A stretch of 18,789 bases of DNA, from NCBI RefSeq assembly GCF_029504745.1, contig NZ_JAQFIQ010000045.1, positions 1 to 18,789 on the forward strand. Reading direction: 5' to 3'. This stretch comes from Breznakia sp. PF5-3. Its GTDB lineage: Bacteria > Bacillota_I > Bacilli_A > Erysipelotrichales > Erysipelotrichaceae. Below are positions 1 through 18,789 of the stretch, in pieces. The translations under genes and the position numbers were made by a program. Position 1 is the stretch's first letter, and every line of letters begins with the position of its first letter. A model generated the notes under the pieces. The model did no database searches. It saw nothing but the letters and a program-made list of their open reading frames with translations, and was not told where the DNA came from.

Positions 1-27
1 CATTGTATATTTTTGATTTCTTCCCAT
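1..27 (-). CDS. Possible 5' end of another minus-strand gene (first 9 codons MGRNQKYTM; continues out of the window)
   Basis: ATG (complement of 25-27) is preceded by AAGGGGG (complement of 35-41) with a 7-nt spacer. Only 27 nt are visible, so the product cannot be assigned. Confidence 0.25.
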
Positions 28-30
28 ATT

Positions 31-84
31 AAAACCCCCTTAAATTAAAGTGCTTTATTTATTTGCACTGTATACCTAAGGGGG
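31..84 (-). terminator. Rho-independent terminator downstream of the giant surface-protein gene
   Basis: On the minus strand, CCCCCUUAG (complement of 76-84) pairs with UUAAGGGGG (complement of 35-43). There is an inner AGTGC/GCACT stem, and the hairpin is followed by UUUU (complement of 31-34). It lies about 55 nt after the stop at 139. Confidence 0.7.
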
Positions 85-138
85 ATAACATCATTGAATC
101 GGTTTTTTGTTAATAAATCTTTTTATGATTGCAGATCT

Positions 139-3100
139 TTATGCTTTTCTTTTTCTTCCTACTACAAAGATTCCTAACATGGATACACCAAGCATGATTA
201 TCAACTTTTCAATATTACTTTCATCACCTGTACTTGGTGAATATGTTGCTGTCATTTTACTAGGTTTTCTTTTATCCTTTGATGGACTGCTTTGCTTGTT
301 TTTTTCAAATTTCCAAACACCTTTAAATTTCTCATCTGCTTTATTTATTGTTTTTGTGTTTTCATCATAGCCTTTAAATGTCCACACTCCATCATTGACA
401 CTATCTACATACGTTGTTGTACTTGGTAGAGTTGCTGATACCGATTCTTTATTTACTAAATTCATTATATCTTCTGGTAAATAACTATCAATTGCGGTTG
501 GCAAAGATAAACCGTCGGTTCCACTTTCAAATGTATGAACTGCTTTATATTTATTTGCTTCAAATTCCCAAACACCCTTAAACTTCACATTTGCTTTATT
601 TATTGTTTTTGTGTTTTCATCATAGCCTTTAAATGTCCACACTCCATCATTGACACTATCTACATACGTTGTTGTACTTGGTAGGGTTGCTGATACCGAT
701 TCCTTATTTATTAAATCCGTTATATCTTCTGGTAAATAGCTATCAATTGCTGTCGGTAAAGCTACTCCACTTGTCCCACTTTCAAATATATGAACTGCTT
801 TATATCGGTTGATTTTAAATTCCCATGTTCCTTCAAAATTTACATCCGCTTTATTTATTGTCGTTGTTGTGACATCATAACCCTTAAATGTCCATACTCC
901 ATCATTGACACTGTCTGCATATGTCGTTGTAGTTGGTAGGGTTGGTGTTACAGCTTCTTTATTTACTAAATTCGTTATATCTTTTGGTAAATAACTATCA
1001 ATCGCGGTTGGTAAAGCTACCCCTTCAGTTCCACTTTTAAAACTATGAGTTGCTTTATATTTGTTTGCTTCAAATTCCCATATACCTTCAAAATTTATAT
1101 CCGCCTTATTAATCGTTTTAATAAGCGCATCGTACCTTTTAAACGTCCACACTCCATCATTGATACTATCTACATACGTTGTTGTCGTTGGCAAGGTTGG
1201 TGTTACAGAAGTTTTATTCACTAAATTCGTTACAACACTTGGTAAATAATCATTAATTGCAGTTGGTAAAGCTACTCCTTCGGTTCCACTTTTAAAGCTA
1301 TATGTTGCTTTATATTTATTTGCTTCAAATTCCCATGTTCCTTCAAAATTTACATCTGCATTATTTATTGTCTTTGTTGCAGCATCATAATTTTTAAACG
1401 TCCATACTCCATCATTAATACTATCTGCATAGGTTGTTGTCGTTGGTAAAGTTGGTGATACAGACGCTGTATTTACTAGATTTGTTATATCTTCTGGCAA
1501 ATAGTCATCAATTGCGGTTGGTAAATCCAACCCTTCGGTTCCACTTTTAAAACTATGGGTTGCTTTATACGTCTTCTTTATACCTAACAATATATCTTTT
1601 GAAGTATAATAATCTTTACTAAAATCAGCTACAACTTCTATTTCTGCCAATTTCGTATCCGGATTATACCATGAAGAATTTGCTCCATCATCACCATCTG
1701 CAAACGCCTCTACTAACGTTATTGGTGATGATACAACCTTTACTGTATACTTTCCATCCGATGGAACAGCAAAGCGATATTCCCCATCACTATTTGTTGT
1801 TGTGATACTGCTATCTGGTTGATTATCTATTTCAACACCATCTTTGTACACTTTTAATTCAATTCCTGCTTTTGGTAATTCTAAAATTCGATCATAAAGT
1901 GCATTTTCAATTTCATCATACCAAGCATGTCCATATAATTCCATATCCGTTAATGTATATGTCATTAAAGATGTATGATACCCAACATTACTTAACCAAT
2001 CATTATTAGCTTGTCTTTGAATATTGCTGTAATAGATTGTACTTGAAGTTTGTTCTCCAACAACACTTTTATCTTCACTTAATGCACATTTTATCTCAAA
2101 ATCATAAGCTTCAAAAGGCTTAATATTTTTTACGATTACTTTTATCATTGTTGCTGCTTCCAATTCTTCTAATGTTGTTGCAGCATTCCATTCTTTATAT
2201 TCACCTGTAGGATCTTCTAATCCACTATTTAAGTTATTCATACTTGGTGTTGTAGATGTTGAATAATAAAGCGTATATTCAACATCACCAGTTGCTGAAT
2301 CCATACTACTAAAATCATAGCCTATCGCATTCATTGAAAAATCATCCGCTGCTGACTCTTTTTCATCAAGTCCTTCAAAGTAAGTATAAGTATTTCCTTT
2401 TTTAGGAATTGGAATATATACAGAGTAATTGTAAATTTCATTACTTCCTGAAGTAATATCACCAAAAATGTTTGCTTTCATACTAAATAAATTATCAACG
2501 GTTGTGATTGCTTTGCTACTTACAGCTGTTCCTTGATCATATGGAGCCTTCGCAAGAACCGACCCATTGATTCCAGTTCTTAATCTCATTTGAATACTAT
2601 GTGTTGTCGTAACATCTGCATGAAGCATTCTATTTTTTCCAGTCGTTTCATTAAAGAATTCTTCACCAAAAGGAGCCCCTGTTTTAGTTGTATCTTTCGA
2701 CTCTATAGAATCTCCCGTCTCTACATCATAGTCTTTTTCAAAATCATAATAAGAACCATCTCGATTTGAATCATATGCGCTATCCATCCAACTTTCTAAT
2801 ACAGGTTTTGCTGTATGTATAGCCTCTGCATTAGGGCTTACATATAAATCAAAAGTCTTCGTAAAGTTTGTATTTCGTTCAATCCCTTCTAAACAACCAC
2901 TATAATCAACAATTAAGTATCCGTACTCTATACTTCCAGAACTCAACTCTCCTGTTCCAGGAGGTAAATATACAACCGTTGCCCCTTCTGGAAGTCCGCC
3001 AATACTATCTTTTACATATGTGAAATCTTTATGAATTTTATAATAAATTGTTGGTCTAATTTTTAATTCAGAATCAATATCTTTTGTTTCATCTGTAAAG

Positions 3101-6100
3101 TTGTATTTCTGTGTACTTGTCACCGTCAATGTATTTCCTTGATATGTACTTGTTGTACTCGCACTTCCTTTATAACTAATTGCTTCATTAAAAGAGTTTA
3201 CATACATAACAGGACGTGCTATTTTACTACTTCTTCCATTCGCATTCAATTCATACTTACTTCCATAAATATCATCAAAAGATAATGCTACTGCTACTTT
3301 TAATTGATCATAATTAACCCCTGTACCATCTTTATTATCTCCACTTAAATCACTTGTGGATCCATCAAACTGCCCTATTTCAACTTTTGATATCGGGTAT
3401 GTTTTTGGCAAGGCTGCATTAGCACGAGCCAATGCTACTTTTGGTAGTTTACTTGCAAATTGTGATTCTCTTTGCCACGTTGTAGCATTATTCACATCAT
3501 ATTTGCTTCCATTAGATCCCCAGTTTACATCATTTGGTACACTTACTTTAAGTGCTGTTATATAATCTCCATCCAAAACATTAAATTCTGGTACAAGTGA
3601 ACTCAATGTAAAAGGTTTTGTATGACTATCACTATAACGTGTATCCCATGCTGTAGGTTCGTACCAACCACTAGATTCTGATAACCAATAACCTGATGTA
3701 CAACTTCTTAACGCTCCAATATCCTCAAATGATTTCGTTACATATTCACCAGAACTTGATTCATAGTAAGTAAACTCAATATTTAAATATGATCTTTCAT
3801 CAATATAAATTGCATTTGTAAGTGCTAGTATTTCTTCATTTGTATCAGAAAAATCATAGATTACATTTTGATAATGCATCTGTTCCCCACTTGGGCTCTT
3901 TGGTTCTACAACACCTAAAATATGATCTTTTGCTGTTCTCGTTCCTACATTACTAAGTCCTGTAGCTACGGCATTCGGTGCTACATACCAATCTAATTCT
4001 GAAACACTTAATGTTTTTGGATAACTTCCAAGTATTATTTTTCGCGAAGTACCTACAACACTCGCTGGATGATATTCATGTGCTAAATCATCTCGATTAC
4101 AATCCATACTCACCGAATAAGATAAGCTTATTCCTGAACCTAGATCTTTTCCATTTATCTCTCCATCACTATTCTTGTCACCTATTACTGCATCATATCC
4201 CATATGTCCTGGTTTGATGGTCTTTGCATATAACCCTTGAACACATACAACCGAACTATTATCTGTAATTTCCCATGTATTTACATCATATAATGCTACC
4301 GTAATACTCGTCGCGTATGTTCCTCCGTTGGCAGCGATAATTTCATCCAATTTATATAGTTCACTCTCTTCAAGAACATTTCCATTTTGTCCACTTAGAT
4401 TTGAAACTACAATTCCTGGTTGGGTATCTCCTTCACTTGGATAACGAAAATAAGAAGCCGCTACTTTTTCACGATATGCTTCAGCATCATTTAAAACCTT
4501 ATGCTCTACTCCGTTCTCATCAACATAGCTAACTAATTGTTGTCTTGATGTTCCTACGCGATCAATCATTGCTACTGCATCACCTGAAATAGTAACCGTT
4601 ACAGGATTAAATTCTGGTGAAGTTGAAGGATATGTATTTCCTTCTGCGTCAATGTTATAGTCCATTGTCGATGCACGTTTTCGAATCCCATAAGAAATAA
4701 AACGAACACTATCTTTGTGATTATTTACCTCAACAGTTCCTGACCCATTGAGAAAGGCACTAGCATAAGAAGCATCTCCAACACCAAACAATTGTAAATC
4801 ATCTTTCTTTTCCGTTAACTTTATTACAATATCTTTTGTTATTGCTCCACCTTTCGATTGCAAATCCTTTGAATCCAATTCTCTTACTATTTTTGCTTCA
4901 TATCCATCTGGAATATCAGCACCAGTACTTGGGAACTTATCATATGTTTTCATCGTTGCATCAAACCAAACAATTCTTCCACCCGTAGTAATAGCAGTTG
5001 TCCAACTAAATTTATTATTTACAGGAATAATTTCTATTTTTGAAATATAGCCCCTTCCCAATTCACTTGAAGCATCATAAGTATCTCCATCACCAATATT
5101 CATAACTTTAAATGGTGTAGATTCATTGTCTTTATAAAATTGATAGATAAATCCTTGATCTTTTGTTGTTTTCAAACCTGTTAATGCGATTGGTGATAAT
5201 TCTTCTTTAAATGTATACGTCACCTTAAAATCTTCTTCAATTCTCCAACTTGTTTCTTTTCCTACATCAAATACCATTCCAAAACTAAGATCTTTTGTAT
5301 TATATCCTACTTCTTTACTCTTATACTGCTCTAGTTTTGTTTGCAACGTATTTCCTATATACGCTTCTCTAGAATGAAGATTTTCTCCCTCTTGCCAATA
5401 CAAATCACCATTTTTAAGCATAAAAGATACTTTATCACCAGTTAATGATTTTATACTTTGACTAGTATCAAAAAGCATATAGTCCATTGAAACTACATCA
5501 CTTGCTTCATATAATGTATTCTCTTCAATACTATGATATTTACTTTTAACACCTACTTTGATTGTTATGGTTCCTTCTCGCTCTAAAAAATCCATCCATG
5601 ATGCATTATCTGCTGCAGTCACATAATCCATTGCAGAATGAATATTAGCATATGGATTAAGCGTAATTGTATTGCCTGAAATTGTCCGACCAAGGTTTAC
5701 TTCATTTCCTAGTTTATCTTTAAACACAGCCGTTATATTTATAGGTTCAATAAAACAATTGGGTAATGGTATTTCTATTTTCATATCCGTTGTGAAATAA
5801 CCTGCTGTTTTTTCAATATCAATCATGAACATATTATTTGCTGCTGCAATTGTTTCTTCATTTGCTGATAAAGCCTTCCCATCAACTCTTCCTCCAAAGA
5901 CTGCCCCCAGCTCTTTTGGTGTAAGTTGTTTTGTTTCAATACTGTTTATAGAATAATTCGCTTCTTTCTTATTAACCGTAAAATCCATATAATTCGTATA
6001 TCCATCTTCACCTTCATCATATAATGTTCCGCGATTTGTATCATCGATATAATTACAATAATTTTGTAATCCAAAACGATATACTTTATCTTCACTCATA

Positions 6101-6714
6101 TCCTTTAAAATTCCTAAAGCATCTTGTTGAACTTCAAATGAAACAGCAAACATATTGATATCTTCATTTGGTAAATCCATATCAATTTGTTGTACACCTT
6201 CTGCTGTTGTTGTAATTTTTATATTCTTCATTTTTAATTCTTCTAACATCTTTGTAATTGTTGCATCATCTGCTGTCAGTGAAAAATGCTTTGGCACAGT
6301 AAAAACTAAGTGACGATTTACGCCACCTTCTGCTAATGACATTGGTGTTACTTGATACAAAACGGTAAATGTACGTGTCTGTAATGTTCCAACCGAAAAT
6401 GATGATGGATCTTTTAAAACTACATTGCTACTTGATAAATATACTCTATTCATCGCTGAGCGCATTTGGGTAGGAAGTTTTATTTCTTCCACATCAACTT
6501 TTTCATGACCCTCTTTTACCACTTCTTTTGTTTCTTCTTCAATATTTGTTTCTGTAACTTCTTCATTTCCTGTCTCTGTTACAACTTCATTTTGGGGTAT
6601 ACTGTCCTGTGCATTAATATACACAGATAACCCTTGTGTTACGATTAGCAAAATACTCATCATTATTATAATGAGCTGCATTCGTTTAACAAAATAATTT
6701 TTCTTTCTTTTCAT
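139..6714 (-). CDS. Giant cell-wall-anchored surface protein (2191 aa): signal peptide, orphan ~1550-aa region, CnaB-like module, 5 SHIRT-like repeats, SPSTG sorting signal
   Basis: A single open frame runs 139-6753. I place the start at ATG 6712-6714 because GGAGG (complement of 6720-6724) lies 5 nt upstream. The N-terminus MKRKKNYFVKRMQLIIIMMSILLIVTQGLSVYINA/QD reads as a Sec signal peptide (6610-6714). The C-terminus has SPSTG, then a hydrophobic helix, then GRKRKA. Confidence 0.93.
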   Translation of the reverse strand: MKRKKNYFVKRMQLIIIMMSILLIVTQGLSVYINAQDSIPQNEVVTETGNEEVTETNIEEETKEVVKEGHEKVDVEEIKLPTQMRSAMNRVYLSSSNVVLKDPSSFSVGTLQTRTFTVLYQVTPMSLAEGGVNRHLVFTVPKHFSLTADDATITKMLEELKMKNIKITTTAEGVQQIDMDLPNEDINMFAVSFEVQQDALGILKDMSEDKVYRFGLQNYCNYIDDTNRGTLYDEGEDGYTNYMDFTVNKKEANYSINSIETKQLTPKELGAVFGGRVDGKALSANEETIAAANNMFMIDIEKTAGYFTTDMKIEIPLPNCFIEPINITAVFKDKLGNEVNLGRTISGNTITLNPYANIHSAMDYVTAADNASWMDFLEREGTITIKVGVKSKYHSIEENTLYEASDVVSMDYMLFDTSQSIKSLTGDKVSFMLKNGDLYWQEGENLHSREAYIGNTLQTKLEQYKSKEVGYNTKDLSFGMVFDVGKETSWRIEEDFKVTYTFKEELSPIALTGLKTTKDQGFIYQFYKDNESTPFKVMNIGDGDTYDASSELGRGYISKIEIIPVNNKFSWTTAITTGGRIVWFDATMKTYDKFPSTGADIPDGYEAKIVRELDSKDLQSKGGAITKDIVIKLTEKKDDLQLFGVGDASYASAFLNGSGTVEVNNHKDSVRFISYGIRKRASTMDYNIDAEGNTYPSTSPEFNPVTVTISGDAVAMIDRVGTSRQQLVSYVDENGVEHKVLNDAEAYREKVAASYFRYPSEGDTQPGIVVSNLSGQNGNVLEESELYKLDEIIAANGGTYATSITVALYDVNTWEITDNSSVVCVQGLYAKTIKPGHMGYDAVIGDKNSDGEINGKDLGSGISLSYSVSMDCNRDDLAHEYHPASVVGTSRKIILGSYPKTLSVSELDWYVAPNAVATGLSNVGTRTAKDHILGVVEPKSPSGEQMHYQNVIYDFSDTNEEILALTNAIYIDERSYLNIEFTYYESSSGEYVTKSFEDIGALRSCTSGYWLSESSGWYEPTAWDTRYSDSHTKPFTLSSLVPEFNVLDGDYITALKVSVPNDVNWGSNGSKYDVNNATTWQRESQFASKLPKVALARANAALPKTYPISKVEIGQFDGSTSDLSGDNKDGTGVNYDQLKVAVALSFDDIYGSKYELNANGRSSKIARPVMYVNSFNEAISYKGSASTTSTYQGNTLTVTSTQKYNFTDETKDIDSELKIRPTIYYKIHKDFTYVKDSIGGLPEGATVVYLPPGTGELSSGSIEYGYLIVDYSGCLEGIERNTNFTKTFDLYVSPNAEAIHTAKPVLESWMDSAYDSNRDGSYYDFEKDYDVETGDSIESKDTTKTGAPFGEEFFNETTGKNRMLHADVTTTHSIQMRLRTGINGSVLAKAPYDQGTAVSSKAITTVDNLFSMKANIFGDITSGSNEIYNYSVYIPIPKKGNTYTYFEGLDEKESAADDFSMNAIGYDFSSMDSATGDVEYTLYYSTSTTPSMNNLNSGLEDPTGEYKEWNAATTLEELEAATMIKVIVKNIKPFEAYDFEIKCALSEDKSVVGEQTSSTIYYSNIQRQANNDWLSNVGYHTSLMTYTLTDMELYGHAWYDEIENALYDRILELPKAGIELKVYKDGVEIDNQPDSSITTTNSDGEYRFAVPSDGKYTVKVVSSPITLVEAFADGDDGANSSWYNPDTKLAEIEVVADFSKDYYTSKDILLGIKKTYKATHSFKSGTEGLDLPTAIDDYLPEDITNLVNTASVSPTLPTTTTYADSINDGVWTFKNYDAATKTINNADVNFEGTWEFEANKYKATYSFKSGTEGVALPTAINDYLPSVVTNLVNKTSVTPTLPTTTTYVDSINDGVWTFKRYDALIKTINKADINFEGIWEFEANKYKATHSFKSGTEGVALPTAIDSYLPKDITNLVNKEAVTPTLPTTTTYADSVNDGVWTFKGYDVTTTTINKADVNFEGTWEFKINRYKAVHIFESGTSGVALPTAIDSYLPEDITDLINKESVSATLPSTTTYVDSVNDGVWTFKGYDENTKTINKANVKFKGVWEFEANKYKAVHTFESGTDGLSLPTAIDSYLPEDIMNLVNKESVSATLPSTTTYVDSVNDGVWTFKGYDENTKTINKADEKFKGVWKFEKNKQSSPSKDKRKPSKMTATYSPSTGDESNIEKLIIMLGVSMLGIFVVGRKRKA
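142..240 (-). other. C-terminal sortase sorting signal with the non-canonical pentapeptide SPSTG
   Basis: SPSTG is encoded at 226-240, followed by DESNIEK, the hydrophobic stretch LIIMLGVSMLGIFVVG (157-204) and the basic tail RKRKA. This is the classic tripartite sorting-signal layout, with (S/P)PxTG in place of LPxTG. Confidence 0.8.
295..1569 (-). repeat. Five in-frame tandem repeats of exactly 255 bp (85 aa), SHIRT-like stalk domains
   Basis: Repeat units are 1315-1569, 1060-1314, 805-1059, 550-804 and 295-549. Each starts YKA(T/V)(H/Y)xF(K/E)SGT and contains LPTAI(D/N)xYLP, TLP(T/S)TTTY, NDGVWTFK.YD and F(E/K)G.W(E/K)F. The two distal units share a 93-nt identical block (337-429 = 592-684). 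Confidence 0.95.
1570..1938 (-). other. CnaB / SdrD-B-like beta-sandwich module just upstream of the repeats
   Basis: The motif GIELKVYKDGVEIDNQPDSSITTTNSDGEYRFAVPSDGKYTVKVV resembles the T(D/N)xxGxYxF..(L/V)xxGxYxV signature of Cna-B-type stalk domains. Assigned by eye only. Confidence 0.5.
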
Positions 6715-6981
6715 TTCGCCCTCCTCATAAATCCCATACATATGAGATTCCAAACTTAATTTATTACTAATTATCCTTCCCTAAATCCTGTCTGCTTTTG
6801 CATATAAATGTTTTCCTCCATATCTCTTTTTTTACCCCCTTTGCATGGTTTTTCATTTATGTACAATTAATTCATCCTTTCTTTAATCCTTACCTTTCAT
6901 TAATTAGACAGTTCTTTTCCGAATATCGTTCGACTTTTTTGAATATTTTTCATTTTTCTTACATTTTGATGCAAATATAAC

Positions 6982-7014
6982 AAAAAAGGCCTTAACACTA
7001 CGGTTAATGGCCTT
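6982..7014 (-). terminator. Rho-independent terminator after the DUF2974 gene
   Basis: On the minus strand, AAGGCCAUUAAC, a CGUAGU loop and GUUAAGGCCUU form a stem with one bulge, followed by UUUUUUG (complement of 6982-6987). It starts 18 nt after the stop at 7032. Confidence 0.8.
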
Positions 7015-7031
7015 AAGCTGAATATATTCAC

Positions 7032-8117
7032 TTATGCTTCTTTCTTCTCTTTCCAAACCAAAAACTTCAACATTGATTTAATGGTTTTAAAAATATAAGA
7101 CCGTGTTTCTTTATCCAACGTTTTAATTGATTTAAAAATAATAGAAGCATTTTGTTTCCAAGAAGAAGTAAACTCTTCCAAAGTTTTCGCATCACACCCT
7201 CGATAAATATCATATACACCTTCCACAAATTTCTCTTTATCTTTTGTATCAAGTGTATCTAACCAGCGATTCAATTTATAATTCATACGCATTAAGCTTT
7301 TATTCGGTTTTTCCAAATATATGAAATCTCCATTCTTAACTTCCCAAGAAAACGGATCGTGTTGTGTAATCCATATATTTTTACTGCGAATAATTGTATA
7401 ATCACTTTCTTCTTCAAACAAAATTCCTACCATTGATGATTGTGGCATAATTTTAATCACTCGCTCTTTAATATTTTGATAAGCACTACTTTGCCTAATC
7501 TCACTACGAAATCCTGGACCATCAAAACTATAAATAAGTTTTATTTTATCTTGTAAAGTTGTATTGATATGCATTGTTGAATACATTGCAATATTTCCAC
7601 CTTTTGAATGTCCACCAACAATTATATTACCATCTAATAAAGGTAGTATGTGTTCTAAATATCGAACCCCTGCTGTTTGTGATGGAATTGGCGATTGAAA
7701 TAACATATTAAAATCTTCTTTCCACCCTACAATCGTAGAATCTGTTCCTCTAAAAACAATATAGGTACACTCTTGCAGATAAAAAGTTACTGCAGAAAAT
7801 TGTTTTTCGCTAATTTCATCAATGTGATTGATATAGTAATTTAAATGTAAATGAGAATAACGCTTACTACTAGCAATAGCTAACAGTAAGCGTCTATTTT
7901 TCCCACCATTTAGAATACTCTTTGCTAGCACATTTAAATCTAATGCTTTTACTATTTGTTGAATTGATACCTTTCGCTTTTGCTCACTAATGTGAGGAAC
8001 ACTTTCAAAATCAATGTAAGATAATTGTGCTAATACCAATGCATCGACATTATTAAAAGGCTTTTCTAAAAAAGTTTTATTTTTATACTTTTTAACATAA
8101 TAAATAATATCTTGCAT
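7032..8117 (-). CDS. DUF2974 / Mbeg1-like alpha/beta-hydrolase (lipase-like)
   Basis: 361 aa. The N-terminus MQDIIYYVKKYKNKTFLEKPFNNVDALVLAQLSYIDF is typical of this family. The nucleophile elbow GGHSKGGNIA fits GxSxG. GGAGG lies 4 nt before the ATG at 8117. Confidence 0.75.
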   Translation of the reverse strand: MQDIIYYVKKYKNKTFLEKPFNNVDALVLAQLSYIDFESVPHISEQKRKVSIQQIVKALDLNVLAKSILNGGKNRRLLLAIASSKRYSHLHLNYYINHIDEISEKQFSAVTFYLQECTYIVFRGTDSTIVGWKEDFNMLFQSPIPSQTAGVRYLEHILPLLDGNIIVGGHSKGGNIAMYSTMHINTTLQDKIKLIYSFDGPGFRSEIRQSSAYQNIKERVIKIMPQSSMVGILFEEESDYTIIRSKNIWITQHDPFSWEVKNGDFIYLEKPNKSLMRMNYKLNRWLDTLDTKDKEKFVEGVYDIYRGCDAKTLEEFTSSWKQNASIIFKSIKTLDKETRSYIFKTIKSMLKFLVWKEKKEA

Positions 8118-8132
8118 ATTACCTCCAATACT

Positions 8133-9092
8133 CTATAGTAGTGGATCTACAGTTTCCTTAATAACCTTTTCTAAATTATCATAAGATGCTTCAAATTTAC
8201 ATCTATCTACTTCATTTAATGGTAACACTAGTATATCGCGTATCCCATCACGATTTACAACCGCAGGAACCCCAATATACAAGCCTTGCTTTCCATATTC
8301 ACCATTTTGATGAGCTGATACAGATAGAATAAGATCTTCGTTATTCAATACCGCTGCAACCAATCGATTCAAAGACAACCCTATACCATAATATGTTGCC
8401 TTTTTCTTCTCGATGATTTCATATGCTGCATTACGCACTTCTTCATAAATTTCAAGTAAATCATCAAGCCCTTTATCTTGTTCATCTAAAAGTGCTAATA
8501 AACTCTTTGATCCTATATATGCATTTGTCCAAGAAACAAAGCTTGAATCACCATGTTCTCCCATGATATAAGCATGCACATTATTTGGGTTCACATCTAA
8601 GTAATTTCCAATCATATAGCGTAGCCTTGCTGTATCAAGTAAAGTTCCTGAACCAAACACTTGACTAGTTGGTAAACCTGTTACTTGCTGTACTACATAC
8701 GTCATAATATCCACTGGATTACTAGCCACTATAATTACACCATTAAATCCACTTGCCTTGATATTCTCACAAATCTCTTTAATAATCTTTGTATTTATTG
8801 CTGTTAGTTCTAATCTTGTTTGTCCAGGCTTTTGTGCTGCTCCTGCCGTAATCACAATGATACTTGCATCCGCACATTCCTCATAGCCTCCTGATTTAAT
8901 AATCATTTTACTGTTTGCAGCGTATGGTAAACCATGTGATAAATCCATCGCTTCACCTTCTGCTTTCTCTTTATTGACATCAATCAAGACTAACTCATCA
9001 ATCCCTCTTTGTGTCAATAAACTATATGCCATACTCATCCCTACAAAACCAGTACCTACTAATACGATTTTTCTATTTCCTATTGTGTTCAT
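8133..9092 (-). CDS. ldh: L-lactate dehydrogenase
   Basis: 319 aa. Rossmann motif KIVLVGTGFVGMS; substrate loop ITAGAAQKPGQTRLEL with Gln (LDH) rather than Arg (MDH); catalytic GEHGDS. GGAGG lies 7 nt before the ATG at 9092. Confidence 0.93.
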   Translation of the reverse strand: MNTIGNRKIVLVGTGFVGMSMAYSLLTQRGIDELVLIDVNKEKAEGEAMDLSHGLPYAANSKMIIKSGGYEECADASIIVITAGAAQKPGQTRLELTAINTKIIKEICENIKASGFNGVIIVASNPVDIMTYVVQQVTGLPTSQVFGSGTLLDTARLRYMIGNYLDVNPNNVHAYIMGEHGDSSFVSWTNAYIGSKSLLALLDEQDKGLDDLLEIYEEVRNAAYEIIEKKKATYYGIGLSLNRLVAAVLNNEDLILSVSAHQNGEYGKQGLYIGVPAVVNRDGIRDILVLPLNEVDRCKFEASYDNLEKVIKETVDPLL

Positions 9093-9116
9093 AATTAATC
9101 CTCCGTTACAACCATA

Positions 9117-9143
9117 TTGTACAACTTTTTTTTGTGTTATACT
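9117..9143 (+). promoter_or_regulatory. Candidate sigma-A promoter for the HAD-GNAT pair
   Basis: TTGTAC (9117-9122), a 15-nt spacer, then TGT-TATACT (extended -10; hexamer 9138-9143), about 25 nt upstream of the ATG at 9169. The spacer is short, so this is weak. Confidence 0.3.
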
Positions 9144-9168
9144 AACTATATGATTAAGGAGATTAGAT

Positions 9169-9984
9169 ATGTATAAGTTATTAGCAATGGATTTAGATGA
9201 AACCCTATTTAATGATCAACATCAAATAGATGAAGGTAATAAAAAGGCAATTGCCAAAGCAAGAGAAAAGGGTGTAAAGATTGTTCCTTGCAGTGGTAGA
9301 GGACCAGGATTTTTAGGAACCCTCTACGATGATTTAGATATTAATCAAGAACAGGAATACAGTATTCTGTGTAATGGTGCAATTGTAATAGAAAATAAAA
9401 CTAATAAAATTATTAGTTGTTCACCATTAACCTATGAAAAAGCAAAAGAACTATATAAGTTTGGAAGAAGCAAAAACTTATGTGTTCAAATTTTCACACC
9501 TGAAAATGTTCATGTTTTTCATCCTGATGAAAAAGAAAAAGAACGGATAATGAATTTTGGTAATAATATTGTTTTTCATGATGATGACAATATTGAAATA
9601 TTTAAAGATGAAACAATCATAAAACTATTATTTGAAAAAGAAGATTCTATGGACTTTCTTCGCTCCCTAGAACCTGAGCTAATACCAATTACTGATAATT
9701 TCATTACCGTCTCCTTTTCAAGTAATCGATATTTGGAGTTAAATGCACTTGGTATCCATAAGGGGATTGGTCTCTTAAATCTTGCTAACTATTTAAATAT
9801 TGATATCTCTGAAACTATTGGGGTTGGTGATAATTATAATGATGTAGGATTAATTGAAGATGCTGGATTAGGAGTTGCTGTACAAAATGCAATTGAGCCT
9901 ATCAAAAACATTGCAGATGTGATTACCAAAACCACAAATAACGAAAGTGCAATTGCGGAAGTGATTGATACTTATATCTTATAA
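9169..9984 (+). CDS. Cof-type HAD-IIB family sugar-phosphate phosphatase
   Basis: 271 aa. Motif I is LAMDLDETL (DxD); motif IV is GVGDNYNDVGLIEDAGLGVAVQNA. GGAG lies 7 nt before the ATG. Confidence 0.88.
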   Translation: MYKLLAMDLDETLFNDQHQIDEGNKKAIAKAREKGVKIVPCSGRGPGFLGTLYDDLDINQEQEYSILCNGAIVIENKTNKIISCSPLTYEKAKELYKFGRSKNLCVQIFTPENVHVFHPDEKEKERIMNFGNNIVFHDDDNIEIFKDETIIKLLFEKEDSMDFLRSLEPELIPITDNFITVSFSSNRYLELNALGIHKGIGLLNLANYLNIDISETIGVGDNYNDVGLIEDAGLGVAVQNAIEPIKNIADVITKTTNNESAIAEVIDTYIL

Positions 9985-9999
9985 AGAAGGAGAATATGA

Positions 10000-10596
10000 A
10001 TGTTAAATAAAGATCTTCCATACTGTGATATCATTATGAAAGCAGATGCTAAAGTTGCTACTAACCATAAGATTCTAACTTTACCAGAAGGATATTCATA
10101 TAAAATGTATGAAGATGGAGATGAAGAGCACTGGATCGAAATAGAATATAGTGTACATGAATTTGAGTCTAAAGAAAAAGCAAGGGATTACTTTAATCGT
10201 GTTTTTATGCCATATAAAGATACGCTTCCAAAACGAATGTGTTTTATTCTAGATGAAAATAAAAATTATGTAGCTACATCAAGCGCTTGGTTTAAAAATA
10301 GCAAAGAACGTTATTATGCTGTCTTACACTGGGTATCCACTTCGCCATCTGCTCAAGGGAAAGGACTTGGAAGAGCTATTGTTACATATGCTCTATCAAA
10401 GTTTAAGGAAACCGATCCTGAAGAAAAAGAAATATTTTTACACACCCAAACATGGAGTTACAAAGCGGTTGGTCTATATGGTAAACTAGGATTTAAAATC
10501 ACAGAACTACCTTTGCTTGATTCTGCTACCGACCCTAAAGCTTATGAGGTATTAAAAAAGGTTATGCATCCAAAACATTATGAATTAATTATTTAA
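10000..10596 (+). CDS. GNAT family N-acetyltransferase
   Basis: 198 aa. The acetyl-CoA motif A is QGKGLGRAIVTYAL, with a C-terminal YGKLGFKI. GGAG lies 7 nt before the ATG. The gene starts 15 nt after the HAD stop, so it is probably co-transcribed. Confidence 0.8.
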   Translation: MLNKDLPYCDIIMKADAKVATNHKILTLPEGYSYKMYEDGDEEHWIEIEYSVHEFESKEKARDYFNRVFMPYKDTLPKRMCFILDENKNYVATSSAWFKNSKERYYAVLHWVSTSPSAQGKGLGRAIVTYALSKFKETDPEEKEIFLHTQTWSYKAVGLYGKLGFKITELPLLDSATDPKAYEVLKKVMHPKHYELII

Positions 10597-10620
10597 AAGC
10601 ACTATGTGCTTTTCTTTTTA
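10595..10620 (+). terminator. Rho-independent terminator after the GNAT gene
   Basis: AAAAGCAC, loop TAT, GTGCTTTT, followed by CTTTTT. The stem is short, with only 4 G/C pairs. Confidence 0.55.
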
Positions 10621-10631
10621 TTGATAGCTTA

Positions 10632-10640
10632 TGCTATAAT
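10632..10640 (+). promoter_or_regulatory. Extended -10 promoter element upstream of murI
   Basis: TGCTATAAT is a perfect TGnTATAAT, 21 nt upstream of the ATG at 10662. No good -35 lies at 17 nt (TTCTTT). Confidence 0.5.
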
Positions 10641-10661
10641 TATTTTATTTGAGGTGATAAT

Positions 10662-11429
10662 ATGATTACAGAAACATCCCCAATTGGAATCTTTGATTCT
10701 GGACTTGGTGGTATCAGTGTTCTCAATGAATGCTTAAAACATTTACCTAATGAACATTATATATATTATGGAGATTCTAAAAATGCTCCTTATGGAATAA
10801 AAGACAAAGAAGCAATCATCCAACGATGTATTGAAATTTGTGATTTTTTTATTACGAAAAATGTAAAAGCAATTGTTGTTGCTTGTAATACTGCTACCAG
10901 TGCTGCGGTACAAACTTTACGTGAACGTTATCCTATTCCAATTATTGGTATGGAACCTGCACTAAAAGTTGCTGCCCACAATAAGCAAAACCAAACAATT
11001 ATCGTAATGGCTACACATCTAACCCTAAAAGAAGAAAAGTTTGCAAACTTAATGAAATGCTATGAAAGTGATCATCATATTATAAAATTACCTTGTCCCG
11101 AATTTGTAACAGCAATTGAAAGCGATTTTAAAGATCATCAAGCTGTTGTAAACCATCAATTGGATCAATATGCATCACATATCAAAACAAAGCAAATTGA
11201 TAGCATTGTTTTAGGTTGTACACATTTTGTTTTTCTAAAACAAGAGATTCAAAATTATTTCCAAAAGCCAATCCAAGTGATCGACGGAAATGAAGGAACC
11301 GCTAAACACTTAGCTCACATTCTCGAAGAAAAACAACTGCTATCAAAACAACCATTAAAAATCGATATTTACAATTCTGATAATTCTAAAATCGAATTGA
11401 GCAAACGTTTAATAACTCCAAACCTTTAA
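10662..11429 (+). CDS. murI: Glutamate racemase
   Basis: 255 aa. IGIFDSGLGGISVL, the catalytic Cys motifs VVACNTATS and VLGCTHFV. GAGGTG lies 5 nt before the ATG. Confidence 0.93.
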   Translation: MITETSPIGIFDSGLGGISVLNECLKHLPNEHYIYYGDSKNAPYGIKDKEAIIQRCIEICDFFITKNVKAIVVACNTATSAAVQTLRERYPIPIIGMEPALKVAAHNKQNQTIIVMATHLTLKEEKFANLMKCYESDHHIIKLPCPEFVTAIESDFKDHQAVVNHQLDQYASHIKTKQIDSIVLGCTHFVFLKQEIQNYFQKPIQVIDGNEGTAKHLAHILEEKQLLSKQPLKIDIYNSDNSKIELSKRLITPNL

Positions 11430-11455
11430 GGTATTGGAGTTATTTTTTTTATTTT
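11412..11455 (+). terminator. Rho-independent terminator of murI, embedded in the 3' end of the convergent CDS
   Basis: ATAACTCCAA (11412-11421) pairs with TTGGAGTTAT (11434-11443), followed by TTTTTTTATTTT. The stem spans the murI stop at 11427-11429. Confidence 0.7.
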
Positions 11456-11800
11456 ATCTGCAAACGAAATAATATCTCGTTCTTTTGTATACTCTAATAT
11501 TCCTTTATCGCCTACTTCAAGTACATTGTAAAAGAAACTATTCACAACAAATACTTTTTCTTCATCATCCATCAGAAAAACTACTTCATAACTATGGTAT
11601 GTACTATTCATTTTATTTGCAGGATTTGCCACCAAATATACTTCCTTACGCAACACTGTCGCCATAACTTGAAACTCTCCAGTTGTCTTTTTCTTTTTTG
11701 GTCGATATGTAAGAAATATCAAAATAATCATCCCACCTATAAAAACAAAGGCCATAATTTCAGTAATAGATGTAAGTATATCATACGTCTCTTTATCCAT
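11426..11800 (-). CDS. DUF2500 / YhhM-like small membrane protein
   Basis: The N-terminal TM helix is IMAFVFIGGMIILIFLTY. The C-terminal VGDKGILEYTKERDIISF parallels E. coli YhhM GDKGTLSYKGTRFVSF. I prefer the ATG at 11798-11800 (GAGG 8 nt upstream) over the TTG at 11827 used by the ORF track. Confidence 0.7.
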   Translation of the reverse strand: MDKETYDILTSITEIMAFVFIGGMIILIFLTYRPKKKKTTGEFQVMATVLRKEVYLVANPANKMNSTYHSYEVVFLMDDEEKVFVVNSFFYNVLEVGDKGILEYTKERDIISFADKIKKITPIP

Positions 11801-11849
11801 AGTTTTTTCCTCTCTTATACTTTTCAATTCCGATGATTACAATAAATCT

Positions 11850-11878
11850 ATTATTTCTTAATTTTGGATACTCGTCAA
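11850..11878 (-). promoter_or_regulatory. Candidate sigma-A promoter for the DUF2500 gene
   Basis: On the minus strand, TTGACG (complement of 11873-11878), a 17-nt spacer, then AATAAT (complement of 11850-11855). Confidence 0.4.
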
Positions 11879-11890
11879 GTTTATAATAAT

Positions 11891-11918
11891 TAAAAAGACA
11901 AGCACTAAGTACTTGTCT
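11891..11918 (-). terminator. Rho-independent terminator after the ABC operon
   Basis: On the minus strand, AGACAAGUAC, loop UUA, GUGCUUGUCU (10-bp stem with one mismatch), followed by UUUUUAAUUAUU. It starts 22 nt after the stop at 11940. Confidence 0.75.
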
Positions 11919-11939
11919 ATACTGTTTTAAACTGAAATT

Positions 11940-13073
11940 CTATATTACATTTTTACGAGTTTTTTTACTAATCAATATCGCTAGCACAAAAAACAAGATT
12001 CCAAAGCCTATTAGAATTGCCATATTTTGAAAAATAGGATCTACAAATTTAGCATCTAAAGATGTTAAGTTATAAATGCGATCATTACTATTCACAAACC
12101 AATAAGATGGAATAAACTTAGATACCATCAACACAGAATCACTCAACATCGATTGTGGTACAAAACAACCTCCAAGAAATGCTAATCCTAAACATAGAAT
12201 ATTTGAAATTCCATTGATTGCTTCAGCTTTTTTAATTGCACTTCCAATCAAATAAGATAACCCAAGGCAAGGGAATAAGAGAGCTACTAAATTTAGTATA
12301 TACAAATATGAACCCGTTGCTTTCATTCCATCACCAAAGAAAACATATGCAAAGATTACAGACACTACAAACAATACAACACCTAGTACTCCTGCCCCCA
12401 TACTCAATTGTACATTCATTTTCAAATTTGATATAGGAGACACTACATTTCTTCGCTTTATATCCACTTTATTAAGCGATACCATAACAGCACCAATACC
12501 CCAGATAAGTGAACAGAAGAATGAGTAACATAGGAAATTGAAATAGAAATGTATTGGTTCTGTTTTTTCACCTACTATGTTTTCAGAACTTACTTCCAAT
12601 GCAAGATCTTTATTCGCTTTCTTAACCGCTTCTTTTATTGAAACATCACCATGCGCATAATATCCACGAATGGTATTTGTAAAGGATTCTGCATAAGAAT
12701 CTACGATGTATGCACTTGCCGAATCCGGCACCTGCTTCTTTTCCAAAGCAATTTCTTTGTTTTGCTTGATTTGCCCTTCATATCCTTTAGGAATATACAT
12801 GACATACTCTATATCTTGATAAAACAGAGCATCCTCAATCATATCTTCATCAATATCTTTGACATTTGTATTCCCTGCCATATACTTAATCAACGCTTTC
12901 GAACTCTCACTTTGATCTTTATCAACAATAGCAATATCTGCCTTTTGAATTACAAATTGATCTCCATTGCTTTTCACAAAGATAATTGAAAAAGAAAAAG
13001 CTATAAATAACGTCATGAATACACTTACTTTATTTTTATTAATAATTTGGAAAAATAGTTTAAATACTTGCAT
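11940..13073 (-). CDS. ABC-2 type transporter permease (large extracytoplasmic loop after TM1)
   Basis: 377 aa. TM1 is VFMTLFIAFSFSIIFV, followed by a soluble loop of about 150 aa and then five C-terminal TM segments. GGAG lies 8 nt before the ATG. The gene overlaps the upstream gene by 14 nt. Confidence 0.85.
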   Translation of the reverse strand: MQVFKLFFQIINKNKVSVFMTLFIAFSFSIIFVKSNGDQFVIQKADIAIVDKDQSESSKALIKYMAGNTNVKDIDEDMIEDALFYQDIEYVMYIPKGYEGQIKQNKEIALEKKQVPDSASAYIVDSYAESFTNTIRGYYAHGDVSIKEAVKKANKDLALEVSSENIVGEKTEPIHFYFNFLCYSFFCSLIWGIGAVMVSLNKVDIKRRNVVSPISNLKMNVQLSMGAGVLGVVLFVVSVIFAYVFFGDGMKATGSYLYILNLVALLFPCLGLSYLIGSAIKKAEAINGISNILCLGLAFLGGCFVPQSMLSDSVLMVSKFIPSYWFVNSNDRIYNLTSLDAKFVDPIFQNMAILIGFGILFFVLAILISKKTRKNVI

Positions 13074-14187
13074 AAGCTTTTCTCCTTAATACATTATATG
13101 AAATAATTAGGGCAATAATTCCCATTCCCACTAGAATTGCCATGTTGATATATACCGGAGAAATATCTTCGTAATAATACAACATATTAAAACTGTTGGT
13201 AATCAACGTTGCAGGATTGATATATTTAATAAACGGAACACTTTGATTTAAAATATATGGCATATTACTAGCCATCATACCTGCCAAGAAACAACTAAAT
13301 AAACTTCCCATGCTTATGATGGTGATATTTGTATTTTCTTTTAACTTTGAAATACATCCTATCATAATTCCCATTCCTAAACTCATCAATACTCCACATA
13401 AACTTACCCCAATTACTTGTGGAAAGTAAGATCCAAAATCAACGCCTAAAACTAAAATCAAATAAGCAAAAGTAATTGCTAATTCCACTACCATTAAAGT
13501 AAAGGTTACTAAATAATCAATAAACACTAACTTCATTTTATGCGTTGGTGCAATGTTTAAACGAATTGCCCGATCACTTTGATTCGCTTGTGTATCACTG
13601 ATACTTTTTAACCCCCAGAAACCTCCATACATACAAGTCATAGCAATAATGGTATAAAAGTATTGCATCGTTGGATCAGAAGACCCTGCATTTGATCCAT
13701 AATCCTTTACAAGCACCTTATTTTCAATAAGATCCGTGATTACCATATCATTCATTTTTTGAGGATTCTCATTTGCAATTGTATTCACTGTAGCATTGAT
13801 TCGCAAATACGATTGTACTACTTCTTTTAAAATTTGTGTTTCCAAAGTATCATTACGATACAGTACGGTTGGTTTATCGCTACTCACTAAAGCCGCTTCA
13901 ACTTCACCATCTTTAACTAGTTTCTTAGCCTTTTTTTCACTTGTATAAGTTGCATCTAAGATTTGATTATCCCCTTCTTTACTCAATTCCTCAACGACTG
14001 CATTAAAATCTTTATTCCCATTATCTACAACCGCTACCTTAATAACATCTAAGTTGCTTTCACTACCTAAATTTGAAAAAGCAAAAAAGAATAATGTTGC
14101 TAAACCAATAGGAAACAACAATGACCAAAATAAAATGGTTTTATCTTTTATAAAACAAATAAATCGATATTTAAATATATGAAACAT
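13060..14187 (-). CDS. ABC-2 type transporter permease, paralog of the downstream permease
   Basis: Same topology as 11940-13073. The start is ambiguous. The GTG at 14194-14196 directly abuts the ATPase stop. The ATG at 14185-14187 has AGGTG 6 nt upstream and is preferred. Confidence 0.85.
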   Translation of the reverse strand: MFHIFKYRFICFIKDKTILFWSLLFPIGLATLFFFAFSNLGSESNLDVIKVAVVDNGNKDFNAVVEELSKEGDNQILDATYTSEKKAKKLVKDGEVEAALVSSDKPTVLYRNDTLETQILKEVVQSYLRINATVNTIANENPQKMNDMVITDLIENKVLVKDYGSNAGSSDPTMQYFYTIIAMTCMYGGFWGLKSISDTQANQSDRAIRLNIAPTHKMKLVFIDYLVTFTLMVVELAITFAYLILVLGVDFGSYFPQVIGVSLCGVLMSLGMGIMIGCISKLKENTNITIISMGSLFSCFLAGMMASNMPYILNQSVPFIKYINPATLITNSFNMLYYYEDISPVYINMAILVGMGIIALIISYNVLRRKAYASI

Positions 14188-14196
14188 AAGCGACAC

Positions 14197-15129
14197 CTAA
14201 TCCCTTAATTCTTTTCCTGTGATTTCCAAGAAAACATCATTTAATGTTGGCGTTTCACTATATACTTTATTAAAGTCTATCTTATTTTCTTTAAAATAAG
14301 ATAACAACTCCAATAGTAATCCATTATTCTTCGTAACTTCAATTTCTAATAATTGATTTTTAAAACTTGCATCATTTACATCTTTATGGCCTTTTATATA
14401 AACTAAAACATCATCTTCTAAAGCATCCATTTCAAACTTAATTTTTTCTTTCACTTGAATTGAATTCTTTAATACCTCTTTTGTTCCACTAGCGATTTCT
14501 TTTCCACTATCCATAATAATAATGCGATCACAAAGTTGTTCGACTTCTTCCATGTAATGTGTCGTATACACAATCGTTGCTCCCTTTTTATTCAACTCTT
14601 GAATATTCTCCAAGATATGATTTCTTGATTGTGGATCTACTGCCACAGTAGGCTCATCTAAGATAATCAATTTTGGTTTATGAGCAATTCCACAAGCAAT
14701 ATTTAATCTTCTCAGTAAACCTCCACTTAATTCTTTAGGATATTTTTTCTTATAATCATTTAACCCTACAAATGTTAATGCTTCCTCAACATATTGTTGA
14801 CACTGTTTACGATCACTTATGTATAATCCACAAAAATAATCTACATTTTGAAATACTGTAAGTTCTTCAAAAACAGCTACATTCTGCATTACAACACCAA
14901 TATCCTTTTTTATATCATATGAACTTGCTGTCATATCTTTTCCAAAAATTTTAATAGTTCCTTCTTCATGTGTTAACAATGCTAACAAACAATTTATTGT
15001 CGTTGTTTTACCACTTCCATTAGGCCCTAACAAACCTAAAATTTCCCCATCCTTTACTTCTAAATTAAAGTGATCTAATGCTTTAAAATCACCATAATAT
15101 TTTACTAAGTCCTTAATTTCTACTATCAT
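14197..15129 (-). CDS. ABC transporter ATP-binding protein
   Basis: 310 aa. Walker A GPNGSGKTT, signature LSGGLLRRL, Walker B LIILDEPT, H-loop TTHYMEE, plus a C-terminal accessory domain of about 90 aa. Confidence 0.93.
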   Translation of the reverse strand: MIVEIKDLVKYYGDFKALDHFNLEVKDGEILGLLGPNGSGKTTTINCLLALLTHEEGTIKIFGKDMTASSYDIKKDIGVVMQNVAVFEELTVFQNVDYFCGLYISDRKQCQQYVEEALTFVGLNDYKKKYPKELSGGLLRRLNIACGIAHKPKLIILDEPTVAVDPQSRNHILENIQELNKKGATIVYTTHYMEEVEQLCDRIIIMDSGKEIASGTKEVLKNSIQVKEKIKFEMDALEDDVLVYIKGHKDVNDASFKNQLLEIEVTKNNGLLLELLSYFKENKIDFNKVYSETPTLNDVFLEITGKELRD

Positions 15130-15131
15130 AA

Positions 15132-16061
15132 CTACCTATCCTTTCTCGTTACCTCTACAATTCCACAAAGAATTCCTGCTAATGGAAATATAATCCATCC
15201 TGGATGCCACCAGTGAAGTAAAAATCCTAATACTAAATAAATGGCTGTTGCAGAAAGCATAATAACTCCGTGAATTGCCCCATCTTCTTTCTCTCTTGTT
15301 GTCCCATTACTTCCTACTCTTTTCTTCTCATCAATAAAAACTTCATATGCTTCCGTACTACTACTAGATGTAATAAACATTGCTACAGCAACACTAATAA
15401 TAAAGAAGAAAACAAACCCTGCAATTCCATCTGTTAATATAAATTCAACAAGTGGATAAATTGCAACTGATATAATACACAACAGAACCCCTAAAGCAAT
15501 TGGCAATGCTTGCTTCTTTTTCGCATCCAAATACCGTTTTTGTAGTTCTACCTTTTTACTACTATCAATTACTGCATCTTTGACCATCGCGTCATAATAC
15601 TCAGCACGCATGCCGAAGATAATGAAGATAATTACCGCAACAGCAATCAATCCAAAGAAAACAATTCCTGTAATAATATTTCCAAATTTTCCTGAGATAA
15701 AATCTTGGAGCATTGATGATATTCCAACGGCATTGATACAAAGCATAACACCAATCGCTATCATTATCATAAATGTCCTTTTCCATTGGACATATTTCTC
15801 AATTTCTTCATCACTTAAATAATTGATTTCTTCTTGGTTTTCTTTATTTGGATCAATATCCAATTCTTTCAATATTTCATCCATATCACCAAATTCATTA
15901 ATCACACGTTTGCTAGCTTCTGCTTCATTGATACCTTCATCAATGAGTTCTTGAAATTTTTCTTCCATATGATCTTGAATATTTAATTTCATTTCCACAA
16001 CTTCTTTTGTCTTTGGTAAGTCCTTAAACATCTGATCAATATACGCTCTAATTGTTTCCAT
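15132..16061 (-). CDS. Polytopic membrane protein with an N-terminal helical prefix domain (DUF1700-like PadR partner)
   Basis: 309 aa. The soluble N-terminus METIRAYIDQMFKDLPKTKEVVEMKLNIQDHMEEKFQELIDEGINEAEASKRVINEFGD is typical of proteins encoded directly after PadR genes. At least 6 hydrophobic segments follow. GGAG lies 8 nt before the ATG, and the gene overlaps padR by 14 nt. Confidence 0.75.
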   Translation of the reverse strand: METIRAYIDQMFKDLPKTKEVVEMKLNIQDHMEEKFQELIDEGINEAEASKRVINEFGDMDEILKELDIDPNKENQEEINYLSDEEIEKYVQWKRTFMIMIAIGVMLCINAVGISSMLQDFISGKFGNIITGIVFFGLIAVAVIIFIIFGMRAEYYDAMVKDAVIDSSKKVELQKRYLDAKKKQALPIALGVLLCIISVAIYPLVEFILTDGIAGFVFFFIISVAVAMFITSSSSTEAYEVFIDEKKRVGSNGTTREKEDGAIHGVIMLSATAIYLVLGFLLHWWHPGWIIFPLAGILCGIVEVTRKDR

Positions 16062-16389
16062 CCGCTAATCTCCTTATAAATCTGTTAATTACATCTTTTG
16101 TGACTTCCCACTCTTCACATTTTTCTTTATAATATGTTATTCCCTGATTAGTTATTTTATAATATGTTCTTCTTTTTCCAAATGTCTCATTTCCATGATA
16201 AGAAACAATATACCCTTTTTTCTCCAACCTATTAAATGCCGAATAAAGGGTTGTCTCCTTGATAATATATTTCTTTTCTGAAATATCTTCTATTTCTTTT
16301 GAAATTTCATATCCATAACTATCTTTATCTAAAATAATCGATAAAATAATGAGATCATTGTATCCACGAATTACATCACTACTGATCAT
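16048..16389 (-). CDS. PadR family transcriptional regulator (short, PadR-2 type)
   Basis: 113 aa. The winged-helix motifs are YGYEISKEI and LYSAFNRLEKKGYIVSY. The ATG at 16387-16389 has GAGG 7 nt upstream; the ORF track used the GTG one codon earlier (16392). Confidence 0.88.
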   Translation of the reverse strand: MISSDVIRGYNDLIILSIILDKDSYGYEISKEIEDISEKKYIIKETTLYSAFNRLEKKGYIVSYHGNETFGKRRTYYKITNQGITYYKEKCEEWEVTKDVINRFIRRLADGNN

Positions 16390-16420
16390 CACATTACCTC
16401 TCTTTTCTCACCACTTGTTT

Positions 16421-16475
16421 TTACTACGACTGGTGTAGTAATAATATATCACAATTACTACGACAGGTAAAGTAA
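16421..16475 (-). promoter_or_regulatory. Two copies of a 21-bp operator-like motif bracketing a candidate promoter of the PadR-ABC operon
   Basis: Copy A (16421-16441) is TTACTAC-GACTGGT-GTAGTAA, a perfect 7-7-7 inverted repeat. Copy B (16455-16475) is TTACTAC-GACAGGT-AAAGTAA. Between them on the minus strand are TGATATATT (extended -10) and TTTACC, with a 17-nt spacer separating the TTTACC and TATATT hexamers. Confidence 0.55.
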
Positions 16476-16479
16476 AATT

Positions 16480-17037
16480 TTATTTTGTTTTTTCTTTCTC
16501 TAAAATCTCTATCATTTCATTCGCCCATTCAATGCACATTTTATAATAATAATCTCCATATCTTGCTGTCATTTTCCAATACAATGAGCGATTGCGATCT
16601 TTTTCATTTTCTACAAATTTTTCAATATTACTATCTATTTTTTCTAATCTATTCAAGGTAGCTTCACACCTTGCTTTATATTCTTTAAATAAAAGGATAT
16701 TTTCATCAATTTTGTTTTCCCCAAGAAAAAATACTTTAATCAAAAAGAGATTTCGAATCCGCATTTCTTTTTCAATAAAATCTTTATCTAACCACTTATG
16801 CAATTCTTCTCTTCCTAATTCTGTAATCGAATAAACCTTACGGTTTGGTTTATCCTCTTGATATACAATATGCGAAGTTAACCAACCCACCTTTTCCATA
16901 CTCGTCAATTCTTTGTATATCTGACTTGTTTGCGTATGCCAAAAATTGTTTATCGAATGAGAGAAAGTACGATTTAAATCATAACCACTTTGATCCCCAT
17001 AACTCAACAACCCTAATAATCCATATTTTGCAGACAT
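16480..17037 (-). CDS. PadR family transcriptional regulator (long, PadR-1 type with C-terminal helical domain)
   Basis: 185 aa from the ATG at 17035-17037, with GGAGG 5 nt upstream. The ORF track extends to 17058. Motifs: YGLLGLLSYGDQSGYDL, IYKELTSMEKVGWLTS, and a helical C-terminal extension of about 90 aa. Confidence 0.85.
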   Translation of the reverse strand: MSAKYGLLGLLSYGDQSGYDLNRTFSHSINNFWHTQTSQIYKELTSMEKVGWLTSHIVYQEDKPNRKVYSITELGREELHKWLDKDFIEKEMRIRNLFLIKVFFLGENKIDENILLFKEYKARCEATLNRLEKIDSNIEKFVENEKDRNRSLYWKMTARYGDYYYKMCIEWANEMIEILEKEKTK

Positions 17038-17062
17038 AATTACCTCCATTAATACCATTTGG

Positions 17063-17106
17063 TATTATTCTACTTTTAGAATAATATAATTTTATACTAT
17101 TGTCAA
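17063..17106 (-). promoter_or_regulatory. Perfect 10-4-10 palindrome overlapping a candidate promoter of the long PadR gene
   Basis: TATTATTCTA-CTTT-TAGAATAATA spans 17063-17086. On the minus strand, TTGACA (complement of 17101-17106), a 17-nt spacer, then TATTCT (complement of 17078-17083). The -10 therefore lies inside one palindrome arm. Confidence 0.55.
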
Positions 17107-17197
17107 TGCTTCCTAGCAGATTCGATTTCATATCTAGTCGTCTATCATTGATAAATATATTTCAAACGTTATGAGTGCTATCCTTTTATTTCAAATA

Positions 17198-17234
17198 AAA
17201 ACATCTTATTTATTGTTAATAGATAAGATGTTTT
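17198..17234 (-). terminator. Rho-independent terminator after the sigma-fusion gene
   Basis: A perfect 12-bp stem, AAAACATCTTAT (17198-17209) with ATAAGATGTTTT (17223-17234), and a 13-nt loop. On the minus strand the stem runs into UUUUUAUUU. It starts 41 nt after the stop at 17276. Confidence 0.7.
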
Positions 17235-17275
17235 CAAAAAATGATAATAAAAATCAATATTTTTTTACAGCCTAT

Positions 17276-18556
17276 TTATTTTATTTCTATTTCCAATATA
17301 TTTCCTGCATAATCGCCAACATAAAGTATATACTTTTTTCCTTCTATACATTGAATTGAAAGCAGGTTTGTTTGTTCATCATACATGTATCCTTCACTTC
17401 TTATTCCATCTATTAATAATGTGATATTATTAGGATTAACGTTTGAGAGATCATCATTTAAGCGTATTACGAAATAATTATTTTGATCAGATTGCGTATA
17501 TCCTGTAGGACTATTATAGTCAATATTAGAAACAACTATTTCTTTTTCATCTATCGTTTCTCCATCTTTTTCTAAACTACATATATAAGTTCCATTTTCT
17601 AAGATTTCATTTGTTTCAACACCATTGATTAAAATTCGATCATATTCTTTATTTGTTGTTTCGATTTCAACATCTAATTTTTGATTACGCCAGTTTGTAT
17701 CATAAATTATATCTTTTATTTTTGCTTTTTCTATCTGTACTTCTTTCTTTATTTCCATCGTTTTTGATGTCACCTCAGCTTCATGCTTTGGATTATAGAG
17801 CAGACTAGAAATTACAGCTGCAACGATAATGGTTGTTGAAATCATCAATGCTTTTGCTCTAGTTGTTGCTTTTCCTTTGCTTCCTATTGCAATACTTGAA
17901 TCATCTCCTAAAGATTTTTTATATAACATGCGATATGCATTAATGAAAAAACTTGGACTCAAGAAAAGCAATCCATATGTTCTAGGTGATATTCCCTCTT
18001 TTTTTAATTCTTTTTTCAATGATTCGCGGACTTTCGTCAGTCTAGAATTTACAGTTCCCCTAGGAATTTCCAATATGGAAGCTATTTCATCTATTTTTAG
18101 CCCTTCGAAATAACGTAACATTCCCACACTCTTATACGTAGGTTTCATTGTTGATAAAGATTTCCCAACGATTTCCATCAACTGCTTTCGATCTATAACT
18201 TCTGATACTTTCGGTTGTTTATTATCACCGAAATCATCAATATCCATATCTTCGCCAAGATCCTTAATTTTAGAATTTTTATTATATTGATTTATACATT
18301 TAGTATATGTAATTCTTCGAATCCAGGAATGAAATGCTTTAGGTTCTTTCAACTCGTTAATTTTTTGATGTACTTTAATAAAAACTTCCTGTGCTATATC
18401 TTCTGTTGATCCGTTATTATTGAAAAATTGATTTACCACATAACAAACATACTTAAAATAGACTTGATAAATTTCTGTAAATGCACTTTCATCCCCGTTT
18501 TGTGCTCGAATAATAACTTCTTTTGAAATCATTTGTCGTTTCTTAACCATTTTCAT
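17276..18556 (-). CDS. ECF-type RNA polymerase sigma-70 family factor fused to a TM helix and a C-terminal extracytoplasmic domain (426 aa)
   Basis: Region 2: FTEIYQVYFKYV...EDIAQEVFIKVHQKI...FHSWIRRITYTKCINQY. Region 4: KSVGMLRYFEGLKIDEIASILEIPRGTVNSRLTKVRESLKKEL. TM helix: ALMISTTIIVAAVISSLLY (17795-17851), preceded by TTRAK. A beta-rich domain of about 172 aa follows (17279-17794). GAGGG lies 8 nt before the ATG at 18556. Confidence 0.88.
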   Translation of the reverse strand: MKMVKKRQMISKEVIIRAQNGDESAFTEIYQVYFKYVCYVVNQFFNNNGSTEDIAQEVFIKVHQKINELKEPKAFHSWIRRITYTKCINQYNKNSKIKDLGEDMDIDDFGDNKQPKVSEVIDRKQLMEIVGKSLSTMKPTYKSVGMLRYFEGLKIDEIASILEIPRGTVNSRLTKVRESLKKELKKEGISPRTYGLLFLSPSFFINAYRMLYKKSLGDDSSIAIGSKGKATTRAKALMISTTIIVAAVISSLLYNPKHEAEVTSKTMEIKKEVQIEKAKIKDIIYDTNWRNQKLDVEIETTNKEYDRILINGVETNEILENGTYICSLEKDGETIDEKEIVVSNIDYNSPTGYTQSDQNNYFVIRLNDDLSNVNPNNITLLIDGIRSEGYMYDEQTNLLSIQCIEGKKYILYVGDYAGNILEIEIK

Positions 18557-18615
18557 CTTTTCCGCCCTCTTACCGTCCTTCTTTTAGTCTTCTTTAAATT
18601 GATAATCGTTCATTT

Positions 18616-18643
18616 TTTATAAACTATTCTAATAAGAGGACAA
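18616..18643 (-). promoter_or_regulatory. Candidate sigma-A promoter of the sigma-fusion gene
   Basis: On the minus strand, TTGTCC (complement of 18638-18643), a 16-nt spacer, then TATAAA (complement of 18616-18621), about 60 nt upstream of the ATG. Confidence 0.35.
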
Positions 18644-18700
18644 ATGTTTTCATAAAATGTACCATTTTTTTCTTAAAAAAATAAAAAAGATCGCTTTTGA

Positions 18701-18789
18701 TGTGAACCCATAAAGTTGGACACGTTATTATTTAAGCGCTTAAACTTGAGGATTGTTCTCTGTATGCTACAGGGGATAATCCTTTTAGT
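18701..18789 (-). mobile_element. Right end of an IS3-family insertion sequence (truncated by the window edge)
   Basis: The terminus at 18701 reads TGTGAACCCATAAAGTTGGACACG inward, a TG-initiated IR reminiscent of the IS150/IS3 group. It is followed by the transposase 3' end. Confidence 0.6.
18732..18789 (-). CDS. IS3-family transposase (OrfB/integrase), C-terminal 18 codons only
   Basis: The minus-strand translation is LKGLSPVAYREQSSSLSA followed by stop (TAA, complement of 18732-18734). The K-x-G-x-SP-x-x-YR tail is characteristic of IS3-family DDE transposases. Confidence 0.6.
   Translation of the reverse strand, partial: LKGLSPVAYREQSSSLSA

Follow-up and report, generated by a model that had tools for sequence, protein, structure and literature searches.

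A very rare family of large N-terminal head regions, represented in a sortase-anchored, SHIRT-stalked surface protein of Breznakia

The gene, its anchor and its stalk

The gene lies at 139..6714 on the minus strand of the window (the whole 18,789-nt stretch of Breznakia DNA that was analysed), and encodes WP_277491198.1, a secreted, SPSTG-anchored protein of 2,191 aa. Breznakia is an insect-gut member of the Erysipelotrichaceae. The translation opens with MKRKKN, and a ribosome-binding site, GAGGAGG, is located 6 nt 5′ of the ATG at 6714. Read by eye from the translation, the N-terminus has the features of a Sec signal peptide (KRKK as n-region ahead of a hydrophobic core, then a site between INA and QDS) and is followed by an acidic linker, and so both elements of the original prediction were recovered. 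Comparable low-complexity N-terminal segments (TETP/ETE) were observed in homologues of the protein. At the C-terminus, SPSTG, a variant LPXTG-like motif, is followed by IEKLIIMLGVSMLGIFVVG and a basic tail, RKRKA, and the NCBIfam model TIGR01167 LPXTG_anchor scored 15.9 bits, which is exactly its cut-off. The sorting signals of homologues are of LPKTG, MPKTGE or GPKTG type. The features outside the head are as follows.

6610..6714, minus strand: signal peptide, aa 1-35, MKRKKNYFVKRMQLIIIMMSILLIVTQGLSVYINA followed by QDS (translation)
6454..6609, minus strand: acidic E/T/V-rich linker, aa 36-87 (translation)
1579..1977, minus strand: SdrD-B/CnaB-like domain at the head-stalk junction, aa ~1580-1712 (Pfam SdrD_B, Foldseek)
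295..1575, minus strand: stalk of five tandem SHIRT domains, aa 1714-2140 (Pfam SHIRT, E=1.7e-88, 5 stretches)
142..237, minus strand: C-terminal sorting signal, aa 2160-2191, comprising SPSTG, a hydrophobic segment and RKRKA (TIGR01167 and sequence)

No cognate sortase gene was found within the window, and no sortase or pilus operon near the gene. The genes around it are housekeeping genes and no conserved gene neighbourhood was seen among the loci of relatives examined, and thus the genomic context lends no functional support. A mobile-element origin was also considered and rejected, as tblastn against plasmids and phages gave no match and GC content is flat along the whole gene.

The junction domain was matched by Pfam SdrD_B at aa 1634-1691 with 22-24 bits, below the cut-off of 29.7, and an equally weak match occurred at the same relative place in four relatives (P0004, P0005, P0006 and P0012). 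Foldseek matched this region to SdrD N2N3-B1 (4jdz) and UafA. Across the SHIRT array, TRF reported a 255-bp unit repeated 5.0 times with 82% DNA matches. The allele of Breznakia sp. OttesenSCG-928-G09, of 2,106 aa, is shorter by exactly 85 aa, which is one SHIRT unit, and is otherwise identical at 2053 of 2055 positions over the aligned part. Two hallmarks of a periscope protein are therefore seen here, a tandem array of highly similar folded domains that separates the head from the anchor, and a repeat number that varies between strains. Strain variation in SHIRT repeat number has been described for periscope proteins (PMC8201768). The view that the N-terminal region is the distal part of a stalk-plus-tip wall protein is supported.

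Family and predicted domains of the head

About 1550 residues had originally been placed before a CnaB-like module, at coordinates 1939-6609, which correspond to aa 36-1592. This length was roughly right, with one correction to the boundary: the SdrD-B/CnaB-like domain begins near aa 1580, leaving an unannotated head of ~1,545 aa (aa 36-1580). The head is rich in S, T, E, D, G, N and Y, and contains all seven Cys of the protein (aa 220, 320, 824, 872, 1005, 1274 and 1543), exactly the number counted before. Invariant Lys residues, of which an isopeptide triad (Lys-Asn/Asp-Glu/Asp) would need one, are present in the family alignment (K302, K679, K1438 and K1549). Neither CGQ nor CGEQ occurs in the head, in agreement with the reported lack of a thioester motif, and the absence of obvious tandem repetition also held: self-BLASTP found no internal repeats, and profile-profile hhalign among the predicted domains gave probabilities below 3% throughout, so that no weak profile-level repetition was detected either.

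The Pfam scan matched nothing before aa 1600 and returned only the five SHIRT domains and the sub-threshold SdrD_B, the NCBIfam scan had no match within the head, and the PDB sequence search gave 0 matches at E<=10 with the head as a single sequence and as a family profile. When 7 family members were scanned one by one against Pfam at E<=1, SdrD_B was the sole consistent match. Head domains as homologues of FctA or SHIRT were likewise rejected by hhalign, D1-D8 giving a probability below 1% against an FctA alignment built from the stalks of relatives. The claim that the region carries no recognisable family signature was therefore borne out, and none of the profile searches, which had been put forward as its refutation, assigned the head to known adhesin or enzyme domains. 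Since the head family is absent from the libraries searched (Pfam, NCBIfam and PDB), it is new with respect to those.

When 1.84 billion representatives were scanned exhaustively with HMMER, only 16 hits came back. The 15 relatives have an identity of 28-38% and, apart from three short metagenomic fragments (P0013, P0015 and P0016), are giant proteins. By BLASTP, aa ~81-1720 aligned as a single colinear HSP, with E-values of 1e-126 to 1e-141 for P0004-P0008 and of 1e-55 to 1e-72 for P0011, P0012 and P0014, and these colinear relatives are giant Lachnospiraceae surface proteins from Hespellia stercorisuis, Stomatobaculum MAGs and others. More copies, in Stomatobaculum MAGs and as paralogues within one Lachnospiraceae MAG, were located on genome contigs by a degenerate motif written by hand, RPT.Y[YF]K[IV]..F, followed by tblastn, which discarded Flavobacterium and other motif-scan matches. 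A genome-contig scan with the single protein as query found nothing, and a protein-collection search with the whole head, a 7-sequence alignment or aa 1280-1600 returned the query alone or nothing; the latter misses reflect index limits and not absence, because the collection holds family members. As judged by these sequence comparisons, the head is one member of a conserved but small and very rare family, with representatives among a few gut and oral Firmicutes of the Erysipelotrichia and the Lachnospiraceae, and the proposed check of its BLASTP distribution shows that it is not strain-specific.

One layout recurs in every full-length relative: an unannotated head of ~1,600 aa is followed by an SdrD-B-like domain (at ~aa 1610-1820 in relatives) and then by a lineage-specific stalk. 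The stalk consists of five SHIRT domains in Breznakia, of FctA/Flg_new or SpaA domains elsewhere, and of choline-binding repeats in one case. Database names of relatives such as WP_073112867.1 (Hespellia stercorisuis) and MFV0466204.1 (Lachnospiraceae MAG) come from the stalk domains alone. A head that stays colinear while its stalks are freely swapped suggests that the whole unit has been selected for function.

For structure prediction, AF2 was run in two models on 11-sequence family alignments, giving mean pLDDT of 63 and 65 and pTM of 0.45 and 0.59. Nearly all secondary structure consists of strands, with only short isolated helices, in line with the beta-rich composition noted before. About 28% of the modelled residues, including the D4/D5 junction with the invariant Cys, have pLDDT <50. 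The models predict a chain of about eight mutually dissimilar beta-sandwich domains, Ig-like or jelly-roll-like, and the notion of one head is replaced by such a chain. The predicted domains, with approximate boundaries, are listed below.

5911..6453, minus strand: D1, aa ~88-268, beta-sandwich (AF2 model 1, DSSP and pLDDT)
5404..5859, minus strand: D2, aa ~286-437, sandwich with long strands of 12-14 residues (AF2 model 1)
4861..5361, minus strand: D3, aa ~452-618 (AF2 model 1)
4201..4860, minus strand: D4, aa ~619-838 (AF2 model 1; alignments)
3715..4143, minus strand: D5, aa ~858-1000, starting with Cys872/Asp876/His882 (AF2; both models low-confidence here)
3217..3597, minus strand: D6, aa ~1040-1166 (AF2 model 2; conservation)
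2776..3216, minus strand: D7, aa ~1167-1313 (AF2 model 2, pLDDT 75-89; alignment)
2638..2775, minus strand: acidic loop, aa 1314-1359, low pLDDT (regex, alignment, AF2)
1990..2637, minus strand: D8, aa ~1360-1575 (AF2 model 2, pLDDT 80-91; alignment)

Conservation is lowest in D1 (the most divergent, with 20% identity to relatives) and D2 (21%), and ranges from 27 to 35% in D4-D8. D4 bears a strongly conserved block, TMDYN.D..GN...DPVVVE.SGDA.T.TDRV (aa 683-720). D6 is the best conserved at 35%, with the motifs G.YIT.LKV..P.D.NWG and YD.L.VKA.LSF.D.FG, and is the domain matched by the metagenomic fragments. D7 contains RPT.YYKI.K.FTY and PAG.G.G.SGS..YG.L.I.Y, and D8 contains W.VY.PI.KKG and ITMIKV.VD. 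Within the acidic loop, an EF-hand-like DxNxDG loop, DSNRDGSYYDFE (aa 1315-1326), is conserved, with W1309, D1315 and D1319 invariant in the 7-sequence alignment and near-invariant among 11 sequences, and this loop is a candidate Ca2+ site by its sequence.

Foldseek against the PDB matched only chains of Ig-like domains. The best matches were MSCRAMM A-regions with an N2N3-B arrangement (FnBPA with TMt 0.42, SdrD with 0.41, SdrG, UafA, ClfA/B and RspB), the Gram-positive pilins BcpA, SpaD, CppA and PilB, CfaE/CfaB, and integrin alpha legs; TM-scores were low, at 0.1-0.4, and such matches are generic to any beta-sandwich chain. The structural check proposed earlier thus yielded a chain of beta-sandwich domains, and no glycoside-hydrolase or other enzyme fold appeared among the strong matches. 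A BFVD fold search returned only generic beta-rich viral proteins, ConA-like and LamG-like ones included.

Possible functions of the head

With the gene structure, the missing signature, the family membership, the colinearity, the stalk swapping and the beta-rich prediction established here, we consider it likely that the head is a multi-domain, non-enzymatic adhesive unit of a new family on a variable-length periscope stalk, adhesion being the part that we infer. WP_277491198.1 would be a Sec-exported, sortase-anchored fibrillar surface protein with the head as its passenger. The head domains are probably strung in a leg-like chain, held off the wall by the five SHIRT domains, and the differing number of SHIRT units between strains would tune the reach of the head. 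The head may bind non-covalently to a surface ligand, for which a glycoprotein of the host or the gut lining, a polysaccharide and another cell are candidates. Binding would presumably occur through the variable distal D1-D2, with the conserved core D4-D8 acting as a rigid scaffold to which Ca2+ may lend stability. The region had been put forward as a candidate adhesin or enzyme head; the structural analogues, being adhesins and pilins, favour the former, and no catalytic family or fold was found by Pfam, NCBIfam, PDB or Foldseek searches in favour of the latter.

Several observations touch on the adhesin reading. In its favour, the protein has signals for both export and anchoring, and its SHIRT stalk is unambiguous. 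Against it, neither a known adhesive domain nor a binding pocket was identified in the head, the Foldseek matches are weak and generic, the AF2 models are of moderate confidence, and the lone invariant Cys with its His and Asp, in an extracellular protein, is a hint of chemistry for which a purely passive adhesin would have no use.

One sub-case of adhesion is that the head is an array of CBM-like or lectin-like jelly rolls tethering the cell to a polysaccharide of the diet or the host, for instance plant fibre, chitin or mucin glycans. This seems possible, if rather doubtful. The organisms that carry the family are fermenters of the gut and mouth, several AF2 domains have the 12-14-residue strands typical of jelly rolls, ConA-like and LamG-like proteins are among the BFVD matches, and the conserved DxNxDG motif resembles a Ca2+ loop. 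However, no CBM, lectin or GH family was matched in the head family by Pfam or NCBIfam even at E<=1, no CAZyme genes are adjacent to the head-protein genes at any locus examined, and the structural matches are generic.

Since the head is composed of about eight dissimilar domains, much of it may act as a leg and not as a binding site. In an extreme form of this, most of the head would be a non-repetitive stalk in which only the tip (D1, perhaps D2) binds and D3-D8 are spacers, like integrin thigh and calf or pilin backbone domains. The all-beta domains are arranged in series in the AF2 models, three to four consecutive domains align to integrin alpha legs and pilin shafts in the top Foldseek matches, and D1-D2 are the most variable. 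We nevertheless think this unlikely, as spacers are normally cheap tandem repeats, a role that the SHIRT repeats already fill here, and as eight unrelated domains have remained colinear at ~25% identity over two bacterial classes despite free stalk swapping.

The cluster at the start of D5 (minus-strand codons at 4099-4101 for Cys872, 4087-4089 for Asp876 and 4069-4071 for His882) raises the question of an unrecognised catalytic or self-processing activity, resembling a cysteine peptidase or transglutaminase or forming an autocatalytic cross-link. In proteins at ~25% identity, Cys872 is present in 13 of 13 family members, Asp876 is invariant and His882 is found in 12 of 13, and Cys872 is the sole conserved Cys of the family, which leaves it no conserved disulfide partner. 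Such an activity is nonetheless improbable: no peptidase or enzyme family or fold emerged from the Pfam, NCBIfam, PDB profile or Foldseek searches, the Cys-to-His spacing varies from 10 to ~28 residues across the family, the position after the Cys is not conserved in Breznakia (DCNR, compared with L[YF]C[EKQ][YA] in relatives, of YCEY type), and AF2 is not confident enough at this site to show any geometry. It is a little more far-fetched still that the cluster at the D4/D5 junction is a functional chemical centre of a kind new to Gram-positive adhesins, either for covalent capture or self-processing unrelated to TED, isopeptide and ester domains, or as a redox or metal-sensing switch; if true, the head family would define a class of 'reactive' adhesin modules that is new. 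That the head contains a diverged thioester domain (TED), which would attach covalently to its target by a Cys-Gln thioester like those of SfbI and Cpa, can be rejected almost entirely, because the head has no conserved Gln (none invariant or near-invariant downstream of Cys872 in 11- and 13-sequence alignments), no helical core (the AF2 models lack the central three-helix subdomain, with low confidence here) and no TED match (Pfam TED in no member scanned, and no TED structure in the top 50 Foldseek matches), even though the family L[YF]C is reminiscent of how the TED motif begins, [YFL]C-hydrophobic-hydrophilic (PMC4450167), with the two following residues in reverse order, and even though, in LPXTG proteins, TEDs precede stalks made of isopeptide domains and relatives have FctA stalks.

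Kept colinear across two bacterial classes while stalk and anchor are exchanged (SHIRT, FctA/Flg_new, choline-binding), the head stands out as an independently selected functional cassette and a clean natural example of stalk swapping under a kept head. Annotation databases could gain about eight new domain families from it as candidates, and it offers a handle on niche attachment by insect-gut Breznakia and oral and gut Lachnospiraceae. Its practical significance is modest pending a ligand.

Comparison with known surface proteins

TIE adhesins such as SfbI and Cpa (PMC4450167) are similar in having an N-terminal functional region before the stalk of an LPXTG protein and a conserved Cys within a beta-strand setting, preceded in the relatives by an aromatic residue, whereas the head family has no conserved Gln, helical subdomain or Pfam TED match. 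Gram-positive pilins of the Spy0128 (FctA) type are linked to the family in two ways: the all-beta head domains match BcpA, SpaD, CppA and PilB in Foldseek, and the stalks of relatives hold true FctA domains, these relatives being annotated as 'Spy0128 family'. In contrast to FctA pilins, the head has no pilin motif, an hhalign probability of <1% and no sortase or pilus operon nearby.

The Clf-Sdr MSCRAMMs (SdrD, SdrG, ClfA/B, FnBPA and UafA) share with the Breznakia protein a wall anchor and, on the predicted models and the sub-threshold SdrD_B match, IgG-like sandwiches followed directly by a putative SdrD-B-like domain. They are the best target-normalised Foldseek matches to the head, with TMt of 0.30-0.42 and rmsd of 12-14 Å on N2N3 structures, whose two adjacent DEv-IgG domains form the dock-lock-latch cleft of MSCRAMMs. 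However, neither sequence nor profile comparison links the head to an MSCRAMM family, SdrG_C_C and Cna included (SdrG_C_C and related families had no Pfam or NCBIfam match at E<=1 in WP_277491198.1 or 6 relatives), no latch or TYTFTDYVD-type motif is conserved in the head family, and the head is ~4-5 times longer. A 'TYTF' at aa 499-502 was dismissed as an instance of that motif, since it is not conserved in relatives.

Closest in overall plan are the periscope adhesins with SHIRT stalks, such as Sgo_0707 of S. gordonii (Whelan et al. 2021, PMC8201768), which, like the Breznakia protein, start with a signal peptide and a functional N-terminal region, carry highly similar SHIRT domains in tandem and end in a sortase signal, with a repeat number that varies between strains (5 and 4 units in Breznakia). 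In comparison, the N-terminal region of the Breznakia protein, with ~1,545 aa and eight unrelated domains, has no sequence match to solved structures and is far above the typical size of a periscope head, and the DNA identity of its SHIRT repeats is only 82%. The sortase-anchored stalk-plus-head plan is already familiar, and the head of ~1,600 residues is the new part.

Gene layout and genomic context

The largest ORF of the window (139-6753, minus strand) was assigned a start at the ATG at 6714, with GAGGAGG just 5′ of it, giving a 2,191-aa protein identical in sequence to WP_277491198.1, "SHIRT domain-containing protein [unclassified Breznakia]"; Breznakia is an Erysipelotrichaceae genus. 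The span for which a large candidate adhesin or enzyme head had been proposed, window 1939-6609, corresponds to aa 36-1592.

Features of the protein, from N- to C-terminus
N-terminal part: classical signal peptide
Between signal peptide and head: acidic E/T/V linker
After the linker: long unannotated stretch (the head)
aa 1634-1691: weak SdrD_B/CnaB-like match (Pfam, 22 bits against a cut-off of 29.7)
aa 1714-2140 (window 304-1569, minus-strand gene): five SHIRT domains (Pfam, E=1.7e-88)
C-terminal: SPSTG sorting signal (TIGR01167 score exactly at cut-off)

GC content was flat along the gene, and no relatives were found in plasmid and phage records. The gene is solitary, with a terminator on one side and its own upstream region of ~280 bp on the other. 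Its neighbours encode an Mbeg1-like hydrolase, lactate dehydrogenase, HAD, GNAT and racemase proteins, an ABC-2 exporter and an ECF sigma factor, with no sortase, pilin or CAZyme genes nearby. The gene immediately upstream (window 7032-8117, minus) encodes a 361-aa Mbeg1-like protein of a lipase-like alpha/beta hydrolase family, and a terminator-like hairpin and about 280 bp separate the two genes. Window 11940-18556 (minus) holds a gene for a 426-aa ECF-sigma-like protein, with sigma domains confined to its first ~185 aa, and downstream of it small ORFs, a DUF2207_C-like membrane protein, an ABC ATPase and two ABC-2 permeases; together these genes could form an export or stress module under sigma control.

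No neighbour genes were conserved among four relatives' loci. In 2 of the 4, a LytTR response regulator and two unannotated ORFs lie immediately upstream of the adhesin: at the Hespellia locus L001 (4462-6808) and on the Logan contig L030 (5602-7839), a Response_reg+LytTR regulator is accompanied by an unannotated ORF of 326-431 aa and another of 52-58 aa. The set, absent from the Breznakia window, could be a cassette for peptide quorum sensing that controls the adhesin.

The head family and its relatives

Pfam and NCBIfam placed zero curated signatures N-terminal of aa ~1600, and phmmer of the protein against all PDB chains gave 0 matches, even at E<=10. A family-profile search of PDB sequences was likewise blank, no Pfam domain matched the relatives' first ~1,600 residues, and SdrD_B was the only consistent family when seven members were scanned singly (Pfam and NCBIfam, E<=1). 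The original remark that no family could be recognised thus reflects current libraries and was not an oversight. Its other observations also held: the head has a beta-type composition (rich in S/T/E/D/G/N/Y), contains all seven Cys residues (aa 220, 320, 824, 872, 1005, 1274 and 1543), carries neither a CGQ nor a CGEQ motif, and showed neither tandem nor dispersed repeats by self-BLASTP.

When aa 80-1279 were searched exhaustively with phmmer through 1.84 billion cluster representatives, just 16 proteins matched, one of them the query; the relatives were mostly 1,100-4,700 aa long, with 28-38% identity over matched stretches. BLASTP gave one colinear alignment per relative, covering nearly the entire head (aa ~81-1720), with E = 1e-126 to 1e-141 for relatives P0004-P0008 (26-27% identity, ~1,800 columns) and 1e-55 to 1e-72 for P0011, P0012 and P0014. 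Scanning 185,579 species-representative genomes with a degenerate motif, followed by tblastn verification, identified true homologues in Hespellia, one Lachnospiraceae MAG (two paralogues) and four Stomatobaculum MAG species. This distribution and the shared layout show that the head is a rare but genuine family common to Lachnospiraceae (Clostridia) and Breznakia (Erysipelotrichia), and so not strain-specific, as it might have been.

The relatives share the weak SdrD_B domain at about aa 1610-1820 (Pfam) and differ in the modules C-terminal to it, which include FctA (Spy0128-like isopeptide), Listeria-Bacteroides/InlB-B repeats and SpaA. The head is thus conserved whole across lineages that have exchanged their stalks. 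In the P0004-P0008 and P0011 set, this head is joined to FctA and Flg_new with LPXTG-like signals or, in P0011, to choline-binding repeats without LPXTG; the constant head with exchanged stalk and anchor is a modular design. Named members are few and their annotations describe stalks only, such as "Spy0128 family protein" for Hespellia stercorisuis WP_073112867.1 and "InlB B-repeat-containing" for the Lachnospiraceae MAG relative.

Predicted domains, fold and conservation

AlphaFold2 was run on two overlapping halves with 11-sequence family alignments, and both models were almost wholly beta (aa 81-1000, mean pLDDT 63, pTM 0.45; aa 860-1720, mean pLDDT 65, pTM 0.59). Eight domains were estimated from DSSP and pLDDT patterns, with approximate boundaries.

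Predicted domains (AlphaFold2 estimates for D1-D8)
aa 88-268: D1
aa 286-437: D2
aa 452-618: D3
aa 619-838: D4
aa 858-1000: D5
aa 1040-1166: D6
aa 1167-1313: D7
aa 1314-1359: low-confidence acidic loop between D7 and D8
aa 1360-1575: D8
aa 1580-1712: SdrD-B-like domain, directly after D8

When D1-D8 alignments were compared by hhalign with each other, and with the B domain, the relatives' stalk FctA alignment and the SHIRT repeats, all probabilities were <3%, which shows that the head is no disguised array of repeats.

Searched against PDB with Foldseek, the two models had many matches that were significant but low in TM: MSCRAMM A-regions with or without B domain (SdrD 4jdz, UafA 3irp, SdrG, ClfA/B, Bbp, RspB, and FnBPA 4b60 with a target-normalised TM-score of 0.42), Gram-positive pilins (BcpA, SpaD, CppA, S. 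sanguinis PilB), CfaE and CfaB of CFA/I, integrin alpha-chain legs and a Chlamydomonas mastigoneme. All are chains of Ig-like sandwiches, and they point to an adhesin/pilin-like string of beta-sandwiches, nothing more specific. The strong matches included no enzyme fold and catalytic signatures were absent, so the proposed enzyme head has no support. A BFVD fold search returned generic beta-rich viral proteins only.

Identity to relatives was 20-21% in D1-D2 and climbed to 27-35% in D4-D8, D6 being the best-conserved head domain; such a gradient is what one would see if the scaffold is conserved while the tip diversifies for ligand or antigenic variation. Two EF-hand-like loops fit DxNxDGx(hydrophobic)xxx[DE] and are candidate Ca2+ sites.

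Sites in the head (minus-strand gene)
aa 1315-1326, window 2737-2772: EF-hand-like loop DSNRDGSYYDFE, carrying the family-wide W...D...D..RDG signature
aa 846-857, window 4144-4179: second EF-hand-like loop, a Breznakia-specific insertion
aa 872-882, window 4069-4101: Cys872-Asp876-His882 cluster

Possible roles and comparison with known systems

Secretion and anchoring signals, a stalk and a conserved multi-domain all-beta head lacking catalytic signatures are established here. From these we infer that the head is probably a non-enzymatic adhesive module on a length-variable SHIRT rod: the rod would keep it off the wall, the variable D1-D2 tip would meet the ligand, and D3-D8 would act as a rigid leg, possibly Ca2+-stabilised. 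The rival readings overlap with this one and with each other, and their likelihoods are not additive. A carbohydrate-binding array, a sub-case of adhesion, is a possibility we hold tentatively, and that D3-D8 are a mere non-repetitive stalk seems somewhat less likely still. An unrecognised Cys/His-based activity is improbable. Cys872, the sole conserved Cys of the head, is invariant (13/13 sequences), as is Asp876, and a His-Gly follows after a variable-length loop (His882 in 12/13); the Cys872 context is L[YF]C[EKQ][YA]SD[YW] in relatives versus SMDCNRDD in Breznakia, and both models are unreliable at the D4/D5 junction that holds it. By the published definition (PMC4450167), a thioester domain combines a [YFL]C-hydrophobic-hydrophilic motif whose Cys is invariant with an equally invariant Gln and a helical subdomain at its centre; the head lacks the Gln and helical core and has the motif order after Cys reversed, and is therefore not classed as one, a diverged form being very improbable.

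The protein, a head on a stalk with a sortase anchor, belongs to a well-known class and is no surprise in kind. The head itself is a new, very rare family, or some eight new domain families, for which sequence offers no precedent in structure or function; it merits a database family, structural-genomics targeting and closer attention to Cys872/His882. The SHIRT unit (255 bp, 5.0 copies, 82% DNA identity) differs in number between strains, since the allele of Breznakia sp. OttesenSCG-928-G09 lacks exactly one unit (85 aa) and is 2053/2055 identical elsewhere. The array behaves as a stalk with periscope-type length variation, and this strain-to-strain difference in unit number matches the periscope concept of Whelan et al. 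(PMC8201768).

Follow-up and report, generated by a model that had tools for sequence, protein, structure and literature searches.

Here, we show that Breznakia sp. PF5-3 encodes an ECF sigma factor that continues, within a single polypeptide, into one transmembrane (TM) helix and a tandem Ig-like ectodomain. The gene lies in the 18,789-nucleotide stretch of DNA analyzed in this work (the window), and its product belongs to a so far uncharacterized family of gut Firmicutes in which this architecture is conserved. We put the probability at roughly 0.5 that this protein acts as a one-component transmembrane ECF sigma factor that would be released by regulated intramembrane proteolysis.

Reading frame, sigma domain, and family

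The initial annotation had reported one unbroken frame of 426 aa, and a complete ORF of 426 aa plus stop was indeed found at 17276..18556. It is encoded on the minus strand, on which that annotation was silent. The encoded protein shares 100% identity with 'RNA polymerase sigma factor [Breznakia sp. PF5-3]', and the identical protein was found on five contigs in several assembly blocks, its 90% cluster having two member sequences.

ECF sigma regions 2 and 4, earlier assigned to aa 1-187, were recovered by Pfam profiles that all scored above cut-off: Sigma70_r2 at aa 30-96 (18269..18469, minus strand; 38.1 bits, cut-off 24, E 1.4e-9), Sigma70_r4_2 at aa 130-180 (18017..18169, minus strand; 39.4 bits, cut-off 25.7, E 4.5e-10), and Sigma70_ECF at aa 14-185 (39.4 bits, cut-off 21.1). 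The NCBIfam model TIGR02937 sigma70-ECF was likewise matched (88.5 versus a cut-off of 42.9), and the ECF sigma domain extends over aa 14-187. Pfam matches to Sigma70_r3 and r1 were absent and regions 2 and 4 are spaced by about 30 aa, which is the layout of an ECF factor. The modeled sigma part matches structures of AlgU, SigW, and sigmaE (E ~5e-9) and, in Foldseek, the SigW-RsiW structure (E 6e-9); its region 2 fits that of sigmaE with a target-normalized TM-score (TMt) of 0.83-0.85. Scores were highest against RpoE/SigW-type models (NCBIfam SigW, 93.9 bits) and not against FecI. None of the curated equivalog families in NCBIfam reached its cut-off, the best being PRK12518 with 106.6 versus 208 bits, and no match to an ECF group of already characterized mechanism was obtained among these families.

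Family members were gathered with an exhaustive ectodomain profile search within a length range of 380-490 aa, which resulted in a set of 94 proteins composed of representatives of 50%-identity clusters and close homologs. All 94 combine an ECF sigma factor, one TM helix, and a double Ig-like ectodomain, and the full architecture is kept in 10 close homologs. Two ectodomain motifs, N-I-D-x-x-x-P and D-x-A-G-N, are shared across the family and present in the window protein, which matches the ectodomain profile with an E value of 1.8e-56 (the profile alignment includes the window protein). Median identity to the window protein across the family is 33% for the sigma domain and 34% for the ectodomain; since both parts have diverged equally, the fusion appears to be old and selected. 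The window protein possesses all 55 invariant residues of a 10-sequence alignment, of which it is itself a member, and agrees with the family at strongly conserved positions.

Linker, transmembrane helix, and spacer

The sigma domain is followed by a cytoplasmic linker of 48 aa (aa 188-235; 17852..17995, minus strand), which contains GLLFLSPSFFINAYRMLY and corresponds to the linker of about 45 aa with an amphipathic, hydrophobic stretch described before. It comprises a semi-conserved 'G-I-S-P ... S-P-x-h-h-x-x-A-Y' helix, with short helices predicted at aa 191-215 and a model confidence of pLDDT 59-66. Among the 10 close homologs, G188, P201, Y208, and L211 are invariant; across the 94 proteins, only P201 (83%) and G188 (69%) are kept, and the mean top-residue frequency is 0.28 and 0.15 in the two linker halves. 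Linker length varies from 45 to 65 aa, and the pre-TM linker of the window protein is about 10 residues shorter than those of its homologs. No Pfam match to an anti-sigma domain was obtained in the fusion protein, including the linker. The linker also lacks the Cys and His residues of a zinc anti-sigma motif and a zf-HC2 match, and it is hardly compatible with a class I anti-sigma domain, a helical unit of approximately 80-90 aa, given the 48 aa available, the missing Pfam match, and the weak conservation. It may hold a shorter, CnrY-like class II segment, and the linker with its helix is a candidate cis-inhibitory or tethering segment.

The strong TM helix with a basic N-terminal side, previously placed at aa 236-254, was reproduced at exactly this position (17795..17851, minus strand). 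It is the best Kyte-Doolittle 19-mer of the protein, with a score of 2.11, and its flanks show the positive-inside bias of an N-in/C-out topology, with four K/R and zero D/E in the preceding 15 residues and a net charge of 0 in the following 15. All 94 family members have a TM helix ahead of the ectodomain, and in 86 of them the N-terminal flank is the more positive one. These helices are rich in Gly, Ser, and Thr, at least two Gly residues being present in 65 of the 94; the helix of the window protein itself contains none. The adjoining extracytoplasmic spacer (aa 255-279; 17720..17794, minus strand) is disordered, variable, and charged (pLDDT <50), Lys/Glu-rich in the window protein, and in the family has a mean top-residue frequency of 0.17 and a median length of 26 aa. 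A site-1 protease may cut within this spacer, and together the disordered spacer and the Gly/Ser/Thr-rich TM helix of the family represent features expected of a proteolysis substrate.

Tandem Ig-like ectodomain

The C-terminus, which had been described as beta-rich and extracytoplasmic, proved to consist of the spacer of about 25 aa and, in the AlphaFold model, 13 beta-strands forming two sandwiches. The domain-only model of aa 280-426 reached a pLDDT of 92.9 and a pTM of 0.75. Sandwich 1 (aa 280-345; 17522..17719, minus strand; pLDDT ~95) contains N321, G322, N344, and I345, which are 93-98% conserved in the 94 proteins. Sandwich 2 (aa 346-426; 17279..17521, minus strand) is characterized by a 'D-x-x-x-P' junction and a 'D-Y-A-G-N' motif, with D346 and P350 conserved in 100% and D415 and N419 in 99% of the same set. 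Foldseek returned tandem Ig modules with a probability of 1.00 at modest query-normalized TM-scores (TMq 0.37-0.54), the best PDB matches including SiiE (TMq 0.54) and SraP. Sequence searches of the PDB and Pfam gave no significant relatives, and no Pfam Ig family reached its threshold. Judged from the model, the domain that the initial annotation had not recognized is a tandem Ig-like module that giant surface proteins also contain. Assignment of a specific ligand from the fold search was rejected, as the matches are only of the generic tandem-Ig kind with modest TM-scores.

In profile searches, the ectodomain repeat was found 5-26 times in surface proteins of 900-4500 aa. It also forms the ectodomain of separate N-in single-pass proteins encoded immediately downstream of, or overlapping with, small stand-alone sigma genes. 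In the L092 pair, the sigma gene has clear Sigma70_r2/r4_2 matches and shares a 4-bp overlap with the membrane-protein gene; in the L091 pair, the sigma-domain matches are sub-threshold only. The membrane proteins of the two pairs match the ectodomain profile with E values of 6.9e-14 and 4.1e-12, and an hhalign probability of 93.9% was obtained for P0124. Because the split pairs use the same Ig repeat, the C-terminal half of the fusion protein is tied to canonical sigma/anti-sigma operons.

These more distant L091 and L092 pairs are the only ones that look like genuine two-gene systems. P0025 and L093 were rejected as natural split genes, the former being a fragment at a contig edge and the latter carrying a frameshift. 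L011 is interrupted by a single in-frame TAA right before a pre-existing Met codon, and other genes at this locus are broken too; this break probably reflects decay or a sequencing error rather than design.

Gene neighborhood and promoter

The flanking genes are those given in the initial annotation, a PadR gene (16480..17058) on the 3' side of the fusion gene and an IS end on its 5' side. The latter is the C-terminus of an IS3-family transposase (18690..18789, minus strand), and the element continues past the window edge. It is 73-77% identical to the ends of IS3-family transposases from Bacillus and Priestia plasmids. The inner boundary of the element, with a discernible terminal repeat GTGTCCAACTTTATGGGTTCA, lies between ~18675 and 18703, and the IS3 end is located approximately 135-150 bp 5' of the start codon of the fusion gene. 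In another assembly (L004), the IS3 region is a contig break point.

In 12/12 other family loci, a same-strand neighbor gene encodes a surface protein with a signal peptide. This gene follows the sigma gene in 10 of the loci and precedes it in 2, with gaps of 2-103 bp, and its products possess adhesin-type domains and are anchored to the wall or membrane wherever the C-terminus is complete. The window copy is the sole one of the 13 loci without an adjoining surface-protein gene. As already noted in the initial annotation, a separate anti-sigma gene is not present near the fusion gene. The downstream neighbor in the homologs was considered as a hidden anti-sigma factor and rejected, because each of the 8 proteins examined opens with a signal peptide and none possesses a cytoplasmic domain. 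Homotypic sensing through a partner sharing the ectodomain of the sigma factor is unsupported, with the ectodomain HMM scoring at most 4.3 bits on the partners and on a SHIRT-domain protein of the window. This 2204-aa surface protein was also rejected as the missing partner or target of the fusion protein, since its gene is 10.5 kb off and has no promoter motif nearby, even with 1 mismatch permitted. The window and the 12 family loci lack a TonB-dependent receptor gene, the neighbors being Gram-positive-type surface proteins. A conserved neighborhood, a conserved promoter motif, and co-occurring proteases had been named as traits to look for among homologs; the first was found in the form of the surface-protein gene and the second in the close operons, but no protease gene was linked to any family locus examined.

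Upstream of the fusion gene, we identified a putative ECF-type autoregulatory promoter, TGAACGATTATCAATTTAAAGAAGACTAA (18584..18612, minus strand), with the pattern TGAAC-N18-KACWAA and an A-tract before it. This site is the sole exact match in the window. In the close homolog operons, the motif occurs once per operon and always at the operon start; at L093, it precedes the surface-protein gene, which is the first gene there. It was not found in the divergent loci L088, L089, L090, L010, and L011 and is clear in the closest subfamily only. The layout TGAAC ... CGAC/CTAC resembles that of Bacillus subtilis ECF promoters. A ribosome-binding site, AAGAGGG, can be read from the sequence at 18565..18571 (minus strand), 8 nt 5' of the ATG. 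Beyond the stop codon, a hairpin with a 14-bp stem and a U-rich tail (17190..17236, minus strand; RNA fold -20.1 kcal/mol, z = -3.17) is likely an intrinsic terminator, which would render the fusion gene monocistronic; it was missed by a terminator scan based on G+C.

Proposed mechanism and alternatives

In the mechanism that we favor, the cytoplasmic sigma2-sigma4 domain would be anchored by the single helix, with the outward-facing Ig-like module standing in for the sensory portion of an anti-sigma factor. We infer that the tethered sigma domain is inactive, possibly being held also by the conserved post-sigma4 helix. An extracellular cue would act on the Ig-like module, a site-1 protease would cut the exposed disordered spacer, and a site-2 intramembrane protease of the RasP/RseP type would cut the TM helix. 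The sigma fragment of ~25-27 kDa freed in this way would associate with core RNA polymerase and direct it to the TGAAC-N18-KACWAA promoter that drives its own operon. Elsewhere in the family, where the operon also carries the secreted, anchored adhesin-type protein, production of that protein would thereby be linked to a surface signal. The window copy, a solo member with intact promoter and ORF and without a partner, would autoregulate and might act in trans on paralogous operons with the same motif. The disordered spacer, the composition of the family TM helices, and the precedent of IutY (see below) speak for release. The Gly-free helix of the window protein, the lack of linked protease genes, the restriction of the clear motif to the closest subfamily, and the short linker, poorly conserved family-wide and devoid of an anti-sigma domain, speak against it.

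The absence of both an anti-sigma domain and a linked protease would also suit a sigma factor that is never released but stays tethered and brings RNA polymerase to its own, membrane-associated operon. The locus would be kept there by transertion, the co-transcriptional insertion of the sigma protein and the secreted product of the neighboring gene, and the ectodomain would tune activity through a conformational change or through oligomerization, like membrane-bound regulators of the ToxR/CadC type. The target is apparently in cis, the motif being confined to the operon start and each of the two products being a membrane or secreted protein, and a linker of 45-65 aa could reach far enough. However, a literature search yielded no report of a sigma factor active while tethered, the only dissected fused sigma factor, IutY, requires RseP cleavage (PMC5411451), and the solo window copy without a secreted partner fits less well. 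We therefore consider this explanation unlikely, though the most credible of the alternatives. It is more speculative still that each paralog remains tethered, senses a surface cue through its Ig-like module, and fires only its own operon in cis, transertion of the sigma protein and the adhesin keeping that locus at the membrane; this would create private, spatially confined circuits, at least five per genome. Ca2+, a polymer of the wall or the host, or how far the neighboring adhesin has assembled could then serve as the cue.

Another improbable possibility is that the C-terminal extension regulates the sigma factor in cis, with the post-sigma4 helix docking on sigma2/sigma4 without proteolysis, in the manner of the soluble extensions of ECF41/42 except that the signal crosses the membrane. 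Conservation of the helix motif in close homologs and of P201 family-wide would agree with such docking, and the ECF core is generally contacted by C-terminal extensions (PMC7826278). Yet linker conservation is weak overall, confidence of the linker model is low, and one TM helix alone would transmit a conformational signal poorly unless a dimer forms.

We regard it as equally improbable that the window holds a stranded remnant, functionless or decaying, whose partner was lost in an IS-associated rearrangement. The missing surface-protein gene, the nearby IS3 end, the shortened pre-TM linker, and the visibly broken copies elsewhere (the L011 nonsense codon and the L093 frameshift) would agree with such a fate. 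Against it, the ORF is undamaged, and so are its promoter motif, ribosome-binding site, and terminator; the invariant and strongly conserved residues have been retained, and the identical protein recurs on several contigs. Finally, an assembly or frameshift artifact fusing sigma and anti-sigma genes was ruled out: nothing in the window gene points to it, broken versions occurring elsewhere, at L011 and L093, and the same continuous frame is retained in the close homologs and throughout the 94 proteins, from many samples, as well as in the identical copies from several assembly blocks.

Relation to known sigma factor systems

The initial annotation had called the mechanism of fused factors largely untested, which is slightly overstated because IutY of Pseudomonas putida, a fused sigma/anti-sigma protein released by Prc and RseP, has been dissected experimentally (PMC5411451, PMC8999054). 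Like the window protein, IutY (ECF243, FecI-like) unites a cytosolic ECF sigma factor, a single TM helix, and an outer C-terminal domain in one polypeptide. It controls an adjacent gene and becomes active once its outer domain has been removed and site-2 proteolysis has followed (PMC5411451, PMC8999054), and truncated IutY is constitutively active (PMC5411451). IutY differs in its Gram-negative host, its FecR-like outer domain, the signal from a TonB-dependent receptor, and the periplasmic Prc as site-1 protease. In contrast, aa 188-426 of the fusion protein match neither FecR nor any other family in Pfam, its ectodomain is tandem Ig-like, and the adjacent genes in its family encode adhesin-type surface proteins.

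The actinobacterial fused groups ECF48, ECF52, and ECF53, predicted to act likewise by proteolysis (PMC8999054), also possess a C-terminal extension made up of TM helices and an extracytoplasmic domain and no separate anti-sigma gene, as in SCO4117 of Streptomyces coelicolor (PMC5826349, PMC8999054). However, they feature a ZAS-like zinc finger behind the sigma domain as well as Pro-rich and carbohydrate-binding portions outside the cytoplasm. Compared with ECF52 (SCO4117), the fusion protein has no ZAS motif, no Pro-rich region, and no CBM match, and its spacer is Lys/Glu-rich; phylum, ectodomain, and gene neighborhood all differ from those of the three groups.

SigW-RsiW and SigV-RsiV have the most similar sigma domain and an N-in single-pass membrane part, and the split Ig-repeat pairs provide a further parallel. 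They are nevertheless separate proteins, the anti-sigma factor contributing a four-helix domain of about 80-90 aa in the cytoplasm, compared to the 48 aa between sigma4 and the membrane here. At the level of logic, the clostridial SigI/RsgI systems are similar in having many paralogous sigma/sensor modules per genome and extracellular beta-sandwich sensors linked to particular extracellular-protein genes (PMC10575876). SigI is, however, a non-ECF factor, and RsgI, a protein apart from it, has an N-terminal domain of its own plus a juxtamembrane domain that undergoes autoproteolysis; the fusion protein has no Pfam match to RsgI_N. The giant adhesins SiiE and SraP share the tandem beta-sandwich fold, but the fusion protein has two modules only, joined to a sigma factor.

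Knowledge of fused, membrane-spanning ECF sigma factors comes mainly from sequence catalogues, and only the Gram-negative IutY has been dissected. The family described here provides a compact Gram-positive example with a confident ectodomain model, a simple apparent output, and several paralogs per genome. This output consists of one adjacent surface-protein gene and a recognizable promoter, and with these three properties release and tethered action can be tested against each other. For annotation, our findings reveal a sensor domain in proteins so far labeled just 'RNA polymerase sigma factor'. They further suggest that gut Erysipelotrichales control individual adhesin-like proteins via private sigma modules, which bears on host colonization.

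Results

The gene under study (17276..18556, minus strand) is, as the initial annotation had it, one uninterrupted frame of 426 codons, with an ATG start preceded by AAGAGGG. Its product matches at 100% identity a Breznakia sp. PF5-3 (Erysipelotrichales) entry that carries no annotation beyond "RNA polymerase sigma factor". The ECF sigma regions 2 and 4 claimed for it were checked in Pfam, where Sigma70_r2 (aa 30-96), Sigma70_r4_2 (aa 130-180), and Sigma70_ECF (aa 14-185) all exceeded their curated cut-offs; beyond aa 190, the scan gave no credible match. In NCBIfam, TIGR02937 (sigma70-ECF superfamily) scored 88.5 bits against a cut-off of 42.9, and no equivalog model came near its cut-off, the best being PRK12518 (106.6 versus 208) and SigW (93.9 versus 209). 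The proposed strong TM helix with a basic N-terminal side was recovered as the top hydrophobic 19-mer (aa 236-254, Kyte-Doolittle 2.11); the 15 positions preceding it include four basic residues and none that is acidic, and the net charge on its other side is zero.

A full-length AlphaFold model with 10 homologs as input was mediocre overall (pLDDT 66.8). Its sigma domain was helical and similar to AlgU, SigW, and sigmaE structures (E about 5e-9). Short helices followed at aa 191-215, then aa 218-274, TM helix included, were disordered, and the C-terminus was rich in beta-strands. Modelled alone, aa 272-426 (pLDDT 92.9, pTM 0.75) formed 13 strands in two beta-sandwiches, bearing out the earlier proposal of a beta-rich domain. 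Foldseek against the PDB returned only generic two-Ig modules (TM-score normalised to query, 0.37-0.54), among them MDGA1 Ig1-2 (E 2.8e-4) and two adhesins, SraP and the Ca-binding SiiE (0.54); a sequence search of the PDB gave no match, and Pfam gave no consistent match. Thus, the ectodomain is predicted to have an Ig-like fold, from which a ligand cannot be inferred.

Ten full-length homologs (35-41% identity) from Breznakia pachnodae, a Coprobacillaceae MAG, and metagenomes retain all parts, namely the sigma domain, linker, TM helix, variable spacer, and C-terminal domain; they share the linker motif 'GISPKNYG..LSP..AY.ML' and 21 invariant positions in the C-terminal domain. An exhaustive ectodomain profile search yielded 325 cluster representatives, and 94 proteins of 380-490 aa were drawn from the best 150 of these matches plus the earlier homologs to represent the sigma-TM-tandem-Ig family. 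A sigma domain was present, and the best hydrophobic segment preceded the ectodomain, in all 94; the N-terminal flank of this segment was the more positive in 86, and a Pfam check on a subset detected an ECF sigma in 9/9. Sigma part and ectodomain have diverged equally from the window protein (median identity 33% and 34%), and linker, TM helix, and spacer are far less conserved, P201 (83%) being the sole strongly conserved linker residue. All named members belong to Breznakia or Coprobacillaceae, with at least five paralogs in B. pachnodae and at least two in Breznakia sp. PF5-3. When genomes were scanned with sigma-domain peptides as seeds, B. pachnodae, B. blatticola, and a single Coprobacillaceae MAG were the only ones to yield full-length relatives. 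In four other ECF sigmas (P0011, P0012, P0014, and P0015; sigma domain 27-35% identical), a lone hydrophobic segment precedes extended, unrelated C-terminal domains, one including Bact_surface_Ig-like. Since these share the layout, a sigma-TM-X architecture may be wider than this family.

At every other family locus examined (12 entries), an adjacent same-strand gene encodes a signal-peptide protein, 2-103 bp from the sigma gene; among the loci compared, only the window copy lacks such a partner. The partner gene lies downstream in B. pachnodae (L001, 1019 aa, Flg_new; L003 first copy, 549 aa, Flg_new; L003 second copy, 396 aa), B. blatticola (L010, >=1990 aa), the Breznakia sp. PF5-3 paralog (L088, 509 aa, VWA), a Coprobacillaceae MAG (L007, 1048 aa, Big_8), the NCBI assemblies GCA_964370395.1 (a MAG; L089, 616 aa) and GCA_030266565.1 (L094, >672 aa), and two metagenomic loci (L005, >937 aa, SpaA and Big_8; L090, 376 aa, Bact_surface_Ig-like). 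It lies upstream in metagenomic L093 (718 aa, Flg_new) and, fragmented, in L011 of a Coprobacillaceae MAG. The partners are diverse and have only repeats and anchors in common; the sigma ectodomain was not found in them, and all those with a complete C-terminus end in a hydrophobic anchor and a basic tail. A V-N-T-x-D / V-N-S-G-D / V-S-T-V-D / A-T-Y-D motif recurs before the anchor (L001 9341-12400; L003 6088-7737 and 9325-10515; L007 9329-12475; L088 7302-8831; L090 9295-10425). Like the C-terminus of the window's SHIRT-domain protein (139-6753, minus strand, described below), this arrangement resembles a non-LPXTG sorting signal, which a dedicated sortase might recognise.

The motif AAAAARTGAAC-N18-KACWAA, composed of an ECF-like -35 GAAC and a CGAC/CTAC-type -10, was found upstream of the window gene and its four closest homolog operons, once per operon and nowhere else in these loci. 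Its one exact match in the window lies at 18584-18612 (minus strand); one-mismatch matches there were no commoner than chance. L093, with its reversed gene order, has the motif ahead of the surface-protein gene; more divergent family members showed no copy of it. From its conservation, we infer that the motif fits an autoregulated operon of sigma and surface-protein genes. About 50-60 nt upstream of it, close homologs carry a weaker conserved element (GTGTCTATAAGG / TGTGTCTATGTAG / TTGTCCTCTTATTAG; L001 about 7850-7870; L003 about 4615-4635 and 7855-7875; window about 18630-18650, minus strand), which might serve as an additional promoter or as a site for a regulator.

The flanks of the window copy (window G+C, 31.6%) agree with the initial annotation, in that the window contains nothing resembling a separate anti-sigma gene and the sigma gene is bordered by a PadR gene and an IS end. 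On the downstream side, a U-tailed hairpin (z = -3.17) follows the sigma gene and precedes the PadR gene, for which a promoter-like site was also noted; the IS end upstream (about 18690-18789, minus strand) is of the IS3 family. This element, whose transposase is co-directional with the sigma gene, stops about 60-90 bp short of the putative sigma promoter. Contigs in other assemblies of the same organism break at this end, indicating a multi-copy element. The PadR gene next to the sigma gene encodes the longer of two PadR regulators (192 aa, Vir_act_alpha_C domain); it separates the sigma gene from an apparent operon at 11940-16392 (minus strand) for the small PadR (114 aa), a 309-aa multi-pass membrane protein with a weak DUF2207_C match, an ABC ATPase, and two ABC-2 permeases. 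A gene at 139-6753 (minus strand) encodes a 2204-aa surface protein with five SHIRT domains, an SdrD_B-like region, and the C-terminus 'SPSTGDES...RKRKA'; no copy of the sigma promoter motif precedes it, and an Mbeg1-like (PF11187) gene lies just upstream on the same strand (7032-8117).

In a profile search, the ectodomain repeat occurred 5-26 times in proteins of 900-4500 aa with weak Big_3_2, BiPBP_C, and DUF7743 signals in Pfam. P0034, P0039, P0067, P0070, and P0088 (about 2000-3400 aa) carry up to 26 tandem copies.

Discussion

The best-supported reading is that sigma and anti-sigma-like parts are fused in the window protein into a one-component system, which regulated intramembrane proteolysis would activate. 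Site-1 cleavage would take place in the disordered extracytoplasmic spacer (family median, 26 aa), which appears suited to it, and the Gly-, Ser-, and Thr-rich TM helices of the family and the kinship to split sigma/membrane-protein pairs also argue for this model. Experimental precedent comes from the Pseudomonas putida hybrid IutY, whose 23-kDa sigma domain is released by Prc and RseP and whose truncation causes constitutive activity (PMC5411451, PMC8999054). However, the 48-aa linker contains no recognisable anti-sigma domain, and no linked protease gene was detected in the loci examined. A permanently tethered, cis-acting sigma factor and a cis-inhibitory linker working without proteolysis are possible alternatives. 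It is also possible that the window copy was stranded after an IS-associated rearrangement, but its ORF, family-conserved residues, promoter, ribosome-binding site, and terminator are all intact.

The architecture class of fused membrane ECF sigmas is already known. The window protein seems to work like IutY and the predicted actinobacterial ECF48/52/53 proteins but falls outside both: the FecR-like domain and TonB-dependent receptor neighbour of IutY are missing from the protein and its loci, as are the zinc finger and carbohydrate-binding module of the ECF48/52/53 type from the protein. In the ECF re-classification (PMC7826278), 19 groups are listed as having C-terminal extensions, and the main text of that paper includes no Firmicutes group with a single TM helix and an Ig-like module. 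The literature searched contains no description of the lineage, the ectodomain, the paralog expansion, or the one-to-one linkage to surface-protein genes.

P0124 and P0133 are stand-alone N-in single-pass proteins whose outer part is the same Ig-like repeat as in the window protein. In L092, a gene for a 172-aa protein with Sigma70_r2 and r4_2 (23% identity to the window sigma domain, E 1e-11) shares its last 4 bp with the P0124 gene; L091 is arranged alike, and its 166-aa upstream product gave sub-threshold sigma-domain matches only. The ectodomains in these two-gene versions (L092 1299-2770, L091 1056-2502) hold two or three repeat copies. A small sigma gene in tandem with a membrane-protein gene is the classic sigma/anti-sigma operon. 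The same repeat in this layout supports reading the C-terminal half of the window protein as a putative fused anti-sigma-like sensor module, and the pairs may represent either an unfused ancestor of the fused family or something derived from it. In two family members, the reading frame is interrupted exactly in the linker: L011 (2988-4304) has a stop codon right in front of a Met codon (TAT-TAA-ATG), leaving a free 221-aa sigma and a 216-aa TM-Ig protein, and L093 (3375-4681) has a frameshift. Both breaks probably represent decay or sequencing error; expression of either gene, should it occur, would yield an untethered sigma domain.
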